Below the pieces are notes generated by a model. That model made no database searches and was not told where the DNA came from. It was given only the letters and a program-made list of their open reading frames with translations. This document shows positions 1 to 64,000 of a stretch of 64,000 bases of DNA, piece after piece. Every line of letters begins with the position of its first letter. Positions within the stretch are counted from its first letter, which is position 1. The DNA is taken from positions 32,001-96,000 of IMG/VR virus record IMGVR_UViG_3300045988_180675. One strand, 5' to 3'. The stretch comes from a virus. The position numbers were made by a program, and so were the translations under genes.

Positions 1-2650
1 CTTCATCCGTATGAATGAGTGTTACAACATCTTGTGAGCGTAAGCCTCGAATACTTCCTGTGAACTGGAAATCTTCGCTAGAGGATGAATTAGTAAGGTT
101 CTTTGCGTATGTTGCTGAGTATACATCTGAAATATCATTTGTTAATACAGCTCTATTTGTTTTACCTGTTTTCGCTGTGTAAACCTTTGAAGTGAAATCT
201 TGGTTTGTCTTGCCGCCTTCATTGTTGATGAGGTTGTCATCTTCGAAGATCTTAATTGATGGCGTACAAACAATCTTATATCCATCCACCAATGACTTAA
301 CATCTGTTTCTTTTACCTTGTATTTAACCTGATCAACACCTTCAAAGACAAACTTTACTGCAATTGTTTTTGAAATGTTTGTCGATACAGAGGCTAGTCC
401 GTTTTCGTCAGATGTGAAAGTTTCTTCGTATTGGGTTGCTTGGTTTACATATTTGTATGTTGTATTAGGTGTTAATCCGCTAAATTCTACAGTGATATTA
501 AAGTATGTATCTTCGTGTGTTCCAGTGTATGTTTCTGGCAAATGCTTTTCAACCACAATCTCTGTCGTGTTTGCTGTTGTTGGTGGAACATCCTTTTTAT
601 TTGTGAATACAACTTCTTTATCAGTATCTAATACTCCTGATGTATTTTCTGCACCTGTTTGTGTCCAACCAGTCTGTGGTTGTTCTTGGATTGTGTAGTT
701 TACGTTTACTGGTAATTCAATTTCCGTTGACGAATTTCCATTGATTCTTACAACTGCTTCGCCATTATTGAAGATTACGTTATTAAACTTTTGAACACCA
801 GAAACACCTTCGCCTGTTAATTTAATGTTGAAGGCAAATGATGTTCCATCCTCGATATCAACATTCTTTGTAATTTTCAGCTTTCTTGTCGTTGTAACGA
901 CATTGTTGTATTCATTTATAACTGTTGTCTCAAACTTACCTGTCTTATCGTCATAATTTATGATTGAAACCTTTTTGCCATTGATTTCTTTCGTTGCATC
1001 TACACGTCTGTAGTTCGGATTGTCATCTTCAACCAAATAGTGTTCTTGTGTCTTGTCAATGATTGGCATGACGTATGTCATTGAGCCATCTGAATTCTTG
1101 ATCCACTTGCTATCATCTGTTTCGTAATAGCGTCCACCATTTGCGGTTAAATCGAATCCCTTTGCCTTGGTTTCTCGAACCCAATACCCAGCGATATTAT
1201 TCATATCCGTAGGTTTTGTCGCATACTTTTCTTCTGCTACTGGTGAACCGTTTGTGTTGTATTTCAGGATCCATCTTCCAGTGTATTTATCTGATTCTTC
1301 AAACAGGTTAAAAGCTGATGTTAATCCATAACCAATGTTGTTGAATACAGTATTTTCTGATGTCTTAACGATTTGGAGTCCCTTTTTTCTTACAACTACA
1401 TTGTCACTTGGAAGAAGATTTGGATCTGAATAATTTGAGAAGTCAAAACTTGTTTGTGATCCAAGACCATAGATATAATCTACAACCATATTAGCTAGAT
1501 ATGGTTTTCTTCCGTTTGCATCCACATGATTCGGTTGTGGCATTTTAGATGTATCCAGATTTGCATATAAAGAGAATGCTCCAGAGAATCTTCCTGTAAA
1601 TTGAGAAAAATCAAATTTAGCACCAAGAATCTCGGCGTTTTGCATGAATCCTCCGTAGTCAGGATATGATGAAGGATTTATATTTTCTTGTGTAATTCCT
1701 GTTAAATCAATTACATGCTTCGTATTTTTATATACTTGGAATGCAAAGTTTGCATTCTCTATTTTTGATATTCTCTGTCTTGAAAATAGATCTTTAAAGT
1801 CAACTGAGGAGCCACTAAACATGGAATCAATGCGAGTTACTTCTGTAAGATCTAATGAGGAAAGATTTACTGTTAAGCTTTCGTCACCTGCATTTGGATC
1901 CCAAGCTGACATAAACATCTCTCTAGCATTTCTTGGTTGCATCTTTAGATTTTCCAAGCCTTCAATTTCTTTTACGGAGGCTCTTGCAAACATTGCCTCA
2001 GTGTTACCAAACTTCAACTTGGACCAATTCTCTCCAAATTTAATCTTTCTTGCACGTGCTCCTCTAAACAAGAAATTTAGACCTACATAATCAGAGAAGT
2101 TGGCTCCATCTGGAGTTTCTGTTCTTCCTTTTGCGTCCAATACTGTTACATGAGATAAATCAATCATGGCAGCAGATCCAGCGAATCTCGAAACTTCTTT
2201 TATATTGTCGTTCATTAGTTCGCTGAAGAATATCCAAGCCCAACCATTTAAAGTGCGATGTGGAATATAATCGCTTGGACAGATTCCTATTGTTTTATCA
2301 AAATCTAAGGTTGAAATTCCATTGAACCATGGATACTTTGTTTCTCTATCCTGCCTAATTTGTTCCATAGCACCAAAAGCCCAAGCTGGCTTTATTGCTT
2401 CTAAGCTTCCACTTCCTGCTACAAATCTTGTGTAGCCGTCTTCATAAACTTCAATTTTAGCTGTTGTTGCTACGCCGTCTGAAAACTGGTCCAGAGGCAA
2501 TGATATCTTCAACTCTCCATGTGCAGCTAGTGGTAATTCAGAAGAAAGAATAGGACTACTACCACTTCCTTCTTCTGCGTGTACCGAACTAGGCAATAGA
2601 GTAATGATAAATAATGTTGCTATAAACAGTTTCAATATTTTTTTTATCAT
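1..2650 (-). CDS. Secreted surface protein (signal peptide, DUF285-like repeat region, then Cna-B/pilin-like beta domains); 3' end outside window
   Basis: The minus-strand frame is open from ATG at 2650 (RBS AGGAAAGGAAATGAA) to the window edge. It is absent from the ORF track because it is truncated. My translation begins MIKKILKLFIATLFIITLLPSSVHAEE. Repeated ..MF.. segments follow (NTEAMFARAS, NAREMFMSA, RIDSMFSGS), then beta-rich segments (NVNYTIQEQPQTGW). Confidence 0.7.
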   Translation of the reverse strand, partial: MIKKILKLFIATLFIITLLPSSVHAEEGSGSSPILSSELPLAAHGELKISLPLDQFSDGVATTAKIEVYEDGYTRFVAGSGSLEAIKPAWAFGAMEQIRQDRETKYPWFNGISTLDFDKTIGICPSDYIPHRTLNGWAWIFFSELMNDNIKEVSRFAGSAAMIDLSHVTVLDAKGRTETPDGANFSDYVGLNFLFRGARARKIKFGENWSKLKFGNTEAMFARASVKEIEGLENLKMQPRNAREMFMSAWDPNAGDESLTVNLSSLDLTEVTRIDSMFSGSSVDFKDLFSRQRISKIENANFAFQVYKNTKHVIDLTGITQENINPSSYPDYGGFMQNAEILGAKFDFSQFTGRFSGAFSLYANLDTSKMPQPNHVDANGRKPYLANMVVDYIYGLGSQTSFDFSNYSDPNLLPSDNVVVRKKGLQIVKTSENTVFNNIGYGLTSAFNLFEESDKYTGRWILKYNTNGSPVAEEKYATKPTDMNNIAGYWVRETKAKGFDLTANGGRYYETDDSKWIKNSDGSMTYVMPIIDKTQEHYLVEDDNPNYRRVDATKEINGKKVSIINYDDKTGKFETTVINEYNNVVTTTRKLKITKNVDIEDGTSFAFNIKLTGEGVSGVQKFNNVIFNNGEAVVRINGNSSTEIELPVNVNYTIQEQPQTGWTQTGAENTSGVLDTDKEVVFTNKKDVPPTTANTTEIVVEKHLPETYTGTHEDTYFNITVEFSGLTPNTTYKYVNQATQYEETFTSDENGLASVSTNISKTIAVKFVFEGVDQVKYKVKETDVKSLVDGYKIVCTPSIKIFEDDNLINNEGGKTNQDFTSKVYTAKTGKTNRAVLTNDISDVYSATYAKNLTNSSSSEDFQFTGSIRGLRSQDVVTLIHTDE

Positions 2651-2663
2651 TTCATTTCCTTTC

Positions 2664-5600
2664 CTATAGTCCCTCGTCTGGTTCTGCGATCTCTGGGACT
2701 TCTTCATTATTACTTGTGTTATTTTCCGCCTGTTGTTTTGAAGCAGAACTCGTTGCGTCATCAAGATTTGTGTAGACTCTAATCTTTGGAATGTAGTTAT
2801 CTGGGTTTCCGTTTGTCCACTTCTTTGTGATGACGAGTGAATCTGTTGCGGCTGGCATGTTTTTAACAACATATTTGCCATCAACCTGTTCCATATCTAG
2901 GATGTACGTTCCATCGTTATTTACTACTAAAGTGTATTCCTTTGGATCCTGTACAAACTTCTTTTTATCGCTTGATACAGGGTCTTGGTTTTCTCTAATT
3001 GTATAAGTTCCTACTGGAATATTTACACTTACTTTACCCGTTCCATAATCTGGAGAAACCTTTGTGTTTACTGGTACGCCTTCATAGTCTGTACCTGTAA
3101 TTTGGAAGCTGATATTTCCCCATATAGGTTGGTTTGTTTCTCCATTTAGCTTATACCACTCTACACGAGCGAGTCTATTGTAGTTGAATACAGTGTCAAT
3201 CTTTGTGTTTGTTGTCTTGTTTGTGATCGTTACAACACCATAATCATCAATCTTAACTTCTAACTCGTCTTTTAGCTTCATAAATTCTCTAGGTGTATTT
3301 GTTTCTTTGAGCTTATAAGTTCCCTTTTCGATATTCTTGAAGATAACCTTGCCATTTTTATCTGATGTTACTTTTTCGATTAAATCATTTCCATAATCGG
3401 ATGTACCAGATAGCGTGAATTCCACACCTTCGATTGGAGCAGAGATTCCTTCTTTATTAGGGAAGGTCTTCTTCTCAAATACAATATTTGCATGAACACG
3501 AGGAGTATTGAAGATTGTGATCTCTGAAACTTCTTTATTGTCGATTAACACTCTTCCATTTTCTGTGATCTCGATAACGTGCTTTTCTTCGTTTAGGAAG
3601 TAATCTGGAGTCGTTTCGTATTCTGTCAAAGTATACTTTCCAACTGGAATCTTCTTAAATTTGATGACTCCCTTGCTATCCGTTAGTTTGATCTCATCTA
3701 CATACTCGCCATAAGCACTTCTTCCACTTAGTTTAAATTGGATTCCAGGGATAGGTCGTCTTGTTGTGGCATCTTGCTTATTTAGCTGGAAGTTGCCCAT
3801 GATCTTATAAGTTGTTGTTGTATAACCGTTGAAGATATAGTTCGATGATTCTGCACCAGCTTCTCCAATAGCGGTTGCATTAGCATAAACGACGTTATAG
3901 TTCTTATATACTGTTTCGATCACTGGGAGATTTTCTGGGGCTCTCATATTCAGTATTGCGACAAGTGATTGTGACTTTCCGAGATATCCGATGGAATTAT
4001 CACTCTTTCTTCTGCAGTCAATCGCAATCGTTTTAATTGTTGAAAGATCTGAATTTGCATCTAATCTTGTAAAATTTTCTAATTTTTCTTCTGGTGTTAG
4101 ACCTCTTAGTGTTTCTAAGTCAATATCTTCTGTTGAACCGTATAATACTGGGGCAAATCCTAGTCGCTCCATTTGTGTCGTATCAACGGATTGAAGTATT
4201 CCTCTCCAATTTGGTTTCGCACCATCTGGAGTTGTGTATTTTTCAATATTATCAAACAAGATAATATCCTTTGTGTTTGATGTTGCTGAGTTTGCAAATG
4301 TCAGTTTATAGGAATAATCCTCATTTGGAGCCACGATTGTATCTGCTGTGAACTTTCCATCTGTAGAATTCTTAACAAGCTTCTTTAGACCAGATGAGAA
4401 GTATACCAGTGTAGACAAGTTATATGTTGTATCTGCATAGATAAATCTATTTCCTTTATCTGTTGTTAAGTTACTCATTTCCTTTTTGTATGATCTAAGA
4501 ATAGAGGCATCGTCAGCTGTTCCGTCAGTAATAGCACTATTGCCTGTTTCAAAAGCAACTGGGTTATACACGTTTCCACCATAATCTCTTATGTTGTCAT
4601 AAGGGAATAATGTCTTGAATTTTAGAATTGGATGTTCCATCTGATCGGAGGTTTCGAAGATAACAAGTGTACGTCCTGTATTCTTGTAATTTTGCTTTGT
4701 TGTTACTGTGACGTTGTATGTCTTGCTGCCATCTTTTTCTTCTAGTGTAACGTTGTTTTCGTCGACAATTAAACCTGCTGGCATCAAATCAAACCACTTA
4801 CCACCATCTTGTGGGATTGACGATACGTCCGTGCTTGATGTTCTTGCCGTTTCTTCAGTATCAATGACCCATGTTAATTCATATTGCTTCTTAATACGGT
4901 TATTTAATACTTCTGCAACGTTCTTACGAATTCTTTCATCGGTCTGTGTCTTTCTTGCGAAATCGTATTCTAATGGTGCTGTATAGTTGAAGATCTCTTC
5001 GCCATTTGCCTTTCGCATGTAACCATGAACTTCAGATTGGACAATAATGTCTTCCTTGTTGGCAACAAAAGCGTCAACCTTTGGCGAATGTTTTAGTTCA
5101 TAGTTTGAACCTGCTAAAATCTCAGTAAAGTAATATGGGTTTTTGGATACCAACTTATAGGCAATTACATTGTTATCAAACTTCAGGTTGTTACCAGAAG
5201 AAGTTAATCCTTCTTTTATGATATTGTATTGATTCTTTGCTACATCATAGTCTGCAACATGCACATATTCTGAGCTTTGATTATCGTATTTCGCATATAC
5301 TTCTACAAACGCATTTTCTGGTGTAAAAAATGGATTCGGTTTGAATTTGTTGTATGTAGAATCATATTTTGCTTCTATAAATCTTGGGTTTAATGCAACG
5401 TTTTGAATCTGATAGTCTTCAGAAGTTAAGTTGTCAATAATACTTCCTGTTTCTTTGAGCTTGATTCCGTCTACAAACTGCTCATAGATGACGTTTTGCT
5501 TAAAGTAGTTTTCTGGGAGTCTTTCTTTTCCATCTTCTACTGTGAAATACTCTGGCATTCCGTAAATGTAGTATCCAAAATCAAGATTGTTATATGTATT

Positions 5601-6782
5601 TAATTTTCCGCTTTGGAAATCTTGTAGATCGTATCTTGAATACTCACTTAGCTTTACTCCTACTGAACTCCAGTTTTGTTGGATACTGTCTTTATCTACA
5701 CGGAAGATGTTATCTCCGTATTGAAGAGAAATAAAGTTTCCTTCTTTTACCGACCATGGATCCTTGAAATAATTGATGTCTACAGTTGTGGTTTGCTCCA
5801 TTGGCTCATCCTGGTGATCAATACCTTCTACGATAAACTTGTTAGTTGTTCTAATCGAAACTGTTTGGTCATCTTTATATTCAGATTTTGGAAATCTATA
5901 GAGAATAGAATCAATTCTGTCGATAAATTGATAACTGTTTGTTTCACTGTTATTATCGACCCAGCCGTTTGTTCCAATGTTGTATTTGTATGGAACATAC
6001 GTCTTTGAACTATCATTTGCATCTACGGCAGTAGATTCGATTGTAAACTTGTATGGTTGGTTACCTCTTGTTACTGATTTAAACTGCAGTTCAGAATAGA
6101 AGTATGCATCTGCATCAGCTGGCTTTTCTCCCCAAGTATCATCCCATTCCTTGAATACATCTCCTACAATGGCTCCCCTTACGCCTTCAATGTTTGCGTA
6201 GGTGTTGATTGTGATCTGTTGTAACTCATTTGAGGATGTTAGCTGTCCTCCTGCTGTATCAAGCTCTACTTTTGCGTTTACATGTTCTGCTGACATTGAC
6301 ATATCTGTATATTCGCTAGCCTTATCCGTTAATTGGTAGGCGTATTCGAAGTTATATGTCTTACCAGATGGGACTGGGCGTCTATTTGAAATAACGACTT
6401 CTCCATCAATAATTTCATACATCCATAGTGATGTTACCTCTTCGCCCTGGGCAGTTGCATCTTCGACTTCCTTTTTGGACGGGATAGAAATCTTGAACGT
6501 ATCACCAATAGAACCATCACGCTTAGTGAAGATCGTTGCTGGCAGTTTTAGTCTTGCTGTAGGAATTTTCTCTGTTCCACTGATTGAAAACTCCGTCGTG
6601 TATTTGAAAGAACGTTTTGCCTCGTTTTGTGTTGGGGCGTAAGTAACTTCATCTGCTGTTGTTTGAAATGATTCTATTGCATTCGTAGAGTTAGATGTAA
6701 CGTCTTCTGCATTTACTATGCGTGGTGTTACGAGTGTTGCAATGCAACTTAATGCTAAGAGTTTTTTGATTAAATTCTGCAT
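2664..6782 (-). CDS. Giant secreted adhesin with SpaA/Cna-B (prealbumin-like) repeats; no C-terminal sorting signal
   Basis: 1372-aa ORF with signal peptide MQNLIKKLLALSCIATLVTPRIVNAEDV. C-terminal repeats carry the G.Y.L.E...P..Y signature (GKYTLTEYETTPDYF, GTYKLKETNTPREF, GTYTIRENQDP). The protein ends ...EVPEIAEPDEGL with no LPXTG or hydrophobic tail. Confidence 0.85.
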   Translation of the reverse strand: MQNLIKKLLALSCIATLVTPRIVNAEDVTSNSTNAIESFQTTADEVTYAPTQNEAKRSFKYTTEFSISGTEKIPTARLKLPATIFTKRDGSIGDTFKISIPSKKEVEDATAQGEEVTSLWMYEIIDGEVVISNRRPVPSGKTYNFEYAYQLTDKASEYTDMSMSAEHVNAKVELDTAGGQLTSSNELQQITINTYANIEGVRGAIVGDVFKEWDDTWGEKPADADAYFYSELQFKSVTRGNQPYKFTIESTAVDANDSSKTYVPYKYNIGTNGWVDNNSETNSYQFIDRIDSILYRFPKSEYKDDQTVSIRTTNKFIVEGIDHQDEPMEQTTTVDINYFKDPWSVKEGNFISLQYGDNIFRVDKDSIQQNWSSVGVKLSEYSRYDLQDFQSGKLNTYNNLDFGYYIYGMPEYFTVEDGKERLPENYFKQNVIYEQFVDGIKLKETGSIIDNLTSEDYQIQNVALNPRFIEAKYDSTYNKFKPNPFFTPENAFVEVYAKYDNQSSEYVHVADYDVAKNQYNIIKEGLTSSGNNLKFDNNVIAYKLVSKNPYYFTEILAGSNYELKHSPKVDAFVANKEDIIVQSEVHGYMRKANGEEIFNYTAPLEYDFARKTQTDERIRKNVAEVLNNRIKKQYELTWVIDTEETARTSSTDVSSIPQDGGKWFDLMPAGLIVDENNVTLEEKDGSKTYNVTVTTKQNYKNTGRTLVIFETSDQMEHPILKFKTLFPYDNIRDYGGNVYNPVAFETGNSAITDGTADDASILRSYKKEMSNLTTDKGNRFIYADTTYNLSTLVYFSSGLKKLVKNSTDGKFTADTIVAPNEDYSYKLTFANSATSNTKDIILFDNIEKYTTPDGAKPNWRGILQSVDTTQMERLGFAPVLYGSTEDIDLETLRGLTPEEKLENFTRLDANSDLSTIKTIAIDCRRKSDNSIGYLGKSQSLVAILNMRAPENLPVIETVYKNYNVVYANATAIGEAGAESSNYIFNGYTTTTYKIMGNFQLNKQDATTRRPIPGIQFKLSGRSAYGEYVDEIKLTDSKGVIKFKKIPVGKYTLTEYETTPDYFLNEEKHVIEITENGRVLIDNKEVSEITIFNTPRVHANIVFEKKTFPNKEGISAPIEGVEFTLSGTSDYGNDLIEKVTSDKNGKVIFKNIEKGTYKLKETNTPREFMKLKDELEVKIDDYGVVTITNKTTNTKIDTVFNYNRLARVEWYKLNGETNQPIWGNISFQITGTDYEGVPVNTKVSPDYGTGKVSVNIPVGTYTIRENQDPVSSDKKKFVQDPKEYTLVVNNDGTYILDMEQVDGKYVVKNMPAATDSLVITKKWTNGNPDNYIPKIRVYTNLDDATSSASKQQAENNTSNNEEVPEIAEPDEGL

Positions 6783-6797
6783 TTTTATTCCTTTCTG

Positions 6798-7205
6798 TTA
6801 TTTGAATCCATTTTCTTTTAGGTGCGACATAAATTCTTGGTAAGATGGGTAGCTTGACTGGATTCCAAACTCAGTCAGATCCTTAACTTTTTCAAGGTCG
6901 ATTTTCGCCACTATTGTTACTATGCCATTTTTTACAGACATATCAACATTTAAAACCGAACCTTTGCCGTAATCCTCTTCTAAATTCTTCTTATATTCTT
7001 CTGATACATATTTGATGTTGTCGTTGTTGTAGACACTTTCGTCTGTTGGGTAGTCAGTAGAAAAAACAACAGTTTTAATGTTGTCATCTTCGTGGCTAAT
7101 TGTAATTGTTTCTTTATTATTCTTTAAGGTTGTTGTCTTACTATTAGTGCATCCGATACTTGTACACAAGCAAAGGACGAATAAAACGCCTAAAAATTTC
7201 TTCAT
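6798..7205 (-). CDS. Small lipoprotein, first gene of the adhesin operon
   Basis: MKKFLGVLFVLCLCTSIGC has a signal peptide and a lipobox Cys. RBS AGAAGAGGAAAATT. Confidence 0.8.
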   Translation of the reverse strand: MKKFLGVLFVLCLCTSIGCTNSKTTTLKNNKETITISHEDDNIKTVVFSTDYPTDESVYNNDNIKYVSEEYKKNLEEDYGKGSVLNVDMSVKNGIVTIVAKIDLEKVKDLTEFGIQSSYPSYQEFMSHLKENGFK

Positions 7206-7230
7206 AATTTTCCTCTTCTTTCTAAACTAA

Positions 7231-7259
7231 ATTATACTATATATCATTGTATTTTACAA
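7231..7259 (-). promoter_or_regulatory. Sigma-A-type promoter of the lipoprotein/adhesin operon
   Basis: Minus strand: TTGTAA (7254-7259), 17 nt, TATAAT (7231-7236), 26 nt upstream of the ATG at 7205. Confidence 0.55.
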
Positions 7260-7269
7260 TCAGCAATTT

Positions 7270-7305
7270 GCTTAAAAGAAAATAAGTAGTTGTTTTCTAC
7301 TTATT
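7270..7305 (-). terminator. Rho-independent terminator
   Basis: Stem AATAAGTAG (7281-7289) / CTACTTATT (7297-7305), followed on the minus strand by a T-rich run (plus-strand AAAAGAAAA 7272-7280). Confidence 0.6.
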
Positions 7306-7596
7306 CTTCTTCATCATCTTCATTCTCTTCTTCAGTCCAGTCGATTGCTTGCCCGCAATACGGACAGAAGTCATGTTGCTCATAATCTAATTCAAATTCG
7401 TGGTGACAATTCGGACAATTCCAGTGATCGAAGATGATCTGTCCGTCTTTTCTGGTTTTGTTTTTGTTGCTTTATTTACCAGATCCCGAAGTTGGTGGTC
7501 GATGACTCTGTTCGCTGCCAAGTGATTCATCACATTAGGTTCTCTAGCGTTTAATACTTCTTGTACGAAGTCCAACGCCTCTTGATATGTTTCCAT
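7301..7596 (-). pseudogene. Split gene: helical N-terminal ORF (7387-7596) plus out-of-frame C-terminal zinc ribbon (7301-about 7450)
   Basis: The 69-aa ORF METYQEALDF... ends in junk after ...KTKPEKTD. The -1 frame continues GQIIFDHWNCPNCHHEFELDYEQHDFCPYCGQAIDWTEEENEDDEEE to a stop at 7301-7303. The junction lies in the A-rich tract AACAAAAACAAAACCAGAAAAG. Confidence 0.45.
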
Positions 7597-7608
7597 TTGT
7601 TTTTCTCC

Positions 7609-7989
7609 TTATTTGCTCATCTTGAGTTCCTGATCAATTTCTTGGTGTCTGATCGTAAACATCCTTGATATCGTGTCGTACACTTGTTTTGCCCTAGCCA
7701 TTTCTGCCTCAAACACTGTTTCTCGCATTAGCATGTCTTCGATAATATCCTTGTCGACTTCTTTTCTTTTTAGGACTCGTTTTAATAGGTTTGCGTGCGT
7801 CTTGATTGTGATTAGGTAAGTGTAATAGGCTGATGCCTTTGCCATCATCTTAGCTGCGTTCCCATTGCCTTCTTCTACTGATAAAGGTACTTCTAATTGA
7901 TAATTTCTGCTGAGATACATTAGCAGCATTTCTGGATCCATTTTTAATAGGTCCATCTCTGTAAGCTTGTTTTCTTGTTCTTTGCTCAT
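7609..7989 (-). CDS. Hypothetical helical protein
   Basis: 126-aa ORF, RBS GGAGAAAAACAA. Its start overlaps the stop of the upstream gene (operon spacing). Confidence 0.6.
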   Translation of the reverse strand: MSKEQENKLTEMDLLKMDPEMLLMYLSRNYQLEVPLSVEEGNGNAAKMMAKASAYYTYLITIKTHANLLKRVLKRKEVDKDIIEDMLMRETVFEAEMARAKQVYDTISRMFTIRHQEIDQELKMSK

Positions 7990-8252
7990 TTGTCGTCCTT
8001 TGTCATTATCTTTTGTACCCTATATAGGCAACACCAGATGAATATCAGGTAGAATGCGTGTGCAAAGATAATCAACTGCAGAATATTCTTGAAAATTCCA
8101 TATAAACGTTCCTCTACAAGCATACAGATAAGCAGAGTTAATGTAGTTTGTTGAGATATCTTGGCTAGCCTTTCAATATACTGCTCTGGCGTGTCGCCTT
8201 TTTTTACCATTGTCATCTTCTCGATTACTTCTTTAACCATTCTTACCTCCAT
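7986..8252 (-). CDS. Small hypothetical membrane protein
   Basis: 88-aa ORF with a hydrophobic C-terminal half (LLICMLV..., IIFAHAFYLIFIWCCLY), translationally coupled on both sides. Confidence 0.45.
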   Translation of the reverse strand: MEVRMVKEVIEKMTMVKKGDTPEQYIERLAKISQQTTLTLLICMLVEERLYGIFKNILQLIIFAHAFYLIFIWCCLYRVQKIMTKDDK

Positions 8253-8871
8253 TTTCTAACAGGTTGTTTCTAATATTTATAATTTCTGTAAATGTCTCTT
8301 GATGCATTAGCTTTTTCACCTCATCTTCTGTAATTACTTCTTTTTTGATGAGTAATTTACCGTCTTTCACTTCTCTGTTTAGCAATATCCAGGGTTCGTT
8401 TGGATCCACTGGATTGTCCACTAGAATCAGTTTCGTTTTCTCAGAGAGCTTTAATACGATATTGGGATTTGGCTTCTCGCTGAGTGCAAAGAATGTCACC
8501 AAACAGATCTCTAAGCCGTCAACGTCTGTTACGACGGTTGTTTTGTTTGTCTCTTCAATATTTAGATCTTCCATAGCCTTTTTTACCGCCTTTAAATGCT
8601 CTAGTAATTTGTCCTTAATCTTTCTATTTAAGATTTCGTGCAAGGCTAGAGATAGTATTGCTATTGTTAAAGCAATGTAAGACAGTTCCAATACGCCTTC
8701 AACCTTAATGATGTTCGCAGCAAAACTGAAAATAATAGCTAGCGTTGAGAAAATATAAATGGAAAACAACGAAAGCCGTCTAATAAGAAATAGCTTTGGA
8801 GCTGTCTTCGCCTGTAGCTCATTGATTATTTTATCCATTTTCTGGTTTTTCGTTTCTTTATTTTTGCTCAT
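8233..8871 (-). CDS. Hypothetical membrane protein
   Basis: 212-aa ORF with two predicted TM helices near the N-terminus (LSLFSIYIFSTLAIIFSFAANII, ELSYIALTIAILSLAL). Confidence 0.65.
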   Translation of the reverse strand: MSKNKETKNQKMDKIINELQAKTAPKLFLIRRLSLFSIYIFSTLAIIFSFAANIIKVEGVLELSYIALTIAILSLALHEILNRKIKDKLLEHLKAVKKAMEDLNIEETNKTTVVTDVDGLEICLVTFFALSEKPNPNIVLKLSEKTKLILVDNPVDPNEPWILLNREVKDGKLLIKKEVITEDEVKKLMHQETFTEIINIRNNLLENGGKNG

Positions 8872-8899
8872 AAGTTTCCTCTCTTTTCTTTACATTATT

Positions 8900-8928
8900 A
8901 TTTTATCACATTATATTCTTTTTAGCAA
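8900..8928 (-). promoter_or_regulatory. Class P-A promoter (TTGCTAAAAAGAA type)
   Basis: Minus strand: TTGCTA (8923-8928), 17 nt, TAAAAT (8900-8905). The -35 is followed by AAAAAGAA as in the other P-A copies. Confidence 0.6.
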
Positions 8929-8957
8929 ACAAAAAGTGCCTATATTATATGGCACTT
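8929..8957 (-). terminator. Rho-independent terminator after the MarR-like gene
   Basis: Stem AGTGCC (8935-8940) / GGCACT (8951-8956) with a T-run on the minus strand. Confidence 0.6.
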
Positions 8958-8964
8958 CTTTAGT

Positions 8965-9327
8965 TTATTCTTGCGATATTCTTTCTATCAGTTGTCCCAC
9001 CTTCTTTGTGATTGGTTCTATTAACAGTTTTCTGCCAGTTGATGTTAATCTGATTCTTCTTCTGTATCCACCAGCTGTCTTGTCTGTTTCTATCATTCCG
9101 TTTCTTTCTAATTCTCTAATCAGGTGAGAAGCTCCTTCTTGACGAATTTTGAGTGCTTCTGCTACATCTGCGATCTCATTTTCTTCTTTTAGAATGAACG
9201 CTGCTCTTACAACGTCTGGTTGCAGCTTTAGAACCTTTGCCCTTGCCTTAATAATCTTGTCAATTAAAACAGTTAACTTTGCAAGTTCTCTATAATCTTT
9301 TACTTTTATAACAATGTTGTTTTCCAT
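8965..9327 (-). CDS. MarR-like winged-helix transcriptional regulator
   Basis: 120 aa. The segment ...QEGASHLIRELERNGMIETDKTAGGYRRRIRLTSTGRKLL matches the recognition helix plus wing pattern of MarR-family proteins. Confidence 0.65.
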   Translation of the reverse strand: MENNIVIKVKDYRELAKLTVLIDKIIKARAKVLKLQPDVVRAAFILKEENEIADVAEALKIRQEGASHLIRELERNGMIETDKTAGGYRRRIRLTSTGRKLLIEPITKKVGQLIERISQE

Positions 9328-9332
9328 GTTGT

Positions 9333-9632
9333 TTATATTACTAGGACTGCTACTACTCCTAATTTCTCCTTTCCATTTTTATTTATCTTTTCAATATAAG
9401 ACGTTTCATTTATTACGATTGCTTGGGCAATCTCGCCCAGCTTCTTCTTTATTTCTTTCTTTGTTATCTTCTGGTTTTGGAATGACAACTTGCAATTTAC
9501 GGGAATCATTCCAATAACCTCTTCTTGTCGAGATAATCTTCGCTTGATTCTGATTGAAGATACTAGCATCAAGTCTAGTGAGTCGATGTGTTCCGCTACA
9601 GAATAATTTCGTTTTCCTTTCTTTATGTACAT
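9333..9632 (-). CDS. Hypothetical protein
   Basis: 99-aa ORF immediately upstream of the MarR-like gene. No recognisable motif. Confidence 0.45.
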   Translation of the reverse strand: MYIKKGKRNYSVAEHIDSLDLMLVSSIRIKRRLSRQEEVIGMIPVNCKLSFQNQKITKKEIKKKLGEIAQAIVINETSYIEKINKNGKEKLGVVAVLVI

Positions 9633-9723
9633 ACTTTCTCTCTCTTTCTATACCAATATTATAACATAGTAATTTCTATAAAGCAAATAAAAAAGGAGTA
9701 TTTTTGGCACTCCTTCTTTCGTT

Positions 9724-9990
9724 TTATTTCTTCTTCAGGTTTTTGTTTAAGAGGATTAGCTGTCCCAGAATTATGAGTAATACACTTCCCACGATTCTTA
9801 ATTCAAACAGAATTGATAACTCTGTAGTTACGAAAGTTGTTAGTGAGTAAAATAAACTAGGCACAAGTGAGCCAACTCCTGCACAGATTAACCAATATGC
9901 AATAATTTCGATCCATGTTAATTTGCCGCACTCTTCTAAGCATTTACCTACAAGTTCCTTTACTCTTGCTGCTGTTTTCTTTAAGATCAT
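9724..9990 (-). CDS. Small membrane protein
   Basis: Start moved to the ATG at 9990 (RBS AAAGGAGAAG), because the track start at 10017 lies inside the promoter -10. Two TM helices. Confidence 0.55.
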   Translation of the reverse strand: MILKKTAARVKELVGKCLEECGKLTWIEIIAYWLICAGVGSLVPSLFYSLTTFVTTELSILFELRIVGSVLLIILGQLILLNKNLKKK

Positions 9991-10015
9991 ATCTTCTTCT
10001 CCTTTTTCTTGTTTC

Positions 10016-10044
10016 ATTCTAGCATATTATCTTCTTTTTAGCAA
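10016..10044 (-). promoter_or_regulatory. Class P-A promoter
   Basis: Minus strand: TTGCTA (10039-10044), AAAAAGAA..., 17-nt spacer, TAGAAT (10016-10021). Confidence 0.55.
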
Positions 10045-10045
10045 G

Positions 10046-10079
10046 TAAAAAAAGTGCCGATTATAGTATGTGGCACTTT
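10046..10079 (-). terminator. Rho-independent terminator
   Basis: Stem AAGTGCC (10052-10058) / GGCACTT (10072-10078), followed by TTTTTTT on the minus strand. Confidence 0.65.
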
Positions 10080-10233
10080 CTGGGACTTACCCTTTTGTAA
10101 AGTTGTTTAATTTGATGTCATGGAGTTAATGTTCACTTCCATCGGAGGTGGATCCAGATTTTTTGGGAGGATTTCTACTGGATCACGTAGAAGTGAACGA
10201 CCAAGGAAAGTTGTTTTGTTCTTCCTTCCTTGT
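10080..10233 (-). ncRNA. Candidate structured sRNA (about 185 nt including terminator) with an anti-Shine-Dalgarno-like apical loop
   Basis: Minus-strand promoter TTGACT (10263-10268), 17 nt, TAATAT (10240-10245), and terminator at 10046-10079. No ORF longer than 17 codons. Long hairpin GTTCACTTC (10131-10139) / GAAGTGAAC (10190-10198) with inner GTGGATCCAG/CTGGATCAC. The loop on the minus transcript reads UAGAAAUCCUCCCAAAAAAU. Confidence 0.35.
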
Positions 10234-10302
10234 AACCATATATTATCATAACAGTATATATAAGTCAATAGTCAAAAAGAAAATAGTTGGAAATCCAACT
10301 AT

Positions 10303-10827
10303 TTATTTCTTCAATTCCATCTCTTTTATCAATGCCTCTTCTGATTTGTTAGAGAGGAAATCTGGAGCGGAAAGGTAATCTGCTTTGTTGGAAACTGTTT
10401 CCCAGCCAAGCCAAATCTCTGTAAAATTTGTAAGTTCGACTGCTCGTATTGTGAATCCCTCTTCTGACCATGGCAGCTTCTTCTCTGGACCGATTGTAAC
10501 ATATTCTAGTCCACCAACCTTCCCTCTTCTTAGCGTTTGATCATCTATATAGGCGTCTGCCTGGAAAATAAGACATTCGTCATTCTTCATCGCTTCGCAA
10601 TCCTTGTGAACTAACAGCTGCACCCATGTCGATGGGTCGGTTTTGTTTTTATCTATGGACATTATGGCGTACAGTTCATCTGTAATGTAAACCTTTTCTT
10701 GCTTTCTTTTTGTTTTGTAATTGCAGTTTTCTTTAGCAAAGAGTATCTTCAGTCCCATTTTTCTTGCATCGAAATTTTCAAAAAATTCTTTTAAGTGTTC
10801 CTTTCTTACTTTGATCTTGTATAACAT
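10303..10827 (-). CDS. Hypothetical protein
   Basis: 174-aa ORF. A terminator hairpin AAATAGTTGGA/TCCAACTATTT overlaps its stop. Confidence 0.6.
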   Translation of the reverse strand: MLYKIKVRKEHLKEFFENFDARKMGLKILFAKENCNYKTKRKQEKVYITDELYAIMSIDKNKTDPSTWVQLLVHKDCEAMKNDECLIFQADAYIDDQTLRRGKVGGLEYVTIGPEKKLPWSEEGFTIRAVELTNFTEIWLGWETVSNKADYLSAPDFLSNKSEEALIKEMELKK

Positions 10828-10830
10828 TAC

Positions 10831-11499
10831 TTATTTTTCTCCTTCTTTGGTTGTTAGCTCTCTTAACTTCTCTTCTGATTCTCGTAATAAGTTCTTATAG
10901 TTTTCGATATCGGATTCTATCTTCCGTCTTTCTTTTTCTAGTTGAGATTTCTCTTTGTTTTTTAAAATATCAGCATACTTTTCTTTTGCTTCTTCTACAG
11001 GTAGCGACAATAGTTCAAGTGGTACAAAATATTCTTTGCCAGAATACATATCTGTGAAGTAAATGTTATTGTTATCAATACTGATCGTTTCGATATAACG
11101 ATAATAACCTGTTATGTCTCTGTAAAAAAGCGTTGTTTGATATTTGAAATAGTCAAGCCATTCTCCCTGAACCTTTTTTAGTTTTAGTAGATCCGATAGA
11201 AGTGGAGTTGCTTTTCTTGTAACCAAGTCATTTCTTACGAGTCTAACAACGTGATTGATAGCACTTGTGTATACTTCTTTTTCGTATTTTTCGATCTCAT
11301 CGTATTTAACACCCAGATCCTTCAGTTCAATTTCCATAGTTTTGATATAGCCATTTTCACCTGGCTTGTAAGAAAACTTTGCACTATCCCAATCAAATGC
11401 AATATCGTCAATATCTTCTAATTCGATATTCTTGTTTAGTACGTTGTTTGCATAGTTTACTACAAATTCTTCAATTGGTGTTAATTCTTCTTTTTTCAT
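10831..11499 (-). CDS. Hypothetical protein with C-terminal coiled coil (distantly family-B-like tail)
   Basis: 222-aa ORF. The C-terminus ...PLELLSLPVEEAKEKYADILKNKEKSQLEKERRKIESDIENYKNLL resembles the tails of family B proteins. Confidence 0.6.
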   Translation of the reverse strand: MKKEELTPIEEFVVNYANNVLNKNIELEDIDDIAFDWDSAKFSYKPGENGYIKTMEIELKDLGVKYDEIEKYEKEVYTSAINHVVRLVRNDLVTRKATPLLSDLLKLKKVQGEWLDYFKYQTTLFYRDITGYYRYIETISIDNNNIYFTDMYSGKEYFVPLELLSLPVEEAKEKYADILKNKEKSQLEKERRKIESDIENYKNLLRESEEKLRELTTKEGEK

Positions 11500-11522
11500 T
11501 TTTATTTTTCTCCTAATTCTTC

Positions 11523-11969
11523 TTATATTTCCCTTCTTAGTCCGACAGCCTGTTTCGCTAGTCGGTCCGCTTTATTATTTAACTCTATACCGCTGTGGCT
11601 CTTTACTTTGCAAAAGTCGATTTTTATATATTTGTTTATTTCCGTGAAGAAATCACGGTAGGCAAGCAAAAATCTGTTTTTCTGCTTCACTTTTACTTTA
11701 CCTAATGCAATATCTTCAATGCCGTTAAAATCAAAATACAATTTCATTCTTTTTAGCTTTAGCTTCCTAGCTGCCTTCATAATGGTGATCGCACCGAAAA
11801 TTTCTCCAGCAACGTTCTTGAGTTTTATGGCATCTTTTTCATTTCCTGATTTCCTAATAATGTATTCTTTCCCGTTAACGATTAAGATGCCACCACATCC
11901 GTATCTGTTTGTGTTGTAGTTGTAGGATCCATCTATATATGCGTATGCAGTATTCTTCGCCTTTCCCAT
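11523..11969 (-). CDS. RNase H type 1 (RNase HI-like)
   Basis: Start set at MGKAKNTAYAYIDGS (ATG 11969, RBS GGGATGGAAG). DEDD-type residues are visible: YIDGS, VAGEIFGAI, LYFDFNG, NNKADRLAKQA. Confidence 0.8.
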   Translation of the reverse strand: MGKAKNTAYAYIDGSYNYNTNRYGCGGILIVNGKEYIIRKSGNEKDAIKLKNVAGEIFGAITIMKAARKLKLKRMKLYFDFNGIEDIALGKVKVKQKNRFLLAYRDFFTEINKYIKIDFCKVKSHSGIELNNKADRLAKQAVGLRREI

Positions 11970-12021
11970 ATTTCTTCCATCCCTTTTTTCTATAGTAAGC
12001 CTACAAGTGAGTGATAATGTA

Positions 12022-12516
12022 TTATTGTTCGATACCTTCTTTTGAACAAATAGAGTTAGACCCAAATAATTTCTCTTCAAGCTCCTTCTTCTTTTTCTTA
12101 TCTATCTCTAGGCTGCGTTCCTTCATTTCAATTTCTTTTGCCAGTTCTTCATATTGTTCACGTGTCTTCAGCATGTCTTGCAATTTCTTTTTCTGATCGG
12201 CTTCTTTTGCTAGTGCTTCTATCTCTGTATCTCTTAATAAGAAGATGTCTAAGTCGATTGTTGCGTAGGAGTAGATAGAATCGAAAACACCATAGGAATC
12301 TTCAATCGCTGCTGAATAATAGATACCAAGGCTCTTCTTCCCTGTGATGTCATTTCCTGTGATTTCAAAGCTGACAATCTCTATATCTCTATACCCGACA
12401 GGAAAAACTCTCTCCAGATTTAATTCTTTGTCAATTTTTTTGATCTTCTTCAAAATCTCTTTCTTGTTTTTGTTGTTTTGATGCTGAATTTCTAACATCC
12501 GTTTTAGGTTTAACAT
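12022..12516 (-). CDS. Hypothetical protein with coiled-coil tail
   Basis: 164-aa ORF behind a P-A promoter. C-terminal KKKLQDMLKTREQYEELAKEIEMKERSLE. Confidence 0.6.
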   Translation of the reverse strand: MLNLKRMLEIQHQNNKNKKEILKKIKKIDKELNLERVFPVGYRDIEIVSFEITGNDITGKKSLGIYYSAAIEDSYGVFDSIYSYATIDLDIFLLRDTEIEALAKEADQKKKLQDMLKTREQYEELAKEIEMKERSLEIDKKKKKELEEKLFGSNSICSKEGIEQ

Positions 12517-12543
12517 AAGTTTTCTCTCTTTCTTTCTATACTT

Positions 12544-12572
12544 ATTATAGCATAATACTTTCTTTTAAGCAA
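12544..12572 (-). promoter_or_regulatory. Class P-A promoter
   Basis: Minus strand: TTGCTT (12567-12572), AAAAGAA, 17-nt spacer, TATAAT (12544-12549). Preceded by terminator GAGAG.../...CTCTC at 12578-12607. Confidence 0.6.
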
Positions 12573-12616
12573 CTAAAAAAGAGAGCTTTTATACTCTCTC
12601 TTTTTTGATTCTTAAT

Positions 12617-12877
12617 TTAGTATCGCTTATCTTCTGGAATTTTCGCAACCTTGTTATGGCACTTCTTGCAGAAATAATAAGCATTTTTGAGTTTATATTT
12701 AGAACCCTGGTACATATCGGAGTTGTCACAGGTGTCGTCACACTCACCGTGGTTATTCACTTGAAACTCCCACATACCAAAATAATACATTTTCTGGTAA
12801 AAGTGTTTTTTGTTACCGCAATGTGGACATACAAGATTCAATTCTTCATGTTTGTTCTCTGTTGTCATTTCACTCAC
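12617..12877 (-). CDS. Small zinc-ribbon protein
   Basis: 86 aa with two Cys pairs: CPHCGNKKHF ... CKKCHNKV. Confidence 0.6.
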   Translation of the reverse strand: MSEMTTENKHEELNLVCPHCGNKKHFYQKMYYFGMWEFQVNNHGECDDTCDNSDMYQGSKYKLKNAYYFCKKCHNKVAKIPEDKRY

Positions 12878-13613
12878 TCACTTTCTTCTTAACTTTGTCG
12901 GTGATGATGTCGGAAAGCTTGTACATCTTTCCAGCTTCTAATTGATCCGCAAGATACTTTAACTGGTAATCAAAGCCATTTTTATCTCTTGATCCTTGAA
13001 AAGTCCAACACAGACAACGTTCACCGTCATTATTTAGCCATTCAAAGCAATTCTTTTTTGCGTTTACCCTACCATATAATTCATCAATTTTCACATGGTA
13101 AAGAAACCTATTTTTTATGGCGATCGGACAATCGACAACATTTTCTTTGATCATGTAGTCTTTTTCGTTCATTTTTGTGGGGATAAAGTTGTATCCTACA
13201 TCAGCAATCGAAGCTAAAACACAAAGTCCAATCGCCAGTGACACACCAAGTAAAATGGTGTTAAGGTCATTTTGTGATGGGTTCCAGAGCCAAATTGTAG
13301 TGCCGACTGAAATTGCGAACGCTATTGCTGGGGAATAAATTGTCTTAAATATCGCTTTAATGATGGTGTCAGTCCCTAACCACTCTTTTATTTCTTTTTC
13401 GCTTTGTTCCTTTGTTGCTTTAGCCGTTCCTAGTTGACTATATAATTTTCTCTTCTTTTCTTCTTCGTCAGCCTGTGTATCAGCCTTCAAGCACTTGTCA
13501 AACGGAAGTGCGTCATTTATGTAGCCGTCGTTTACATCTGGTTCTTCTTCTAAGGCAGCCTCTAATGTGAAAGGGCTACTTTTTCTTTGTTCTTCCTGCG
13601 TTAATCCTGTCAT
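12870..13613 (-). CDS. Membrane protein, module gene Y (paralog of 20991-21809)
   Basis: Shared N-terminus (MTGLTQEEQ / MAGLTQEQQ), LPFDKC motif, central TM helices, DCPIA(I/V)K, and C-terminus YQ.KY.ADQLE.GK.YK.SDIITDK. Confidence 0.65.
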   Translation of the reverse strand: MTGLTQEEQRKSSPFTLEAALEEEPDVNDGYINDALPFDKCLKADTQADEEEKKRKLYSQLGTAKATKEQSEKEIKEWLGTDTIIKAIFKTIYSPAIAFAISVGTTIWLWNPSQNDLNTILLGVSLAIGLCVLASIADVGYNFIPTKMNEKDYMIKENVVDCPIAIKNRFLYHVKIDELYGRVNAKKNCFEWLNNDGERCLCWTFQGSRDKNGFDYQLKYLADQLEAGKMYKLSDIITDKVKKKVSE

Positions 13614-13630
13614 ATTTTTACCTACCTTCT

Positions 13631-14173
13631 TTAGTAATCTCTTTCCGAAAAAGTAATACCAGAATCCTTATCTAGCCGTGTATCTGGAATTTCTCTTGCA
13701 TATTCTTCAAATTTATTTAATGGAATTTTATGGATGTTGCAGACTGCCTCCTTGAACGGTGTTTTTACCCCAAGTTTCTCTCCGTTCCAATCTCCTTCTT
13801 GATCAGAAAAATATAGCCCACTAATATCGCAAATACTCTGCTCAAAATCAATTCCTGATTCCTCCTTGTTTTCTAGGCACCAACTAATTTTTACTATACA
13901 ATCAGCTTCTGTTTCGTCTTTTTCGTTCGGTAGAAAGACTTTTACAATAAGTTCATCATTTTCTTCTTTTTTGCTAACATCAAATAATGCTGTAAGCAAT
14001 TTAATGGTTTTCCCTGTACCTCTTGTTTTGGAATCGGTTGATTTGATTATGCTAATCAGTTCAGCGATCTTTTCTTTCGCTTCGGAAATGTCTTTAATCG
14101 AATATGTTAACGTGGCGTACAATTTTTCTCCGTTTGAACCCTTGATATAGTTTTTGATTACAAATCTCATCAT
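13631..14173 (-). CDS. Cytoplasmic protein, module gene X (paralog of 24249-24887)
   Basis: MRFVIKNYIKG...EAKEKIAELISIIK aligns with MKFLIKNYSKD...EAQEKMAEFITKIK. Shared CDISG(L/M)YF.DQE and IPDT.LD motifs. Promoter TTGACT (14222-14227), 17 nt, TATAAT (14199-14204). Confidence 0.65.
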   Translation of the reverse strand: MMRFVIKNYIKGSNGEKLYATLTYSIKDISEAKEKIAELISIIKSTDSKTRGTGKTIKLLTALFDVSKKEENDELIVKVFLPNEKDETEADCIVKISWCLENKEESGIDFEQSICDISGLYFSDQEGDWNGEKLGVKTPFKEAVCNIHKIPLNKFEEYAREIPDTRLDKDSGITFSERDY

Positions 14174-14397
14174 TCACTTTCCTCTTTTCTACGTCTTTAT
14201 TATATGTTATAAAGAAAGTAAAGTCAAGAAAAAAAAGAAGGTCTATCAAGCCTTCTTTTCTTTTTCTAATTCTTTGGAGAGAGTTAGAACAGGGAATTGA
14301 ATAACAAACTTTTCATAATTTTTGGAGAAAAAATGCAAAATCATTTAATTGTTCCCTGTATCTATATACTAGCATATCCTAGCGGTATATGCAAGCA

Positions 14398-15261
14398 CTA
14401 ATTTCTGTTATATCCGAAGGTTCTTGTCTTGAAAACATCTTTCCAATAATTTTCTCGTGCATAGATACGTGCTGGTTGGGTATTCTTTGGGAAGATCTCA
14501 AGAAGCGTGTAAGTAAAATTTTCAATGAAGTAGTCTTCGCCTTCATTTTCTAATAGTTCTTTTAATCCTTTGTTTCCGCCTGTAAACGAGGTTTTGTAAT
14601 CGTTCCATCTTTGTAAGATGCCGTCCTTGCCACTTGCAGATCCGATATATAACTTTCCGTTTCGTGTATCAGTGATGCAGTAAATTCCTTTAACACCAGA
14701 TAGTGCTGCTCTGTAGTCTGCATATCGAACGCCATCAATCATGGATTTTAATGTTTTGAATGGTAGATGCACATTTTCGAAGCCGTTAAACTTAATTGGT
14801 TCGTAGATGTTAGGCAGAATTTCTGCCACTTCGATATTTTTAATCATATTTTCTGCACTAAAAATATATCTGGAGTAGGTATTCCCTTTGTGATAGTGGA
14901 TGATTAGTCGCCCGATTAGGCTACTATATTCAGGTAATTCGTCGTGTCCACACGTCCCAATGTTGTCGGCATCTGGAATTGATGTTATCTTACCAGCTGA
15001 TACTAATAACCACTTATCATCACTTTCCTGTAATCTTACAAAACCGAAGCATAGCTGCCCGTTCGCAGTGAAGTTTCGACTCTTTCCCTGGTGAGAATGA
15101 TATGTGAAATCTGTATTTCTATCATTTGGATCACTCTCATACCAATCTAAAAAGTGCGTTCTTCCTTGCCAACCCATGTTTAAGCCGATCTTGGTGTTTG
15201 CAATTTGATTCTTTGTTAAGTGTAAAATATCGTTTAGTTTTAATTTCTTGTCATCGTTCAT
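14398..15261 (-). CDS. GIY-YIG nuclease domain protein with an uncharacterised N-terminal domain
   Basis: C-terminal KGIYCITDTRNGKLYIGSASGKDGILQRWNDY...NKGLKELL...RENYWKDVF is a GIY-YIG signature. Start moved to MNDDKKL (15261), because the track start overlaps the promoter. Confidence 0.75.
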   Translation of the reverse strand: MNDDKKLKLNDILHLTKNQIANTKIGLNMGWQGRTHFLDWYESDPNDRNTDFTYHSHQGKSRNFTANGQLCFGFVRLQESDDKWLLVSAGKITSIPDADNIGTCGHDELPEYSSLIGRLIIHYHKGNTYSRYIFSAENMIKNIEVAEILPNIYEPIKFNGFENVHLPFKTLKSMIDGVRYADYRAALSGVKGIYCITDTRNGKLYIGSASGKDGILQRWNDYKTSFTGGNKGLKELLENEGEDYFIENFTYTLLEIFPKNTQPARIYARENYWKDVFKTRTFGYNRN

Positions 15262-15712
15262 ATTTGTTTTCTCTTTCTTTATCATATAACAGTATATCAT
15301 ATTTTTACAAAAAAATCAAAAAAATAAAAGAAGGTTTACTAGACCTTCTTTTAGTAATATATGCTTAACAAATAAGCAAGTAAGAGAGATAAGGGCTATG
15401 CAACCCTGGACCTATGTCCACCTATATATTATTACAAGCAAATACAGAATGCAAGAAGAAAATAAAAAAAGAGAACGCCATTTTCTTTGACGCCCTCGCA
15501 TCTCTTTCTGCATACGCAGTAGAGTGTTGTAAGTTTTACCTTACGATTAACTTGTGTTTTTAGAGTCTACTTTTTAGTATGTATCGTTCGCTCAAGCAAA
15601 AGAGCTGAGTGGGATGGTGTACTTTGTTCGCTTGATTTACGATACTTTTTTATCTTACATGCTAACATCTAAAATGTCAATAAATATTTTTGCAAAAATA
15701 TCTAATTAGTAT

Positions 15713-15741
15713 TTGTTAAAAAGAAACTATTGTGTTATACT
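15713..15741 (+). promoter_or_regulatory. Class P-A promoter
   Basis: TTGTTA (15713-15718), AAAAAGAA, 17-nt spacer, TATACT (15736-15741) with TG at -15. Confidence 0.6.
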
Positions 15742-15770
15742 ATAAGTATAGAAAGAAAGAGAGAAGAAAT

Positions 15771-16112
15771 ATGGGCAAACTTATTTTAAAAAAGGATTGG
15801 AAATATTTAACAATCATGGAATGGGAAGGAATATTGGAAGATGTTTCTGAAGCTAGCACGAAGTTTAAATATCAGACATTTACGGTAAAAGGAGAAAGAG
15901 TTTACGAACTTGTTATGAAGAACGAAGGGAAGATATGCGGACGATGGGTTGGAAACAAAATAACCTTTTTAAGAGGATGCTCTGCTTGCCACAAGGAAAT
16001 TATTGAAGCATATTTAACTGGCTATAGTGCAGGAGTTATTTCAAATAGATTATCGCTGATCCAAAAAGTAAGTGACTGCGAGATGTGGATTGGCATGGAA
16101 GTTAATAAATAA
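15771..16112 (+). CDS. Hypothetical protein
   Basis: Start set at the ATG at 15771 (RBS AAGAAAGAGAGAAG). The track start at 15732 is a GTG inside the promoter. Confidence 0.6.
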   Translation: MGKLILKKDWKYLTIMEWEGILEDVSEASTKFKYQTFTVKGERVYELVMKNEGKICGRWVGNKITFLRGCSACHKEIIEAYLTGYSAGVISNRLSLIQKVSDCEMWIGMEVNK

Positions 16113-16131
16113 AAGAAAGAGAGGGAAATCA

Positions 16132-16491
16132 ATGCTAAGAGGAAAATCAATGTTATTTACAGAAGAAAACAAGAAAGGTGTTGCAAGCGTGTGCGACTCT
16201 ATTATGAGTGGGAAAGAATTGAGCGTAAAACAGATAGAAGATGCTTATTTGTTTATGGTGGAAGCTGGATGCGAAATAGAGAGAAAAATTAAGATGGTTT
16301 TAGAAATCGTCTATCCGTCTGTATGGAAGTGCTTTTATGGGTTGGATAACTTTAATATTTTTTGTAAAACACTTTATTTCAGGTATATCAATAACGATAA
16401 CGAGCTTGTTTCGTTCAAATTTCCGCTTAAACTATTGGGATTATCAAGAAAAGAATTGGAAGCAGAAGCCGAAAACATACAAAAGGACTAA
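16132..16491 (+). CDS. Family B paralog (short form)
   Basis: Start at 16132 (RBS AGAGAGGGAAA). KELSVKQIEDAYLFM...YPSVW...FKFPLKLLGLSRKELEAEAE aligns with the products of 27795, 28250 and 30553. Confidence 0.6.
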   Translation: MLRGKSMLFTEENKKGVASVCDSIMSGKELSVKQIEDAYLFMVEAGCEIERKIKMVLEIVYPSVWKCFYGLDNFNIFCKTLYFRYINNDNELVSFKFPLKLLGLSRKELEAEAENIQKD

Positions 16492-16508
16492 AGAAAGTCC
16501 TTTTTTAG

Positions 16509-16537
16509 TTGCTAAAAAGAATATGTTGTAGTATAAT
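16509..16537 (+). promoter_or_regulatory. Class P-A promoter
   Basis: TTGCTA (16509-16514), AAAAAGAA, 17-nt spacer, TATAAT (16532-16537). Confidence 0.65.
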
Positions 16538-16566
16538 AAGTATATAAGAAGAAAGGGATAAAAGAG

Positions 16567-17241
16567 ATGTTAAATAAAGAACAAAGTAAAGAATATGAAA
16601 AGCACCTTATGAAGAAGAAGGCTGAACTATTGAAATATTTAAGAAGACAGGCAGTTAATCTTGGGAAGTTTACTTCCATGGATGAGTATCTGGATAAACT
16701 AAAGAAAGAAGAAAAACTTTGTTATGAAGGAGATGCAACCAGATTGTACCAGAGTGTTTATGCGGCACTTGCTAGATACTTCGATCGATATCGACAAGGT
16801 GATGATTTTTTATATGATAGTCTTAGTATTCACGATACAAATGATGCGATTGCATATCTATTTGGGAAGAAACTTGAACGCAACAAGGTTGATATTGTAG
16901 AGCTGATTGGACAGTTAAGGGATGGGGTTGCGGAGATTGGTGATGGCGAACATTATATGTTGCTAGAACTTCACAGGACTTATCTTGAGTTTTTGGAAGC
17001 AAGAATCCTTCACATTCAACTGCTCACTGGACACAAGTTAATTGCGAGTGAAGATCAGTTTTGTGTTAAAAATGCAATAATAAATGCTGCTGGTATAATG
17101 ATAATCAACTACCAATGTGAGCTTGAAGGCAAGATTGTCGATAAAGTATTATGGCTCGGAGCAAGATATCTATCCATGAGCGATGTATTACTAAAGAAAA
17201 AATCTAAACAAAAACAAAATTGTAACACTTGGAAATATTAA
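16567..17241 (+). CDS. Hypothetical protein
   Basis: 224-aa ORF, RBS AAAGGGATAAAAGAG. No recognisable motif. Confidence 0.65.
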   Translation: MLNKEQSKEYEKHLMKKKAELLKYLRRQAVNLGKFTSMDEYLDKLKKEEKLCYEGDATRLYQSVYAALARYFDRYRQGDDFLYDSLSIHDTNDAIAYLFGKKLERNKVDIVELIGQLRDGVAEIGDGEHYMLLELHRTYLEFLEARILHIQLLTGHKLIASEDQFCVKNAIINAAGIMIINYQCELEGKIVDKVLWLGARYLSMSDVLLKKKSKQKQNCNTWKY

Positions 17242-17258
17242 AAGGAGAAAATAAAAAT

Positions 17259-17960
17259 ATGGAAAGAAAATACAACATTATCATTTGTCCAGAGTATGAC
17301 GTACCTTTAGATAAATTAAAGGAAAATGGAGTTCAGTTTTGCAAAGAAGAACTATCTGATTTTGGAACAGTTGGTGTTCCGTTGTATCTGTTTGATGTTG
17401 ACATGATTATGCGAAGTATTCCTGTGGATATCACTACTTGGTTATGGCACAGAGAACGTAACGGAATGAGTTCTACAGAATGGGCAAAGCAAGCACGGAA
17501 AGGAAATTACGTAGAAAAAGCTCTTGAAAAGAACTTTGGTCCATTATGTGAGATTGCAAAAGAAAACATTAAATTCGTCCACGAACTCTTTGGTGACATC
17601 TATGTGAACATTAAGGAAGAGGGAGAAGAAGAGTTTGTTAAAGTGCTAAATAAGGTTAATAAAGAGGCATTAGAAAATATGGGCGATCTAATCCGATGTT
17701 TCGTTGAACATGGATACATCAGTCAACAAGATTACCTTGAGCGAAAATATCCTATGGCATTCAGAGTTGTTGATGATCCGCAGCTTGGCAAGACAAGGTT
17801 GGCTGATCTAATATTCTTCTATAAAGAAGGAGAATACGAAGAAGCAAGAGCGGATATGGATGTCAAGATGTTTTGCAAGCTGAATGATGTTTCAGCGAGA
17901 ATGTTGTTTTGCCATAAGCGAGATGAGGATGATGATGTTCCACATGGGCAACTATCGTAA
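17259..17960 (+). CDS. Family A paralog
   Basis: Start at MERKYNIIICPEYDVPL (RBS AAAGGAGAAA). It shares the N-terminus and the GY..Q.DYLE.KYP.AFR motif with the products of 26200-26916, 27050-27766 and 29824-30534. Confidence 0.7.
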   Translation: MERKYNIIICPEYDVPLDKLKENGVQFCKEELSDFGTVGVPLYLFDVDMIMRSIPVDITTWLWHRERNGMSSTEWAKQARKGNYVEKALEKNFGPLCEIAKENIKFVHELFGDIYVNIKEEGEEEFVKVLNKVNKEALENMGDLIRCFVEHGYISQQDYLERKYPMAFRVVDDPQLGKTRLADLIFFYKEGEYEEARADMDVKMFCKLNDVSARMLFCHKRDEDDDVPHGQLS

Positions 17961-17999
17961 AAAATAAAAAAGTGCTGTTTAAGCACTTTCTTTTTTTAA

Positions 18000-19100
18000 T
18001 TACTTTGGTAAAAAGATTTCTGCATCGTAATCCTCGTCCACATCTGGAGCAAAGTACATTTTTGTTTTACGATCGAGAGTTTCTTTTGGTAGGTTGGCTA
18101 AAAAATTCCAACCCTTGTCTTTCTTACCGTTTAGTAGGAATGTGTAATCTGGTCGATGACGCAAAATTGACTCCACAGTTCCCTCTACAAAGAAGACGTT
18201 TCTTCCTACAATGGTAACCATGTCTTCTTTTAAGAAATCTTGGTATTTGTCTAACAAAATTTCTTTTTCTTTTAGAATAAGATCTGCTAGTTCTTTCTTA
18301 CTCAAGAATGTAACTGTTTTGTTCTTGTTGGAAACTAAAACAAATGGTTTAGCACACTGCTTATTTGAAGATTCAGTGGCTTTAAATGGGCTATAGTATC
18401 CATCAGTACAACCTTCCTTCTTTATATAAGCAGCGATCTCATTTTCAACTTGTTTTTTAAAGTGTTTGAGTCCGAAGCTGTCCATATAACCATCAGAAAT
18501 GTATGTGCCCTGTATATCCCCAATAAACCAGTCTTGTTCGATGTTAAATATCTCCGAAATTAAGATCATCCATTCTTCAATGGACATCTTATTACAATTT
18601 CTTTGGTATCTTACACCAGCTTTTCTTGATAGGAAATTCTCTAAGATTTCTGATGTAGTATCAATGACCGCAAGATCTGGAACGTCATCTACGTTTTCAC
18701 CTTCGATAAAGACTATTACTCCAGATGTTTTGTCGTAGCGATAGCAATCTTGTCCATTGATTCTCAGGAATATCTTTGCAATATCCAAACTGTCATCATC
18801 ATAGAAATCAGCTCCATCAATCACTTCGCCGTTGTGATACACAGCTTCTCCTACGCCATCAACGACCGTTTGACCAGCGTGTTCGATGTAGAAATCAAAA
18901 TCTACTGCCTTGCTAATAGCTCTGATCTCATTGAATGGGACATCCCACTTTGAACAGAAAGATATAGAACAAGTTTCCATATCTAATGCTTCCATTGTTA
19001 CTTTTTGGGATAATACTCCATATTGAATTAGTAGTATCAATAATTCGTTGAAATCCTCTTTGTTTCTGCAAAATAAATTCGTTTTAACCAAGTTTGCCAT
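18000..19100 (-). CDS. Hypothetical protein
   Basis: 366-aa ORF, RBS AAGGAGGAAAATTAAAT. No signature motif recognised. Confidence 0.7.
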   Translation of the reverse strand: MANLVKTNLFCRNKEDFNELLILLIQYGVLSQKVTMEALDMETCSISFCSKWDVPFNEIRAISKAVDFDFYIEHAGQTVVDGVGEAVYHNGEVIDGADFYDDDSLDIAKIFLRINGQDCYRYDKTSGVIVFIEGENVDDVPDLAVIDTTSEILENFLSRKAGVRYQRNCNKMSIEEWMILISEIFNIEQDWFIGDIQGTYISDGYMDSFGLKHFKKQVENEIAAYIKKEGCTDGYYSPFKATESSNKQCAKPFVLVSNKNKTVTFLSKKELADLILKEKEILLDKYQDFLKEDMVTIVGRNVFFVEGTVESILRHRPDYTFLLNGKKDKGWNFLANLPKETLDRKTKMYFAPDVDEDYDAEIFLPK

Positions 19101-19102
19101 AT

Positions 19103-19456
19103 TTAATTTTCCTCCTTGTTCCCTAGAAAAGTGTTTTCAAAATATTTTTCTAAATCTTTATTCATTTCTTCCTTTGCATTGTCGAGATCTTTGATATCTA
19201 GTTTATCTAATTTTTCAAGATATTGCACTAATTCTTCTTCAGTATCAAAATCTCTTTCTGTTTGATAACGCAGATTTTTAGTGAGTTCTACTTCGGTAAT
19301 CACATAGAACCTATTTCCTTTTGGTGCAATATGGACTAAAAATTTTCCTACTTCACTATCTTTGTATACAGCATGTACAAAACACAAGTAAAGATCGTCC
19401 AGTTCCCAGTTCTGCATCGTTTCTTTTACTAATTTGCGAATTTGTTCTAATTCCAT
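19103..19456 (-). CDS. Hypothetical acidic protein
   Basis: 117-aa ORF, coupled to its neighbours. Confidence 0.6.
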   Translation of the reverse strand: MELEQIRKLVKETMQNWELDDLYLCFVHAVYKDSEVGKFLVHIAPKGNRFYVITEVELTKNLRYQTERDFDTEEELVQYLEKLDKLDIKDLDNAKEEMNKDLEKYFENTFLGNKEEN

Positions 19457-19698
19457 TTTTTATTTTCCTCCGTTTTTTTAATACCATGCATCTCCATGAT
19501 TTGATCAAATATTTCTGAAGTGATCTGGAGAGTGTTTTGGTTTTCAATGATACCACCGTCAAGCTCTTCACCATTTTGGTAGATTGTGTAGTCGCAATCA
19601 TCATCTGAGTTGATCTGTACTGCGATTATGTAGTCGCCAACTTGCTTGACTATATCGTAGATTTCTAGTAATTCTTCAATCAATTCTTGATTATCCAT
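19447..19698 (-). CDS. Hypothetical acidic protein
   Basis: 83-aa ORF, coupled to its neighbours. Confidence 0.55.
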   Translation of the reverse strand: MDNQELIEELLEIYDIVKQVGDYIIAVQINSDDDCDYTIYQNGEELDGGIIENQNTLQITSEIFDQIMEMHGIKKTEENKKWN

Positions 19699-19699
19699 A

Positions 19700-19951
19700 C
19701 TACTTGCCTACTGGCATCTTTGTAAATGCCTTCTTGTCCAACCCACAGAAAGCCTTGATATGCTTTCCAGTTGTCATTGTGTAGCTGTCATACAAACGTA
19801 CTAGCGTGTCATCTGGTAAGCGTTTGATGATTGGTGTGTCGTAGCTATAAAGAGTTTCTGTTCCATCTTCCTCTACTACGACTTTAGCCTTTCCGCCAAA
19901 ACTTGCTTGGTTCTGATTCTCTGTTGGTGTTAATTCGTAAATCTTTTCCAT
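19700..19951 (-). CDS. Hypothetical small protein
   Basis: Start moved to the ATG at 19951, because the strong RBS AAGGAGGAAAATAAC sits directly upstream of it. Confidence 0.55.
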   Translation of the reverse strand: MEKIYELTPTENQNQASFGGKAKVVVEEDGTETLYSYDTPIIKRLPDDTLVRLYDSYTMTTGKHIKAFCGLDKKAFTKMPVGK

Positions 19952-20164
19952 GTTATTTTCCTCCTTAGCCATTTTGGCTCATACATGATTTTCACCTTAT
20001 TTACGTTAATTTTCTCCATAACATCAAATAAGATACGTATCTATTATGCAAGAATATAAGAAAGAAAAAAGGTTATGAAGACCAGGCTCTCACTTAATGT
20101 TGGTTTACAAGGCAAAATGGTGTATAATTTAGTTAGTACAAAGAAAGGAAAAGTGATTAGATTT

Positions 20165-20371
20165 ATGTTAGAAGAAACTCCGAGGTTCAGAGCAAAACGA
20201 ATGACTGATGGTGAATATGTTGAAGGCTGCTTAATCATGCATGAAGGTAGCCCTTTTACCTACATACTTACAGATGATGGGTATAATTACATGATTACAG
20301 ATGACTTGACTGGTGATTGTAAGTGCAAGCTTGTAAGAGTTCTTGGGCATTCCGTAGAGCAAATTTGTTAA
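20165..20371 (+). CDS. Small hypothetical protein (weak YopX-like flavour)
   Basis: Promoter TTGGTT (20100-20105), 17 nt, TATAAT (20123-20128) lies inside the track ORF, so the start is moved to the ATG at 20165 (MLEETPRFRAKRMTDGEYVEG...). Confidence 0.45.
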   Translation: MLEETPRFRAKRMTDGEYVEGCLIMHEGSPFTYILTDDGYNYMITDDLTGDCKCKLVRVLGHSVEQIC

Positions 20372-20376
20372 TATTA

Positions 20377-20409
20377 AAAGACATCCATTTGAGATGTCTT
20401 TATTTTTTT
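20377..20409. terminator. Hairpin terminator between convergent genes
   Basis: AAAGACATC (20377-20385) / GATGTCTTT (20393-20401), followed by TATTTTTTT. Confidence 0.6.
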
Positions 20410-20779
20410 ACAGAGCCTCGAAGTCCTTAATAATAGATTCAATTTCTGCTTTGATTCCACTCAGAATGCGACAATAACATATTGAACGTTTGAGCGTTGA
20501 AATTATCTCATATTGCTTGGCGTCGAGTATTGTTACAAATCCCTTTGTCACGTTCACGATCGGCTTTGTAAGCAGCTGAATCTCAACTACCACCTTCCCG
20601 TCTTCACCTGGCTGATGGATATGCACGTTGACGGCATGTTTTTTTCCATCTATTTCTCTTGTTAGCCGTATACCTTCCTGATCTGTTGAGATCTCCACAA
20701 AACCAGTAATCTGAGCCATTATTTCATTCTTTATATTTTCGATTCCTGAAACTGACTGTTCGATTGTTTTCTTTGCCAC
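20408..20779 (-). CDS. Hypothetical protein
   Basis: 123-aa ORF. Confidence 0.6.
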   Translation of the reverse strand: MAKKTIEQSVSGIENIKNEIMAQITGFVEISTDQEGIRLTREIDGKKHAVNVHIHQPGEDGKVVVEIQLLTKPIVNVTKGFVTILDAKQYEIISTLKRSICYCRILSGIKAEIESIIKDFEAL

Positions 20780-20784
20780 TTAAT

Positions 20785-20967
20785 TCACTTCCTCGTTGCT
20801 TCTATAAAGAGTTCAATTAGACGTTTCGCTGAAATTAGAACCAAGAAAACAGCCAGAGCTTTAGCTGTGATCGTATTCCATGTAAACAGCGTCCATGTGG
20901 ATAGCGTGAAAGCTATGGTGTAAAAAATTAGTACCAATACTAATGTCGGGATGCTTTTCTTATTCAT
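20785..20967 (-). CDS. Small two-TM membrane protein
   Basis: 60 aa: IPTLVLVLIFYTIAFTL ... ALAVFLVLISA. Confidence 0.5.
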   Translation of the reverse strand: MNKKSIPTLVLVLIFYTIAFTLSTWTLFTWNTITAKALAVFLVLISAKRLIELFIEATRK

Positions 20968-20990
20968 TTTTTATTCTTCCTCATTTCTTT

Positions 20991-21809
20991 CTAATTTTTA
21001 TATGCCTTATCAGTGATAATATCTGAGATTTTGTATATTTTACCATCTTCCAATTGGTCTGCAAAATATTTCATCTGATACTCAATATCATGTTTACCTT
21101 TTGGCTTTTCAAATTTCCATGAACTACTGAAATCAGATTTTTCATCTAATGCGTCGATACGATTTTTCTTCTTGTTGAGTCTAATATACAATTCATCGTC
21201 ATCTTTAATGCATGATAAAAGCTCTTCTTTTACAGCGATAGGACAATCAATAATGCTTTCGTCGATCATGTATTTCTTATCTCTCATCTTTTCTTCGATG
21301 AAGTTGTAATCATCCATGGCAATCCATGCCAACGCCCCAATGGCTGTGGCAACAAGCATTATTATCATTACGATAGAACCAAATATCAGAGTTGCTCCGA
21401 GAAAATAATTTCTCATATTTAAAGAATACATGCAGAATTTTGCGAAAGCAATTATTCCAGCAATGGAAATTGCAAAGGCTAGTATCGGCTTAAATGTTAC
21501 TTTTAATATTGTTTTGGTGATCGTGCCAATTCCTAGCCACTTTCCGATTTCTCTTTTGCTTTCCTTTTTCGTTGTCGGTTTATTACCCAATTGCTTGCAC
21601 AACGCTTTCTTTTGCTCTAGCTCATCAACTTCACTATCTGCTTCGATGCACTTATCGAATGGAAGGGATTTACTTATTTCGTTATTCTTGTATATCTCTT
21701 TTCTTGGAACGGCTTTTTCTACAGCTTCTTCTTGAGCATCATCTTCTTCTAAGATGCTTTCTAGTGTGAAGTGATTATTAGACTGCTGTTCTTGTGTTAG
21801 TCCTGCCAT
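20991..21809 (-). CDS. Membrane protein, module gene Y (paralog of 12870-13613)
   Basis: See 12870-13613. Same N-terminal, LPFDKC, DCPIAVK and C-terminal motifs. Confidence 0.65.
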   Translation of the reverse strand: MAGLTQEQQSNNHFTLESILEEDDAQEEAVEKAVPRKEIYKNNEISKSLPFDKCIEADSEVDELEQKKALCKQLGNKPTTKKESKREIGKWLGIGTITKTILKVTFKPILAFAISIAGIIAFAKFCMYSLNMRNYFLGATLIFGSIVMIIMLVATAIGALAWIAMDDYNFIEEKMRDKKYMIDESIIDCPIAVKEELLSCIKDDDELYIRLNKKKNRIDALDEKSDFSSSWKFEKPKGKHDIEYQMKYFADQLEDGKIYKISDIITDKAYKN

Positions 21810-21886
21810 CTTTGTTCTCCTTACCTTTCTAGTAAACTACACACCGCCTTTCGACGGTGTGCTTTACACTGTTCTTTATTACATAG

Positions 21887-24211
21887 TTATCTAATCTTTT
21901 CCTTACAAACGAATGCTAAGCACATTCCTAACATAGATAATGTGAAGAGCTTTAATGTGTCGTTCATATTGTCACCAGTAGGGGCTGTATGCTCACTGAT
22001 AACAGTTTCAGATTGTGGCTCGTTATTTGTTGGCGTAGTTGTTTCTTCAATAGGCTTCTTTGTGTAGACGTGAGTTCTAATGCCGTCTGCCTCTTTTGTT
22101 TCAACAAAGTTATAGCCATCAATATCTTGTTTTTCTACAAAGCCTTCTGCCAATTCTCTTAACTCGTTACCATTTGTATCAATGAATCTTGTGATCTTTA
22201 ATTCGGGATTCTCTACAACTGGACTATCATTTGGAACTTCTGTTTCAACCTTTGTGTAAACATGTGTTCTAATATCTGCCGTTTCAGTTGTTTCCTTGAA
22301 GATATAACCAGAAATCTCCTTCTTTTCTACAAAATTTTCTTCTAGTTCATGGATATCATTGCCCTGTTCATCTACAAATCTAGTCACCTTTAATTCAGGT
22401 AATGTCACTTCTGGTGCATCACTTGGCACTTCCTCATGTAATTCTTCATATACATAAGTTCTGATGCCGTCTTGGTCTGGCAACTTTTCTTTAAACACAT
22501 ACTTCGTGTTATTGAATGTGATTTCAGCTTTCTTATCTGTAAAACCATTCTCAAACTCTGCAATTTGTTCATTGTCGGTATTCACAAATGTTGTAATTTT
22601 AAACTCTGGGATTTCTACAGTTGGTGCATCACCTGGAATCTCATGTTGCTCATTCCATGTGTTTGTCACGTTAAATCCGTTATCCATATCTCCTGCAACA
22701 GAAGTCATGTAGAAATTCATTTCATCCTCTTTAATAGAATACTGAATCTCTTGATTCCCATTATACTTACGTAAGCCCGTAAAAGTGTATTCCCAGTTGT
22801 TTGATGGATCTAATACGATGGACTTACCTGTATCAACATTATCAGCATATAAATGCATTACTGCTTGAGTACCTGTATTACCTACCCAAGTCTTAGATAC
22901 TTTAATATCTCTTGTGATAGGCTCATCCTTTACAGTAACAATATTGTCCTTTGCAATTGACGTTTGAATAGTAAATACTGTGCTATTAAGTTTGTAGCCG
23001 AATGGTGCTTCAATTTCTTTTACTTCATAATTTGCTTCAAACACCATATTCGGAGTAATTGCTACACCATTTTCATCTGTTACAAGTGTTTGAGTAGTGC
23101 CGTTATCTACATTCTTGATTTCAAACTTAGCACCAGCAAGTTTTGTTCCTGTTTCTGAATCCTGCTTAACAATTTGTAGCTTACCTGTTGTTGTTACACC
23201 AGTAATGCCACCTACATCAGCAAGTTTGTATTGTGCTGTAACATCCTTTGTTACTTCATCACTTGAAAGTGCAACTTTATTCTTTTGAATTGTGCCATCT
23301 GTCATAGAGGTTTTCATGAACAACATGTAACCCTGTGTACCAATGTCACCTAGATCCAATGTCCACGACTTAAAGTCTGGAGAGAATTGAATCTTATCTG
23401 TAACATCTACAATCTCTCCCCAATGAGAGATAGTTGCATTTTCATTGTATGTTACCTTCTGCAACTTAAATCTTTCTTTCGTAACATCTACTGGATTTAA
23501 GAACCAGCCATTATCAGTTACAAGACTATCGGACAATACTACATGATGTAAGTCCATAGCACTCTTGTTGATTCTAATGATCCACTTTACTGTGTTAGGT
23601 TCTGCTGGTAAGCCTTCACCCCACTTAGCAATTACTTCACCACTTGTACTTGGTCGTGTAATTGTTGTTTCACATGAGGCTTGGTAGCCATCATATACGC
23701 CATTACCCTTGATGGTTAATGTAATAGTGTTAGTCTTATTTAGTTCAATGTGGTTCTTATTAAATGGCACCCACATGAAAATATTACCACTTAGGTTAGA
23801 ACGGTTATTAGCCTGCTCATTGAATACTACGTTAATCTTGCCACCTTCTGTGCCGTTAGGTAATAGTGTACCTTCGCCAATGACATCTTGAGTTACAGTG
23901 TCAATGATAGGGAATGTTTTGTCCAACTTATCAGAACTCATGTCAATTTGTTCTGGCACGATAATATCAAAATAATCTCCTGTATGGACTGTTTCTGTTG
24001 CGTTCCATGTCATGTTTAAAAAGAAACTTGATCCATCGTAAAGGTTGCTTTGATGCACTGCGTTGCCACTATCTCTTAGTGATACCTGGACGAGCTGTAC
24101 ATCCAACCTACGTGGTGATGGGGGGGTAATCTCGGCTTCTTCTGCGTGTGCAGGCATTGCCATACAAATCAAAGTGAATATCATTGTTACGAATGTTAAT
24201 ATCTTTTTCAT
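21887..24211 (-). CDS. Cell-wall-anchored adhesin (Cna-like A region, Cna-B/SpaA repeats, three 47-aa repeats, atypical sorting signal)
   Basis: Start at MKKILTFVTMIFTLICMAMPAHAEE (ATG 24211, RBS AGAAAAGAGGAAAAG). TGDYFDIIVP-type A-region motif. YEVKEIEAPFGYKLN E-box-like motif. Repeats PELK(I/V)TRF(V/I)D..GN.L.EL.E.FVEK..I.GY.F.ET....IRTHVYTK x3. C-terminus TAPTGD plus hydrophobic helix plus KEKIR. Confidence 0.85.
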   Translation of the reverse strand: MKKILTFVTMIFTLICMAMPAHAEEAEITPPSPRRLDVQLVQVSLRDSGNAVHQSNLYDGSSFFLNMTWNATETVHTGDYFDIIVPEQIDMSSDKLDKTFPIIDTVTQDVIGEGTLLPNGTEGGKINVVFNEQANNRSNLSGNIFMWVPFNKNHIELNKTNTITLTIKGNGVYDGYQASCETTITRPSTSGEVIAKWGEGLPAEPNTVKWIIRINKSAMDLHHVVLSDSLVTDNGWFLNPVDVTKERFKLQKVTYNENATISHWGEIVDVTDKIQFSPDFKSWTLDLGDIGTQGYMLFMKTSMTDGTIQKNKVALSSDEVTKDVTAQYKLADVGGITGVTTTGKLQIVKQDSETGTKLAGAKFEIKNVDNGTTQTLVTDENGVAITPNMVFEANYEVKEIEAPFGYKLNSTVFTIQTSIAKDNIVTVKDEPITRDIKVSKTWVGNTGTQAVMHLYADNVDTGKSIVLDPSNNWEYTFTGLRKYNGNQEIQYSIKEDEMNFYMTSVAGDMDNGFNVTNTWNEQHEIPGDAPTVEIPEFKITTFVNTDNEQIAEFENGFTDKKAEITFNNTKYVFKEKLPDQDGIRTYVYEELHEEVPSDAPEVTLPELKVTRFVDEQGNDIHELEENFVEKKEISGYIFKETTETADIRTHVYTKVETEVPNDSPVVENPELKITRFIDTNGNELRELAEGFVEKQDIDGYNFVETKEADGIRTHVYTKKPIEETTTPTNNEPQSETVISEHTAPTGDNMNDTLKLFTLSMLGMCLAFVCKEKIR

Positions 24212-24248
24212 TTTACTTTTCCTCTTTTCTTTCTTTTGAATATTGTGT

Positions 24249-24887
24249 TTAATAGTTCTTTGCTGAAAATACGATACCGATACTGTCATCCAACCATGTG
24301 TCTGGAATCTTCTTTGTACATTCTTTAAATCTGGTTAATGGGATATCCCAGATATTGTAAGTTGCCTTCTCAAATGACATCTTTATTCCAGATGTTTCTT
24401 CATCGAAGTCCTCTTCCTGATCATGGAAGTACATGCCACTAATATCACACTTACCTTTTTCAAAGATGATTTTTGGTGAAGTTTCGTCAGTACAGTCAAA
24501 ATGCCAATCAATCTCTGCTGTGCAATCTGCTTCGCTTTCTTGTTTTAACATTAAATCGCTTAGGTAAGCGACAATAGGTTTATCCGTAGGATCTAGGACA
24601 TTTCTTGTGTAATAATCAAATTTACTTACAATTTCTCCGTAGTTTTCGTTTCTGTAGTTTTCAATATCCATGCCATCAAGAATGTGATACAGATTGACAA
24701 TCATGGCAGCTGCTATGGACTTATTATTTTTGTTCAATTCTGTTTTCCAGTTATCCTTTATTTTCGTGATAAATTCTGCCATCTTTTCTTGTGCTTCTTT
24801 GATTGTTTCTACTTCAAATAAGACCGTTGCAAGCATTTCTCTGTTGTTGTCTGTATCTTTGCTATAATTTTTGATTAAAAATTTCAT
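24249..24887 (-). CDS. Cytoplasmic protein, module gene X (paralog of 13631-14173)
   Basis: See 13631-14173. Driven by a P-A promoter: TTGCTA (24935-24940), 17 nt, TATAAT (24912-24917). Confidence 0.65.
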   Translation of the reverse strand: MKFLIKNYSKDTDNNREMLATVLFEVETIKEAQEKMAEFITKIKDNWKTELNKNNKSIAAAMIVNLYHILDGMDIENYRNENYGEIVSKFDYYTRNVLDPTDKPIVAYLSDLMLKQESEADCTAEIDWHFDCTDETSPKIIFEKGKCDISGMYFHDQEEDFDEETSGIKMSFEKATYNIWDIPLTRFKECTKKIPDTWLDDSIGIVFSAKNY

Positions 24888-25077
24888 AATTTTTCTCCCT
24901 TTTATATACTCATTATATCATACTATTTTTTTTTTAGCAAATAAAAAAGAGGCTTTCGCCTCATATAAGATAAGGGTTTGCTTTTTTAGCAAACTATTCA
25001 AGGATATGGGGTATGACATCCCCCAGAGCTTTTGCTCGTCTTTATATTACTATGACCTTGAACAAACTGCAACTGTT

Positions 25078-25344
25078 TTATAAACAATTTTCAAAATAGA
25101 AATCTACTGCATGTGTACTGGAGAATATCCCTAGTTCCACAAATAATTCGCCAGCATCTTCATTGTCATAATAATAGTCTGCCATTGCGTTGCTGATGTA
25201 GTCGTAGAATTTGTTAGCTGGTCCATTTTCGTTTCCTTCTTTGTCCAGTAATTTCCAAAATTCGTCGGCATCCTTGGTGATCTCTAGGTGTTTACATTTG
25301 TTTTTTAAGTGAGTTATAAATCGTGATTTTTCTTTTGTTTCCAT
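25078..25344 (-). CDS. Hypothetical acidic protein
   Basis: 88-aa ORF downstream of 25349-25639. Confidence 0.55.
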   Translation of the reverse strand: METKEKSRFITHLKNKCKHLEITKDADEFWKLLDKEGNENGPANKFYDYISNAMADYYYDNEDAGELFVELGIFSSTHAVDFYFENCL

Positions 25345-25348
25345 ATCT

Positions 25349-25639
25349 TTACAATAGTGGTAAGTAACGGTAAATTTGCGACACTACAAAAGAATCTTTA
25401 CTTGAAAAGTGCATGTGCTTACGGATATTTTCTTTTCCTATTCTTTCGTATACTGGTAAACAAAATCCTTGTATAAACGAAAGAGAAATCCATTTTACGC
25501 TTTCTGGGATTATGATTTCATTTGTTGAATCCCAATCGAATTTCTCGTAAACCTGTTCTTGAAAAACTTCTGTACCGTTGTGTTGTCCAACTAATATTCC
25601 ACGTTCCTTTTTGTTTATTTGTAGTGTTATTCTGCTCAT
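25349..25639 (-). CDS. Hypothetical protein (possibly STAS-like/DUF4325-like)
   Basis: 96 aa. The pattern ...IIIPESVKWISLSFIQGF... loosely resembles STAS-like DUF4325 domains. P-A promoter TTGCTA (25688-25693), 17 nt, TATAAT (25665-25670). Confidence 0.4.
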   Translation of the reverse strand: MSRITLQINKKERGILVGQHNGTEVFQEQVYEKFDWDSTNEIIIPESVKWISLSFIQGFCLPVYERIGKENIRKHMHFSSKDSFVVSQIYRYLPLL

Positions 25640-25801
25640 TACTTATCTTCCTTTCCATACTCTTATTATACTACTATATTTTCTTTTTAGCAAGTATTGT
25701 TAAGACTTTAACTTTGATTGGATCTAAAAAAAATAATATATTTTTATCAAATTTCTAAATAATTTCTTGCATATACTGTTATGGCATGCTAATATATAGG
25801 A

Positions 25802-25914
25802 GCAGGGGGACATACATCAGCCATCCCTATATTGATAAACATTACCCCCTGTATTTCCAACTTTCCCCAAAGAGTTAGAAAAAAGAAGAAGGTTATAGTC
25901 GCCTTCTTTTTTTT
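25802..25914 (+). ncRNA. Candidate sRNA (about 113 nt) with C-rich motifs
   Basis: Promoter TTGCAT (25767-25772), 17 nt, TAATAT (25790-25795). Stem CAGGGGG (25803-25809) / CCCCCTG (25845-25851). Second hairpin AACTTT-CCCC-AAAGAGTT. Terminator AGAAGG/CCTTCT plus T8 (25886-25914). No RBS-preceded ORF. Confidence 0.4.
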
Positions 25915-25972
25915 ATTTGCTTTGTAGAAAATATTGTGATATAATACAATACAGATAAGAAGGGAAGGAAAT

Positions 25973-26143
25973 ATGGAAGAAAATAAGATATTAGTAACAG
26001 AACTACCGTTGCCGTTTGACGAGAAAGATTTGGGAGAATTAAAGAGTGCAAAGTGTATTATTGACTATCGTGGAGATGGAAAGCTTGTTGTGAAAGATGG
26101 ACAGCTCGCATTGTCTTATGATGGTTGTTGGTGGAAGAAGTAA
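25973..26143 (+). CDS. Small hypothetical protein (56 aa, not in ORF track)
   Basis: Promoter TTGCTT (25917-25922), 17 nt, TATAAT (25940-25945). RBS GAAGGGAAGGAAAT. Product MEENKILVTELPLPFDEKDLGELKSAKCIIDYRGDGKLVVKDGQLALSYDGCWWKK. Confidence 0.45.
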   Translation: MEENKILVTELPLPFDEKDLGELKSAKCIIDYRGDGKLVVKDGQLALSYDGCWWKK

Positions 26144-26199
26144 GGGATGATAGATAACAATATTTACAAAACAAAAAAGAGTCGAAAGACTCTCTTTTT

Positions 26200-26916
26200 T
26201 TACGACAACATTTGTCGCTTGTTAGATCTGATTATATTACGTGATTTTACTTCTACACTATATACATTGGAAGATTTATCTTCTTGATTTGTTCTTTCGC
26301 AGAACGAGGTTAACATATCTCTTAATTCTGCTTCATCGTAATATTCATCGTCTAGCACAAACATTGCTTTCACGTGGCAAACCTTTTCGTTGCCCTCAAC
26401 TGTATCCTTGCAGGCTTCTGGACACACGTCTAACAGAAAATCCTGTTGTGTAAGGTAGCCATATTTGGCGAATAACTCTGTTGTTTTCTCGAAAGCGATG
26501 TATTGTGGATCGCAAACCTCTTCACTACGGATCTTCATGTTGAAACTTTCAAAGTCTGGATTTTCAGCTATCAACTTTTGCATGAATTTGATCTCTTCGA
26601 CAATTTCATTCATTCTCTTTTCTGCTTTTTCACAAAGCTTTCCAAAACGTTTTTCTAGGACGTTAATCATGTACTGTTTATCTTTTTTACTAATTTCTTC
26701 CATCCACTCGATATGCGTCTTTCCGATTCCGTCTTGCCCAGACATCCAAAGGATCACTTCAATCTTCGTATCTCGGTAAAGCTTGTCAATGTTAAATAAT
26801 TGAGATAGATCGCTTCCATCTTTTGCTAAGTGGTGGAGCGTTCTCGTTACAATGTCATCAAACGATTCTGTCTGTGAATTTTTGTTGCAGATGATAATAT
26901 CGTATATTTTCTTCAT
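26200..26916 (-). CDS. Family A paralog (most divergent copy)
   Basis: MKKIYDIIICNK... and AKYGYLTQQDFLLDVCPEA... align with the other family A members. Confidence 0.65.
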   Translation of the reverse strand: MKKIYDIIICNKNSQTESFDDIVTRTLHHLAKDGSDLSQLFNIDKLYRDTKIEVILWMSGQDGIGKTHIEWMEEISKKDKQYMINVLEKRFGKLCEKAEKRMNEIVEEIKFMQKLIAENPDFESFNMKIRSEEVCDPQYIAFEKTTELFAKYGYLTQQDFLLDVCPEACKDTVEGNEKVCHVKAMFVLDDEYYDEAELRDMLTSFCERTNQEDKSSNVYSVEVKSRNIIRSNKRQMLS

Positions 26917-26941
26917 TTTTATTCTCCTTTGTTATACCTAT

Positions 26942-27021
26942 ATTATACTATACTATTTTCTAAAAAGCAAATATAGAAAGAGAAACTTACATTTGCTAAA
27001 AAGAATATAGTATGCTATAAT
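26942..27021. promoter_or_regulatory. Divergent promoter pair between two family A genes
   Basis: Minus: TTGCTT (26965-26970), 17 nt, TATAAT (26942-26947). Plus: TTGCTA (26993-26998), AAAAAGAA, 17-nt spacer, TATAAT (27016-27021). Confidence 0.65.
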
Positions 27022-27049
27022 AAGTATATAAGGAAAAGGAGAAGGTTAT

Positions 27050-27766
27050 ATGAAAAGAAAGTATAACATTGTAGTATGTCCTAGATGGGAATTACCACTT
27101 AAACAATTGAATATTGAAACAGGGGTAAAATTTTGTGGAAGAGAATTAGCTGATATGTCTGATGGGAAATTTCCACTTTCCTTATTAGATGTTGATAACG
27201 TCATCTCACACATTCGTCTTGATATTTTGACATATTTGTTTTTCATAAAACCAGAATATGATAGCTTTTTTCAGCTGGTAAAAGATGTTGCAAACAAAAA
27301 ACAAGATATTGAGAAAATTCTTCAAAATGTTTTTGGAGAATTATGTGACCTTGCAAAGAAGAGGATCTTAGTTATCCAAAAAGAGGTTCGTGAGATGTAT
27401 GAGGAATTTAAAAATGACGATGGAAAAACTATTGATGAAGAATTTGGCGATGATGTTCGTCCAGCTTTAGTTCCAGTCATTCACAAGATCGAAGAATCGC
27501 TTGAAAACTTTGTAAAAACTGGATATAACTACCAACACAAATATATTGAGGACAAGTACCCTGAAGCCATCAGAATTGAAGAAGAGCCAGATGGAGAAGA
27601 AATTGAGGTTATGGACCTATTATTCTTCTTTGATCCAAAGTGCTTAAATGTGGATCTACTCGAAAGACGAGTCGAGTCGTTTATTGAAGATATGCAATGT
27701 GATGCACGTATATTGCTGATTAAAAAGAATAGCATATTCCAACCAAGCAAGATGAAGATAAGTTAA
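27050..27766 (+). CDS. Family A paralog
   Basis: MKRKYNIVVCPRWELPLKQLN...; VKTGYNYQHKYIEDKYPEAIRIEEEPDGEEIEVMDLLFFFD. Confidence 0.75.
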   Translation: MKRKYNIVVCPRWELPLKQLNIETGVKFCGRELADMSDGKFPLSLLDVDNVISHIRLDILTYLFFIKPEYDSFFQLVKDVANKKQDIEKILQNVFGELCDLAKKRILVIQKEVREMYEEFKNDDGKTIDEEFGDDVRPALVPVIHKIEESLENFVKTGYNYQHKYIEDKYPEAIRIEEEPDGEEIEVMDLLFFFDPKCLNVDLLERRVESFIEDMQCDARILLIKKNSIFQPSKMKIS

Positions 27767-27794
27767 GTTAAAAACGAAAAGAGAGGAAAAATAC

Positions 27795-28250
27795 ATGGCA
27801 AAAGAAATTAACAAAGAAAAAGTATTAGAAGCCTACAAGCAGGCAACAAAAAAAGGAACATTAACGGAAGGACAGCTATTTGCATTTAGTCAGTTTGCGA
27901 GTCAGTTTATAGACGAATTTGGATATATGCTCAAGAAAGTTATGAGAGAGTTTTGTCCAGATGTTGCAAAGGATATTTATAAGCTACATCATTTTAAAAT
28001 TATGGATGATGTGATTTATCTCAATTATGACGCTGGAGAACTTGGAGAAAGAGAAGACTCTTTCTATATGCCACTCAATTGGATCGGATCCGATCTTACG
28101 AGAAAGGAAAAGAAAATTGAGGGAGAAATTGTTGAGCTTGAAAATCGAAAAAGACGTTTGCAGAAGATGATTGAAAGAAAGAGTGAAACACTTAAATATC
28201 TGGAAGAAGAATATGAGCGATTTGGAACGGAAGAAAGAGAGGCGAAGTAA
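27795..28250 (+). CDS. Family B paralog (globular N-domain plus coiled coil)
   Basis: 151 aa: ...LTEGQLFAFSQFASQF...FCPDVAKD...FYMPLNWIGSDLTRKEKKIEGEIVELENRKRRLQKM. Confidence 0.7.
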   Translation: MAKEINKEKVLEAYKQATKKGTLTEGQLFAFSQFASQFIDEFGYMLKKVMREFCPDVAKDIYKLHHFKIMDDVIYLNYDAGELGEREDSFYMPLNWIGSDLTRKEKKIEGEIVELENRKRRLQKMIERKSETLKYLEEEYERFGTEEREAK

Positions 28251-28726
28251 TGAAAGCGGGTATCGAAAATGCTAAGACAACATTAGAAATCTACGAAAAG
28301 CTAGAAGCTGGCAAAACAATTTCTGTTGAAGAAGTTGAAACTTGCTGGGGTTTTATTGCTGATGTTTACAGTGGGATGGAGAAAAAGGTGGAGAAGATAT
28401 TATCACTTTTTAGATATGGTGATAGAAATCTGTTCAAGAAGATATCGTGGATTAAGGTTGAAAAAAATACTGACGCTGTATATGTTGGATATGAAACAAC
28501 AAGGGGAAATGAAACCCAGGCTTCTTTGAAAAGAAAGTTTTTGTCAATGAGTGATAAAGAACTGAATGAGTGGCACCAAAAATCAAAGAAGAAAAATCTT
28601 GCTTCCTTGATCTTAGATATTGAAAGAACAAGACTTGAACTTACAGCATGCAAGCAATCAATTAGAAACAGTGACAAAGAAATAGAAGAATTAAAAAACA
28701 AATTAAAGAAAATGAAAAAGAGATAG
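28250..28726 (+). CDS. Family B paralog
   Basis: 158 aa, start overlaps the preceding stop (TAATG). ...ISVEEVETCWGFIADV...LSMSDKELNEWHQK...coiled coil. Confidence 0.7.
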   Translation: MKAGIENAKTTLEIYEKLEAGKTISVEEVETCWGFIADVYSGMEKKVEKILSLFRYGDRNLFKKISWIKVEKNTDAVYVGYETTRGNETQASLKRKFLSMSDKELNEWHQKSKKKNLASLILDIERTRLELTACKQSIRNSDKEIEELKNKLKKMKKR

Positions 28727-28741
28727 GAGAAGGTAAAAAGT

Positions 28742-28978
28742 ATGAGAAAAATTTTGGCAAGCGAAAAAGCATACAACATCATTACCGATAATTTGAAAGG
28801 TGTAGCGAAAGAGCTACATGCCTACAAGTTGGGAGATCTTGGTAGTTGTGAACAATTAGAAGAATTTATTGACGATAATTGCGATAGAAGTTACATCGCA
28901 AAAGGCGAAAATATTGAGGATGTTGAAGAATATATCGAAATTGCATCCTTTGACGACAATGGGGAAGTGATAAAATGA
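28742..28978 (+). CDS. Small acidic hypothetical protein
   Basis: 78-aa ORF, RBS AGGAGAAGG. Confidence 0.55.
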   Translation: MRKILASEKAYNIITDNLKGVAKELHAYKLGDLGSCEQLEEFIDDNCDRSYIAKGENIEDVEEYIEIASFDDNGEVIK

Positions 28979-29343
28979 AGAAAATAGGGAAATTATTTCT
29001 GGTGATTACTTTGGTATCGACTTTACTTGGATGTTTTGACACAAGAAGAGGTGGCGATAGAAGTCTAATGAGGGACGTTAAGCCTACTACTTACGAGTTA
29101 TCGGAACAAACAAAGAAAGAAATAGAAGAAGGAACAGACAAAATCATTATTGCCGAGTTCTTCTATCGTGAAAGGTCCACGAGTATGACAGAAGATTCCG
29201 TAACAGCTTCTATTGTGGCAACGGTAAATGCTATCAGCGAGAAGATGGAAGAAAATGGATATACGATTATCTCTTTGGATACGACAACACAGGGAGAAGA
29301 GTCGAGAGCAATTTCGTTTATAGCGATCTTCAGTAAAAAATAA
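28975..29343 (+). CDS. Lipoprotein
   Basis: MKKIGKLFLVITLVSTLLGC lipobox. Terminator at 29352-29377 (AGAGcTGGA/TCCACTCT plus T7). Confidence 0.7.
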   Translation: MKKIGKLFLVITLVSTLLGCFDTRRGGDRSLMRDVKPTTYELSEQTKKEIEEGTDKIIIAEFFYRERSTSMTEDSVTASIVATVNAISEKMEENGYTIISLDTTTQGEESRAISFIAIFSKK

Positions 29344-29392
29344 GAGAAGAAAGAGCTGGAATTTCCACTCTTTTTTTATCTGTGATTGGTTA

Positions 29393-29486
29393 GTGAACTA
29401 CTCGACAATAAATTGCCAAGTTTCCTGCTTCAACTACCATTGCGTCTAGCCTACATGGTTTATGTTGGGGCTATTCCATCTCCACT
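29393..29486. repeat. About 95-bp repeat, copy 1 (copy 2 at 63204-63330, beside the IS200-like remnant)
   Basis: GTGAACTACTCG.CAATAAATT.CCAAGTTTCCTGCTTCAACTACC.TTGC.TCTAGCCTACAT...GGGCTATTCCATC is shared with few mismatches. Copy 2 has an insertion of about 32 bp in the hairpin loop. Confidence 0.7.
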
Positions 29487-29537
29487 TAATATATTCTTTT
29501 TATAATAATTATTTCCTTCTAAATATCAAACTAATGC

Positions 29538-29566
29538 TTGCTAAAAAGAAATTACTGTGCTATACT
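29538..29566 (+). promoter_or_regulatory. Class P-A promoter
   Basis: TTGCTA (29538-29543), AAAAAGAA, 17-nt spacer, TATACT (29561-29566). Confidence 0.65.
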
Positions 29567-29597
29567 ATAGGTATAGAAAGAAAGAGAGAAAAATATT

Positions 29598-29822
29598 ATG
29601 AAAAAGATAAATCAAAAGACAGAACAAGTATCGGCACCAGAACAGGTATCAAAGCTACAACCATTTCCATTTATTGAAAATGAGGATTATTTATTAAAGT
29701 TAAAGAGTGGAGATTATGCTGTCGCATATTGGAACCAAGGGCAGTTTTATTCAGGATTTGGCGACCTATACATTGAAGAAGAGATTGTGGGTATTGTAGC
29801 ATTGAAGGATCTGGGGCTGTAA
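29598..29822 (+). CDS. Small hypothetical protein
   Basis: 74-aa ORF, first gene of a P-A cassette. Confidence 0.55.
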   Translation: MKKINQKTEQVSAPEQVSKLQPFPFIENEDYLLKLKSGDYAVAYWNQGQFYSGFGDLYIEEEIVGIVALKDLGL

Positions 29823-29823
29823 C

Positions 29824-30534
29824 ATGAAGAGAAGATACAACGTTGCAGTTTGTCCTAGATGGGATCTTCCAGTCGAGCATTTAAACACTGAAGCAGGAAT
29901 GCAATTTTGCGAAAGAGAGTTACAGGATATGTACGATGGAGAGTTTCCACTCGTCTTGTTGGATACTCGTGAGATTGCAAAAAACATCTGCTACGATCTT
30001 CTGTTTTATTTGTTTCTTATTTACCCTAGTTATTACGAGAGTTTCTTTTCGTTGATAAAGGAGATTAGTGAAAAGAGAAATGTCGAGCAAATTCTTGGAG
30101 ATTGTTTTGGTGAGCCATGTGAACTTGCCAAAAAGAAGATCCCTGCAATCGAGAAGGATATCGTTGGGATGTATGAAGAATTTAAGTTTGATAACGGAGG
30201 ATTTGTTAATAAAAAATTCGACAAAAACTACCGTTTATCCAGTCAGCACATTCTTTGTAGGTACGAACATTCACTTGAAAGCTTTGTGAAAACTGGCTAC
30301 TTACATCAATATGAATATATTGAAGATAAGTATCCAGAAGCCATTAGGGTTGAAAAAGAGGAAGATGGATCAGAAGTTGAAGTGATGGATCTATTATTCT
30401 TCTACGATCGTAAGAAATTGGATGAAGATGCCATTCGACAGCGTATCAATTTTTTTGCTAGTGAAACCAAATGCGAGGTTCGAGTTATAGTTGTTAAATT
30501 TGATGATGTGTCACAACAAGAAGAAAATGGATAA
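29824..30534 (+). CDS. Family A paralog
   Basis: MKRRYNVAVCPRWDLPVEHLN...; VKTGYLHQYEYIEDKYPEAIRVEKEEDGSEVEVMDLLFFYD. Confidence 0.75.
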   Translation: MKRRYNVAVCPRWDLPVEHLNTEAGMQFCERELQDMYDGEFPLVLLDTREIAKNICYDLLFYLFLIYPSYYESFFSLIKEISEKRNVEQILGDCFGEPCELAKKKIPAIEKDIVGMYEEFKFDNGGFVNKKFDKNYRLSSQHILCRYEHSLESFVKTGYLHQYEYIEDKYPEAIRVEKEEDGSEVEVMDLLFFYDRKKLDEDAIRQRINFFASETKCEVRVIVVKFDDVSQQEENG

Positions 30535-30552
30535 GAAAAGGGAGAACAAAAG

Positions 30553-31002
30553 ATGTTATTTGAAAGAAAAGACATAAAGAAGATTATCGAGATTAGCGAA
30601 AGAATTGCCGACGGGAATAAGTCGTTATCAGCTCAAGATGTCGTAGCGTTTGACTCATTTTATTCAAGCGTTAAGCTTGGTGTTGAGGTGAAGGTTGCAG
30701 AAATTGCCAACGCTTTCTATCCGATCACAAAGCATAAGTTTTTTGAACTAAGAGATTTCTGCATTGTTGACGATATGGTTAATGTTGCTTGTTATGACCT
30801 GGATGTGAATGTGTTTACATTCTCATTTCCAATCAGGATGTTTAACATGAGCAAGAAGGAAATCGAAAGTCACACATTCGACTTATGTCGTCGTCAACTC
30901 AGAAACAAGAAGAAGGAATTAGAAGAAAAAGAAAAAGAAGTAGAAATGCTAAAACAGAAGATTTCTGATTTGGAACAGGTTTGCCAATCTAAAGAATATT
31001 AG
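30553..31002 (+). CDS. Family B paralog
   Basis: 149 aa: ...LSAQDVVAFDSFYSSV...FYPITKHKF...FSFPIRMFNMSKKEIESH...coiled coil. Terminator at 31010-31048. Confidence 0.7.
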   Translation: MLFERKDIKKIIEISERIADGNKSLSAQDVVAFDSFYSSVKLGVEVKVAEIANAFYPITKHKFFELRDFCIVDDMVNVACYDLDVNVFTFSFPIRMFNMSKKEIESHTFDLCRRQLRNKKKELEEKEKEVEMLKQKISDLEQVCQSKEY

Positions 31003-31056
31003 AAGAAGAAAAGTGGGCAGCACTTAATAAGGTGTGGTCCACTTTTTGTATAACTT

Positions 31057-31083
31057 GTTTCGAGTAGTTTCGACCTGTTTCAA
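31057..31083 (+). repeat. Three direct GTTTCGA repeats at 10-bp spacing just upstream of the sRNA-1 promoter
   Basis: GTTTCGA at 31057, GTTTCGA at 31067, GTTTCAA at 31077. The -35 of the next promoter is at 31096. Confidence 0.6.
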
Positions 31084-31130
31084 GCAAACTATTATTTGCG
31101 TTATACTGTTATATATGCTATAATTTAGTT

Positions 31131-31225
31131 AGTCGATCTACCGAGGGTAGAAACGATCTCGAAAGACGAGCTAAACTAATTTCTGTAGGACGCAGCAGAC
31201 ACGGTAACTCGTCTTTTGCCTTTTT
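31131..31225 (+). ncRNA. sRNA-like unit 1 (paralog of 32540-32634)
   Basis: Promoter TTGCGT (31096-31101), 17 nt, TATAAT (31119-31124). Hairpin CTACC-GAG-GGTAG flanked by GATC...AAACGATC. Outer stem GACGAG/CTCGTC encloses hairpin TTCTG-TAGGACGCAG-CAGA. T-runs at 31213-31225. No ORF. Confidence 0.5.
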
Positions 31226-31240
31226 AAGTAACAAATTTGG

Positions 31241-31415
31241 TTGGACTAAAATTAGACCAAATTCAGACCAATAGTAGACTAAGCTTAGACTAGGACCAGT
31301 CTAAAATCGGACTAGAATTAGGGCTATTTCAGACCAAGACTAGACCGATACCAAACTAAATCCAGACTGTGATTAGGATGTATTCAGACTACAACTAGAC
31401 CGAAATCAGGACTTA
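31241..31415 (+). repeat. Array of about 16 direct 11-bp repeats (core T.AGACYA), strictly helically phased
   Basis: The RGAC cores start at 31243, 31254, 31265, 31276, 31287, 31309, 31321, 31331, 31342, 31353, 31364, 31376, 31386, 31397 and 31409. Spacing is 10-12 bp, with one position skipped or inverted near 31298. Confidence 0.8.
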
Positions 31416-31701
31416 TCATCATCTTGATCGTGAATCATTGTGGATCAACGTAAGAAAACAAAAGAAGCTGATCCAGGAGGAAACAAGAGAGAACAAAAAG
31501 GACCAATGATAAGAAATCAAATAGGAAGCAATAAACGATCACAGGAACAATACAAAGTAGAGATATAAAAGAAAAAAGGTGGAAGAACAATGCAGCCACC
31601 TTTTTATATTTTATGTGTGTGCGTTAAGAGATGCTCGCCCAGCCAGAATACAACCATGAAGGCATCCGTAATACAAAAATATACAATATAGCAAAACAAC
31701 C

Positions 31702-32253
31702 CTATAAGGAACTAATATAAGCCACAACCCCATTACGCAACATGGGAACATTATCGCTCATACCAAATAGACAATGATCGCAATTCTCTATAAGACCTTC
31801 TAAAGACAACATATACTTCAATCGTAAAGAGGTAAACAATATAGAACTTGTAAAAATATCCTTAGCAACCACAGAAGGACTTCTTAATGGACCTATATCT
31901 GCCAATACACTCTCTTTAGGTTTTCTATACATCGTAAACTTATCCCCAGGCTTAACAATATAGTTAGTTAGATTCATAATTGGATTCAAGTATATATTGG
32001 AGCAACCTTTCCTATCAACCAATGTTGTTTTATTTTCTGTAATCATATTTGCGATCGTCTTTTCGATAATGATGAACAAAGATTGGAAGTCCACCTTCGT
32101 TTCAGGAAAACAATGGTGATAAGACTCAATACCAAAAGTTTCCTTTAATTCATTAAAAAAGAATTTGTCACTAAAGTCCATTCCGAATAGTTGAGTAGTA
32201 AATACAGTTTCTTCCGTTTTTTCATCTTTCAAGATCAGTTCTATTTTTCTCAT
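31702..32253 (-). CDS. Hypothetical protein; the only solid ORF inside the repeat-rich region
   Basis: 183-aa ORF. Promoter TTGAGA, 17 nt, TATAAT upstream. RBS AAAGAGAGAAGAAAAT. Bidirectional terminator at 31572-31606. No motif recognised. Confidence 0.6.
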   Translation of the reverse strand: MRKIELILKDEKTEETVFTTQLFGMDFSDKFFFNELKETFGIESYHHCFPETKVDFQSLFIIIEKTIANMITENKTTLVDRKGCSNIYLNPIMNLTNYIVKPGDKFTMYRKPKESVLADIGPLRSPSVVAKDIFTSSILFTSLRLKYMLSLEGLIENCDHCLFGMSDNVPMLRNGVVAYISSL

Positions 32254-32539
32254 ATTTTCTTCTCTCTTTCTTTACCCAAATTATATCATATTCTTCATAT
32301 TTTCTCAAAAGAAAATAAAATAGAAAGACACAAGATATGCACAAACAAATAGATCCAAACCTCGTTCCCTGTTTCTTTCTTAGCTCTTCTTTTTTTTATT
32401 AAAAGAGAGAGAATAGGAAAGTGGTAAGAAAAGGTATACGCAAGAAAGGATACAGGAAGAACAAAGGAAGAACACAGGAAATTTAACTCAGTCAAAATTA
32501 CAGCTTGCCATATACTGTTATTCCTGTTATACTTTAAGT

Positions 32540-32634
32540 AGCTGATCTACCAAGGGTAGAAACAGATCCGAGAAACCACTTTAAAACTTCCTGTAAGACG
32601 CAGCAGGAAAGATAAGGTGGTTCCTTGTTTTTTA
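32540..32634 (+). ncRNA. sRNA-like unit 2 (paralog of 31131-31225)
   Basis: Promoter TTGCCA (32505-32510), 17 nt, TATACT (32528-32533). Same GATCTACC.AGGGTAGAAAC.GATC element. Outer stem AACCAC/GTGGTT, inner TTCCTG-TAAGACGCAG-CAGGAA. T6 at 32627-32633. Confidence 0.5.
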
Positions 32635-32890
32635 TATAAAGAAATAAGAATAGGAGAAGTCGGACATGAGAACTCTCCAGTTTTTCTCTTGCCCCTCTTC
32701 TTTTTTTAGAAAAGAAAGAAATAAGGAAAAGGCAGGGAAAACATAAGGGAGGTATATCAGAACGAAATAATATGGATCCAGATTATGTAATCAGTGGAAC
32801 GGGAATTACAGGATCCAACCGTGAGTCCATATATTGTTTGCTATATCTTAGGTTGCTGCATTACTCTACTTTATCTTTATTTATATAATA

Positions 32891-33575
32891 TTGGATTCCT
32901 CTACTATACCAATATACAGTATGTACAGTTATTATATTGGGCTATTCTAGTAGTCCATATTTATTATTCAGTATCGTTTATCTTGGGCTACTCTAATAGA
33001 ACAAAATTTTACAATAAGCCCATTATTCTCTATGGTTCTATCTTTTGTTTTTGGTTTGCTCTAGTAGCCCAGTATTATAACGATCTATATTTATACTTGG
33101 TCTACTCTATCGACCCAGTATCCTTTATTTATGCAAATTATTTTTTGGGCTTATCTACTAACCCATATTCTTATATATTACCTATATTTTTGGGCTGATC
33201 TACTGGACCAACTTCATTCTTGGTTTTCTCTATCAACCCATTATTTATCCAGATCAAACTAATTCTTGGGCTATTCTATCAGCCCATACTTTTTCTATTC
33301 TTGGTTTTCTCTATAAGACCAATCTCATTACACTGGGCTACTTAAGTATACCAGTCTATACAGATTCTTGGGCTACTAGACGGAACCATTTTTCTTATCT
33401 TAGTTTTCTTATTTCTTGGGCTACTCTACTATCCATATTATTTTCTTGATCTACTTCTTTTTGGGTCGCTATAGCAGACCAATATTTTATATATCTCTTT
33501 ATTTTCTTGGGCTACTATACGAGTCCAATTTTTATTCTTTAATATCTTTAATCTTGGGCTACTATAGCAGACCGT
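32891..33575 (+). repeat. Array of about 17 degenerate 21-22-bp inverted-repeat sites (consensus TTGGGCTACTCTA..AG.CCA), mostly spaced 44-49 bp apart, with some at about 30-35 bp
   Basis: Sites start near 32891, 32937, 32983, 33051, 33097, 33145, 33190, 33220, 33266, 33301, 33333, 33368, 33416, 33461, 33507 and 33554, plus a degenerate or inverted one near 33016. Example: TTGGTCTACTCTATCGACCCA, where TGGTC and GACCA are complementary. Confidence 0.8.
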
Positions 33576-34885
33576 GTTTTTAGGTGATTTTTGGAAAACG
33601 TGCCCTGCTCGCTGCTCTCTGGCTCTATGCAATGTTTATTTTCGCCCACTTCCGCCTCCCCTTTGGGGTTCGTTCGCAGCTCGCTTTTTCTTTTTTATAC
33701 TTCTTATTTTCCTATCCATCTTCTTGTTATTATCTTATACAGGAAAATCTACGTGATCACCGTGATGAAAGTGGTGCAAAATGGGATTTTAAACGGAAAA
33801 AGAGAGAAATATCAAGAAAACTAAAGAGAAAGTCCTTATATTCTCCTTTATTTAAAGGGAAAAAAGAAAGAAAGTATCGAAAAAGTAAACTTCTTACTAG
33901 ATTTCGGTATATTTTCTTAACAAATTCCCTTATTTTCAGCTTCTTCTTACTAATTTCCTACTGAATTCCGATTCTTAAAAAAGGAAAAAAGAAAGAAAAA
34001 ATGTCGTTTCTGAATACAAAAATATCGAATTATGTCAAATTCATCCCTATTTTAAGGAAGAAATGCCTATTCTTGTCCGTTCTCTCTTTATTTTCAGGAA
34101 GCCGTTGTGTTTTCCCATGTCTTTTCTGTATCTTTTTCTTATGTTTGAAAAGAAATTAACAGGAAAAGGGTAGAGAAGTTACCCAAGAATGCTTAAATTT
34201 ATCACTTAATTCTATGATCGTAATGAGAAAAGGCGAGATAAGATGCGAAAAAAGTGCAGAAATCGCCTATTTTACCCCTTCGACCTAGGTTTAAAAGGAA
34301 AAGTGGGGCTAGAGCATATTGTTACTAAGTAGAAAGCCTTTGTGTTTTCCTGTGTTTTTTCTTTTTATTTTCCCTTGTTTAAAAAGAAGAAGAAAGGAAA
34401 AAGGAAATTCATAGGCAAAAGTGCTGGAATGCACTTTCGCTCAAACTTATATTCTCAAAACTTATGAAGAAAACTAGGAAATAAAGAAGGAAGATACAGG
34501 AGTGACCTAGGTATCAATGATATTTAAGTTATGATGAAGCATTGGAAGAAGAAAAAGAAGGTACTGGAGAAATTAAAGTAGAGATTATGGTTATGTCGTA
34601 GATGGGGTTTATGATTTCCTTTTATTTTCTTTTGTTTGGGGTTTGATTATTCATTGATACTTCGGCATACAGGGAAGCCACTAGATTTTCTTGAAGTGAT
34701 CTCGAATTATTTCTTTCGTTTGAAAAGAATAAGATACGGAAGAGAAAAAGATATTATTTCGTATCATAGGTTTCTTTTGCTTTTGCCTGCACTACACGGT
34801 GTTGGACGCCTGTGAGTTAAGTGTTAATACTTGCTTATTAAGATGAAAATAGTGCAAAAAATAAACAGTATTTTATGTAAATTCT

Positions 34886-34919
34886 GCGACAATACATATA
34901 CTCAATATGTAAATGTCAC
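34886..34919. repeat. Imperfect hairpin homologous to the candidate oriT hairpin, located downstream of mob
   Basis: GCGACA-AT-ACATAT-ACTCA-ATATGT-AA-TGTCAC. Compare GTGACA-AT-ACATAT...ATGTCAC at 35910-35943. Confidence 0.5.
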
Positions 34920-35022
34920 ACATAGTTTTCTTTGCAGTTACTATTTTATATTCTTTTAAGAATATGTTTTGGAGTATTTTTATATTCTCTATGGAAAGCA
35001 TTTTTATATTCTAGTTAGCAAA

Positions 35023-35053
35023 TAAAAAAGGAAGATATTTGATATTATCTTCC
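35023..35053 (-). terminator. Rho-independent terminator overlapping the mob stop codon
   Basis: GGAAGATA (35030-35037) / TATCTTCC (35046-35053), followed by TTTTTT on the minus strand. Confidence 0.6.
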
Positions 35054-35863
35054 TGTGAATTCTGATAAAGCTTGTCTATTTTTGCTTTCTTTATCACTAT
35101 GTTCTTGTCTAAGTTTTTTAGCTCTTTCACGTTCTTCTTGGATAGCTTTATTGATGAAATCCATCTTGCTTAGATGCTCTCGTTTCATTGGAACACGGTC
35201 AATCATCAAGCCTAAACTCTGACATATCTCACAGAATTTTTCTCTGATCATAGCTGTGTAGGTGATCAGTCTGTTGTTGAATCTTGACTCTGGTTCATCC
35301 GCAAATGGAAGTGGAATACCAGCTTGTTCAAGTGCTTTTTCCTTTCCGATCTCAAGTCTAGTAGTGCCATCAGGATTACGCTCCTTATAAACAAAAATTT
35401 TACGTTCGTGAATATGTGGAGTTGACTCATCAAGATGTAAAGCTGAATCGAGAACGATAACACGACCTTTTGTGATTTGCTTTTCATACTCTGCCAACTG
35501 CTTATAGGCTTCAGATAATTTATCTGCATCTGGAAAGTCATATAAGTTTCCGATCTGGATAATACTTTCCGTAGGTCTGTATCTTGATGACTTACGGAAT
35601 TGATCCATCGTCATAAGCCTATCCTTTTTTCTGATTTTTCTGACTTTTTCATTTCTAAATTCTAAAGCATCTGCAAAGTGTTCTTCATAAAATCGTTTCT
35701 CAGCAGCCTCAAAGTCGTCTGCCATTTCTGGATAAAAGCACTCATACACATTATCAGAAACTCTTTCTTGGATGACATGAGGAGATTCATTTAAATCATA
35801 ATTTCGACAATTATGGTTTGGATTTCCCTCCCATTTTTGCCCATTGTGAATTGATACTTTCAT
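35045..35863 (-). CDS. mob: MobV-family relaxase (Pre/Mob plasmid recombination enzyme)
   Basis: Start at MKVSIHNGQKW (ATG 35863, RBS AAGAGG). N-terminal NHNCRNYDL (HxxR-type motif I). SALHLDESTPHIHERKIF is the HxDE...PHxH motif, nearly identical to the MobM-type HLDESTPHMH as I recall it. Confidence 0.8.
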   Translation of the reverse strand: MKVSIHNGQKWEGNPNHNCRNYDLNESPHVIQERVSDNVYECFYPEMADDFEAAEKRFYEEHFADALEFRNEKVRKIRKKDRLMTMDQFRKSSRYRPTESIIQIGNLYDFPDADKLSEAYKQLAEYEKQITKGRVIVLDSALHLDESTPHIHERKIFVYKERNPDGTTRLEIGKEKALEQAGIPLPFADEPESRFNNRLITYTAMIREKFCEICQSLGLMIDRVPMKREHLSKMDFINKAIQEERERAKKLRQEHSDKESKNRQALSEFTGR

Positions 35864-35891
35864 TTTAAATAACCTCTTTTCTCTAGTAAGG

Positions 35892-35943
35892 AGTATACCA
35901 CATAAAAAAAGTTGTGACAATACATATATATAATGTCACAACT
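35892..35943 (-). promoter_or_regulatory. mob promoter overlapping a perfect 10-bp-stem hairpin (candidate oriT / RSA site)
   Basis: Minus strand: TTGTCA (35915-35920), 17 nt, TATACT (35892-35897). Inverted repeat AGTTGTGACA (35910-35919) / TGTCACAACT (35934-35943) with a 14-nt AT loop. Confidence 0.45.
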
Positions 35944-35953
35944 AAAATTGTAT

Positions 35954-36715
35954 TTACACTGCAAAAGACAAGTCCTTTGGAAGATCAGCATAAAACTCTT
36001 CTCCTGTTTCAAGACAAAGACAGCCAAGTGGTAACTGCCTTGCACATCCACAATCAAGATTGATTAGATGTCCTTTTGCTGCCTTTGAAATCTTTGGTAG
36101 TCCTCCAGATCTAGTTTGACCATAAGAACATTTGAATACTGGGGTATGACCGATCAGAAGCGTAGTATCTTTGTACAGGGTATATAAAGAATGAAACTTG
36201 TTATACAAAAGAGTAGGGTTCATACTGTTGGCATATTCTCTACTCCACAACACACGTTCACGATCATGCGTGTTGGCATCTTTATACAATAAGATATCGT
36301 TATAGTAATAATCTAAATGGGTTGCATGAGCGATGTAGTATTGCTTATCGTTGATACTTAAATTAGGAATAACGATTGGGCATTGAGTAAGGTCGTAGAG
36401 GATTGAATACTGTTCTGTAAATAGAAGCTCTTCAAACTGTTTTAAAGTTTTTTCGTTTCCATTTGAACTCCATATATACATCGCATCGTCATCTTTTTCA
36501 AGCAAAGCCTGAAGCATAAGATGCTCATGATTTCCAATCAATAAAACGATATTCGGCTTAGATAATATGTGTTGTAACAACTTAATTGATTGATCGCCTC
36601 TATCTATTACATCTCCATTGACATATAAAATATCTTCATCAGAGAAATTTATCTTTTTTAATATATCCAGAAAATAGTCGTATTGACCATGAATATCACT
36701 CATTACATAATGCAT
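35954..36715 (-). CDS. Calcineurin-like metallophosphoesterase (PPP-type Ser/Thr phosphatase or ApaH-like)
   Basis: MSDIHGQYDYF, GDVIDRGDQS and LIGNHEHLM motifs (DxH, GDxxDRG, GNHE). Confidence 0.85.
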   Translation of the reverse strand: MHYVMSDIHGQYDYFLDILKKINFSDEDILYVNGDVIDRGDQSIKLLQHILSKPNIVLLIGNHEHLMLQALLEKDDDAMYIWSSNGNEKTLKQFEELLFTEQYSILYDLTQCPIVIPNLSINDKQYYIAHATHLDYYYNDILLYKDANTHDRERVLWSREYANSMNPTLLYNKFHSLYTLYKDTTLLIGHTPVFKCSYGQTRSGGLPKISKAAKGHLINLDCGCARQLPLGCLCLETGEEFYADLPKDLSFAV

Positions 36716-36821
36716 TTTTACCGCCTTTCTACATGCCTATATTATATCATAACAGTATGATATTTTAAAGATTATGATGCTTTTATTATGCGATTTTAAA
36801 AAGAAAAATCTAACCTTTTGG

Positions 36822-38627
36822 CTAGATTTCTTTTTTGTATATCTGGATATAATCCATATCTTTTTTCTCTTCGTTATATCCTTTAACTTGTACGATTTCC
36901 TGAACTGTAAAATCTTGTAGATATACGATTGTGTCAAATGACTTAGTAGAACGTTTCGCTTGTTCATAGGTTACATTTTGCATTCCTCTTAATGTTAGAT
37001 CAACAAGCTTATCACTTGCATCTCTTGCCGATTGAGAGTGGATCGATAAAGCCGTTCTACATCCAGAGTTTGATAATGTAATAGCAGATACCACTTCAGG
37101 ACCTTTTACTTCACCAATAATAAATACATTGGCACCAGCAACTAAAGCCATCTGTCCTAACTGCTCTAGCGTACATGGTTGTTGTCCGTTTTGTGGATTT
37201 AATACAACATGTTCAAACATGATTCCTTTTCGATAAGCAAATAATTCATCGTTTTCTTGGATACATAAGATTTCTGCCGAAGATTCATAGGCTTCTTCTA
37301 AAAACCAATTAAGCAAAGTTGTTTTACCAGATCCAGGAGGACCAGCAAATACGACTCCCTTACTATACTTCCCACAATCAAGTAGGTAGTTGCGAATCTT
37401 TTCATCCATCATTCCAGCTTTGATTAAATCGTCAGCCATTAACTTCTTTCTAGGTAACTTTCGAATATGAATAATAGGATATCCAGAGCATGTAATATAT
37501 GGTGCTGTGATAGAAAATCTTAACAGGTATTGTTCATCCTGCTCATCTGTAAATGTCTGGGTTGGAACACCTAAGTCGATTCCGTTTACAGTCGCTACAC
37601 CATTAATAAATCTTATATAGTCAGCCTGATCGATAAAGGTGATATTTGAAAGATACGCCTTTCCTTTGATTCTGACTCTTATTGAATAAGGATCCGTAAT
37701 TTTAATATCACTAATATCTGGATCGTCAATAAGGTCCTGTACGATATATAATTCAAATAATGCTCTATGTAGCTTTTCAATTAGTGCTGGGACATCTTCT
37801 CTTTGAAGTCTTAAAGTATCTACAAATGTTCTTTGGATGTATGCCTTTAACATCTCCATAAAAGATTCTTCATCTTTTTGACCTCTTAATACACTATAAT
37901 AAGAATTCTTTTCTGCTTCTGTAATATAGCCCATTGCCTCTTGGAAGATTGAGACAAAATGCTCGTAATCGCAAATTGTTTTTATTTGCATATCTTTAGC
38001 TTTTAGGTTATAAACAAGTTCTTCTCGACTATCGATTTCTTCAAGCCGTCTTGGAATATAAGTATCCAGCTGATTTAAAAATGGCTTTTGTGTAGACGAT
38101 GTTTTTAATTTTTCATCTTGTTCCTCTACCATTTGTAGATGTAGTTCTCTTTCTTCTTCTGTATAATTTCTCTTTATATCATTAGGAATGATCAGCTTGC
38201 TTTTTTCTTCAGTAGTATTATCTTGCTTTACCCCTATAAAATCATACAATTCACCAAATTTAATTTTTTGCCCATAAAAACGAATTAACACATAAGCCTC
38301 AAGATAATCTCCAACTAGTTTTACAGAGATCGATAAAGGATCAAAAAGTGTTTCTTTCTTTTTAATGTTTAAAAATTCGTTTATCTTTTTTTGCAGTTCT
38401 GTGATACCAATAAGGAGACTATGCTTTGATACAAACATGTAAACTGGATTAGCCCAAACGCCACCTTTGTCTGGAATGATGGTATTTGCTATTTTTTCAA
38501 AAGATTCGCCTTTTGAATAAATGATAAATTCATCTCTGTCTTGTAATTGGTATTTCTCTTCTAATTTTGCTAATTGAGAATTGTTTTTTGCGATTCCAAC
38601 AATTACATTTCCTTTATCTCTTGTCAT
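36822..38627 (-). CDS. CpaF/TadA/VirB11-like secretion ATPase with a long N-terminal extension
   Basis: Walker A FAGPPGSGKTTLLN. IIGEVKGPEV (compare GEVRGxEA). SGCRTALSIHSQSARDA (compare TGHxGxxSTxHAxS). 601 aa. Confidence 0.85.
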   Translation of the reverse strand: MTRDKGNVIVGIAKNNSQLAKLEEKYQLQDRDEFIIYSKGESFEKIANTIIPDKGGVWANPVYMFVSKHSLLIGITELQKKINEFLNIKKKETLFDPLSISVKLVGDYLEAYVLIRFYGQKIKFGELYDFIGVKQDNTTEEKSKLIIPNDIKRNYTEEERELHLQMVEEQDEKLKTSSTQKPFLNQLDTYIPRRLEEIDSREELVYNLKAKDMQIKTICDYEHFVSIFQEAMGYITEAEKNSYYSVLRGQKDEESFMEMLKAYIQRTFVDTLRLQREDVPALIEKLHRALFELYIVQDLIDDPDISDIKITDPYSIRVRIKGKAYLSNITFIDQADYIRFINGVATVNGIDLGVPTQTFTDEQDEQYLLRFSITAPYITCSGYPIIHIRKLPRKKLMADDLIKAGMMDEKIRNYLLDCGKYSKGVVFAGPPGSGKTTLLNWFLEEAYESSAEILCIQENDELFAYRKGIMFEHVVLNPQNGQQPCTLEQLGQMALVAGANVFIIGEVKGPEVVSAITLSNSGCRTALSIHSQSARDASDKLVDLTLRGMQNVTYEQAKRSTKSFDTIVYLQDFTVQEIVQVKGYNEEKKDMDYIQIYKKEI

Positions 38628-39775
38628 TTTTGTTTCTCCACATTGTAGCTATAGGTTCTCCCAGAAAGCCCTATTACTTGTAACTTATATTCACCTTTAA
38701 CTAGTTTTATAGTTGTTTCTAATTTACCAACTTCTTCCTGTGATAAGAATGTAGCTCCATCATCTCCAATGATACGAGCCTTTGGATCTGCCACTTTGTA
38801 ATTTCCTTTTTTTATTTCCTTTGTTTCATAGCTGACACTTACTTTATAATCGCCATCTTCATTGATTACGATTTTTTCTTCTTGAATGTCATCACTTTCT
38901 AGTGATTTCTTCTTTTCGTTTTCTGAGTTATCCGATGATTCATAAGTAGGAGTGTTAGGGACATTTACATCTGTTGATTCATCCCATTCCTTACCTGAAG
39001 TTGAATATTTAATAAAACCATAACCCTCAATCAAGTAATAACCACTATTGAGCCATGTAGGCAATGTGATCGAGATTGTTTTGTTTTGCATATATTCAAA
39101 GTTTTTAATTTCGTATGTTTCAGTTGACATTAAAGCTTTTACATCTGCTTTGATTTTATAGTTCTTTAAAATTGTACCAACGTAAACATCGGTCGAATAA
39201 GTTTTGCCTTTTTCTAGTCCGATAATAGTTCCTGCCTCAGATATATTTCCAGAACGTAACTTTGCGTTTCCGATCGACTCAATTACAGCTTGGCTATCCC
39301 CTGCTGAGGTTAGTTGGTTGGCATCGGAACTAGGATTCACATTTAATTCTTTTACATCTGTATCAAAAGTGTATCTACCCGCTGTATTAGCTTTTAACCC
39401 ACAAACGCCTATTGTATATCCAAGATCATAAAATCTTTCAACAGTAACATCGCCTTCAAAGATGCCTTCATTCTGTCTGTATACGATCTTATCTCCTGGA
39501 TACATCGTTGGGATCTTTGTATCCGTACTTTCATTAAGCCACGCCACACGACTTGAATCGCCATTTTTAACAACGCTATTTCTTGTGAAGGTCGCATCTC
39601 CCAAAAATGCTTCATAATAAGTGTTATCTCTTTCAATATAGAAAGATCCGTTTTTTAATTTATTTACATTCGTTTCTATCGTTGCCTCATTACTATTGTC
39701 TTGAGAATCTTCAGATGAACATCCTGTTAATAATGAAAGTGTTAATCCTATTAATAAAACTTTTTTCAAAATCAT
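38624..39775 (-). CDS. Lipoprotein, translationally coupled to the ATPase
   Basis: MILKKVLLIGLTLSLLTGCSSED lipobox. Beta-rich, with an Ig-like C-terminal part. Its stop overlaps the ATPase start. Confidence 0.75.
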   Translation of the reverse strand: MILKKVLLIGLTLSLLTGCSSEDSQDNSNEATIETNVNKLKNGSFYIERDNTYYEAFLGDATFTRNSVVKNGDSSRVAWLNESTDTKIPTMYPGDKIVYRQNEGIFEGDVTVERFYDLGYTIGVCGLKANTAGRYTFDTDVKELNVNPSSDANQLTSAGDSQAVIESIGNAKLRSGNISEAGTIIGLEKGKTYSTDVYVGTILKNYKIKADVKALMSTETYEIKNFEYMQNKTISITLPTWLNSGYYLIEGYGFIKYSTSGKEWDESTDVNVPNTPTYESSDNSENEKKKSLESDDIQEEKIVINEDGDYKVSVSYETKEIKKGNYKVADPKARIIGDDGATFLSQEEVGKLETTIKLVKGEYKLQVIGLSGRTYSYNVEKQK

Positions 39776-39936
39776 ATAGAAAGTCTCCTTTTTATCATTT
39801 ATATTATGCTATTTTTTTTACTGTTATATCGTAATTTTTATGCAGTTTTACCAATAGAGTATAAAAATGGAAATAGTTCTCGAAAATCATACTGTTATAT
39901 GATATAATATAAATGAAATAAATAGAAAGGACTATT

Positions 39937-40389
39937 ATGGACAAGAAATATAAAGCAATCCCCTATAAGGTTACAACCCATCATGATGCCATTGAAGATA
40001 AGAATGAACCATGGAATAGTGAACCAGCCTATGATACTTCTGAAATACGTTATTGTATCGTGTCGAATGAAACAGGAGAAGTTTTAGACGATGCACAAGG
40101 ATATGGATACAGAACAGCACAAAAGGCTTATGCAGGTTATGCGTATAAGACAAGGGATAAGAGTAAAGATCGGGAAAGAGAAAATAAGAAAAAACATATC
40201 CAAAAATGGATGAAAGAACACAAGGGATTTGTCAGAGCCATGGACGAAACAGCTTTTGAAATTTTAAAAGGCACTTGGGGACCCGATGACGAATTTGATG
40301 CTAAACAAGTCAAGGATATGCTTAAAGAATGGGGGTTAAATCCAGACTTTACAGCAGGCGAATTATTAAGGGTGTGGAGAAATTGGTAA
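39937..40389 (+). CDS. Hypothetical protein
   Basis: 150-aa ORF. Promoter with ATACTGTTAT plus TATAAT (39903-39908). RBS AGAAAGGA. Confidence 0.65.
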   Translation: MDKKYKAIPYKVTTHHDAIEDKNEPWNSEPAYDTSEIRYCIVSNETGEVLDDAQGYGYRTAQKAYAGYAYKTRDKSKDRERENKKKHIQKWMKEHKGFVRAMDETAFEILKGTWGPDDEFDAKQVKDMLKEWGLNPDFTAGELLRVWRNW

Positions 40390-40421
40390 ACAAAAAAAAG
40401 AGAGCAATCGCCCTCTTTTTT

Positions 40422-42167
40422 TTATTTCGACATATTTGCTAATCCTTTCGTGAAACTTGTTTGATTTAGATCTTCGATTTCAAAATCTAGGAATTGGATC
40501 TGTTGTGTAACTAATAAAGTTCCATCATTCTTCTTAAAGAAGTTGTTTGAAATGTTACCATACAATGTTAATGTTGCTGGTCCATTGATGGAAGATGCTA
40601 ACTTAGCTAGTCCAAAACCAACGGCTGTAGAAGTGGATGACACAAATTTAATACCGCCACCTCCAATTTCCTTCTTGTAAGATCCATAATTTTGAACGAT
40701 TTGAAATCCAGTGACCTTAAAGATAAGATCTGGATTACCATTTCCTAATGGCTGGAATTTTTCATTCTCTGTAATAGCTGCTAGTAGATCCTCGTTCTTT
40801 ATTTCAACATCATACTCTAAGGTATCAGTTGCTTTAGGATCGAATGGTGTTACATTTTGTTGCATATTCTTCACCATTGCTTCAAATCCATCTTTTGTAA
40901 CGGATGCACCAGCTGCTCCAGCATGTCCACCATGTCCTAAGAAAGAATCAGCACATCTATCAAGATGCTCCTTTATATCGTATCCTTCTGGGGCACGGAA
41001 TGAGCCTTTGAGAACTCCATCTTGACCATTTGTAAATACCGCACATGGCAAGTTGTATCTCTCTAATATCTTTGCCGCTAAAATTCCAATAATACCTGGT
41101 TTGATGTCTGGCACATAAACAATGACTGGGTTTTTGATTTCATTAGCTTTTTCTAAAACTTCAAGTTGAGGTAAGATACCCTGTTCATAAGCATTAGCTG
41201 TTGCCAATTTTCTTTCATCATTACACTGCTTTAAAATCTTCATAAGTTCTAAACATTCAGAGTAATCGGAAGATGTTAATAGTTCTACAGCGTATTTTGC
41301 ATAACCATCATACATACGCTCTAAAGCATTGATTGCTGGTCCACAAGTGAATCCTGCCGTAACTCCAGTCCAATGAGAGATTCCAAACTCATAAGCCATT
41401 GCCTTTAATCCTGGCAGAGCATTTGTAATATCATTGTTTAGAACCTTTAAACCCTGATAGGCTATAACATAATTTTCTTCTGTTAATACCATTTGATCGC
41501 AAAATGTAGCAAGCATTGCAATTGGCTTTAATAGCTCAAGCAATGGATTGCTGCTGCCCAATAATGAACGAGCAATCTTGTAGGCATTTCCTGCCCCACA
41601 GTATCCTGTAAAATCAGCTGAATTTGGAATTGCTTCTGCATCCAATATAAAATCAGCATTTGGTAATATAGTATTACCATTTTCTATTACAGGTTGATGG
41701 TGATCAGTAACAATTACCGTGTATCCAAAACTTTTTGCATAGGCAATAGGTTCTAGTGCAGCAATACCATTATCAACTGTTAAAATAAGAATCTCTTTTG
41801 GATCCAGATTGTTATCAGACGCATACTGGTTTACTTCATCGACCATTGTTTTGTTTAAACCAAATCCTTCGCACCTACGTGGGATCCGATAGTGAACATT
41901 GGTAAAACCAGTCCATCTCATTGCCCATATAAGAATTGAAATCGCACTTGTTCCATCTACATCATAGTCACCGAAAATAAAAATTGTTTTATTTTTATAT
42001 TCGTTGATCTTTGCAGTAATTTTTGGTAAGTCCTTCATGCTGTATTGATCAGTGATAGAACGCTTAAACCAATTGTTGATTTCTTGTACTGAATTTAGCC
42101 CAAGGTTTTTTAAATGGGCTTCGGCGATGGAATTTACTCCATCTCTTTTCTTAAATTTGTATTTCAT
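40422..42167 (-). CDS. recJ: RecJ-like single-strand DNA exonuclease (DHH/DHHA1)
   Basis: IFGDYDVDGTSA (DHH motifs I-II), VTDHHQP (DHH motif III), GHGGHAGAAGA (DHHA1 GGGH motif). 581 aa. Confidence 0.85.
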   Translation of the reverse strand: MKYKFKKRDGVNSIAEAHLKNLGLNSVQEINNWFKRSITDQYSMKDLPKITAKINEYKNKTIFIFGDYDVDGTSAISILIWAMRWTGFTNVHYRIPRRCEGFGLNKTMVDEVNQYASDNNLDPKEILILTVDNGIAALEPIAYAKSFGYTVIVTDHHQPVIENGNTILPNADFILDAEAIPNSADFTGYCGAGNAYKIARSLLGSSNPLLELLKPIAMLATFCDQMVLTEENYVIAYQGLKVLNNDITNALPGLKAMAYEFGISHWTGVTAGFTCGPAINALERMYDGYAKYAVELLTSSDYSECLELMKILKQCNDERKLATANAYEQGILPQLEVLEKANEIKNPVIVYVPDIKPGIIGILAAKILERYNLPCAVFTNGQDGVLKGSFRAPEGYDIKEHLDRCADSFLGHGGHAGAAGASVTKDGFEAMVKNMQQNVTPFDPKATDTLEYDVEIKNEDLLAAITENEKFQPLGNGNPDLIFKVTGFQIVQNYGSYKKEIGGGGIKFVSSTSTAVGFGLAKLASSINGPATLTLYGNISNNFFKKNDGTLLVTQQIQFLDFEIEDLNQTSFTKGLANMSK

Positions 42168-42273
42168 TTTCTTCCTCTTTTCTATTTTTATCCATGATCA
42201 TCAAATGTGTCAATATTATTATGTTATACCAAATAAAAAGAAAAAAAGCCGTGAATAATCACGACTCTTTTTT

Positions 42274-43098
42274 TTAGAATGGTAAATCATCTGACGTAAT
42301 GTCAAAATTATTTGCGTAATAATCTCCACCTGTAATAGCATTAAACTGAGCTTCACTCATCTGATCTGCAACTGGTTGCTGAACAGGAGTCTGTACCTGT
42401 GGCTGTGGCTGATATGTCTGTGCCATTTGCTGTGGTTGAGCTGTTGGCTGCTGGTACATCTGCTGAGCTACTGGTTGCTGATTTGCTTGGACAGGCTGTT
42501 GCCCCTTCTTTCTAACAATTACTGGAGTAGCAGCAATAACGATACCTAAGTTATTGAATGCTTTGCCGTCTTCTTTAGTTGTCTTGTAAACGGATAAATA
42601 TCCACTCACTGCAATTAAATCACCTACTTGATAGATTGTTCTATCCAAATTTTCGAGTAATTTCTTACTAAAAGAAGCAAACATAAATATCGTCTTTGGG
42701 TTTTCTTTGCTACCATAATTTAAAGCAAATGAAAAACCAGTTGGGAACAATCTTGCAACTGTTCCAACAAAGAATCCTGCCGCTTTATCATCTCCTCCTG
42801 GAACTAATGTGACGCTGTTGGCATTAACCCTGTAATATGTTAAGCCATCTTTACCTTCATCAGATGATAAATAACCTGCTACAGCAACAGGGGTGCCTTT
42901 TTTTGCAAAGCGTTCAAGATCTGACGCAGATCTACCATCAAATACTGAAACATTAAAAAATGATGCATTTCCAGTTTCATTTTGGTCATTTGATTTGTTG
43001 ACAGCCATACTAAAGTGAGCACACTTCTTGCCATCTTTTGTTGTTGATACTTTGATCTCTGAAGCTACGTTTCCTGATACTAAAATACTATTTGACAT
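42274..43098 (-). CDS. ssb: Single-stranded DNA-binding protein with two OB-fold-like halves and a Q/P-rich tail ending DDLPF
   Basis: Start at MSNSILVSGNVASE (ATG 43098, RBS AGGAGGAAAATAAA). First half: ...FFNVSVFDGRSA...GTPVAVAGYL. Second half: ...IFMFASFSKKLLENL..GDLIAVSGYLSVYK. The tail QQPVAQQMYQQP...ends in DDLPF. Confidence 0.7.
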   Translation of the reverse strand: MSNSILVSGNVASEIKVSTTKDGKKCAHFSMAVNKSNDQNETGNASFFNVSVFDGRSASDLERFAKKGTPVAVAGYLSSDEGKDGLTYYRVNANSVTLVPGGDDKAAGFFVGTVARLFPTGFSFALNYGSKENPKTIFMFASFSKKLLENLDRTIYQVGDLIAVSGYLSVYKTTKEDGKAFNNLGIVIAATPVIVRKKGQQPVQANQQPVAQQMYQQPTAQPQQMAQTYQPQPQVQTPVQQPVADQMSEAQFNAITGGDYYANNFDITSDDLPF

Positions 43099-43267
43099 TT
43101 TATTTTCCTCCTTTGCCCTCTTTTTGGGACTATCATAACAAATGTCTAATTTATTTGATATTTTCCATGTCATCAAATAAATACAATTCAATTATGTAAT
43201 AAAAATAAAATTAAAAAAATGAATTTGTAGCAAATTTGAGTAGATATAGCATAATATATACGAAAGG

Positions 43268-44014
43268 ATGTATAAATTATTTATGTTAGATAACCATGCT
43301 ATTGAAGTATATGAAAATTATTTATTAGGGAAAACAAAAGTCCTTAGTTTAAAAGAGCTTATTAAAAAGGATAAAATTGATGATATTGTAGAGGACGAAC
43401 AAGAAAAGATCAACCAAAGAATTGAAGAAGCAAATAGTGTTATTCAAGAGAAAAAAGCAATCGCAATTATCGCTTATGCTATTACAAAAATATTGAGATG
43501 GACACCTGTATATGCTGCCGATAATTTAACTAGTGATATTGTTGATCAACTAAAAATCAGGGGACTTTTTAAATATATCGATACTCCAATGACAATTGTT
43601 GCAACAGGAGATTACAAATGGATTATCAAGAAGGTATTTCCATTAGAAGTACCATATAATATGTGTGATCAAGCTGTTGATATCTATAAAAAGATTTTGA
43701 ACGGACAAATGAAGTCATTCCCACATGAATACTTTAAGGATGAACATGGAGAAGAAAAGCTTGCCGCAATATTAAAATATTACATTGCTACAAATTTTGC
43801 CATTTCTTCAGTTGAAGATCTTTATATAGCATTTGGTAGAGATAAAAATAGAGTCAGCAAGCTTGACAAAGCCTGTTTGTATTATGCCTATTCTGGCATT
43901 TATGAATCCCCATTAGAACTCTTACACTATTCCATAGGAAAAGATAAGGATGATTTTTTATACGAATTTTATAGCTATATGAACGTTTTTGACGAAGTTG
44001 CGAAAGAATTTTGA
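43268..44014 (+). CDS. Hypothetical protein upstream of the pilin gene
   Basis: 248-aa ORF. No motif recognised. Confidence 0.65.
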   Translation: MYKLFMLDNHAIEVYENYLLGKTKVLSLKELIKKDKIDDIVEDEQEKINQRIEEANSVIQEKKAIAIIAYAITKILRWTPVYAADNLTSDIVDQLKIRGLFKYIDTPMTIVATGDYKWIIKKVFPLEVPYNMCDQAVDIYKKILNGQMKSFPHEYFKDEHGEEKLAAILKYYIATNFAISSVEDLYIAFGRDKNRVSKLDKACLYYAYSGIYESPLELLHYSIGKDKDDFLYEFYSYMNVFDEVAKEF

Positions 44015-44110
44015 AAAAATTGTGGATAAAGTGTGAATAAAATAGCATAATCATTAGTGAACGACACGTTCACTTCTTTTATTTATATAAAAAAGAATAG
44101 AAAGGGAAAA

Positions 44111-45859
44111 ATGAAGAAGAAAATCATTAAAACGGCTGCATTTGGAGTTGTAGCCACAGGTATTGCATCTGCTTTATTACCTGTTTCCGCAGAAGGAGTC
44201 ACTCCACCATCAGCTACAACAAAGGCAACTATTACAGTGCAGAATGTTGATACAGCTGATACAAACGCTGAAGTAAAGGCTTACCGTATTGTTAAGCCAG
44301 AATTCAATGCACACGGTTTACTCGGTTATAAGGCTGTAGATGGCATTACAATTGCCGACTTAGCTAAGCCAACATCAGAGGAAGTACAGGCTGCTGTATC
44401 CTACATCTTAGCTCATCAGACAGAGTTTGAACCTGTTTCCTTAACTCGTAATGGTACAGATTTTACAGCAGAAGCTCCAGCAGGCGAATACGTTGTATTA
44501 GTTTCTAAGTCAAATACAACTGTTTATAACCCTGCAATCGTATCTGTAAACATTCCAAACGCAAACGTAGACGCTGCGGATGGCGGTACAGTCAACCTAA
44601 ACAATGCCTTTGCAAATGGTAAGGTAGCATTCTTAAAGAGAAGCACACCAACTATGAAAAAGAACATCATTGTAGATGGTCAGAAGAAGAAGGGCGACTT
44701 GGTATCTGCTGATGGCGTTGGTTCAACAGTTGCTGATGAAATTACTTTCCAAATTGATACACAATTACCATCCTATCAAGTTGGCGAAAATGGAACAGTT
44801 TACAAGAACCCACGCTTTGAAATTTCAGATAAGCTACAAGATGTATTTGAAAACATCTCTGAGATCAAGATCCAGAATGCTGCTGGGGATGATTTAGTAG
44901 CAAATACAGACTATGAGTTAGTAAACGGTGTAGGCAGCAAGGACTTTACAGTTAAGTTCAAGAGCGAATACTTAATGGCTCATGGTAACGAAGCAGTTAA
45001 GATCGTTTATAAGACAAAACTTACTTCTACAGAAACAAACCAGAACTTTGCAGACAACAAGAACGTTGCTACATTGAAGTATTCTAACGATCCAACAAAT
45101 GAACAGTCCGTTAAGATTGTAAAGGATAAGACTTATCATTATACATTCTCTATCGACGGAAACATTGATGGAACATGGGAAGAATCAGGTAGTACAATTG
45201 ATGGCAAGCAAGGCAAACATCAGACAAATGAATTGAGTAAGGTATCAGAACGTACAGAATCTACTACTTGGGAAGAAAAAGAGGACGAAACACACACATT
45301 TACAAAGCATTCTACCAAGGCTTTAGCAGGTGCTAAGTTCGGACTCTATAGTGATGAAGATGCTCAGACAAAGGTTGCAGAAACAACTTCTACTGATAAG
45401 GGCTTCATGAACTTCCATGGTTTGGATGCTGGCACATATTACTTAAAGGAAATTTCTGCTCCAGCAGGTTATTCTTTAAATAATACAGTATACAAGATCG
45501 ATATCGTTGCAAACCTTGATGAAGAAGGCGTATTAACAGACTATTCTATTTCAACAGAAACAAAGGTTGGAGCTGCTTGGAACAAGGTTGGCGAAATGAA
45601 GTATACAAATACTAAGGAAGTAGATAACAAGGCTTTATTAGATACTGGTGATGAAAACCCAGACTATGGTAAGGTTAAGAATACTATCGTAACAGCGATC
45701 GACAACCCTACACAGATCGAAAATACTAAGTTAGCTGCATTACCTTCTACTGGTGGTGTTGGTACAGTAATGTTTACTGTAGCTGGAATCGGCTTATTCT
45801 GCGGATTTGGCTATGCATTTATGCAAGCTCGCAAAGAAAAAGAAGAATTAGCGAAGTAA
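44111..45859 (+). CDS. LPXTG-anchored pilin-like surface protein
   Basis: Start at MKKKIIKTAAFGVVATGIASALLPVSAEG (ATG 44111). E-box-like GTYYLKEISAPAGYSLN. C-terminal LPSTGG plus TM helix plus RKEKEE. Confidence 0.85.
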   Translation: MKKKIIKTAAFGVVATGIASALLPVSAEGVTPPSATTKATITVQNVDTADTNAEVKAYRIVKPEFNAHGLLGYKAVDGITIADLAKPTSEEVQAAVSYILAHQTEFEPVSLTRNGTDFTAEAPAGEYVVLVSKSNTTVYNPAIVSVNIPNANVDAADGGTVNLNNAFANGKVAFLKRSTPTMKKNIIVDGQKKKGDLVSADGVGSTVADEITFQIDTQLPSYQVGENGTVYKNPRFEISDKLQDVFENISEIKIQNAAGDDLVANTDYELVNGVGSKDFTVKFKSEYLMAHGNEAVKIVYKTKLTSTETNQNFADNKNVATLKYSNDPTNEQSVKIVKDKTYHYTFSIDGNIDGTWEESGSTIDGKQGKHQTNELSKVSERTESTTWEEKEDETHTFTKHSTKALAGAKFGLYSDEDAQTKVAETTSTDKGFMNFHGLDAGTYYLKEISAPAGYSLNNTVYKIDIVANLDEEGVLTDYSISTETKVGAAWNKVGEMKYTNTKEVDNKALLDTGDENPDYGKVKNTIVTAIDNPTQIENTKLAALPSTGGVGTVMFTVAGIGLFCGFGYAFMQARKEKEELAK

Positions 45860-45929
45860 AGAAATAAAAGGAAGTGTAAAAGCTTCCTTTTTTTTATATG
45901 TTTTGATGAATATATAGCATAATATAAGC

Positions 45930-46796
45930 ATGAAAAAGAAAAGAAAAAAGTTTATGGTCCAATTGTTTTGCCTTTTGGGTATGACGATCGGGCTTGGAAT
46001 CATGGGATATCCAATTGTAAGTGACTTATGGAACAAATATCGAAATGACCAGATTGCCGATGAATACGAAAATAACGTAAAAGAACTTGATAAAGAACAG
46101 ATTGATAAAATGTGGGCTGATGCAAAAGCTTATAATGATCAACATACAGTCAACTTCGTAAAGGATGTTTTCCATGATAATGAGGACTATGTATTATCAC
46201 ATCCTTATGATCAGTTGTTAAACCCAACTAATGATAATGTTATGGGATATATAGAAATTCCGAAAATCAACGTTCGTTTAGCTATTTATCATGGTATCGG
46301 TGAAGATGTATTATCAAAAGGAGTTGGACATGTAGAAGGAACAAGTTTACCTATCGGTGGCGTTGGGACCCACACAGTATTAAGTGGGCATAGAGGACTT
46401 CCATCGGCAAAATTGTTTACCGATCTTGACCAGATGAAAGAGGGAGATCTGATTTACTTGCACGTCTTGGATAAAACAATGGCTTATAGGGTAGATAAAA
46501 TTGATACAGTTCTTCCTGAAGATACAAGTGGGCTTGCAATAGAACCAGATAGCGATCTTATTACACTGATAACTTGTACGCCTTATGGTGTTAATTCTCA
46601 TAGATTACTTGTTAGAGGAAAAAGAATTGACCCAGTTCCGATCGAGCAAAAGAAGATTACTCCGATTGAACAGGTTTCTAGTATGCCAATCAAAGAAAAA
46701 GCTTTAGCAATTGGGTTGGTTATTTCTCCTATCTTATTAATTGTTTTAGTGGTAAGTGACAAGAGAAAAGAAAAAAAGAAAAAGCAGGGCAAATAA
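45930..46796 (+). CDS. srtC: Class C (pilin-polymerising) sortase
   Basis: N-terminal TM helix. VLSGHRGLP. Active site TLITCTPYGVNSHRLLVRG (TLxTC). C-terminal TM helix plus a basic tail, as is typical of class C. Confidence 0.9.
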   Translation: MKKKRKKFMVQLFCLLGMTIGLGIMGYPIVSDLWNKYRNDQIADEYENNVKELDKEQIDKMWADAKAYNDQHTVNFVKDVFHDNEDYVLSHPYDQLLNPTNDNVMGYIEIPKINVRLAIYHGIGEDVLSKGVGHVEGTSLPIGGVGTHTVLSGHRGLPSAKLFTDLDQMKEGDLIYLHVLDKTMAYRVDKIDTVLPEDTSGLAIEPDSDLITLITCTPYGVNSHRLLVRGKRIDPVPIEQKKITPIEQVSSMPIKEKALAIGLVISPILLIVLVVSDKRKEKKKKQGK

Positions 46797-46805
46797 GCCT
46801 TGCTT

Positions 46806-47354
46806 TTATTTTTGGGGCGGAATATATCCATTCGATATCAGAGAATAGAAACTTGGAATATTTACATCAAAGTTTTCTTCTTTGTTGTATCTCTCGCATG
46901 CCATGGCATACTTTGTAGTCATGCCGCCTTTACGTCGAAACTCTTCTTTGTTTAATGCTCCTTTTGGTCTTTTGCTTCCTTCTATTGAAACCATGTTTCC
47001 GATATCTTTTAATCCGATCGATAATTCACGATAGTTGTATTTCTTGTTGACCTTTTTGGATTCGTAATAAAATACCTTCGCTGTAAATCTAACTATATCA
47101 CCAATAAAGAATTTGTTATCAAATAAAGTCTTGTTAAACATTGCATCTGTCACTAAAACATTGACATGTTGGCGAAAGGGTAATCCAGAACCAAGTTCTT
47201 TTACATCATGGAAGCAAATCGTAGGGAAACATTTTAGACGTTTTCCGCCAGATATTTCTTTAATGATCGGCGTCATAGAATAAAGTGTTCCTTCAAATTG
47301 AAGATTTTGCCCTACTACTTCATGGAAGTATGGATCGATAGGTTTTCTTTTCAT
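46806..47354 (-). CDS. Hypothetical protein
   Basis: 182-aa ORF, RBS AAAGGAGTTTATTT. Confidence 0.65.
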   Translation of the reverse strand: MKRKPIDPYFHEVVGQNLQFEGTLYSMTPIIKEISGGKRLKCFPTICFHDVKELGSGLPFRQHVNVLVTDAMFNKTLFDNKFFIGDIVRFTAKVFYYESKKVNKKYNYRELSIGLKDIGNMVSIEGSKRPKGALNKEEFRRKGGMTTKYAMACERYNKEENFDVNIPSFYSLISNGYIPPQK

Positions 47355-47463
47355 AAATAAACTCCTTTCTTTTACTCTTAAATTATATCACATAACAGTA
47401 TAAATTTCTAGTATTGCATAACAGTATATGGTATAATAAATATGAATAAGAAAGGAGCATACG

Positions 47464-48147
47464 ATGCTGAAATTTTATGATATGCCAGTTGGGCTTGGAA
47501 AAGATAGAGAAAAGAGTCTACTATTTTACTTGAACGATATGGCACAGAAAACAAGTGGGTTTGTTCTTGAGTATTGCCCACAACTAGTGACATTGGATAA
47601 TGTCCCAGATGATATTGTACGGGTTAGGCAGATGTTAACGCCAGCAACTATAACCGATTTAACGGAACAAGATAACCTGATTACATCTGTTGTCAGAAGA
47701 ATTCATTCTATTGAGTATTATGATTTTGAATATCCTGATAATTATGTTGCTTTTAATATATTAGAAGCTGCATTTATTACAGAAGTTGCTTTCATGGTTG
47801 CCATGATCAAAGACGGGAAGGAAAAAGAACTAAAGACTTTTATTGAAAAGAATTATAAGATCAACGATGAAGATCTGAGGAGATATTTAAAAGTTAGGAA
47901 GTACGTTCCAGAGGTCAAAGGGAAACTCGATCTGAACAAAATTGAAGAGTTCGAAGGGTTTTATTGTGATTTAGAGGTTACGAAAGATACTGAATATCAT
48001 GGGATTGAAACTTTAAAAAAATTCTACAAGAAAAACAAACTGAATCTCTTTGAAAGCCCAATGATAATGTTAGCTTGTTTCATGAGCAGAGAACAGATTA
48101 TCAAAATGTTATTCCAGTTAAAAGAAGAAAAGAAAGAAGAAAAATAA
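47464..48147 (+). CDS. Hypothetical protein
   Basis: 227-aa ORF, RBS AAAGGAGCATAC. First gene of the PhoH operon. Confidence 0.65.
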   Translation: MLKFYDMPVGLGKDREKSLLFYLNDMAQKTSGFVLEYCPQLVTLDNVPDDIVRVRQMLTPATITDLTEQDNLITSVVRRIHSIEYYDFEYPDNYVAFNILEAAFITEVAFMVAMIKDGKEKELKTFIEKNYKINDEDLRRYLKVRKYVPEVKGKLDLNKIEEFEGFYCDLEVTKDTEYHGIETLKKFYKKNKLNLFESPMIMLACFMSREQIIKMLFQLKEEKKEEK

Positions 48148-49578
48148 ATGAAAAAACAATACGTGTTAGATACAAATGTGCTATTGCTCGATGAAGATGC
48201 AATGCATAAATTTGAAGAGAATGATGTCTATATTCCAGTTGCAGTATTGGATGAGTTAAACATTCTGAAAGAAGATTATAGAAATCCAGAACGAGCCGAA
48301 GCTGCAAGAGCTGCTAACAAGGAGATTCGGAAACTGCTAGGAGAGCAAAAGAGCATCAAAAGAGATGAGAAGCGATTAAAAGATGAGATCGTTTGTACTT
48401 CTGAAGGTGGTGGAAATATTTTCTTTACCAATTACTTCAACCGTTCAGATTTAGAAGCCAGTATGAATAAAGATATTTCAGATTGGGAAATCATTTTAAC
48501 GGCAAAAGCTCTACGAGATTATAGTGATAATCAGACCTCTAAGGAAAAGAAGAGAAAAGTAATTCTTGTAACAAATGATAATGGCATGGCAAATAGAGCC
48601 ATGGGCAGATATGGCTTAACGGTAGAAGAATATAAGAACCCTATGGAAGAAGAAGTTTATAGTGGAAGAACCTCTATTATTGAAGCCAAGGTATCAGCCG
48701 TGAAGATGTTACAAAAAGGTGGTTCTGTTTCAATCAAGGATGCCATATTAGCAAAAGAACTAGAAAATGGAAATGACCTACATGAAAACCAATTTGTTGA
48801 ATTATATGCAAAAGAAAAAACAGGAGGTATCCAGACAGTAGGAAAAGTAGTTGGTGAAGAAATTGTTCCTCTTTATACGGACAGATCCAAGTTTAGCGGA
48901 ATCAAGCCACAGAATAATGCACAATATTTTGCAAAAGAATGTGTAGTCAGCCCTGTCGATAAAGTTCCATTAGCAATTATCTCTGGTCCTGCTGGAACTG
49001 GAAAGACACTTCTTGCTGTAGCTGGTGGACTAGATGCACTAGATCGTGGAGAAGTTAAGCAGGTGTTATTGTTAAGACCAAATGTAATGATTGACAAAAA
49101 TGATGCGGCACTTCCAGGTAGTGAACAAGAAAAAATTGATCCACTTATGAGACCATATTGGGATAATCTCAAGACGATCATGCTGGCAAAGGGCGTGAAA
49201 CCAGATAAGGTAAAATCACAAATCAATCAGTTGATCGGAGATGAAAAGATCCGAGTAGAATCGTTTTCTTATATCAGAGGAAGAAGTATTTCTGATACAT
49301 ATATTATTTGTGATGAATCCCAAAATCTATTAAGAAAACATGTAATTGGCATTCTTACAAGACCAGGGGAACATTCTAAACTCGTTTTACTTGGAGATCC
49401 GACTGATGAACAGATCGATAACCCATACGTAAACAAGTATAACAATGGGCTTGTATTTGCTATGAACTTAATGAAAGATAGCCCACTTTGTTATCAAACA
49501 ACATTTTATGAAAATGAAAGCAAACGTGGGGCACTCGTAAAAGATGTTATTAGCAGATTAAAGGAAAACAAAAAATAA
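48148..49578 (+). CDS. PIN-domain/PhoH-like ATPase fusion (PhoH2/YlaK type)
   Basis: N-terminal YVLDTNVLLLDEDAM (PIN). Walker A SGPAGTGKTLLA. Walker B-like IICDESQN. Confidence 0.85.
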   Translation: MKKQYVLDTNVLLLDEDAMHKFEENDVYIPVAVLDELNILKEDYRNPERAEAARAANKEIRKLLGEQKSIKRDEKRLKDEIVCTSEGGGNIFFTNYFNRSDLEASMNKDISDWEIILTAKALRDYSDNQTSKEKKRKVILVTNDNGMANRAMGRYGLTVEEYKNPMEEEVYSGRTSIIEAKVSAVKMLQKGGSVSIKDAILAKELENGNDLHENQFVELYAKEKTGGIQTVGKVVGEEIVPLYTDRSKFSGIKPQNNAQYFAKECVVSPVDKVPLAIISGPAGTGKTLLAVAGGLDALDRGEVKQVLLLRPNVMIDKNDAALPGSEQEKIDPLMRPYWDNLKTIMLAKGVKPDKVKSQINQLIGDEKIRVESFSYIRGRSISDTYIICDESQNLLRKHVIGILTRPGEHSKLVLLGDPTDEQIDNPYVNKYNNGLVFAMNLMKDSPLCYQTTFYENESKRGALVKDVISRLKENKK

Positions 49579-49596
49579 AAGAAGGAAGGGAAAAAG

Positions 49597-50604
49597 ATGG
49601 TATTTATCAAAGCAATTTTATCATTAATGCTTTTGATTACGATTGCATTGATATATTTCGTAATCAAAAAGTTATTAAGAAGAGTTTTTAGAAAAATAAA
49701 AAGAACTTTTAGAGGAATTTTATCTGGAGCAATATTATTAATTGTTGCCATATCCCTATCATTTATATCGATTTTAACTGTCGGAACAGATGTTCCATAC
49801 ATCAAAATAAACACAGATAGCACAGATATCCCAGCTACATTGTCCGATGGAGATCTTGTTCTTAGATATAACGAACAAAAGGTATTTACAACTAGAGAAT
49901 ATAAGGAACATTTAAAGAAACAAGACAAATATGAAGATTATCAGATCGTTTACTTACACGATGGAATAGAGGAATATGCTAAAATCTCTGCAAATGGAGG
50001 GGATGCCTATTCGATCGGTATTGTTTGTGGAGATGATAATAAGCTATCCAAAGTATATGGAATCGCTGAAAAAACTGGCTTAAAGGTTGGTGATGAGATC
50101 CTTTCCATTTCTGGTATTCCTGTAACAAAAGAATATACAGCGAAGAAGATCTTAGAAGATTATAAGATCGATTCTAGCCCTGTTTTATTAGCGTATAAGC
50201 GTGATGGGAAAGAATCTAGGGTAAATATCATCCCAGTTAAAGAAGGCATTAAAACAACGCAATTTAGAGTCAGTGGTGCATATACAAAGGAAGTTCCTGA
50301 TCTAATTGGCTCTGCATTGAATGAAGTAAGAGTTGATGCTCAAGCTGTATTAAGTTTAAATCTTGCGATGCTATTGTCTGAGCCTATCCATATATTTATT
50401 TTCCATATTTCAATTGCTTGGATGGTATTCGTATTTGCGTTAGCGTTATTATTCACATTTATTTTTTCAATCTTAAATGTAATGCGAAAGATTATGAAGA
50501 TCAATAACAAAACAATAAAGAGTATTAAGACAGTTCTATATATCGTTATCGTTCCATTGTATGTACTAATCGTGCATGTGTTAGGAGTTATTCAATCGCT
50601 ATGA
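49597..50604 (+). CDS. Polytopic membrane protein with a central PDZ domain
   Basis: TM helices at both ends. GLKVGDEILSISGIPV is a PDZ-type segment. No HExxH protease motif is visible. Confidence 0.65.
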   Translation: MVFIKAILSLMLLITIALIYFVIKKLLRRVFRKIKRTFRGILSGAILLIVAISLSFISILTVGTDVPYIKINTDSTDIPATLSDGDLVLRYNEQKVFTTREYKEHLKKQDKYEDYQIVYLHDGIEEYAKISANGGDAYSIGIVCGDDNKLSKVYGIAEKTGLKVGDEILSISGIPVTKEYTAKKILEDYKIDSSPVLLAYKRDGKESRVNIIPVKEGIKTTQFRVSGAYTKEVPDLIGSALNEVRVDAQAVLSLNLAMLLSEPIHIFIFHISIAWMVFVFALALLFTFIFSILNVMRKIMKINNKTIKSIKTVLYIVIVPLYVLIVHVLGVIQSL

Positions 50605-51050
50605 ATAAGGATACAGTAGGAACAAAGGTTTTAAGCGATGGGAGTATCAAAATTATTATTCCCATCTGCCCAAGAACAAAGAAGAATTCTCAAAATATTT
50701 ATCATAAGAATATTATCTCGAAGACGACTGGGAAAATAAAAAAGGTTCCATTTGTCGCTCCATCAAGTCCATTTAAAAAGTATGAAAAAGACGCATCTTT
50801 ATTTGTAAGACCTTTGGGCATTGATTATCCGATCAATATTAAAGCTTTATATTATATGGATACATACAGAACCATAGACCTAACCAATCTAAATGAAGCA
50901 TTGCACGATATTCTCGTTGTGAATGGGTTGCTAGTGGACGACAATACTAAAATCGTTGTATCTACGGATGGAAGTAGAGTATTCTATGATAAAAACAATC
51001 CTAGAACAGAGGTCTACATAACAAAAGCAGAACCAACATTCTCAAAATAA
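50601..51050 (+). CDS. rusA: RusA-like Holliday junction resolvase
   Basis: 149 aa. CPRTKKNSQ...then IDLTNLNEALHDILVVNGLLVDDNTKIV matches the D.DN..K...D.L...G...DD pattern of RusA. Confidence 0.6.
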   Translation: MNKDTVGTKVLSDGSIKIIIPICPRTKKNSQNIYHKNIISKTTGKIKKVPFVAPSSPFKKYEKDASLFVRPLGIDYPINIKALYYMDTYRTIDLTNLNEALHDILVVNGLLVDDNTKIVVSTDGSRVFYDKNNPRTEVYITKAEPTFSK

Positions 51051-51081
51051 AAAAAAGAGGGTAAATTAGCCCTCTCTTTTT

Positions 51082-51606
51082 TTAGTCCTCGATTTCCTTG
51101 TAGACGACAGTAAAGGTTCTCTTCTCTGCAATGCCAGAGCATTTTGACTCGATCATCTTGTTAAGAAGATCTTGAGCAATCTTTCTAACATCTGCATAAA
51201 ATGGTTTGCTGCCACTATAGTAGCGAAGTGCAGTTAATGTTGCATTGCAAACATCAAGATCATCTAAGTAGACAGATTGAATCCAATCCTTGCCATCCTT
51301 ATGAATGATCTTCGTCTTCATAAAAGCATTGCTGATCAATGGGTTACTGCCACTTTGCAAGTAGTAATAATATCCGTTTAGTTCGAATTCAATATAAGAA
51401 CCAAAACTCCATGTGAAGCCTTTAACCGTCATTTCAGCTTGGTCTTCGTTTCTGATGATAAGCTGTTCACCACCAAAATGATAGTCTTGTTGGTAGTATT
51501 GCTTATTGGCAAGCTTTCCACCATTCTCTTTTACGAGATTTAATACTTCCTTAAATACCCACATCATGGCATATTCGCCATTTTTTAGATAAACTTTGTC
51601 CAACAT
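51082..51606 (-). CDS. Hypothetical protein
   Basis: Start moved to MLDKVYLKNGE (ATG 51606, RBS AAAGGAGGAAAATTAAA). Confidence 0.6.
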   Translation of the reverse strand: MLDKVYLKNGEYAMMWVFKEVLNLVKENGGKLANKQYYQQDYHFGGEQLIIRNEDQAEMTVKGFTWSFGSYIEFELNGYYYYLQSGSNPLISNAFMKTKIIHKDGKDWIQSVYLDDLDVCNATLTALRYYSGSKPFYADVRKIAQDLLNKMIESKCSGIAEKRTFTVVYKEIED

Positions 51607-51607
51607 T

Positions 51608-52189
51608 TTAATTTTCCTCCTTTGGATCCCAGTTGAAATAGATTGGGTCACTTAAAAGCATTCCGAATTGAACCTTGATACCCTGCTCTGCATAATATTC
51701 AGATAACTTTTTAAAAATGATATCAGAATAAACAGTGATATCCATTGCCTTTTCTCCAAGCTTGATCGTTCCTTCGGAAAAGCCATTTTTTGCTTTTTCT
51801 AACATTTCATTTTTTAAATGGAACTTTGTAAACTCAATAATGTCTGTCAACATCATTTTATGAAATGGTAGGTCCAATCTATCTGTTGGATAGAATTGCT
51901 TAACCACACAGATTACCTGTGTTGAATCAACTGTAACAAAAGTATTGCCTCCACAGGCTTCATTTGTTGTTGATGTTAATGTCTTGATTGCTAGTTCAGT
52001 ATTTTCTAATAAGCAATCGAACTCTTTGTCTAACTTGATAGACATTTTCACCTGCTCTTGACAGTGAGAATAAACGATATATTGTCCATTCTCTAATGCT
52101 TTTTTCACTTGGCTTTTAATAGCCTCCAAATCGTTCATGACTGTTTCCAACTTGTTGTATTCTGCTCTTAATTCATCTATTAATAACAT
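51608..52189 (-). CDS. Hypothetical protein (weak paralog of 52305-52916)
   Basis: Start moved to MLLIDELRAEYNK (ATG 52189, RBS AAAGGAGGAAAATT). The P-C motif lies upstream. Confidence 0.6.
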   Translation of the reverse strand: MLLIDELRAEYNKLETVMNDLEAIKSQVKKALENGQYIVYSHCQEQVKMSIKLDKEFDCLLENTELAIKTLTSTTNEACGGNTFVTVDSTQVICVVKQFYPTDRLDLPFHKMMLTDIIEFTKFHLKNEMLEKAKNGFSEGTIKLGEKAMDITVYSDIIFKKLSEYYAEQGIKVQFGMLLSDPIYFNWDPKEEN

Positions 52190-52304
52190 AATTTTCCTCC
52201 TTTGGCTCTTTAGCCTTATCCATGTTATCAAATGATACAAAAATATTATGTGATATAGGAAGAAATAAAAAAGGACAATATATTTTTGCCCTTTTAAAAT
52301 ATTA

Positions 52305-52916
52305 TTACTTCCAAGAAAATTCCATGCTTGGCTCTTTGGTATTTAATTTCAAAGAAATGCCACGTGACTCATAGAGCTTCTCAATTGTTTCTTTTAGCCA
52401 CTGGCTATGTCTGTCGTAGAGTGGGAATAAGCTACATCCACAATAATCCATTAAGGATTGTTTGCCGTTACTAACACCATCTGATGCTGCTTCTAATAGC
52501 TTTTCTTTGATCAATAAATCGGTATCATGAAGCATATTTGTTTTGATCGCAGTTTCGAATAGCTCGCTTGTCTCTTCTGACATATCGATCTTAAAATAAG
52601 CAGTGTTGCTACTTCCGACATCCATCAAATATAAGTTTTTTGCTCCAGTAACTTCCTTCATTGCCTGTACTAATTTGTAACGAATTAGTGGAGTGAGTTC
52701 ACTTCTTGATAAGTCTAATAAATCAATAGGAATCTGGAACATAATGTGATTTCGATAACACTTGCCTTCATACCTTTCCATCGCTTCATGGATTGAAAAT
52801 TCCTGATTTTTAATACACTTTTCTAATAGTGGTTTAAGCTTTGATGTTTTTTTTGCAGCCTTTCTTTCTGCCATTTCTTTTGTTTCTCGTAATTCATCTA
52901 AAAGGTTTAATGCCAT
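52305..52916 (-). CDS. Hypothetical protein downstream of secA
   Basis: 203-aa ORF, RBS AAGGAGGATATA. N-terminus LLDELRE.. resembles that of 51608-52189. Confidence 0.6.
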   Translation of the reverse strand: MALNLLDELRETKEMAERKAAKKTSKLKPLLEKCIKNQEFSIHEAMERYEGKCYRNHIMFQIPIDLLDLSRSELTPLIRYKLVQAMKEVTGAKNLYLMDVGSSNTAYFKIDMSEETSELFETAIKTNMLHDTDLLIKEKLLEAASDGVSNGKQSLMDYCGCSLFPLYDRHSQWLKETIEKLYESRGISLKLNTKEPSMEFSWK

Positions 52917-52937
52917 TTTATATATCCTCCTTGGCTC

Positions 52938-55427
52938 TTAGTCTAATTGCATCTTTGCAATGGAAATCTTCATGTGCTTATTGTTTGTCTTGACTTCTTC
53001 AATAATAGGTTCTTTTTCTTCTTGCTTTGGTTCTGGTGCAGGAACGAACACCTGAATATTGTACATTGTCTTGACTGTTTGAGCAATGATATTCATCATC
53101 ATTTCATTAAAGAGCTGATAGCCCAAACGCTTATATTCTAGCTTAGGATCCTTCTGACCATAAGCCTTGATACCAATCCATTGCTTTAACTGTTCCATAT
53201 CGTCTAAATGGATCTTCCAGTTTGTATCAATGATACGTAATAAAACCTGACGTTCTAATTGACGCATCTGCTCTGGATCTACAAAGAGAGCTTCTTTTTC
53301 TGCATAAACGTTCATTGCACGTTCTACAACTGCATTCAATACAGTCTCCTTGCTTGTTCCGATTAATTCTTCATTACGTACACATAAGTTTGGATAGATT
53401 GCATATAACTGGTTGTTTAAAGAATCGAACTCTTCTTTTGTTAGTTTCTTGCCATTCATGCTCTTTGAAACGATGCCATCAAGATGATCCTTGACCATGC
53501 CTGTGATTGTTGCGTACATGTTGCCCTTATCTAAGACCTTGTTGCGTTCTGCATAAATGATTTCACGCTGATGGTTGTTGACAATATCGTACTCTAAAAG
53601 ATTCTTACGGATGCCGTAGTTGTTATCTTCAATACGATGCTGAGCATCTGTAATAGCTGCCAACAAGATCTTGTTTGTGATCTCTTCTCCTATTGTATGA
53701 TTCTTTTCATAGATAGAGAAGTAGTCAGCAGAACCAAAACGCTTTACAAGATTATCTTCTAAAGATAGGTAGAAACGAGATTCACCTGGATCGCCTTGAC
53801 GACCTGAACGACCACGTAACTGATTATCAATACGACGAGATTCATGACGTTCTGTACCAATAATCTTTAAGCCGCCATTCGCCTTTGCTTCATCATCTAA
53901 CTTGATATCTGTACCACGACCAGCCATGTTTGTTGCAATCGTTACTGCTCCAGCAATACCTGCCTTAGCTACGATTTCAGCTTCCTTGGAGTCATTCTTT
54001 GCATTTAATACTGTATGTGGAATACCACGCTTAGATAATGCACGGTCTAAAAGTTCAGAAACATCAATACTAGCTGTACCAACTAATACTGGCTGACGCT
54101 TCTTATAAGCCTTTTCTACTTCATTGCAGATTGCTTCATATTTTTCCTTCTTTGTTAAGAAAACAACGTCAGTTAGATCCTTACGAATAACTGGCTGATG
54201 AGTAGGAACTGCAACTACATCCATACCATAGATATCTTGGAATTCCTTTTCTTCTGTAATCGCTGTACCTGTCATACCAGCCTTCTTTTCATACTTGTTA
54301 AAGAAATTCTGGAATGTTACAGTTGCTAAAGTTTGGTTTTCCTCTTTGATTTCAACGCCTTCCTTTGCTTCGATAGCTTGGTGCAAGCCATCAGAGAAAC
54401 GACGACCGTCCATTACACGTCCTGTAAATTCATCAACGATCATAACTTCGCCATCACGAACAATGTAGTGTTCATCCTTGTGCATTAGGTAGTTTGCACG
54501 TAATGCAGTGTTGATGCAGTGCTGTAATTCAATATTTGTTGAATCAGAAAGATTCTCGATTGCAAAGACCTTTTCAGCCTTCTTGATTCCATTTTCTGTT
54601 AAAGTGATGACTTGATCCTTTTCATCCTTGATATAGTCACCTGTTTCTTCATACTTTTCGCCCATCAAAGAGTCGATCTTGCTGAATTCCTTAGCCTTAC
54701 CACAAACCAAAGACTTAACGAACATGTCGGCATGCTTGTATAACTCTGTTGACTTTCCACTGCCACCAGAAATAATAAGTGGAGTACGTGCTTCGTCGAT
54801 TAAAACGGAGTCAACTTCATCCATGATAACATAGTGTAAGCCACGCTGAACTCTATCAGCTGCTTCCGTAGCCATGTTGTCACGCAAATAGTCAAAACCT
54901 AATTCGTTATTTGTAATGTATGTAATATCTGAACCGTATGCAATCTGACGCTCCAAAGGGGATGAATAGTTTAATACTACACCTACAGTTAAGCCTAAAA
55001 ACTCGTGTACTTTGCCCATTTGCTCTGCATCACGAGATGCTAAGTAATCATTTACTGTTACGACATGCACACCCTTTCCTGTCAAAGCATTCAAGTAGGC
55101 TGGCATCGTTGAAACCAGTGTCTTACCCTGTCCAGTTGCAAGCTCACCGATTCTTCCTTGGTGTAATAAAATACCGCACATCACCTGCTCATCGTATGGG
55201 AACATGCCTAAAACACGACGGTCAGCTTCACGTACCACGGCAAATGCCTCTGGTAAGATCTTGTCTAACTTTTCGCCATTTTCAATTCTCTTTTTGAATT
55301 CGTTTGTCTTCTGCTTTAGTTCTTCGTCTGATAATAATGTAATCTTCTTTCCAAACTTCTCAATCTTCTTTAAGGTTGGCTTTAACTTCTTGATTTCTTT
55401 TTCACTTTTTGTTTTAAATAACTTCAT
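52938..55427 (-). CDS. secA: SecA-family preprotein translocase ATPase (accessory, SecA2-like copy; no C-terminal zinc finger)
   Basis: 829 aa. ...FAVVREADRRVLGMFPYDEQVMCGILLHQGRIGELATGQGKTLV...VVTVNDYLASRDAE..., DEVDSVLIDEARTPLIISG, TNMAGRGTDI. Promoter TTGTAA (55521-55526), 17 nt, TATAAT (55498-55503). Confidence 0.9.
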   Translation of the reverse strand: MKLFKTKSEKEIKKLKPTLKKIEKFGKKITLLSDEELKQKTNEFKKRIENGEKLDKILPEAFAVVREADRRVLGMFPYDEQVMCGILLHQGRIGELATGQGKTLVSTMPAYLNALTGKGVHVVTVNDYLASRDAEQMGKVHEFLGLTVGVVLNYSSPLERQIAYGSDITYITNNELGFDYLRDNMATEAADRVQRGLHYVIMDEVDSVLIDEARTPLIISGGSGKSTELYKHADMFVKSLVCGKAKEFSKIDSLMGEKYEETGDYIKDEKDQVITLTENGIKKAEKVFAIENLSDSTNIELQHCINTALRANYLMHKDEHYIVRDGEVMIVDEFTGRVMDGRRFSDGLHQAIEAKEGVEIKEENQTLATVTFQNFFNKYEKKAGMTGTAITEEKEFQDIYGMDVVAVPTHQPVIRKDLTDVVFLTKKEKYEAICNEVEKAYKKRQPVLVGTASIDVSELLDRALSKRGIPHTVLNAKNDSKEAEIVAKAGIAGAVTIATNMAGRGTDIKLDDEAKANGGLKIIGTERHESRRIDNQLRGRSGRQGDPGESRFYLSLEDNLVKRFGSADYFSIYEKNHTIGEEITNKILLAAITDAQHRIEDNNYGIRKNLLEYDIVNNHQREIIYAERNKVLDKGNMYATITGMVKDHLDGIVSKSMNGKKLTKEEFDSLNNQLYAIYPNLCVRNEELIGTSKETVLNAVVERAMNVYAEKEALFVDPEQMRQLERQVLLRIIDTNWKIHLDDMEQLKQWIGIKAYGQKDPKLEYKRLGYQLFNEMMMNIIAQTVKTMYNIQVFVPAPEPKQEEKEPIIEEVKTNNKHMKISIAKMQLD

Positions 55428-55550
55428 ATATAATCTCCTTTTCTTGTATACTGTTTAGGAATCTTTTGCCCTAAATCTCTTCTTTCTTTATATACTTATT
55501 ATAGCATAACAGTATGATTTTTACAAGTCTTTCCTATTCTTTTCAACAAA

Positions 55551-55680
55551 TAAAAAAGAGCCGAAATTATATCGGCTCTAACGAAAGTGTGCCTTATAGC
55601 ACTGTAGAAAAAAGAGTGGTACTGAGAAAACAAGAACACTTTACAGTGTTTTGCAAAATGGGATATGTTCCGTTTTGCTT
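55551..55680 (-). ncRNA. Candidate sRNA between the primase terminator and the secA promoter
   Basis: Minus-strand promoter TTGATA (55710-55715), 17 nt, TAGAAT (55687-55692). Terminator GAGCCGA (55558-55564) / TCGGCTC (55572-55578) plus T-run. Internal hairpin AACACT-GTAA-AGTGTT. No RBS-preceded ORF. Confidence 0.3.
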
Positions 55681-55741
55681 AATTACATTCTATTCTTTTT
55701 GCCTTTATTTATCAACAAAAAAAGCCAAGAAATCATCTTGG

Positions 55742-57352
55742 CTATTTTTTTAGTGGTAATTGATACATTGCTGCTAATACATTCGAAAGGTCATGGTTGA
55801 ACTTCGTTCTTGTATCAGGTGACATCTTATTATAAGAATCAACGTGATACAGATCCAGCAACATGCTAAAACGTTCTTCGTAGATAGCCTTGAACTCATC
55901 AAACTTTATTGACTTTAATAAAGCTCTATAGTTTCTATTCTGAAGTATCAGATCATCAAAGCCTTTCCCATATTCTTCACGCCACGTAAGAACAAATGGG
56001 TCCAACCCTAATTCTTTTAGAGCTTCTGATAAAGCACTTAATTGTCTGTAAACAGAACTATTTTGTAGTACATCTGCATCAAACATTAAGAATGCTTTAT
56101 TTCGAGAGCCTTTTATAGACTTCAGCATTGGAATAATAGAACTCCAAGAGCTTACTCCAGAAACATAGATTGCAATGTTTCCAGCCTTGGCAATTGCTTC
56201 AGCCTTGAATCGACCTTCTGTAATACAAATGGATGATTTATCCGTCATGGATTTTGGATAAATGATTCCACCTGGAGATCCAGAACTAGCTCCACCATAA
56301 ATACCAGCTTCTCCATTTAAGGAGGCTGATGAAAACCATGTGTAGCGAGGAGCATTATCGCTCTTTTTGTATGCTCTTATCTGGATTCCTACGCATTTTC
56401 CGTTTTCGTCTTTTGCCATGATCCCAATTCCAGCTCTGCCTGTAAATTTTACTCGTCTTGAATTGATATCAAGGTAGAATCCTGGAACTAAAGGCATCTG
56501 TTTTACGATCTTATTTAGAAGCTCATGTTTTTTGAAAGCTTCTTTTTCTTCTCTTGTAAGTTCCTCAAACTTCTTCTTAAAAGATTCATAAGCAAATCTA
56601 TCTCTGATCAGCTTGAACATACGTCTTACAAAAGTGCTACTGTGATCACTTCCCTCTGTTACTGGGAATGTAAAGTAGTTTTTTAGATCTTCTTCACATA
56701 GACCTCTTGTGGTAATCAGATGTTCACGGTCTTTTGGTGAAAGCCCAGATACAAGTGCCATAGCTGAATATACAATGTGGATCACATCGGGATCAGCCTT
56801 TGGAGCCTCGGTTTGGTTGATTGCAACATTTTCCTGAGACTTAACTGCATCGAAGTTTACCTTGATGGCATTTTTATTCTTATATTCTTCTTTGGATATA
56901 TAGCCCATTCGATAACATAAGTGATAAACTGCATCATTAAATTTTGTAATACCGTAAAATCTCATTTCGAAATCAATTGTTGACTTTCCAAAACCATCTG
57001 TAAAGCAATACCACATCGCTTTGCTTGGTGTAATTACAAAAGAACCAGGGACCTGATCGCCATGGAACGGACATAACGCATAAGCATTTTGTCCTTTCTT
57101 TGGTGATACTGCCAAAATAGCTTCTTTTGAAAATGGAACCATTTTCTTATTGTGATCATAAATTGGGGTTAGCCCGAATTTCATCACAGCCGTAGTATAT
57201 GGATCGCTTGAAGTTGAAACTTCATTATAGATCTCATCTGCTGTTGCATCTGGATAATTTTTACTAGCTGTTGCTATTACCCATTGAACAGGGGCTTTTT
57301 TGGCGAGTGTCATTAGTTCGCCAATTTTTCCTTTCTCCCATTTCTTCATCAT
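55742..57352 (-). CDS. DnaG-like primase: degenerate CHC2 zinc-finger region plus Toprim domain
   Basis: CPFHGDQVPGSFVITPSKAMWYCFTDGFG (CHC2-like, second Cys pair lost). ICITEGRFKAEAIA ... FLMFDADV (Toprim E and DxD). The second ATG (57349) has better RBS spacing. Confidence 0.75.
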   Translation of the reverse strand: MMKKWEKGKIGELMTLAKKAPVQWVIATASKNYPDATADEIYNEVSTSSDPYTTAVMKFGLTPIYDHNKKMVPFSKEAILAVSPKKGQNAYALCPFHGDQVPGSFVITPSKAMWYCFTDGFGKSTIDFEMRFYGITKFNDAVYHLCYRMGYISKEEYKNKNAIKVNFDAVKSQENVAINQTEAPKADPDVIHIVYSAMALVSGLSPKDREHLITTRGLCEEDLKNYFTFPVTEGSDHSSTFVRRMFKLIRDRFAYESFKKKFEELTREEKEAFKKHELLNKIVKQMPLVPGFYLDINSRRVKFTGRAGIGIMAKDENGKCVGIQIRAYKKSDNAPRYTWFSSASLNGEAGIYGGASSGSPGGIIYPKSMTDKSSICITEGRFKAEAIAKAGNIAIYVSGVSSWSSIIPMLKSIKGSRNKAFLMFDADVLQNSSVYRQLSALSEALKELGLDPFVLTWREEYGKGFDDLILQNRNYRALLKSIKFDEFKAIYEERFSMLLDLYHVDSYNKMSPDTRTKFNHDLSNVLAAMYQLPLKK

Positions 57353-57482
57353 TTTCCTCCTTTTTTTTTATACAAATATATATACTATCATTTGATCTCC
57401 ATGTCATCAAACAATTCACATATATAATGCAATAAAACAAGAAATAAAAAAAAGGCTATATTGTTATATAGCTTTTCCTTAT

Positions 57483-57665
57483 TTAGATTACTTTTGGAAA
57501 CACTTGTTCTGTCTTTGCAGTAATGATACGCCACACTTTTTCAGCATTCTTCTCAAATGCTTGTAAGAATCTAGCTTCATTGTGTACTGCCTTTTTATTT
57601 TTGGATTCACACAATAAGACATATTTCCCTGTGTTTTTGTTGTAGCTGTAGAGACCGTACTTCAT
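57483..57665 (-). CDS. Small hypothetical protein
   Basis: 60-aa ORF. Terminator at 57451-57478. Confidence 0.5.
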   Translation of the reverse strand: MKYGLYSYNKNTGKYVLLCESKNKKAVHNEARFLQAFEKNAEKVWRIITAKTEQVFPKVI

Positions 57666-57667
57666 TT

Positions 57668-57985
57668 TTATTTTCCTCCATTTGTTCTTTCTTTTAATTC
57701 TTTTTCGATTTCTTGAATTGCTTCTAAGAACTCGATCTTTGATGTTACTTTTCTTTGCATTGCAAACGCTTCTACTTCAGAACGAAGTGCAACGTGGCGT
57801 AATGCACAAGCATTAATAAAACAAACATCTGCATACTTCTTTTGAGTTGCAGAAAGACGGATCATCAGGTCGTATCCGATTTCTTTTGAACCCCATACAA
57901 CAATCGTATTGTTGCTTTCCGTAACTGTTTTAACAGCCTTGTAACCTTCATCACGAAGGTATCCTTCAGTCATAGTGACTTTCAT
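57668..57985 (-). CDS. Hypothetical protein
   Basis: 105-aa ORF, RBS AAAGGAGGAAAATTAAAAA. Confidence 0.55.
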   Translation of the reverse strand: MKVTMTEGYLRDEGYKAVKTVTESNNTIVVWGSKEIGYDLMIRLSATQKKYADVCFINACALRHVALRSEVEAFAMQRKVTSKIEFLEAIQEIEKELKERTNGGK

Positions 57986-57988
57986 TTT

Positions 57989-58204
57989 TTAATTTTCCTC
58001 CTTTTCGTACAATGCCTTTGTTTCTTCCGTCATGTAATAACGGTTCTTCTTGGAACAGTTTGACTCTAAAACGATCGCATCATCTAATATCTCTATTACA
58101 TGACATTTGAGTTTTAGATCTTCCGCATGGAAATAACCATGTTTGGATAATAGCTTGCCTGCATGATAGATGAACTTGTCGCCGATTTTACAATTGATAA
58201 GCAT
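57989..58204 (-). CDS. Small hypothetical protein
   Basis: Start moved to MLINCKIGDKF (ATG 58204, RBS GAAGAGGTGG) to reduce the overlap with the upstream gene to 17 nt. Confidence 0.45.
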   Translation of the reverse strand: MLINCKIGDKFIYHAGKLLSKHGYFHAEDLKLKCHVIEILDDAIVLESNCSKKNRYYMTEETKALYEKEEN

Positions 58205-58520
58205 TTGCCACCTCTTCGATCGGTAAGATCTTATCCTTGTATTTAGCGACATTTACGCCTTTTACGGTCGTAAGCAATCCAAAATCATTAGAGTTCTCGA
58301 TGATTTCAGCATCTTTTTCCGATACTTCGCAGAATGTAAAACCAAAAGTGTCAATAATTTCGATATCTGATGCACCCTCATACTCACATTCTTCATCTTC
58401 TGTGATAATGTTACAAATATGATCAACCATCATATCGATCATCCCTTTTGGATCTGTTCCAGTCATTCCAGCCTTAAAGCCATCCATTTGTAGATCATAC
58501 ACTGCAAAAAACTTTTTCAT
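58188..58520 (-). CDS. Highly acidic small protein
   Basis: 110 aa, rich in D/E (EDEECEYEGASDIEIIDTFG..., SEKDAEIIENSNDF). RBS ATAGGAGGAAAATTAT. The P-C motif lies upstream. Confidence 0.55.
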   Translation of the reverse strand: MKKFFAVYDLQMDGFKAGMTGTDPKGMIDMMVDHICNIITEDEECEYEGASDIEIIDTFGFTFCEVSEKDAEIIENSNDFGLLTTVKGVNVAKYKDKILPIEEVANAYQL

Positions 58521-58633
58521 ATAATTTTCCTCCTATGTCTGTTTTCTCCATGTTATCAGACTATTTATACATATATTTTGTAATATGAACAGAAAATAAA
58601 AAAGAGGACTTATTAATCCTCTTTTAATTTTCT

Positions 58634-59245
58634 TTAAAATGGTAAGTCGTCTGCACCTAAGTTAAGACCATATTCTGGCATTGGCTGTGGCTGACTAGGT
58701 TGAGCCATTGGTACAGGCTGTTGATACGGCTGCTGCATTGGTTGTGGAGCAACTTGTGGCTGTGGTTGATACATTGGCTGTGCAGGTTGTTGATACTGTG
58801 GCTGTGGTACGGCTTGAACCTGTGGTTGAGGAATTGGCTGTTGATACTGTTGTTGAGCAACATAAGGATCATACTGTGGTGCCTGTTGAGCTACTGGTTG
58901 AGCCTGTTTGTACTTCTGATTTGTTTCCTTGCTTTCTACAAACTCCTGGGATTCAACAATAACTTCTGTTACATATACATTCTTTTGTGTAGTCTTATCA
59001 ATGTATGTGCGTGTACTTAATCGACCTACGACTGCTAACTTGATTCCCTTCGCAAATGCTTGGGCGGCAAATTCTGCCATCTTGTCAAAACATACACAAC
59101 TAATAAAGTCTGCGGCTGTACCTTCTTGATCCTTTTGTCGAGGACGGTCTACTGCGATCGTATAATTACAGATCTTCTTCTGATTTTGTGTAACGTATAA
59201 CTGTGGATCACGAGATAGTCGTCCGATTAAAATAACCTTGTTCAT
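58634..59245 (-). CDS. ssb: Canonical single-stranded DNA-binding protein
   Basis: MNKVILIGRLSRDPQL...AADFISCVCFDKMAEF...GIKLAVVGRLSTRTY, a Q/P-rich tail and terminal DDLPF. Promoter TTGACA (59308-59313), 17 nt, TAGTAT (59285-59290). Confidence 0.9.
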   Translation of the reverse strand: MNKVILIGRLSRDPQLYVTQNQKKICNYTIAVDRPRQKDQEGTAADFISCVCFDKMAEFAAQAFAKGIKLAVVGRLSTRTYIDKTTQKNVYVTEVIVESQEFVESKETNQKYKQAQPVAQQAPQYDPYVAQQQYQQPIPQPQVQAVPQPQYQQPAQPMYQPQPQVAPQPMQQPYQQPVPMAQPSQPQPMPEYGLNLGADDLPF

Positions 59246-59351
59246 GTTCTTTTCTCCTTTATAGGTATTCCTATTGATACATATATACTATCATAACAGT
59301 ATGCATGTGTCAAGAAGAAAAGAAAAGCGTACCATTTGGCACGCTCTTTTT

Positions 59352-60167
59352 TTAATTTTCCAACCAACTATCGCCACTATTGTAGTCGATTGTTACTCCT
59401 GGCTGCACATTGTAACAGAAGATGTTAAACATAACAGATTCTCCCTTATCCTCTAAAGACATTGCTTCCATTAAGACTCCTCTAGCTACAAGTTCATCTC
59501 CTATAAAAATAGGTGTTACTCTGTATGCTATATGAGAATTTGGATTTGCCTTTAGATATCCTGCGATCAGGTTTTCAAAAGGTAACATTCCATCTACATT
59601 TAGATATCTTGTTCCAGTGATCAAGTTCTTTGGATTTGCATTTTCACCTGTTAATTGATAACCAATAAGGTGACAACGATTATATAAATACTTTCCATTT
59701 ACAAAATCATACTTCGCAATCTTCCAACCTGTTGGCTTGACTTCCTTGATAGAGCCACGAGGCTCTGTAGGCATGATATCTTTACCGATAATGGCAAATG
59801 TTTCTGTACATCTTCCAAGCCGATCAAGTTCTCCATAAGTAGCATAGCTTGTATACTCCTTTGGAACCATGTAATCATCGTAGAAGTATGGTTTGTTATC
59901 ATTGACAACGGTATAAGGCTCCCCAGAAAATTCTGGTAGAGAACTATAGTCGAATGTCGATGGTTCAGAAGATGTTTTTTCTTCCGCCTGCTTTTCAACC
60001 TGCTTTTCTTCTACGGTATTTTCACTTTCTTTTTCTTGGATCGGTGCTAATCTTTCTTTCTTGTCTTCCTTATCTAACACGTATGTTTTTGTGATATATG
60101 CTAATAATAAAGAAATAACAAGAAAGAAAATCTTGGAAATGAATCTGTTTCTTCTATACTTTCTCAT
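59352..60167 (-). CDS. Membrane-anchored DNA/RNA non-specific endonuclease (EndA/NucA-like)
   Basis: N-terminal TM anchor IFFLVISLLLAYI. ...YGELDRLGRC...KPTGW...YLYNRCHLIGYQLTGENANPKNLITGTRYLN matches the DNA-entry-nuclease family pattern. Confidence 0.8.
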   Translation of the reverse strand: MRKYRRNRFISKIFFLVISLLLAYITKTYVLDKEDKKERLAPIQEKESENTVEEKQVEKQAEEKTSSEPSTFDYSSLPEFSGEPYTVVNDNKPYFYDDYMVPKEYTSYATYGELDRLGRCTETFAIIGKDIMPTEPRGSIKEVKPTGWKIAKYDFVNGKYLYNRCHLIGYQLTGENANPKNLITGTRYLNVDGMLPFENLIAGYLKANPNSHIAYRVTPIFIGDELVARGVLMEAMSLEDKGESVMFNIFCYNVQPGVTIDYNSGDSWLEN

Positions 60168-60169
60168 TT

Positions 60170-60607
60170 TTAATTTTCCTCTCTTTTAAACACTAATTTC
60201 TTAACAACGCAATCGAAATTGTGATCTTCTACGACTTCTTCTTCATAGAAACAAAATTTGTTGCTAGGCAAAACTACACGCTTATCTGATGGCAGTTTTT
60301 GATCAACACAATATAGTATTACATCAGAACAATCTTCAATGTATCTCTTGTAATCTTCTGTTAGATCAATCAGAAATACATCATCGTCTTTTCCTAACTG
60401 ATCTGATGTGCTTACGATAAGCTTTGTCTTTTGTTTTGGGTTGATTTCTAAGACTGTAAAGAATAATTTGCTTTTCGCTGCAAAACATAAAGTTTCGTTT
60501 GCGTTTAAATCATTTAACATTCTTTCAATCAACTTCTTATCAAAAATAATTTCTCTGTTGTTAAACGTATAGCCACCGACTTTATCACATAAGGCAATCA
60601 TTTTCAT
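60170..60607 (-). CDS. Hypothetical cytoplasmic protein between the kinase and nuclease genes
   Basis: 145-aa ORF, coupled at both ends (ATGA overlap upstream; stop 2 nt from the nuclease ATG). Confidence 0.6.
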   Translation of the reverse strand: MKMIALCDKVGGYTFNNREIIFDKKLIERMLNDLNANETLCFAAKSKLFFTVLEINPKQKTKLIVSTSDQLGKDDDVFLIDLTEDYKRYIEDCSDVILYCVDQKLPSDKRVVLPSNKFCFYEEEVVEDHNFDCVVKKLVFKREEN

Positions 60608-61155
60608 AAATTGCCCTCCTTTATGATTTTGTTGATAAACTCCGCAGCCTGTTTAGGAGATAATACATCTAAGATAACCATATTTGCTAGTTCCTCTGCT
60701 TCAGCAAAATCGTTTCTGTCTGCCATAAGTCTTCTTGTTGCTTCAGCTGGATCATCACCACGCTTTTTAAGGCGTTCTAATAGCGTTTCTTCGCCTACTT
60801 TAATATAGACGATACAGATATCATTTTTATCATTTGTCGCCGCCAGAACGCTTCTGACGCCGTTTGGAGTAAGGACGATGCACTCATCTCCTTCTCTTTC
60901 GTAAGCTTCTTTTCTGCTTCCATAGTACCAACGACCATAGATGGTATCGAAATAATCGTATTCTGCATACTCTCTCTTTCTGATATTATCTATAAAATCC
61001 TTTGGTGCAATGAAGTTGTAGTCGATTCCATTCTGTTCGCCTTCACGCATTGGGCGTGTGGTGTCTGTGATGATACGGGAATATCCTAGCTTTTCTAGTT
61101 CCTTGGCAACGCTAGTCTTCCCCGCACCTGTTTTTCCGATCAAAATTACTTTCAT
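60604..61155 (-). CDS. Guanylate kinase-like (d)NMP kinase
   Basis: Start at MKVILIGKTGAGKTS (P-loop). ITDTTRPMREGEQNGIDYNFI matches TTRxxRxGExxGxxYxF. Confidence 0.8.
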   Translation of the reverse strand: MKVILIGKTGAGKTSVAKELEKLGYSRIITDTTRPMREGEQNGIDYNFIAPKDFIDNIRKREYAEYDYFDTIYGRWYYGSRKEAYEREGDECIVLTPNGVRSVLAATNDKNDICIVYIKVGEETLLERLKKRGDDPAEATRRLMADRNDFAEAEELANMVILDVLSPKQAAEFINKIIKEGNL

Positions 61156-61169
61156 TTTATTTTCCTCCT

Positions 61170-61328
61170 TTACCATTCTGCATTTTTGATCAAGAGCTTT
61201 TCACGTCTACGTGAATACTCCTTTTTGCTATGAAACACAGCGGAACGAGTCGTTCTGACTCTTGGTCTTGTGTGTTTGATAGCATCAAGCATCATTTGTT
61301 TTGATGCTTCAACATATTTTCTTTTCAT
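61170..61328 (-). CDS. Small basic protein (52 aa, not in ORF track)
   Basis: RBS AAAGGAGGAAAATTAT. Product MKRKYVEASKQMMLDAIKHTRPRVRTTRSAVFHSKKEYSRRREKLLIKNAEW. First gene after a P-C motif. Confidence 0.5.
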   Translation of the reverse strand: MKRKYVEASKQMMLDAIKHTRPRVRTTRSAVFHSKKEYSRRREKLLIKNAEW

Positions 61329-61441
61329 ATAATTTTCCTCCTTTGGCTTTCTTGCCCCATGTCATCATACTAAAGAACACTATTATTGTGCTATAAAGAT
61401 GGCAAAAAGAAAAGCTGCTATATAAGCAGCTGATCTTTTCT

Positions 61442-62731
61442 TTAGAAATCTTCCATTGGGATATCCACTGGGTAATAAGCATCCATTGGAATATCCTGAT
61501 AATTTGCAGGAGTTGGAACCTGTTGATACATCGGCTGCTGTACTGGAGCATACGGCATAGCTGATTGCATCATTGGTTGCTGATACTGTGGTTGTGGTGC
61601 AACCTGAGTCTGTGGTTGTTGATAAGCCTGCTGAATTGACTGTTGGTATGGCTGTTGCATTGGCTGCTGATATACTGGAGCAGCTGTCTGCTTAGCAGAT
61701 TGTTCCTTTTGTAGCTTTGCTTCCATACGATTCTGACGATCTAAATCATCAGCGATCTGGAACTGTTTTGCTGCCAACATATCTTCAAAACGACGCATGT
61801 GCGTCTCCATATTATGCAGGCATTCAAACCAAGAAGCAGCAGAGAGCTTGAATCTGTTTTCACATTCATCTCGCTTATCAGAACGCATTACATTTAGTGT
61901 ACCAGCATTAGTTCTAACGACCTTAGCCTTATAGCTTTGGACTCTGATCTCAACAGGATAACGGTTTCCAATTGTCCATGTAATATCTAATTCGTTTACA
62001 GGGCAATATTCCTGAGCATTATCCCCATGAATTAATGGTCTTGGACCAGATGAGAAAATCGTTGTTACACCTAATTGTAATTCTTCTGGAGCAACTTCAA
62101 CGGCTGCATCTAAAAGATTGTTTTGAGCCATGAAAATAGCTTCGTCAATTGCCGCAATGAGTTCTCTGTTGGCAGGGAATTTTTCAAGGTTCTTAGCTAA
62201 GAATTCTCTTTGCTTTACAAGAGTATTCATTCCACCTTCTTCCTTGATTACTTCTAAAGGTGTCTTTCCCTTTAAATTTCCAATTTGAAAAGCTTTTCCA
62301 CTTGCAAGTTTTCCAACTTGAGTAGCTGCCTTTTTCTGTGGTATTGGCTTTCCTAGCATCATCGCTGTAATACATCTTGTTCCAAACAATACATTATCAA
62401 TCACGGTAGCAGTTGCCTTCTGCAATTGATACATCTGCGTTGCAAATGGTAATGCAAGCATCGTTTCTGCATTCATTGCTGAACGTGAAGCCTCAATAAC
62501 ACCAAACACTTCCTTTACACGAAGATTGGCTTTAGAGTTATGAGATACTCCATTTTGACTTCCGATGATCGCAAAGATAAAACGAGAGAATTTCTCGTCG
62601 TAGATCTTGTAAGGTGATCCCACCTTTTCTGTATCGATCGGTGTCAAATGCCCTTCTACGGACAATGTTTGAGAGGATGTCTTTGCAGCAAATACCTCTC
62701 GTGGGTAGTTATTCTTCTTCTTTTCTGTCAT
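61442..62731 (-). CDS. Uncharacterised 429-aa protein with an SSB-type Q/P-rich C-terminal tail ending DIPMEDF
   Basis: The N-terminal 330 aa have no motif I recognise. The tail AAPVYQQPMQQPYQQSIQQAYQQPQTQVAPQPQYQQP...YYPVDIPMEDF parallels the tails of both SSBs in this window. Confidence 0.7.
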   Translation of the reverse strand: MTEKKKNNYPREVFAAKTSSQTLSVEGHLTPIDTEKVGSPYKIYDEKFSRFIFAIIGSQNGVSHNSKANLRVKEVFGVIEASRSAMNAETMLALPFATQMYQLQKATATVIDNVLFGTRCITAMMLGKPIPQKKAATQVGKLASGKAFQIGNLKGKTPLEVIKEEGGMNTLVKQREFLAKNLEKFPANRELIAAIDEAIFMAQNNLLDAAVEVAPEELQLGVTTIFSSGPRPLIHGDNAQEYCPVNELDITWTIGNRYPVEIRVQSYKAKVVRTNAGTLNVMRSDKRDECENRFKLSAASWFECLHNMETHMRRFEDMLAAKQFQIADDLDRQNRMEAKLQKEQSAKQTAAPVYQQPMQQPYQQSIQQAYQQPQTQVAPQPQYQQPMMQSAMPYAPVQQPMYQQVPTPANYQDIPMDAYYPVDIPMEDF

Positions 62732-62859
62732 TTTTTCATTTTCCTCCTGACATATAATTTTCTTCCTTTATCTAATCATGCTCCATGTAATCAAATAAGG
62801 ACATTGTTATTATGCAAGAAAGAAGAGAAAGAAAAAAGGCAAATCGATACATCTGCCTC

Positions 62860-62900
62860 TAGTCTGTTTTTGGTCTAGCTTTGGTCTGAATCTAGTCTAA
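62860..62900 (-). repeat. Second, short array of the 11-bp AGACYA repeat (4 units, inverted relative to 31241-31415)
   Basis: GTCT cores on the plus strand at 62862, 62873, 62884 and 62895 (exact 11-bp spacing). The minus strand reads TTAGACTAGAT TCAGACCAAAGC TAGACCAAAAAC AGACTAG. Confidence 0.7.
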
Positions 62901-63110
62901 AAGATCTTCATCGTTTTTATGCATCTCAAAGTATCCCTTTAGTAAATACAATGCAAATGCTCCTAATAGAATATATTTTACAAACCAAGGAATAATGTTT
63001 GCATAGGATAAAATGGCAAGAACGAAGAATAAAGCGACCATAACAACATAGGTCTTTATTCCGTTTCCTTTCTTCATATTGCCAAGTACCTTTTTACTTA
63101 ATTTCTTCAT
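62892..63110 (-). CDS. Small two-TM membrane protein
   Basis: 72-aa ORF (TYVVMVALFFVLAILSYA, FVKYILLGAFALYLL). Terminator AGGCA/TGCCT at 62836-62858. Confidence 0.55.
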   Translation of the reverse strand: MKKLSKKVLGNMKKGNGIKTYVVMVALFFVLAILSYANIIPWFVKYILLGAFALYLLKGYFEMHKNDEDLLD

Positions 63111-63203
63111 ATCTTTTCTCCTTTCCTATATTATGCTATTTTTTATCGAAATAATGAAAAAAGAAAAAAGACTGCATAAGCAGTTCTCTTCCTTTAGTCT
63201 TTC

Positions 63204-63645
63204 GTGAACTACTCGGTAATAAATTACCAAGTTTCCTGCTTCAACTACCGTTGCATCTAGCCTACATAGTATAGGTTGGATGTCTTATACGATATCCACA
63301 GGCGTTAAGTTTGGGCTATTCCATCCCTACTTGATACTTATATTATAATATACGTAATTACTTTATGCAAGTAATAAAGGAGCGTTCATCTCGGTTTTGA
63401 AAAGTCGAGTTTTCTCGCTCAACGTTCATAAACTACTTTTTATCTATGGCAGAAACATTCATATTTCCTATTTAAACAATATTGGAAGGAAAAACCTTTT
63501 GGCTTGATGGGTACTTCACTTGTAGTATAGGAGAGGTATCATCAGCTACCATACAAAATACATTGAAAACCAAGGCTAATACTTACAAGCTTACAATGCT
63601 CCTCCCACCGTCCAAGGACAGTGGGTTTCCGCAGATGGAATAGAA
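63204..63645 (+). mobile_element. Degenerate IS200/IS605-family remnant (95-bp repeat copy 2, frameshifted tnpA C-terminal fragment, end hairpin)
   Basis: Translated fragment GKTFWLDGYFTCSIGEVSSATIQNTLKTK (from 63488) matches the IS200 TnpA C-terminus (FW.RGYY..TVG......IQ.YIK.Q). An upstream K(G/E).SS..LK...F-like piece is in another frame. Hairpin CCCACCGTCC/GGACAGTGGG at 63604-63625. GGCTATTCCATC (63314) and GATGGAATAG (63634) are inverted repeats. Confidence 0.5.
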
Positions 63646-63698
63646 AGTATTTTACTTATGGAAAAAGAAAAAGACTGCACATGGCAGTCTCTCTCTTT

Positions 63699-64000
63699 TT
63701 AACACTCAATAAGCTCGTTAATGTATCCACGATCTTCTGTACGAACACAACGAACTTCAACAACTTCACGTTCAGTATTTGCGAACTTAAATGAAGTGAT
63801 GTTGTAGTCAACTTCTGCTGACAACAGATAATCGTAACCATCTAACTTCTCGTCTAAACCATCGATGTAGATAGTACGAGGTGCATGACTAGCACGGCAA
63901 TAAATTAGTCCATTCTTGCCAACAAGAACAACTTCACATGTATTTTCACGCTTGATAGAACGTGTAACATCCATGTCTGTTGCCTGTGTAAATGCATTAC
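63699..64000 (-). CDS. Hypothetical protein, possibly 5'-truncated by the window edge
   Basis: 91-aa ORF from the ATG at 63974, but the frame stays open to position 64000. Terminator AGACTGC/GCAGTCT at 63671-63690. Confidence 0.5.
   Translation of the reverse strand, partial: NAFTQATDMDVTRSIKRENTCEVVLVGKNGLIYCRASHAPRTIYIDGLDEKLDGYDYLLSAEVDYNITSFKFANTEREVVEVRCVRTEDRGYINELIEC

Follow-up and report, generated by a model that had tools for sequence, protein, structure and literature searches.

What is the function of a mostly non-coding stretch of about 4 kb that lies next to a relaxase-like gene in a plasmid-like element? The window analyzed here comprises 64,000 nt (positions 32,001 to 96,000) of the viral IMG/VR record IMGVR_UViG_3300045988_180675, and the element is an uncultured, plasmid-like circular contig of 199,422 bp. 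Complete related elements measure 190 to 206 kb, with a GC content of ~35%. The region studied, 31057 to 35043 of the window, lies between an intrinsic terminator and mob and holds two small RNA (sRNA) genes, two repeat arrays, a set of TTTCGAG repeats, a GC-rich block, and modules of ~85 bp. A preliminary description had called it highly organized, which was borne out by an architecture kept in more than 20 related elements. Judged from its sequence, it has the look of a locus for control or maintenance, of a kind that has yet to be described. The features of the region and its borders are as follows.

31010..31048, + strand: intrinsic terminator closing the upstream + strand operon; stem AAAAGTGG...CCACTTTT, then a T-run
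31056..31085, + strand: three (G)TTTCGA(G) direct repeats with a 10-bp period (TRF)
31096..31124, + strand: promoter P1, TTGCGT-17-TATAAT, with ATACTGTTAT in the spacer
31130..31225, + strand: sRNA 1; 5' hairpin UCUACC/GGUAGA, long terminator hairpin, U-run
31243..31418, + strand: array 1; 15 to 16 direct repeats AGACYAAnnty in exact 11-bp register
31571..31608, both strands: bidirectional terminator; A-run, GGTGG...CCACC, T-run
31702..32253, - strand: ORF183, an ORFan with 104 homologues, every one at least 77% identical
32280..32308, - strand: ORF183 promoter, TTGAGA-17-TGnTATAAT (11 of 12 consensus positions), divergent from P2
32505..32533, + strand: promoter P2, TTGCCA-17-TATACT, with ATACTGTTAT in the spacer
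32539..32634, + strand: sRNA 2, paralogue of sRNA 1
32660..32760, - strand: module m0, inverted copy of the ~85-bp module; kept in relative L015
32856..33577, + strand: array 2; 17 quasi-palindromic 22-bp sites TTGG(G/T)CTayTCTAnnRn(A/C)CCA
33596..33695, + strand: GC-rich island ending in a T5CT6-8 run; 5-bp helix GCUGC/GCAGC closing ~60 nt
34096..34180, + strand: module m2, GGAAGCC..GTTTTCC..TTTC..GTTTGAAAAGA..GGAAAAG
34331..34415, + strand: module m3; conservation 0.88 at 34351-34400
34672..34755, + strand: module m4; conservation 0.87
35029..35054, - strand: mob terminator
35045..35863, - strand: mob, a MobV-family relaxase-domain protein of 272 aa, flanking the region and outside it
35885..35945, - strand: candidate oriT, outside the region; 17-bp inverted repeat over the mob promoter, then TGnTATACT

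The genes on either side are transcribed toward the region. ORF149, in the upstream + strand operon, ends at 31002, and the terminator noted previously at 31010-31048 could be read straight from the sequence, its 3' arm and T-run (GTCCACTTTTT) being conserved across relatives. ORF183 is the sole conserved protein gene in the region, with an intact copy in 9 of the 10 relatives aligned. It had no distant homologue among 1.84 billion representatives and no match in Pfam, PHROG, or NCBIfam; its AF2 model (pLDDT 60.7) matched no fold in the PDB, and neither it nor ORF149 has a fold that matches a DNA-binding protein. The ORF183 promoter was also found in L015. The terminator at 31571-31608 ends the sRNA 1/array 1 block on the + strand and ORF183 on the - strand, and the same element is present in relative L010. 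Two further open reading frames, 32794-33198 and 33584-33964, were rejected as genes and are artifacts, given that frameshifts and 1 to 74 stops break them in all 10 aligned relatives; the earlier count of one convincing gene and two spurious calls was thus correct. The description of the region as poor in open reading frames was also accurate, since nowhere else in the window does a stretch free of conserved genes run as long as 32254-35044 (2,791 bp), and open reading frames cover 81% of the window (greedy). The presence of a 447-aa gene with its own promoter, ORF447, is polymorphic among relatives; it lies between sRNA 2 and array 2 on the array strand in seven of them and has left no trace in the window.

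The two units previously called sRNA-like each have a promoter and an intrinsic terminator. The fold of sRNA 1 had a minimum free energy of -28.3 kcal/mol (z -2.56), and in 22 distinct orthologues 99.6% of cells were paired, with double changes at 4 pairs. For sRNA 2 the corresponding values were -32.8 kcal/mol (z -4.81) and 99% of cells paired in 20 distinct orthologues, with double changes at 8 pairs, a count matched in 0 of 500 shuffles and compared with at most 2 in slid controls. The apical loop of the sRNA 1 terminator hairpin is conserved as A(A/G)GACGCA. The two sRNAs are alike in fold and apical loop, whereas the outer stem is wholly different yet still paired, and a covariance model from unit 2 alone detected sRNA 1 (E=5e-10). 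Many G-U pairs of sRNA 2 work only as the + strand. The sigma-70-type promoters and the intrinsic terminators, with stems of 8 to 15 bp and U-runs, are conserved among relatives. Taken together, the compensatory changes among orthologues and between paralogues, the strand-specific G-U pairs, and the conserved promoters and terminators indicate from sequence comparison that both ~95-nt sRNAs are real. No Rfam family matched them, and no target of the loop was found within the window. The ATACTGTTAT spacer motif of P1 and P2 is common to at least 11 intergenic promoters in the window. The three 10-bp repeats reported upstream of P1 were confirmed and are conserved among relatives (three copies in 20 of 22 distinct relatives, two in L008 and L009); they end ~10 bp upstream of the P1 -35 box and represent a candidate operator or activator site.

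Array 1, described earlier as 16 units of 11 bp, was recovered as 15 to 16 units without a phase slip, with 16 motif matches per 218 nt compared to ~2 per 300 nt elsewhere in the window. One 11-bp phase is held over 12 to 18 slots in 20 of 23 relatives, among which the copy number varies by whole units and the array begins 22 to 46 nt past the sRNA 1 terminator. The 11-bp period suits DNA, given that the sites fall on one face of the helix, and has no rationale in RNA. For array 2, the ~17 inverted-repeat sites reported previously were found as 17 quasi-palindromes, but they are not symmetric, the left half being strong and the right half weak, and all have one orientation. Spacing is mainly 45 to 48 bp, with some sites 30 to 35 bp and also 68 bp apart. 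The 21-mer consensus gave 7 matches, all inside the region, versus 0 in 100 shuffles. A logo of 203 distinct sites from 20 loci is conserved position by position, and the AT-rich spacers drift while the sites are conserved. At a threshold of three mismatches, which scores 15 sites in the window, relatives whose contigs span the array have 8 to 16 sites, and the variant L006 has only 4. Symmetric half-site positions showed no covariation by eye (for example, T at position 4 is often opposite C at 17). The conserved sites, half-sites that do not covary, and drifting spacers would fit a dimeric DNA-binding protein, as at F sopC. Neither the array motifs nor the sRNA motifs occur elsewhere in the 64-kb window.

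Downstream of array 2, the GC-rich island noted earlier is present and is among the best-conserved non-coding blocks (0.88 identity). Its helix carries two adjacent compensatory pairs between lineages (GCTGC/GCAGC versus GCCAC/GTGGC), and the island as a whole folded no better than shuffled sequence. The "at least six long hairpins" of the preliminary description did not hold up, most being no better than shuffles, and are better seen as four copies of the ~85-bp module, three direct and one inverted. Among three hairpins tested on both strands, only 34322-34432 (+) beat dinucleotide shuffles (z -2.5); the remainder gave z values of -0.1 to -0.6. The module hairpins fold better as the + strand. 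Conservation reaches 0.93 at 34101-34150 in m2 and is 0.80 at 32701-32750 in m0.

The whole architecture recurs in more than 20 related contigs of 150 to 206 kb from metagenomes, and none of the plasmid, phage, and GTDB genome collections contains it. The earlier failure to match the region to a described origin or partition type was echoed by the lack of an Rfam match and of any blastn match among plasmids and phages. Block order is the same in both sequence lineages, even beyond the reach of blastn alignment, and several non-coding blocks are as conserved (0.87 to 0.93) as their coding neighbors (0.84 to 0.91). One natural variant, L006/L007, is missing 13 of 17 palindromes, and P1, ORF149, and the TTTCGAG repeats are gone as well. 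The lost parts are dispensable, at least jointly, given that the variant persists on a contig of 202 kb and was also seen in a second sample. A more distant relative, L030, shares the ATPase-phosphoesterase-Mob synteny, and its mob is directly followed by a gene, with no such region.

The relaxase call made earlier holds at the level of the family, for which a profile of 32 homologues matches MobM (4lvi; E=6e-5) with HxxR and HxDExxPHxH aligned; 15 of the 32 homologues match Mob_Pre. The single protein falls below the Pfam cut-off, so that support is remote. The inverted repeat of the candidate oriT is conserved, and lineage B carries a compensatory change in it. In pMV158, oriT consists of IR1 followed by ATAGTGTG/TTATACT upstream of mobM (PMC3105389; PMC5863519), and the layout here, an inverted repeat and TGnTATACT over the relaxase promoter, matches it, making this a candidate canonical MobV-type oriT. 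The candidate site is upstream of mob; for the 4-kb region, on the downstream side, MOBV1 plasmids offer no counterpart. The MobV relaxase, a VirB11/T2SSE-type ATPase, a conjugative-type primase, and two SSB genes form a plasmid-like conjugative context, and the element is probably conjugative. The proposal that the region is the cis-acting core of the replicon fared less well. The organization of the region, its real RNA genes, and arrays resembling protein-binding DNA were borne out, but an origin, centromere, or single-strand initiation core was not supported: no Rep-, ParA-, ParM-, ParR-, TubZ-, or ParB-like protein was recognized among the neighbors (about one-third of the element was read), no DnaA-box cluster was found, the flanking genes converge, the hairpins are unexceptional, and a natural variant is depleted.

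Our best explanation, which we hold tentatively and at somewhat short of even confidence, is that this stretch of a ~200-kb circular, plasmid-like, probably conjugative element acts in cis as a maintenance or control locus, with centromere- or iteron-like arrays that are each coupled to a regulatory sRNA. The repeats with their phase, orientation, and conservation, the RNA structures, the promoter class, and the lack of coding are observed, and protein binding, a maintenance role, and the sRNA-array links are what we infer. Both arrays would be protein-binding DNA repeats, array 1 helically phased like a parC centromere or iteron block and array 2 acting like sopC, and each could nucleate a higher-order nucleoprotein complex for partition and/or control of replication or incompatibility. 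Immediately downstream of each of the paralogous, promoter-driven, terminated sRNAs lies one array; the invariant apical loop of the sRNAs, A(A/U)GACGCA, may contact a target RNA or protein and thereby set the level of a maintenance function. As operators, the TTTCGAG repeats and the ATACTGTTAT motif could place the sRNA genes under element-wide regulation. We counted in favor of a maintenance role the array 1 register, the array 2 logo, the real sRNAs, the block order, the exclusivity of the motifs, and the conjugative context. Counted against it were the absence of Rep/Par proteins, of a DNA-binding fold for ORF183 or ORF149, and of a DnaA cluster, the converging genes, which are not origin-like, the L006/L007 losses, L030 without the region, and the lack of an sRNA target.

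Known centromeres adjoin their par genes; here, no array-binding protein was found. In R1 parC, 11-bp iterons come in two sets of five, and a ParR dimer binds each iteron (PMC2241845); on other plasmids, ParR recognizes repeats of 10, 17, or 20 bp (PMC9426499). Array 1 is like such type II (ParMRC) centromeres in its multicopy tandem repeats of 10 to 11 bp on one helix face and its whole-unit copy changes. Unlike these centromeres, it has 15 to 16 uninterrupted units versus 4 to 10, flanks or overlaps no parMR promoter, has no recognized ParM/ParR-like gene nearby, and is bordered by an sRNA terminator on one side and a bidirectional terminator on the other. F sopC consists of 12 repeats of 43 bp with a 16-bp inverted repeat in each (PMC3177203). 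Array 2 resembles this type Ia centromere in having more than 10 direct repeats with an inverted-repeat motif and sites ~43 to 47 bp apart, but it differs in its irregular spacing, unconserved spacers, asymmetric sites, lack of an adjacent sopAB/parAB, and loss of most sites in one natural variant. Antisense copy-control RNAs (ColE1 RNA I, pT181 RNA I, and pIP501 RNA III) are small and structured, with their own promoter, a rho-independent terminator, and an apical loop. The sRNAs resemble these countertranscript RNAs in their ~95-nt size, structure, sigma-70-type promoter, terminator, loop, and location in a plasmid's non-coding control region. They differ in that no overlapping opposite-strand transcript or rep leader was identified, and in being two paralogues 1.4 kb apart with a common loop and no Rfam family.

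We also weighed a role in conjugative transfer, which we regard as rather unlikely. As a leading-region or establishment module, the region would follow mob, after a nick at the oriT-like site, as the first single-stranded DNA into the recipient, where the modules and GC island would be single-strand initiation sites or ssDNA promoters and the sRNAs early regulators. The MobV-type oriT candidate at 35885-35945 suits this scheme. In pMV158, nicking occurs on the strand that is sense for mob (PMC3105389), and by analogy the region would enter the recipient after mob. The modules are among the best-conserved non-coding blocks (0.87 to 0.93), and two SSB genes and a conjugative-type primase are encoded. 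The lagging-strand origin of pMV158 adjoins mobM, which also counts for this explanation. However, the module hairpins, one excepted, are no more stable than shuffles and fold better on the + strand, whereas the transferred strand would be the - strand; this explanation also fails to account for the two phased arrays or their conservation, and the L030 mob is directly followed by a gene. The ATACTGTTAT motif of P1 and P2, the conserved TTTCGAG repeats adjoining P1, the position between convergent operons, and the parts dispensable in the natural variant could all suit a transcriptional control hub, in which the arrays would be operator clusters for KorB/Omega/Rco-like global repressors or silencers that spread or loop over conjugation or surface-protein operons, with trans-acting sRNAs in the same circuit and no replication or partition role. 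We judge this unlikely: within the window the array motifs are confined to the region and so are not dispersed operators, the arrays overlap no protein-gene promoters, and 16 phased sites plus 17 more far exceed usual operator numbers.

RNA offers no rationale for an exact 11-nt register, and the palindrome half-sites do not seem, by eye, to covary as hairpins would. These points, the strong-looking sRNA terminators, and the promoter of ORF447, which makes unit 2 unnecessary as a leader, speak against arrays that act as RNA. That improbable explanation holds that terminator read-through yields long non-coding RNAs whose 16 or 17 motifs titrate an RNA-binding protein as CsrB does, the sRNA being a leader or attenuator. 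It would account for each array lying on the same strand directly 3' of a promoter and terminated leader, the terminator-like closure of array 1 (31571-31608) and array 2 (the GC-island T-run), the single orientation of all array 2 sites, and the placement of ORF447 between unit 2 and array 2. Decay is very improbable. Leftovers of gene loss (e.g., ORF447) and slippage repeats, with no present function beyond the two sRNAs, would agree with the ORF447 polymorphism, the large L006/L007 deletions, and the variable array copy number, but the window holds no ORF447 trace, several non-coding blocks match their coding neighbors in conservation, and block order, site logos, phase, and orientation are kept though spacers have diverged past blastn detection, which suggests that array site positions are constrained relative to spacers.

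At the scale of the whole element, the closest comparison is with Inocles, giant oral plasmid-like elements of 245 to 395 kb and 24 to 32% GC that are defined by the InoC gene (PF13814); their origins were located by GC skew only, and no such locus was described (PMC12340149). The present element differs in its size class (190 to 206 kb), its GC content of ~35%, and the absence of a PF13814 protein in the window. It is like Inocles in being large, circular, low in GC, known only from metagenomes and absent from isolate genomes, and in carrying conjugation genes among mostly unknown genes.

The DNA between the + strand terminator at 31010-31048 and the stop codon of mob contains a single intact gene. 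A preliminary description had presented this region as a highly organised, ORF-poor stretch of 4 kb, and that account largely stands, although the long hairpins that it listed are not borne out as such. The one ORF that it considered convincing, ORF183, is intact in 9 of the 10 aligned relatives, and the two ORF calls that it dismissed as artefacts (32794-33198 and 33584-33964) carry frameshifts and multiple stop codons in all 10. Given that ORF183 is the only intact ORF, 2.8 kb (32254-35044) and 0.7 kb (31003-31701) are non-coding, compared with an ORF cover of ~81% for the window.

Order of blocks in the region, in window orientation
Block 1: three TTTCGAG repeats
Block 2: promoter P1 and sRNA 1 (unit 1), 31130-31225, + strand
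Block 3: array of 11-bp direct repeats (array 1), 31243-31418
Block 4: bidirectional terminator
Block 5: ORF183, 31702-32253, - strand
Block 6: promoter P2 and sRNA 2 (unit 2), 32539-32634, + strand
Block 7: m0, an inverted copy of an ~85-bp module, 32660-32760
Block 8: palindrome array (array 2), 32856-33577
Block 9: GC island, 33596-33695
Block 10: three direct modules (m2, m3 and m4), ~34096, 34331 and 34672, + strand
Block 11: mob, 35045-35863, - strand

This order is kept in both lineages of related loci, including those of the L010 type, in which the part corresponding to 32.65-34.6 kb is unalignable by blastn, and conservation is highest in the sRNAs, the GC island and the modules. ORF183 itself has no domain, no distant homologue and no fold match, and its AF2 model is poor. 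The AF2 model of ORF149 (30553-31002, + strand), which lies directly upstream of the region, is confident (pLDDT 87.5), with two helices, a three-stranded sheet and a C-terminal coiled coil of 47 residues; it has no fold match in the PDB and thus lends no support to a role as a centromere-binding protein. The 3' UTR of ORF183 (31605-31700) contains a GTGTGTGCGTT tract. It also contains a conserved inverted repeat, GATGC...GCATC, whose version in locus L010 is extended (TGATGCCT...AGGCATCA).

The region also varies by gain and loss of whole segments. Seven relatives carry an ORFan of 444-450 aa between sRNA unit 2/m0 and the palindromes, on the sRNA strand and with its own ATACTGTTAT-type promoter (L015:2970-4313(-), L012:2787-4136(-), L006:3797-5131(-) and L007:1872-3224(-); also L014, L017 and L024). 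Its copies are 81-94% identical to one another, and no trace of it is left in the window. In a deletion variant found in two samples (L006, a 202,160-bp contig, and L007), a fusion joins the 5' part of ORF236 to hairpin 1 of sRNA 1; this removes ORF149, the TTTCGAG repeats and P1, and only 4 palindrome sites are left. Farther away, a relative with the same ATPase-phosphoesterase-Mob synteny (Mob 48% identical) has a gene directly after mob. In locus L032 (Mob 46% identical), mob and a 146-aa ORF are followed by a non-coding stretch of 1.75 kb (L032:2372-4122) with at least 10 TATAAAGACC repeats and a GC-richer patch, an architecture that is analogous to that of the region, without detectable homology. 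The patch had been spotted by eye as a possible homologue of the GC island; nhmmer finds none.

The two sRNA-like units previously proposed are well founded: both have promoters and a shared fold, and compensatory changes occur in orthologues. P1 and P2 have the form TTGnnn-17-TATAAT/TATACT with an invariant ATACTGTTAT within the spacer, and each transcript folds into a 5' hairpin (UCUACC/GGUAGA) and a long terminator hairpin with the apical loop A(A/U)GACGCA, followed by a U-run. The outer stem reads GACGAG/CUCGUC in unit 1 and (A)ACCAC/GUGGU(U) in unit 2, a change that is fully compensated. Across 20 distinct sequences of unit 2, 99% of cells pair, with double changes at 8 of 30 pairs, a count reached by 0 of 500 shuffles and compared with at most 2 in slid controls; across 22 distinct sequences of unit 1, the values are 99.6% and 4 pairs. 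The frequent G-U pairs are valid on the + strand only, and the sRNAs are therefore + strand RNAs. With a covariance model made solely from unit 2, unit 1 is recovered (E=5e-10), and there is no further match in the window or in the distant loci. Rfam gave no window match at gathering thresholds (best sub-threshold score 27 bits versus 64), and a search by E-value returned nothing credible. Scanning viral contigs for the sRNA core pattern gave no match, and the one match in GTDB, in a Vicinamibacterales MAG, equals chance expectation and is not confirmed by the covariance model. Small, structured and equipped with their own promoter and intrinsic terminator, these sRNAs resemble antisense or countertranscript copy-control RNAs. 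No complement of the sRNA loop was found at a plausible mRNA position within the window. Copy-control RNAs of this kind lie opposite a rep mRNA leader or a primer RNA; here, ORF183 is on the opposite strand and downstream of unit 2, but its predicted promoter (32308-32280) lies beyond the sRNA 2 gene.

The spacer element of P1 and P2 recurs elsewhere. As an exact 10-mer 2-7 nt upstream of a TATAAT-like -10 box, ATACTGTTAT is present at 11 mostly intergenic sites of the window, at 10257(-), 15295(-), 25773(+), 31103(+), 32512(+), 36758(-), 39889(+), 47401(-), 47427(-), 55515(-) and 59302(-), and with one mismatch allowed there are 23 window matches versus 7.8 expected. It has the appearance of a promoter or operator motif used across the element, and this would imply a global regulator. 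Because it is common to at least 11 intergenic promoters, P1 and P2 fall into a promoter class of the element itself; this speaks for both being genuine promoters under common control. At 25773-26143 (+), a ATACTGTTAT-type promoter lies ~200 nt upstream of a called 56-aa gene within a 560-bp gap and may mark a further leader or small RNA.

Both arrays, and the shorter repeats before them, are confined to the region in a scan of the window. The three 10-bp repeats noted earlier are TTTCGAG copies with a 10-bp period that adjoin the -35 box of the sRNA 1 promoter, and they are kept in 20 of 22 distinct relatives. Array 1 consists, as described, of 11-bp units (AGACYAAnnty, 15-16 units) in exact register with zero phase slip; its 12-18 slots share one phase in 20 of 23 relatives, where it starts 22-46 nt past the sRNA 1 terminator. 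For array 2, the reported number of about 17 sites is right (17 at 32856-33577), but the sites are quasi-palindromic and in one orientation, not plain inverted repeats. Their form is TTGG-N14-CCA with a weak right half-site, at irregular spacings of 45-48 bp or 30-35 bp, and 203 distinct sites from 20 loci give the logo TTGG(G/T)CTayTCTAnnRn(A/C)CCA. Relatives that span the array have 8-16 sites at a 3-mismatch threshold, at which the window scores 15 and the L006 variant 4. Alignment conservation of the arrays is low (0.3-0.7), and logo, phase and orientation are nonetheless kept, the pattern that would be expected of binding-site arrays turning over by whole units. One regularity stands out: both arrays follow immediately after one of the paralogous terminated sRNAs, on its strand, and a terminator-like element closes each of them.

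Our strongest inference is that array 1 would act as DNA, given that the exact 11-bp register of its 12-18 units puts the sites on one helical face and has no rationale in RNA. The parC sites of R1-like plasmids bind ParR cooperatively, stabilise the plasmid and exert incompatibility. In R1 parC, the sites are likewise 11-bp phased on one helical face (PMC2241845). Array 1 resembles such type II centromeres as a set of tandem ~10-11-bp direct repeats in helical phase; however, R1-like parC lies at or around the adjacent parM-parR promoter, whereas array 1 lies between the sRNA 1 terminator and the bidirectional terminator, and no neighbour of the region has an actin-like or RHH match. Array 2 is similar in scale, and may be so in site type, to sopC (PMC3177203), an array in which each repeat contains an inverted-repeat ParB/SopB box. 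In contrast to sopC/parS-like type Ia centromeres, which have an adjacent parA/parB (sopA/sopB), none is recognised here, and no ParA/ParB family match was found in any of the ~50 window proteins scanned. A reading of array 2 as RNA hairpins is disfavoured: judged by eye, opposite positions of its two half-sites do not evidently co-vary, and this favours a protein dimer. We rejected a CRISPR reading because the repeats are degenerate (only 66-83% alike) and the AT-rich spacers are similar to each other; no cas domains were seen.

The preliminary description had also counted at least six long hairpins. Three were compared with dinucleotide shuffles: 34322-34432 (+) alone is more stable (z -2.5), and the other two show no advantage (z -0.1 and -0.6). 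These "hairpins" are copies of the ~85-bp module, GGAAGCC..GTTTTCC..TTTC..GTTTGAAAAGA..GGAAAAG, which bracket array 2 and the GC island and, with a conservation of 0.87-0.93, are among the best conserved non-coding blocks. The GC-rich island itself is real and 88% conserved. Its two lineages differ by two adjacent compensatory pairs (GCTGC...GCAGC versus GCCAC...GTGGC), which points to a helix of 5 bp that encloses ~60 nt; TCGC and a long T-run, of variable length among close relatives, come next. The overall fold of the island is not exceptional (z +0.5). The exceptionally stable, strand-specific hairpin of a single-strand origin, ssi or ssDNA promoter is thus absent from two of the three modules and from the GC island.

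Calling mob a relaxase gene was justified at the level of its family but not by the 272-aa protein alone, which is below the Pfam threshold and matches no PDB sequence. The profile built from 32 homologues matches MobM (4lvi, E=6e-5) with the HxxR and HxDExxPHxH motifs aligned, and 15 of the 32 match Mob_Pre. Upstream of mob (35885-35945, - strand), a conserved inverted repeat with perfect 17-bp arms, AGTTGTGACATTATATA / TATGTATTGTCACAACT, overlaps the mob promoter, is followed by TGnTATACT and has a compensatory change in lineage B. The oriT of pMV158 likewise lies upstream of mobM, overlapping its promoter, with IR1 followed by ATAGTGTG/TTATACT (PMC5863519; PMC3105389). Given that the site upstream of mob copies this layout, it is the best oriT candidate and would be a canonical one of the MOBV1 type, outside the region. 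An oriT inside the region was rejected, as the region is downstream of mob and the canonical site upstream.

Array 1 as parC-like DNA, the possibly sopC-like array 2 and the two dedicated sRNAs together lead us to read the region as a maintenance and control locus, serving partition and/or replication plus incompatibility. This reading fits better than any other single one, and we hold it tentatively, at somewhat under an even chance. Much counts against it: a cognate NTPase, adaptor or initiator was not recognised, ORF183 and ORF149 have no fold match, there is no DnaA-box cluster (only 3 scattered one-mismatch boxes in 31-35 kb), flanking transcription is convergent, and a natural variant does without part of the locus. 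These are serious weaknesses. Window proteins gave no match to a Rep family, and, as regards an iteron-type theta origin, no rep gene adjoins the repeats, ORF183 being an ORFan with no relatives outside the element family. A dif/Xer site (28-31 bp; difSL or Firmicute dif consensus) had no match at up to 8-9 mismatches. The sole perfect DnaA box in the 64 kb, TTATCCACA at 44021-44040 (-), lies beside a one-mismatch box, intergenic and upstream of a pilin gene.

We considered four rival explanations. That the region is a conjugative leading or establishment region is unlikely. Less likely again is a transcriptional control hub. We consider it improbable that the repeats are carried on read-through RNAs. 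A decaying variable region is very improbable; segments do come and go among relatives, but the block order is kept in both lineages. A more novel form of the maintenance reading, itself unlikely, is a previously undescribed locus of a widespread uncultured ~200-kb family, in which a parC-like and a sopC-like array would each be coupled, physically and functionally, to their own sRNA copy and bound by novel-fold proteins. Each sRNA would either set the state of the nucleoprotein complex on its array or sense it, and the coupling would give RNA-coupled partition, copy-number or incompatibility control.

The claim that the region is the core of the replicon is unproven, given that its function is inferred only. 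The statement that the architecture matches no described type was borne out: the sRNA family, sites, module and combined conserved architecture are absent from Rfam, PLSDB and INPHARED, and the proposed blastn search, run against PLSDB (plasmids) and INPHARED (phages), gave no match for the region. The parts are of known kinds, namely centromere- or iteron-type repeat arrays and small plasmid RNAs that end in terminators. We could match neither the sRNA family, the site sequences or the module nor their joint architecture to a described system. Replication and segregation are a gap in the study of giant uncultured extrachromosomal elements, whose origins have so far been placed by GC skew only. 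This locus supplies defined, conserved and clonable candidates (two arrays, a strongly modelled new sRNA family and a nearby oriT-like site) that could serve in vectors or stability assays for such elements, in finding their DNA-binding proteins and in tracking the family in metagenomes. Should each sRNA indeed act together with its array, centromere or iteron function would gain an RNA layer; otherwise, the region remains a clean case of a new sRNA family and of arrays evolving by constrained unit turnover.

The exact ORF183 protein is present on a 199,422-bp JGI metagenome contig (JGI 3300053491). Two records of this length, Ga0557493_009743 and Ga0557493_022496, differ in rotation, which implies a circular molecule. 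The ends of Ga0557493_022496 break at about window position 33649, within the GC island, probably an arbitrary linearisation of the circle. The window has a GC content of ~35% and encodes a MobV-like relaxase domain protein, a metallophosphoesterase and a T2SSE/VirB11-type ATPase. It also has RecJ-like, RNase H, PhoH-PIN and nuclease genes, two SSB genes and a CHC2/DUF3854 primase, as well as SecA and LPXTG pilins with a sortase. Many of the remaining genes are ORFans, and no tRNA or tmRNA genes were found in the window. Of the 104 homologues of ORF183, none is below 77% identity and many lie on contigs of 150-206 kb, and a protein search of 185,579 GTDB species genomes found no ORF183 relative. 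With cultured kin only distant, the element thus belongs to a family of uncultured plasmid-like elements of ~200 kb, unlike the oral "Inocles" in size and GC content (PMC12340149). Its closest cultured relative by protein is the Butyrivibrio proteoclasticus megaplasmid pCY360, with 31-32% amino-acid identity in the ATPase and Mob. In pCY360 (L036), an unannotated stretch of 1.9 kb rich in short repeats (13995-15924) lies near the metallophosphoesterase gene.

Follow-up and report, generated by a model that had tools for sequence, protein, structure and literature searches.

We found that the stretch of viral DNA analysed here (64,000 nucleotides, referred to as the window) carries two copies of a gene for a structurally conserved non-coding RNA of approximately 95 bases, and that the first hairpin of both copies belongs to an uncatalogued RNA module present in many unrelated phage genomes, often amid their tRNA genes. 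Our data suggest that the two RNAs may be self-terminated small RNAs (sRNAs) that act in trans, built on this widespread phage module and equipped with a lineage-specific recognition loop, a reading to which we assign a probability of roughly 40%.

Both units lie where the original prediction had placed them (Table 1), and they are the only copies in the window. The motif GATCTACCRAGGGTAGAAAC occurs exactly twice, at 31135 and 32544 (0 occurrences in 100 shuffles), CTGTARGACGCAGCAG is present at 31183 and 32591, and a covariance model run position by position along the whole window gave 114.5 bits for unit 2 and 108.1 bits for unit 1, the next best position reaching 16.7 bits. The near-consensus promoters that had been described (TTGCGT-17-TATAAT in unit 1 and TTGCCA-17-TATACT in unit 2) are both present as consensus signals of the sigma-70/SigA type; each has at least 10 of 12 consensus positions together with an extended -10, the two can be aligned with each other, and both are conserved in related loci. 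The spacer motif ATACTGTTAT is common to at least nine other promoter-like sites in the window, which makes it an element-wide promoter signature and not an sRNA-specific operator, and the promoters of the units belong to the general promoter class of the element. In agreement with the stem and T-run noted earlier, the predicted fold of each unit has a 5' bulged hairpin and then a long hairpin that runs into four to six U residues, with energies of -28.3 kcal/mol for unit 1 (z = -2.4 against shuffles) and -32.8 kcal/mol for unit 2 (z = -4.5). There is no ORF in either unit, in agreement with the claim that they lack a coding partner, so that both display the predicted signals of an intrinsically terminated sRNA gene (i.e., promoter, no ORF, hairpin and U-run). 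The tails, UGCCUUUUUAAG in unit 1 and UUGUUUUUUAUAU in unit 2, are U-rich and boxA-like and cannot be distinguished from terminator U-runs, and the two paralogs share no conserved alternative antiterminator fold.

Table 1. Positions of the two units and of neighbouring features in the window.
Feature	Position	Strand	Description
Unit 1, promoter to tail	31096-31228	+	
Promoter-like site, unit 1	31096-31124	+	TTGCGT, 17-nt spacer containing ATACTGTTAT, extended -10 TGCTATAAT
Small RNA 1 (~95-100 nt)	31128-31228	+	Predicted fold, covariance-model match, orthologues, covariation; 5' bulged hairpin 31132-31157, long terminator hairpin (predicted) 31160-31218, U-rich tail to ~31225
GACGCAG, apical loop of RNA 1	31189-31195	+	Invariant in 57/57 copies, both paralogues
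Array 1	31240-31415		Consensus nnYAGACYAAn; 16 iteron- or centromere-like repeats, spaced strictly in an 11-bp register
orf183	31702-32253	-	Between the units; family restricted to the element lineage
Unit 2, promoter to tail	32505-32637	+	
Promoter-like site, unit 2	32505-32533	+	TTGCCA, spacer containing ATACTGTTAT, TGTTATACT
Small RNA 2	32537-32637	+	Predicted fold, covariance-model match, orthologues, covariation; 5' bulged hairpin 32542-32565, long terminator hairpin (predicted) 32569-32627, U6 tail
GACGCAG, apical loop of RNA 2	32597-32603	+	Invariant in 57/57 copies, both paralogues
Array 2	32937-33575		~16 imperfect 20-nt palindromes (TGGGCTACTCTAnTAGnCCA), period ~46 bp

The covariation reported between the two paralogs, in the outer stems (GACGAG/CTCGTC vs. 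AACCAC/GTGGTT) and the inner stems (UCUG/CAGA vs. UUCCUG/CAGGAA), is real and extends to their relatives, of which we found 57 copies in 36 related metagenome loci. These homologs preserve the pairing proposed from the two units: 98.3% of cells are paired, a percentage that is inflated because the alignment was fitted to the model, and compensatory changes occur in 13 of the 23 pairs. In a MAFFT alignment of 17 sequences, 7 of 23 pairs show double changes. When the registers were slid by 1-3 columns, 36-60% of cells in the 57-copy set were paired; over the element and phage alignments together, such controls gave 16-60%, against a similarly inflated 98% for the proposed structure. The lower stem itself covaries (UCG/CGA in unit 1 vs. 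CUG/CAG), and a change from CUG/CAG to CUA/UAG has occurred independently in each paralogue. Many G-U pairs lie on the plus strand, and the same positions are C-A mismatches on the opposite strand, which indicates that the sense strand is the one that folds. Taken with the compensatory changes, this one-strand pattern identifies the units as structured RNA under selection, and the original prediction of a selected RNA structure in paralogous promoter-to-terminator units is thus borne out. Sequence identity among relatives is approximately 86% for the units vs. 77-79% for the surrounding arrays.

Two details of the predicted structure required revision. The AAAC described as a bulge is indeed a conserved feature (GAAAC is invariant across the 57 copies) but it is not a bulge, since it forms an internal loop with A opposite AA, and its C and the next two bases belong to the covarying lower stem of 3-4 bp. 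The 10-nt loop TA(G/A)GACGCAG retains its GACGCAG core in every copy, but its 5' part is variable and its length ranges from 8 to 12 nt.

We found that the fold is not private to the element. The rule of a 5' hairpin followed by a G+C-rich hairpin holds in dozens of unrelated IMG/VR viral contigs with G+C contents of 34-61% and no nearby repeat arrays, and can be written as (U)UAG-CUG-A-[5 bp]-CANGN-[5 bp]-AA-CAG-UAAC with the G+C-rich hairpin 2-6 nt after the first hairpin. Both units fit this definition, except that unit 1 has UCG/CGA for CUG/CAG, and the viral members score 29-44 bits with a covariance model built only from the units of the element. A 19-nt pattern matched 29 IMG/VR loci where we estimate that fewer than one would be expected by chance. 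A junction-anchored scan recovered members with ten different covarying upper helices, and the loop CA.G. was present in 19 of the 22 paired matches vs. 2 of the remaining 66. In an alignment of 44 module sequences, 98% of cells are paired, a figure inflated by the selection of sequences for pattern and pairing, and seven of nine pairs are compensatory. Across phages the upper helix covaries freely and the junction is fixed, and, in the phage family as in the element family, G-U and U-G pairs fall on one strand only.

The module lies in same-strand tRNA clusters or in the interior of a permuted tmRNA gene (one case) in 11 of 26 loci; elsewhere in phages it follows promoters or separates a stop codon from a terminator. 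Across loci, the genes next to it have no protein family in common. In tRNA clusters the second hairpin usually has no U-run, which suggests that termination is not part of the general module and that the module may act within longer transcripts. Of 24 viral loci, two have a boxA resembling UGCUCUUUAACAA on the 3' side of hairpin 2, where 0.4 would be expected in the windows scanned; these are the canonical boxA sequences of loci L095 (UGCUCUUUAA) and L113 (UGUUCUUUAA). Other loci often have a (U)[A/U]GC(U) motif at this position, and (U)AGC is often present on either side of the module.

The structure could not be assigned to a named family, as the original prediction had stated. Rfam 15 gave no match to the whole window at the gathering score and none to either unit at E<=10, including the plasmid copy-control RNAs that had been considered as a possible identity. 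Among module loci, Rfam (9 viral loci at gathering score, 2 at E<=10) returned only tRNAs and one permuted tmRNA, and its C4 and tRNA models did not match the module. The region and each unit had no match among PLSDB plasmids and INPHARED phages by megablast or blastn, and strict pattern scans of viral and genome collections gave 0 matches. A looser genome scan yielded one Streptomyces match, which the covariance model did not confirm and which we attribute to chance. With a 36-nt module consensus, searches of phages, E. coli genomes and plasmids returned only weak variant matches, in Geobacillus, Vibrio and Staphylococcus phages, where they are unannotated. Literature searches with sequence strings returned only primers or nothing. 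The original prediction had also proposed a search for complements of the loop; in the 64-kb window no loop-complementary target occurs beyond chance, and the one other exact CTGCGTC, inside an SSB-like gene, is compatible with chance.

The units are located in the large non-coding region of the element, near a MobV-like relaxase gene, and both point into long non-coding DNA that includes a conserved stretch of 1.4 kb. The element is known from metagenomes only and measures roughly 150-206 kb; comparison with the published description of Inocles did not establish that it is one of them. The window has no tRNA genes, no Rep or Par proteins were recognised near the units in ORF family searches, and PHROGs searches of the large ORFs gave matches to DNA metabolism only, with no structural genes. 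Unit 1 faces a terminated operon, and unit 2 is encoded upstream of orf183, on the strand opposite to that gene. Searches of orf183 against Pfam, PHROGs and NCBIfam gave no match; its 104 homologues (77-93% identity) are all metagenomic, no distant relatives were found among 1.84 billion representative proteins, and its AlphaFold model is of low confidence (pLDDT 56). The best predicted promoter of orf183 (32308-32280) has 11 of 12 consensus positions.

As described previously, a repeat array follows each unit. The half-site TAGnCCA of array 2 resembles the array 1 repeat, an AGAC-type array follows nearly every copy of unit 1 in the relatives, and array 2 follows unit 2 in most of them. In most relatives each unit keeps its place immediately before an array, which could mean a local function in cis. 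In L008, L041 and other loci, array 2 is displaced by inserted genes. The cargo genes inserted downstream of unit 2 carry their own ATACTGTTAT promoter, so the terminator of unit 2 behaves as a boundary, and the proposal that the units gate transcription into the arrays is weakened. Our data indicate that the link between units and arrays is loose, the arrays being neighbours that are separable from unit 2 in the relatives.

We propose that the units are two self-contained genes, each encoding a structured non-coding RNA of approximately 95 nt. The TTGnnn-ATACTGTTAT-n3-TGnTATAAT promoter would start the transcript a few bases before UAG, and the base of the second hairpin with its U-run would form the intrinsic terminator at which the transcript stops. 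The first hairpin comprises the lower stem CUG/CAG (UCG/CGA in unit 1), the internal loop of A opposite AA and an upper UCUACC/GGUAGA helix. Together with the G+C-rich hairpin it may constitute a compact module for folding or for docking with a partner that is conserved across bacteria, and in the element lineage the second hairpin is lengthened, with an apical loop that displays the invariant GACGCAG. The RNAs would be released at their own terminators and would act in trans as stable sRNAs, the GACGCAG loop possibly serving as the recognition site through loop-loop or seed pairing or through protein binding. The target would be located beyond the 64-kb window, in another part of the element or in the host.

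We also considered whether the units are promoter-proximal RNAs that act in cis by modifying RNA polymerase, comparable to put, nut and the rrn leader. The nascent two-hairpin RNA, with or without Nus factors, would make the polymerase resist pausing and termination, and transcription would then pass the hairpin of the unit itself into the untranslated arrays and the 1.4-kb non-coding stretch or, in phages, through tRNA clusters. The layout parallels that of HK022 putL and putR, both units point into long non-coding DNA, and the module heads or lies inside untranslated tRNA clusters and also occurs between stop codon and terminator. Hosts of 34-61% G+C and the lack of a linked protein would fit a universal partner such as RNA polymerase and Nus factors, and the canonical boxA of L095 and L113, with the (U)[A/U]GC(U) motif often found elsewhere, points in the same direction. 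However, the second hairpin of the element with its U6 looks like an efficient intrinsic terminator, the inserted cargo genes downstream bring their own promoters, boxA is found at the low frequency given above, and sequence similarity to put, EAR or canT (the last of 452 nt) is not established. We therefore hold an action in cis to be somewhat unlikely. A broader version, in which the module represents a put-like RNA class of phages and mobile elements that spans phyla and binds a universal host machine without a phage protein, appears to us still less likely. RNA polymerase or Nus factors would be the most attractive candidates for the partner, and the compact module would carry the polymerase through highly structured DNA that is not translated; phages would drive their tRNA/tmRNA clusters with it, and the element would rely on both units to transcribe its arrays and conserved non-coding region.

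Three further explanations fit the data less well than the trans-acting sRNA reading. Plasmid countertranscripts, antisense to leftward transcripts running into orf183 or across the iteron-like arrays, might control replication, partition or copy number in the way of RNAI, CopA or RNAIII: the large non-coding region that contains the units also has a MobV-like relaxase gene and the iteron- or centromere-like arrays as their neighbours, unit 2 is upstream of orf183 on the opposite strand, and an exposed loop on a stable hairpin is typical of antisense control RNAs. Yet the predicted orf183 promoter is downstream of unit 2, so the orf183 mRNA would not overlap this unit, unit 1 faces a terminated operon, and we found no ORF or predicted promoter that would give an overlapping transcript on the opposite strand. 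A loop that stays invariant in two paralogues with drifting stems is not needed for cis-antisense pairing, the 5' module is found in phages that have no such context, and the ORF family searches revealed no Rep or Par protein close to the units; we consider countertranscripts improbable. The suggestion that the RNAs mimic CRISPR repeats (i.e., a solitary repeat unit serving as an RNA anti-CRISPR or a crRNA-like RNA) and sequester or redirect Cas proteins draws on the GAAAC after the hairpin, which is reminiscent of how CRISPR repeats of types I, III and VI-D end on their 3' side, and on the opposite strand, where UUUCUAC-N5-GUAGAU is close to the Cas12a repeat handle. We rejected the Cas12a reading because the U-G pairs and the orientation shared with tRNA genes point to the other strand. 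RacrIF1 likewise consists of a hairpin and a tail behind a strong promoter (PMC10651486). The hairpin here is closed by a covarying lower stem, however, which is unexpected for a repeat with a free spacer, and a free helix with a fixed junction is the opposite of what a mimic tied to one Cas protein would show. A search of IMG/VR for tandem arrays of the hairpin found none, the ORFs scanned contained no cas gene, and the host range again spans 34-61% G+C, leaving repeat mimicry very improbable in our judgment. A conserved site in DNA, such as an origin or nick site, a palindrome bound by a protein or one end of a mobile element, would explain the palindromic TCTAC-N5-GTAGA, the abundance of protein-binding repeats in the region, and the (U)AGC on both flanks of the phage module, which might point to an inserted mini-element. 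In both the element and phage families, however, the G-U and U-G pairs are confined to one strand, the internal loop (A opposite AA) is asymmetric and invariant, the orientation agrees with that of promoters and tRNA genes, and the helices covary; we give a DNA-level site hardly any weight.

If the trans-acting sRNA reading holds, the units are more than a private sRNA pair and offer an entry to an uncatalogued structured RNA module of many unrelated phages, one with an invariant junction, freely covarying helices, no partner protein and a pronounced tendency to accompany tRNA and tmRNA genes. To our knowledge, the non-tRNA RNAs of phage tRNA/tmRNA regions have been unexplained for decades. 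The module is short enough for direct biochemistry and reporter work. Within the element, no feature of the large non-coding maintenance region is more conserved than the two RNAs, which may provide handles on replication and segregation, and the element-wide ATACTGTTAT promoter signature makes the transcription programme of the element testable.

The plasmid copy-control RNAs ColE1 RNAI, R1 CopA, pIP501 RNAIII and pT181 RNAI/II are small, structured, constitutive and self-terminated, with an exposed kissing loop. The units resemble them as structured and predicted self-terminated RNAs with an exposed loop in the maintenance region of an element. Unlike these RNAs, which are antisense to a rep leader, the units are overlapped by no gene or predicted transcript, and they match no Rfam family and resemble no PLSDB plasmid. 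Phage genomes often carry small ribozymes near their tRNAs, and the hammerhead core (CUGANGA...GAAA) recalls the CUGAU before the first hairpin and the GAAAC after it. However, G8 and A9 of the hammerhead are absent (CUGA-U(stem) in place of CUGAUGA), G12 is paired, stem I, stem III and the cleavage-site geometry cannot be drawn, and hammerhead Rfam models at E<=10 gave no match to the units or to the two module loci searched at that threshold. Inspection of the alignments by eye likewise led us to reject K-turn, group II domain 5, UAA/GAN and sarcin-ricin junction readings, each of which, like the hammerhead, fails at a defining position.

Phage HK022 encodes putL and putR, two paralogous RNAs of approximately 70 nt that fold into two stem-loops with bulges just downstream of strong promoters and require no dedicated protein (PMC9378689). 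Compared by layout alone, the units are alike in being a promoter-proximal paralogous pair with two hairpins, bulges and no dedicated protein gene. Stem II of put is not an intrinsic terminator, unlike the second hairpin and U-run of the units; the put family is confined to HK022-like enterobacterial phages, whereas the module spans hosts of 34-61% G+C, and no sequence relationship between the two is established. Solitary CRISPR repeat units also occur on viruses and plasmids, and these Racr RNAs share with the units a promoter-driven short RNA on a mobile element that has a repeat-like 5' hairpin and a tail (PMC10651486). The units differ from them in the covarying lower stem, the variable helix and the fixed junction, and in that no matching CRISPR array (IMG/VR) or cas gene (ORFs scanned) accompanies them.

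Among the small stable RNAs of phage tRNA clusters are the species 1 and 2 RNAs of T4, and the c4 RNA of P1 is processed by RNase P. The RNAs of the window differ from these in having their own promoter-like site and terminator-like hairpin in a window with no tRNA genes, and no sequence or family link is shown. In phages, however, the module resembles T4 species 1 and 2 as a tRNA-sized structured RNA between same-strand tRNA genes, and because of this position such copies are presumably released by the tRNA-processing enzymes.

The two paralogous units, predicted small RNA genes of ~95 nt, match the original description of promoter-like site, 5' bulged hairpin, long second hairpin with a GACGCAG apical loop, and U-run, and they can be aligned with each other across promoter, body, and tail. 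The 20-mer GATCTACCRAGGGTAGAAAC has exactly two copies in the window and none in 100 shuffles, and the 16-mer CTGTARGACGCAGCAG also tags both units there. The predicted fold of each unit has a bulged hairpin at the 5' end and then a long second hairpin that leads into the U-run; folding energies are -28.3 and -32.8 kcal/mol (z-scores relative to dinucleotide shuffles, -2.4 and -4.5), and we found no ORF within either unit. When a covariance model of the family was run at every window position, only the two units were matched (114.5 and 108.1 bits; next best 16.7), and a structure-only scan of the window for the bulged-hairpin geometry returned only chance hairpins elsewhere.

Relative loci were fetched through homologues of orf183, an ORF lying between the units on the - strand (13 loci), and through a DNA pattern in metagenomes (28 loci). 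Since nearly all loci that reach far enough carry both units, and since unit copies are more similar to their orthologue (84-93% identity) than to their paralogue (approximately 75%), our comparison indicates that the duplication predates the diversification of the lineage and that both copies have been retained. RNAalifold recovers the fold from a plain MAFFT alignment of 17 sequences, with double changes at 7 of 23 pairs. In an alignment of 57 copies, which is biased toward pairing because it was fitted to the covariance model, 98.3% of cells are paired, with compensatory changes at 13 of 23 pairs; sliding the 3' partners by 1-3 columns leaves pairing at only 36-60%. The covariation first proposed from the two copies extends past the paralogue differences: the inner-stem change from CUG/CAG to CUA/UAG arose independently in both groups (one unit-2 copy, in L018; unit-1 copies in L039 and L033), and the lower stem of the 5' hairpin is UCG/CGA or CUG/CAG within the unit-1 group. 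G-U and U-G pairs are numerous on the + strand (e.g., 40 of 55 at one position); the opposite strand would have C-A mismatches at these places, which identifies the strand transcribed from the promoter as the one that folds. All 57 copies keep the unpaired GACGCAG unchanged; variation is seen in its flanks, in the stems, and in loop length (8-12 nt). Our alignments indicate that the RNA structure of the units is under selection.

The window has a G+C content of 33-38%, and the majority of its ORFs have no family assignment. Recognised genes encode LPXTG pilins of Gram-positive type, adhesins, a sortase, a SecA paralogue, two SSB-like proteins, a RecJ-like nuclease, a PIN-PhoH protein, a primase with DUF3854, a VirB11/T2SSE-type ATPase, and a MobV-like relaxase. 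No virion gene was recognisable in this 64 kb despite its viral filing in IMG/VR, where related contigs (one of them 178,493 nt long) are likewise entered as viral. The element is known from metagenome assemblies only, with related contigs of ~150-206 kb, and searches of GTDB representative genomes, PLSDB, and INPHARED did not find it. Kinship with the oral 'Inocle' elements was considered and not established.

Both units lie in a gene-poor stretch of ~4 kb, ordered as a terminated operon, unit 1, array 1, orf183, unit 2, array 2, and a conserved 1.4-kb stretch. We found 104 homologues of orf183 (77-93% identity), carried on contigs as long as ~205 kb, and no distant relatives. The array-2 half-site (TAGnCCA / TGGnCTA) is similar to the array-1 repeat, and a single DNA-binding protein may read both arrays. 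We take the layout of array 1 to be reminiscent of R1 parC (11-bp iterons) and that of array 2 of F sopC (43-bp repeats, one palindrome each); the array-2 core GGCTACTCTAATAG may also recall the nick region of the pT181 family. The 1.4-kb stretch has no conserved ORF, contains a G+C-rich patch, and is 91-95% identical among relatives versus 84-89% for neighbouring coding DNA; it had no match in PLSDB and is a candidate origin or long non-coding RNA.

Features of the window and of related or viral loci (positions are those of the window or of the named locus)
Feature	Sequence	Position	Strand	Detail
Third promoter-to-terminator unit	window	25762-25915	+	
Terminated operon, upstream edge of gene-poor stretch	window	end 31002	+	
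Unit 1	window	31096-31228	+	
Array 1	window	31240-31415		16 direct repeats, strict 11-bp register, YAGACYA
Unit 2	window	32505-32637	+	
Array 2	window	32937-33575		~16 imperfect 20-nt palindromes, period ~46 bp, TGGnCTA-N6-TAGnCCA
Conserved stretch	window	33600-35040		~1.4 kb
G+C-rich patch	window	33600-33690		
MobV-like relaxase gene	window	35045-35920	-	
SSB-like gene	window	42274-43191		
Loop-complement site	window	42911-42929	-	inside SSB-like gene
ATACTGTTAT, exact copies	window	10257, 15295, 36758, 47401, 47427, 55515, 59302	-	
ATACTGTTAT, exact copies	window	25773, 31103, 32512, 39889	+	
Cargo genes	L008/L009	L008 2883-4216		two genes, 143 and 273 aa, co-oriented
Cargo	L041	about 640-2300		co-oriented, own promoter
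TnpB element	L039	4247-5560		IS605-type
Permuted tmRNA	L117	2741-3046		Rfam RF04321, 89.6 bits
boxA	L095; L113	~31 nt; ~38 nt downstream of module		UGCUCUUUAA; UGUUCUUUAA, L113 also GCUCUUAA
Intergenic region with hairpin variant	L171	2220-2750		GCUGAUCUACCAUGUGUAGAAUCAGC

The original note also suggested that the units may gate transcription into the arrays. Among relatives, arrays do follow most units: nearly every unit-1 copy has an AGAC-type array 3' of it, and most unit-2 copies have one of TGGGCT type. However, units and arrays are separable: in several loci (including L003, L008/L009, and L041) unit 2 is separated from array 2 by cargo genes, spanning 1-2 kb, that have their own ATACTGTTAT promoter and ribosome-binding site, and the paralogues share no conserved alternative (antiterminator) pairing. 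In L039 and L033, a TnpB element adjoins the promoter spacer and replaces the unit-2 -35 region. Together, the promoter-carrying cargo, the TnpB insertion, and the lack of a conserved antiterminator argue that the unit terminator is a real boundary and that the RNA does not need an array next to it. The unit-2 neighbourhood is an insertion hot spot; at unit 1, the 5' half is replaced in L008.

The 10-mer ATACTGTTAT lies in the spacer of both unit promoters and has 11 exact copies in the 64 kb, or 23 copies with at most one mismatch versus 7.8 expected. It is nearly always found 0-4 nt 5' of a TATAAT-like hexamer ahead of a gene start, including those of SSB, SecA, metallophosphatase, and GIY-YIG genes, and several sites have no TTGACA-like -35. 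These data suggest an element-encoded global regulator or sigma-like factor. Since the motif occurs element-wide ahead of other genes, its conservation in the units does not mark an sRNA-specific operator; promoter sequence places the sRNA genes in the general transcription programme of the element. A third promoter-to-terminator unit, unrelated in sequence to units 1 and 2 and with no convincing ORF, has the promoter TTGCAT-ATACTGTTAT-...-TGCTAATAT, a body of ~110 nt with a CAGGGGG/CCCCCUG helix, and the terminator AAGAAGG-N9-CCTTCTTTTTTTT; it may encode a further small RNA.

When IMG/VR was scanned with a loose pattern and a covariance model built solely from the units of the element was then applied, unrelated viral contigs contained matches scoring 29-44 bits. 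A stricter pattern, CTGATCTAC-N5-GTAGAAACAG (19 fixed bases; estimated <1 chance match), returned 29 loci in contigs of 34-61% G+C. Beyond the pattern, these share AG 5' of CUG, U(A/U)AC 3' of CAG, and an 8-15 bp G+C-rich hairpin that begins 2-6 nt downstream whatever the G+C content of the genome. To separate constraint on helix sequence from constraint on structure, a second scan fixed the junction only (TAGCTGA-N15-AACAGTAAC) and gave 88 distinct matches, 22 of which allow 4 or more of the 5 pairs within N15. The loop CA.G. is present in 19 of these 22 versus 2 of the 66 others, and a strong hairpin lies immediately downstream in 16 of 22 versus 9 of 66. Ten upper helices occur among members (UCUAC/GUAGA, UGUGC/GCACA, UCUCC/GGAGA, UCCAC/GUGGA, CCUAC/GUAGG, UGUAC/GUACA, UUGCC/GGUAA, UCAAC/GUUGA, UCGGC/GCCGA, and UGUUC/GGACA). 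In an alignment of 44 module sequences, a set biased by the patterns and the pairing filter, 98% of cells are paired (16-49% in shifted registers) with compensatory changes at 7 of 9 pairs; independent evidence for the module comes from the co-occurring features that were not used in selection. Its consensus is (U)UAG-CUG-A-[U-N3-C]-CANGN-[G-N3-A]-AA-CAG-UAAC, then a G+C-rich hairpin (hairpin 2), then often (U)[A/U]GC.

Among 26 distinct loci of the stricter pattern, 11 place the module inside or at the head of a same-strand tRNA cluster, with direct abutment on a tRNA 3' end (L168) or on the 5' end of the next tRNA (L100). In a viral contig with a permuted (two-piece) tmRNA, L117, the module opens the intervening segment right after the CCA of the acceptor piece. 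Loci L063 and L095 have it 3' of a promoter-like site, and in L127, L141, and L167 a stop codon precedes it and a terminator follows. A canonical boxA follows right after hairpin 2 in L095 and L113, within or near phage tRNA clusters, and other loci often have a (U)[A/U]GC(U) motif at this position. No protein family near the module was common across loci or shared with the window, and searches of E. coli genomes and PLSDB plasmids did not find the module. A hairpin variant in Geobacillus phage vB_GthS_PK3.6 lies between a RinA-like gene and gp60, in a 650-nt G+C-rich unannotated intergenic region without a match in Rfam; this region may be a further structured RNA.

The best description of the units is that of this two-hairpin module elaborated within one lineage: the module would have been given its own strong promoter and its second hairpin lengthened, made into an intrinsic terminator, and capped by the invariant GACGCAG loop. 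Across the module, junction and loop are invariant, the helices are free to covary, and hairpin 2 has no fixed sequence but is G+C-rich in every case; these data suggest a compact tertiary fold, possibly with the A-rich junction docked in the minor groove of hairpin 2. Such a fold might be recognised by something conserved across bacteria. We tentatively propose, with a probability of roughly 0.4, that each RNA is released at the terminator of its unit and works in trans, with the module as a folding or docking platform and GACGCAG as the recognition element. Complements of the loop had been suggested as a way to a target, and we found no target, and no complement beyond chance, within the 64-kb window. 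One site inside an SSB-like gene, mRNA-sense GGUAGAUCUGCGUCAGAUC, joins the loop complement (CUGCGUC(A)) to GGUAGAUC, the complement of the 5'-hairpin strand; the adjacency is curious, and the site holds the only other exact CTGCGTC in the window, a 7-mer that alone is compatible with chance.

The strongest rival, though an unlikely one, is a put-like or nut-like action in cis on RNA polymerase. It would account for why the module favours untranslated tRNA clusters, why no partner protein goes with it, and why boxA occurs in two loci, and the layout matches that of HK022 putL and putR; but a good terminator ends each unit, and downstream cargo genes bring their own promoters. CRISPR-repeat mimicry, plasmid countertranscripts, and a DNA-level site are less likely. 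The units matched no named family, in keeping with the original note: the RNA family is absent from Rfam 15, was not found in the literature by sequence, and no Rfam model matches the module. Phages and plasmids are known to carry small structured RNAs. The finding also widens from a private paralogue pair to one example of a phage RNA module that is broad and unexplained.

Follow-up and report, generated by a model that had tools for sequence, protein, structure and literature searches.

The window, as we call the 64-kb stretch of DNA analysed here, contains an array of short palindromic units that sequence comparison marks as a real non-coding cis-acting element. Relatives keep the array beside a relaxase gene with changed site sequences, and it is this combination that identifies the array as an element in its own right. 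On present sequence evidence, the best-supported statement is that it would act as a multi-site platform for a single element-encoded DNA-binding protein with sequence specificity.

The window spans positions 32001-96000 of a 199,422-bp contig from JGI metagenome 3300053491 and is probably part of a circular element of ~199 kb. A second record of equal size begins at window position 33650 and is identical across the 11.9 kb compared, which suggests circularity. The genes in the 64-kb window include LPXTG/SpaA-type adhesins, a sortase, SecA, two SSBs, RecJ, a CHC2/Toprim primase, PhoH-PIN and a secretion-type ATPase, and the closest matches to SecA and the ATPase among sequenced plasmids are in Vescimonas, Subdoligranulum and Butyrivibrio. 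Judged by this gene content, the element is most likely a conjugative megaplasmid of gut Bacillota (Clostridia-like). The window family is filed in IMG/VR as a viral contig (the record of a close relative), and related gut megaplasmids are likewise misfiled, as described in the 'Hodor' preprint (PMC12934698). No tRNAs were found in the 64-kb window, and Rfam at gathering thresholds gave no match in it. A blastn search with positions 31000-35000 returned no match in phage and plasmid collections, the proteins encoded next to the array had no usable match in Pfam, PHROGs or NCBIfam, and PDB sequence searches found none for the 183-aa, 272-aa and 248-aa proteins.

All 16 units of the array are on the + strand. 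Each is 21-22 bp long and built around a TTGG..CCAA dyad, and the modal spacing is 46-47 bp. An ideal unit would be a 22-bp palindrome, TTGGGCTACT-CT-AGTAGCCCAA; the real units are pseudo-palindromic, with near-invariant blocks TTGG, T(C/A)TA and CCA placed ~9 bp apart and a left half that is better conserved than the right. The original prediction had pictured 6-bp arms around a neutral spacer of ~10 bp, a picture that the conserved T(C/A)TA centre replaces with a 22-bp pseudo-palindrome. It had also described the right arm as often reading AGACCA or GGACCA, which overstates the case, since only about 3-4 of the 16 units carry such a core (AGACCA in two, GGACCA in one, AGACCG in one). Its estimate of about 17 sites at 32891-33575 is fair: 16 units are clear and one or two degenerate ones are possible, such as that at 32854-32879, which keeps the CTCTA centre and lacks TTGG and CCA. 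The expected spacing of mostly ~45 bp, with a few intervals of 30-35 bp and one of 68 bp, matches the measured succession of 46, 46, 68, 46, 48, 45, 30, 46, 35, 32, 35, 48, 45, 46 and 47 bp.

Composition does not account for this pattern. The nine-base skeleton TGG-N5-T-N-TA-N5-CC has 17 matches in the 64 kb, against 1.0 +/- 1.1 in shuffled sequence (n=100, maximum 5), and 15 of the 17 fall inside the array, within 32892-33573. When a full-length PWM was run over the 64-kb window, no comparable site was found outside the array (best 4.4 bits); the array units score ~19-32 bits with this PWM, which was built from these same units. A scan of genome and viral contigs for TTGGGCTACT occurring twice within 45 bp returned mostly unrelated coding repeats, for example in L105, and a single possibly related match, L083. 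At the array itself, TRF called no clean tandem repeat, and an ORF at 32794-33198 overlaps it. T runs follow some of the units, and these score as terminator-like. The cumulative GC skew has a local minimum just to the right of the array.

Table 1. Features of the array region in window coordinates, followed by the array units of six diverged lineages
Feature	Position	Strand	Details
sRNA-like element A	31096..31226	+	paralogue of element B; just left of the 11-bp array
11-bp phased direct-repeat array	31243..31408	+	core [AG]GAC[CT][AG]
183-aa ORF	31702..32253	-	between the two arrays; function unassigned; homologues confined to close relatives
sRNA-like element B	32505..32634	+	promoter, conserved hairpin, terminator; ~250 bp left of the palindrome array
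Possible degenerate 17th unit	32854..32879	+	TGCTGCATTACTCTACTTTATCTTTA; 18 bits on PWM refinement; repeat family D9
Palindrome array	32891..33575	+	16 units (ttC)TTGGGCTACTCTAnnAGnCCAa; non-coding, 685 bp; from sequence reading and pattern/PWM extraction; units start at 32891, 32937, 32983, 33051, 33097, 33145, 33190, 33220, 33266, 33301, 33333, 33368, 33416, 33461, 33507, 33554
GC-rich conserved non-coding block	33590..33690	.	flanks the array towards the relaxase gene; direct repeats TTTGGAAAACGTGCCCTGCTCGCT and TTTGGGGTTCGTTCGCAGCTCGCT; repeat family D11
Conserved non-coding spacer, array to relaxase gene	33691..34885	.	GTGTTTTCC/GGAAAACAC-type repeats; TTCCTAC repeats at 33944-33969
Inverted repeat GCGACAATACATATACTCAATATGTAAATGTCAC	34886..34919	.	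just past the 3' end of the relaxase gene; candidate oriT/nick hairpin
MobV-type relaxase-like gene	35045..35863	-	272 aa; HxxR (NHNCR), HxDE..PHxH (HLDESTPHIHE)
Second inverted repeat GTTGTGACA-N14-TGTCACAAC	35911..35942	.	upstream of the relaxase gene
Metallophosphoesterase gene	35954..36715	-	member of the conserved module
CpaF/TadA/VirB11-type secretion ATPase gene	36822..38627	-	601 aa; N-terminal extension of ~295 aa without assignment
Lipoprotein gene	38624..39775	-	383 aa; LLTGC lipobox; end overlaps the ATPase gene start by 4 bp
L172 (MT835757) array unit			TGTGTATAGCTTATATACACAA; ~18 copies
L173 array unit			CTAGTAnTAGAAGnCCA; ~9 copies
L174 array unit			AGCAAATATATAGGTGC; 11-12 copies
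L175 array unit			GGGCTGTATATGAAGCCC; ~7 copies
L202 array unit			ATGGAnAGATTACATGTCCAT; 13 copies; spacing exactly 34 bp
L203 array unit			ACCCTCTTCTATAGCGTGG; 18 copies; spacing 35-36 bp

The array lies within a mostly non-coding stretch of ~4 kb, 31003-35044 (Table 1). Read from left to right, this stretch holds sRNA-like element A, the 11-bp array, the 183-aa ORF, sRNA-like element B and the palindrome array. To the right of the latter come ~1.3 kb of well-conserved non-coding DNA, an inverted repeat and a minus-strand operon encoding a MobV-like relaxase, a metallophosphoesterase, a CpaF/VirB11-type ATPase and a lipoprotein. With identities of 0.88-0.91, the block at ~33590-33700 is among the best-conserved non-coding intergenic stretches, and GAAAAnTGGCGnAGCCTTCTCTC repeats in lineages L173 and L202 resemble those of its 33590-33690 part; no conserved small ORF was found in the spacer at 33691-34885.

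We infer a candidate oriT or nick site in the hairpin at 34886-34919. L173 and L174 have its core, ACATATTGAGTAyATGTA, as well, and L172 has the adjoining TATGTATTGTCGCA arm; GACAATACATATA is common to this repeat and the second one at 35911-35942. The relaxase-like protein of the window falls below the Pfam cut-off (E 0.007), its L174 homologue matches Mob_Pre at 4e-12, and residues H17, R20, H143, E146, H150 and H152 are invariant in five lineages. A structure model of the ATPase has a CpaF/VirB11-type fold plus an N-terminal domain without assignment. The AlphaFold2 model of the 183-aa protein is poor (pLDDT 59) and unusable for structure search.

Close relatives provide a detailed view of how the unit evolves. 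The 183-aa protein has ~100 homologues at 77-96% identity, many of them on contigs of 180-206 kb, and the same array is present in 18 related contigs with 12-19 units each. Spacing patterns vary among the sub-lineages: of the 230 measured in 16 distinct arrays, 66% fall in the main mode of 45-49 bp, and smaller classes occur at 30-32, 35, 40-41, 68 and 89 bp. In 245 units taken with their flanks, information is present at unit positions 0-20 and falls to near zero in the spacers. An intergenic alignment of 14 sequences places the array region among the least conserved (identity 0.43-0.72), and the motif is nonetheless retained in 212 distinct units. Thus, the motif is maintained against rapid sequence turnover in one of the fastest-evolving parts of the region. 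Among the other related loci, L155, L158, L160 and L165 stop resembling the window at or before the array's left edge, and all the rest end without reaching the array. Where similarity stops, unrelated sequence with an ORF follows in L155, L158 and L165, and unrelated coding sequence in L160. By eye, we read the apparent absence of the array from these four as an IS605-type TnpB insertion that would have displaced it beyond the fetched DNA.

The two arms of the unit do not covary. Across the 212 units, Watson-Crick pairing does not exceed that of shuffles at 8 of 9 arm pairs (z -1.9 to +1.8), and the sole pair that exceeds shuffles, T9-A12, is near-invariant. This makes a hairpin in RNA or single-stranded DNA unlikely and favours recognition of duplex DNA by a protein. 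Structured RNA or single-stranded elements such as sso, terminators or attC-like sites were rejected on the same grounds, together with the lack of an Rfam match.

The same architecture, with changed sites, is found at much greater distances. Hundreds of contigs, up to 346 kb long, encode homologues of the ATPase (49-65% identity), and we examined six diverged lineages among them (L172, L173, L174, L175, L202 and L203). Around this module, these six and the window have in common only the lipoprotein, ATPase and relaxase-like genes, usually the phosphoesterase and, variably, SSB, RecJ and two small proteins. An array stands beside the relaxase gene in 7 of 7 module-bearing lineages (the window family and the six), and the six distant arrays consist of 7-19 pseudo-palindromic units of ~20-22 bp, each with a TA-rich centre and with site sequences that differ between lineages (Table 1). 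Near the more distant ATPase homologue of the Butyrivibrio plasmid pCY360, no such array was found.

PWM refinement covered six arrays, those of the window, L172, L174, L175, L202 and L203. In all six, the half of the unit that is richer in information points away from the relaxase gene, the difference being marginal in L174 and L175. In five of these arrays, nearly all units are on a single strand; L202 has near-symmetric units and mixed strand calls. The order of relaxase gene, inverted repeat and array is kept even in L174, where the relaxase gene is inverted. Between the common spacings of 34-36 bp and 45-47 bp, the difference is about one helical turn, and neighbouring sites would keep a similar rotational offset in both.

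L174 and L175 also carry repeats next to replication or partition genes against which the array can be compared. In L174, 23 Rep_3 iterons (CGCCCAAAAACGCTACCTTTA, 21 bp, at a spacing of 44 bp and then 22 bp) lie upstream of a Rep_3 gene, and five ATTATCACAGTGATAAT parS-like palindromes lie upstream of parA-parB, which is ~5 kb from the array. Within a single 12-kb stretch of L174, the iterons, parS-like palindromes and relaxase-adjacent array are unlike one another, and near rep or par the array motif is absent. L175 has 8-bp repeats upstream of ParA, and the parA promoter regions of L174 and L175 contain no array-type site. Since the iterons, parS-like sites and 8-bp repeats all differ from it, the array is a third cis element. 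The possibility that it is the centromere of adjacent par genes was rejected for L174 and L175, which have separate par repeats.

The second repeat set in the window, the 11-bp array, consists of 13 cores, 11 of them on one 11-bp lattice, and is conserved in relatives. Phasing at about one helical turn (10-12 bp) is present in this array, at 31243-31408, and absent from the palindrome array with its 46-bp spacing and dyad units; the 11-bp array resembles centromeres of the parC/stbS type (doi 10.1101/2022.04.29.490116). It had been proposed that a single DNA-binding specificity is presented as direct repeats in one array and as palindromes in the other. The sequences give this idea no support. 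In the window and 11 relatives, the 11-bp cores, read by eye, are mostly YAGACTA, with AGACTA commoner than AGACCA, whereas of 212 palindrome units, 193 have C and 3 have T at the arm position matching that T, so that AGACTA in one array faces a near-invariant CC in the other. In addition, half-site PWMs derived from the palindromes give no distinctive signal at the 11-bp array. We treat the two arrays, which differ in sequence in these ways, as separate elements.

What might the palindrome array do? We tentatively favour the view that it is a protein-loading platform within an extended transfer and maintenance region, with a positioning or anchoring role like that of sopC or stbS that is possibly coupled to transfer, a reading we hold to be plausible but short of probable. 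Here we infer that protein binds the units, what kind of protein this would be, and that it would serve in positioning or transfer. In such a scheme, the ~16 predicted sites would bind one element-encoded protein, either as a dimer or as a two-domain monomer, and many copies would load to form a large, polar nucleoprotein complex. This complex would serve to position or anchor either the plasmid or its origin of transfer, as at F sopC or R388 stbS, and the site sequence would co-evolve with the binding protein between plasmid lineages. The array lies across the candidate oriT hairpin from the MobV-type relaxase and CpaF/VirB11-like ATPase genes.

This reading draws on several properties of the array taken together: the enrichment and confinement of the motif, a footprint restricted to the unit, the lack of arm covariation, an architecture that persists with changed sites, the common polarity, the order kept in L174, the distinct iterons and parS-like sites, and the sopC and stbS precedents. 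The original suggestion that so large an array would load many protein molecules is in line with the unit-confined information, the retained motif and the conserved architecture with changed sites. The array may also contribute to copy number or stability. Weighing against the favoured reading, the relatives already carry par-type repeats at other places and the window its 11-bp array, so a second centromere would not be required. No gene for ParA, ParB, ParM or a small HTH or RHH protein adjoins the array in the window, and ParA/ParB Pfam models had no match among the screened window ORFs, including all large ORFs within ~10 kb. No small ORF near the arrays, of the RHH or HTH kind or otherwise, is conserved between lineages, and the secretion-type ATPase has no recognisable DNA-binding domain.

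The closest known parallel to a platform of this kind is sopC of F, which has 12 repeats of 43 bp with a 16-bp inverted repeat in each (PMC3177203). Like the array, sopC comprises some dozen direct repeats at a period of ~43-46 bp, each containing a short inverted repeat, at one non-coding locus; the number of repeats varies, and the sopC inverted repeats are bound by dimers (PMC3177203). However, sopC directly follows sopAB, whereas the window array has no adjacent ParA or ParB gene, unconserved spacers, asymmetric units and irregular spacing (30-68 bp). On R388, the centromere-like repeats of stbS are part of the stb operon adjoining oriT, and stbS and StbA balance plasmid positioning between segregation and transfer (PMC3098194; doi 10.1101/2022.04.29.490116). 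In its form (two sets of five 9-bp direct repeats with an 11-bp period), stbS matches the array at 31243-31408 and not the palindrome array, and no StbA-like gene was recognised. The family of repeats in EBV oriP, a large set of palindromic dimer sites, has 20 repeats of 30 bp, each with an 18-bp EBNA1 palindrome, and serves episome retention, not initiation. The array resembles it in being such a set, but EBV oriP belongs to a eukaryotic virus, has no homology to the array and is far more regular.

Alternatively, the MobV-like HUH protein itself could use the array as its multi-site binding locus, for relaxosome assembly or regulation or as an HUH-primed replication origin; this 272-aa protein has a C-terminal coiled coil, and dimers of it would occupy the sites. 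HUH initiators commonly combine a nick hairpin with adjacent binding repeats, and the nic and bind loci of pMV158 RepB are a precedent for a binding array of an HUH protein. No neighbour other than the relaxase gene is constant, and the order of relaxase gene, hairpin and array survives inversion of the gene. Moreover, by eye and across the six lineages, similarity of the sites to those of the window roughly tracks identity of the relaxase and not of the ATPase: L173, L203 and L175 (38-43% relaxase identity) share TAGA/AGCCC-like cores, and L172 and L174 (26-29%) are without them, though L174 has one of the two closest ATPases. The window also resembles oriTs of the pMV158-type MOBV family in having a gene for a relaxase with HxxR and HxDE..PHxH motifs next to inverted repeats. 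Known MOBV oriTs, however, span ~40 bp with 2-3 inverted repeats, and to our knowledge an array of 350-850 bp with 7-19 sites has not been described for them. Unlike the window, relatives that have the relaxase only lack the array: 22 relaxase-like homologues without the ATPase module (IMG/VR; 27-38% identity, plus one fragment at 40%) have none, and almost none of these loci has 400 bp of non-coding DNA near the gene. Furthermore, the GACAATACATATA repeats flanking the relaxase gene appear to be the recognition sites of the relaxase itself and are unlike the array unit. On balance, we consider binding by the relaxase unlikely, though worth keeping in view.

The units could instead be iterons of an unrecognised initiator, and the array an origin or a copy-number locus acting by handcuffing or titration, like incA of P1. 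The units are 22 bp long, have a strong and a weak half and a single orientation, and are mostly spaced at 45-49 bp (~2 x 23), though intervals of 30-35 and 40-41 bp also occur. Rep_3 iterons (P1 incA, F incC and those of L174) likewise measure ~19-22 bp, have strong and weak halves, occur in many copies in one orientation and are lineage-specific. The true Rep_3 iterons of L174 form a similar array (23 x 21 bp, first 44 and then 22 bp apart), the sites diverge fast between lineages, as incompatibility determinants do, and a local GC-skew minimum falls just to the right of the array. On the other hand, the palindrome array, unlike Rep_3 iterons, has no adjacent rep gene and no DnaA boxes, and the L174 iterons differ from the L174 array in both sequence and place. 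No Rep-like gene lies within ~10 kb of an array apart from the L174 Rep_3 gene, which has its different iterons and is 8 kb away; DnaA boxes do not cluster near the array; and the genes adjoining the arrays of L174 and L175 look like membrane proteins. An iteron function is, in our estimation, doubtful.

The polarity of the arrays raises the further possibility of a barrier of the Ter/RTP or Sal-box kind, which would stop replication forks, a transfer helicase or transcription arriving from one side of the origin of transfer or replication. Units have a single orientation in five of six arrays and the same polarity relative to the relaxase side in six of six, each site has strong and weak halves, and T runs with terminator-like scores follow some units. 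Yet duplication of units alone can give the same orientation, no Tus-like or RTP-like protein was seen, the rapid change of specificity would have no obvious reason, and the stems are weak and without covariation, making a polar barrier quite improbable.

Least probable is that the array is functionless or not a protein site at all (a decaying 46-bp satellite, a degenerate CRISPR, RNA or single-stranded DNA hairpins, or a coding repeat), for although its period is roughly regular, TRF makes no clean tandem call and the ORF at 32794-33198 overlaps it, motif positions are conserved where spacers are not and seven diverged lineages keep the architecture. A CRISPR array was rejected in view of the degenerate 22-bp repeats, their 30-68 bp spacing and the absence of cas genes among the screened window ORFs. 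A coding repeat was rejected in view of unit spacings that are not multiples of 3 and that differ between relatives.

A further reading can be put forward as a speculation that we think unlikely. The array may be a polar 'transfer centromere', a new class of cis-element specific to a large, uncultivated megaplasmid superfamily of gut Clostridia that works with the relaxase and the ATPase-lipoprotein module. It would dock the transfer origin of a 200-350-kb plasmid at the secretion machinery or time establishment in the recipient, and its partner would be the ATPase, its N-terminal domain or the relaxase, rather than ParA/ParB, ParM/ParR or Rep.

Such elements, ~180-350 kb in size, are found widely in human-gut-type metagenomes, often filed wrongly as huge phages, and their replication, segregation and transfer signals are essentially unannotated. 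As far as these comparisons go, the array is a cis-acting site array of plasmids, conserved across a broad and poorly studied group of gut megaplasmids. Because it is conserved, easily recognised and variable between lineages, it could be used in practice to mark the transfer and maintenance region, and it is a likely incompatibility or specificity determinant. The 22-bp unit offers an entry point for experiments and could be used as a probe for its binding protein. Should the array turn out to belong with the relaxase-ATPase module, and not with Par or Rep, it would represent a new type of cis-element for conjugation biology.

Each of the two repeat arrays, the 11-bp phased array and the palindrome array, has an sRNA-like element a short way upstream, and the two elements (A and B) are paralogues of one another. 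Both contain an extended -10 promoter, a T-run and the conserved hairpin GATCTACC.AGGGTAGAAAC. Their long stem shows compensatory changes, GACGAG/CTCGTC versus AACCAC/GTGGTT, and encloses a conserved loop, CTGTA[AG]GACGCAGCAG. Neither element has a match in Rfam. In the close relatives that we checked, the elements are retained, mostly both together; none was found in the distant lineages.

Features in the window and in related loci
Feature	Location	Strand	Remarks
236-238-aa protein 1 of 3	window 26200-26916	-	
236-238-aa protein 2 of 3	window 27050-27766		
149-158-aa protein 1 of 3	window 27795-28250		C-terminal coiled coil
149-158-aa protein 2 of 3	window 28250-28726		C-terminal coiled coil
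236-238-aa protein 3 of 3	window 29824-30534		
149-158-aa protein 3 of 3	window 30553-31002		C-terminal coiled coil
sRNA-like element A	window 31096-31226	+	paralogue of B
11-bp phased direct-repeat array	window 31243-31408		core YAGACYA
sRNA-like element B	window 32505-32634	+	paralogue of A
GC-rich block	window 33590-33690		highly conserved; two direct repeats; right edge of palindrome array
GAAAAnTGGCGnAGCCTTCTCTC repeat	L173:17746-19257 and L202:13815-14438		four copies
Rep_3 iteron array	L174:2515-3515		very large; 23 copies of CGCCCAAAAACGCTACCTTTA
ATTATCACAGTGATAAT palindromes	L174:5640-6736		five, dispersed; upstream of parA-parB
57-bp-period array	L083:230-850		Lachnospiraceae MAG JAZNGM010000024

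The 11-bp array comprises 13 cores, 11 of them in one phase, and is kept in 11 relatives with 7-18 cores each. Its organization resembles that of parC, stbS or tubC-type centromeres or operators; no partner protein was recognised for it. The gene cluster at 26200-31002 encodes sets of proteins that appear paralogous when their translations are compared by eye, and these proteins gave no family hits.

Some close relatives depart from the window near the palindrome array. Three loci (L155, L158 and L165) resemble it only up to the left edge of the array or a point just before that edge; in the first two the resemblance ends directly after a lone unit, TTGGGCTAGTCTATAAGT, and in all three unrelated sequence with an ORF comes next. 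At L160 the resemblance ends earlier, and unrelated coding sequence occupies the expected array position. L153, L156 and L161 have about 1.5 kb of additional intergenic sequence. Read by eye, these loci appear to carry an IS605-type TnpB insertion.

The 199,422-bp contig is in the database a second time, as Ga0557493_022496, and this record starts at window position 33650, exactly between the two direct repeats of the GC-rich block, which may be coincidence or the sign of a physical nick or end. This block possibly has an equivalent in GAAAAnTGGCGnAGCCTTCTCTC, a further conserved repeat class. Its copies are found around the array in one distant lineage, L173; those in another, L202, fall in the interval that separates the relaxase gene from the array. 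Within the window, the relaxase-like gene sits between two related inverted repeats, at 34886-34919 and 35911-35942, which have GACAATACATATA in common and could serve the relaxase as operator and oriT. In L174, also a distant lineage, the Rep_3 iterons are spaced 42-45 bp apart, then 22 bp beside the rep gene.

Units similar to those of the palindrome array also occur in L083, a contig from our pattern scan, where TTGGGCTACTC(T/C)AGCCG(G/A)ACCA alternates with TTGGGCGCCACCACGCAAACCA units in an array that adjoins 13-bp tandem repeats. By eye, the surrounding 8 kb look chromosomal, with AraC-type regulator-like ORFs, and the likeness of the units may hint at the host clade of the element.
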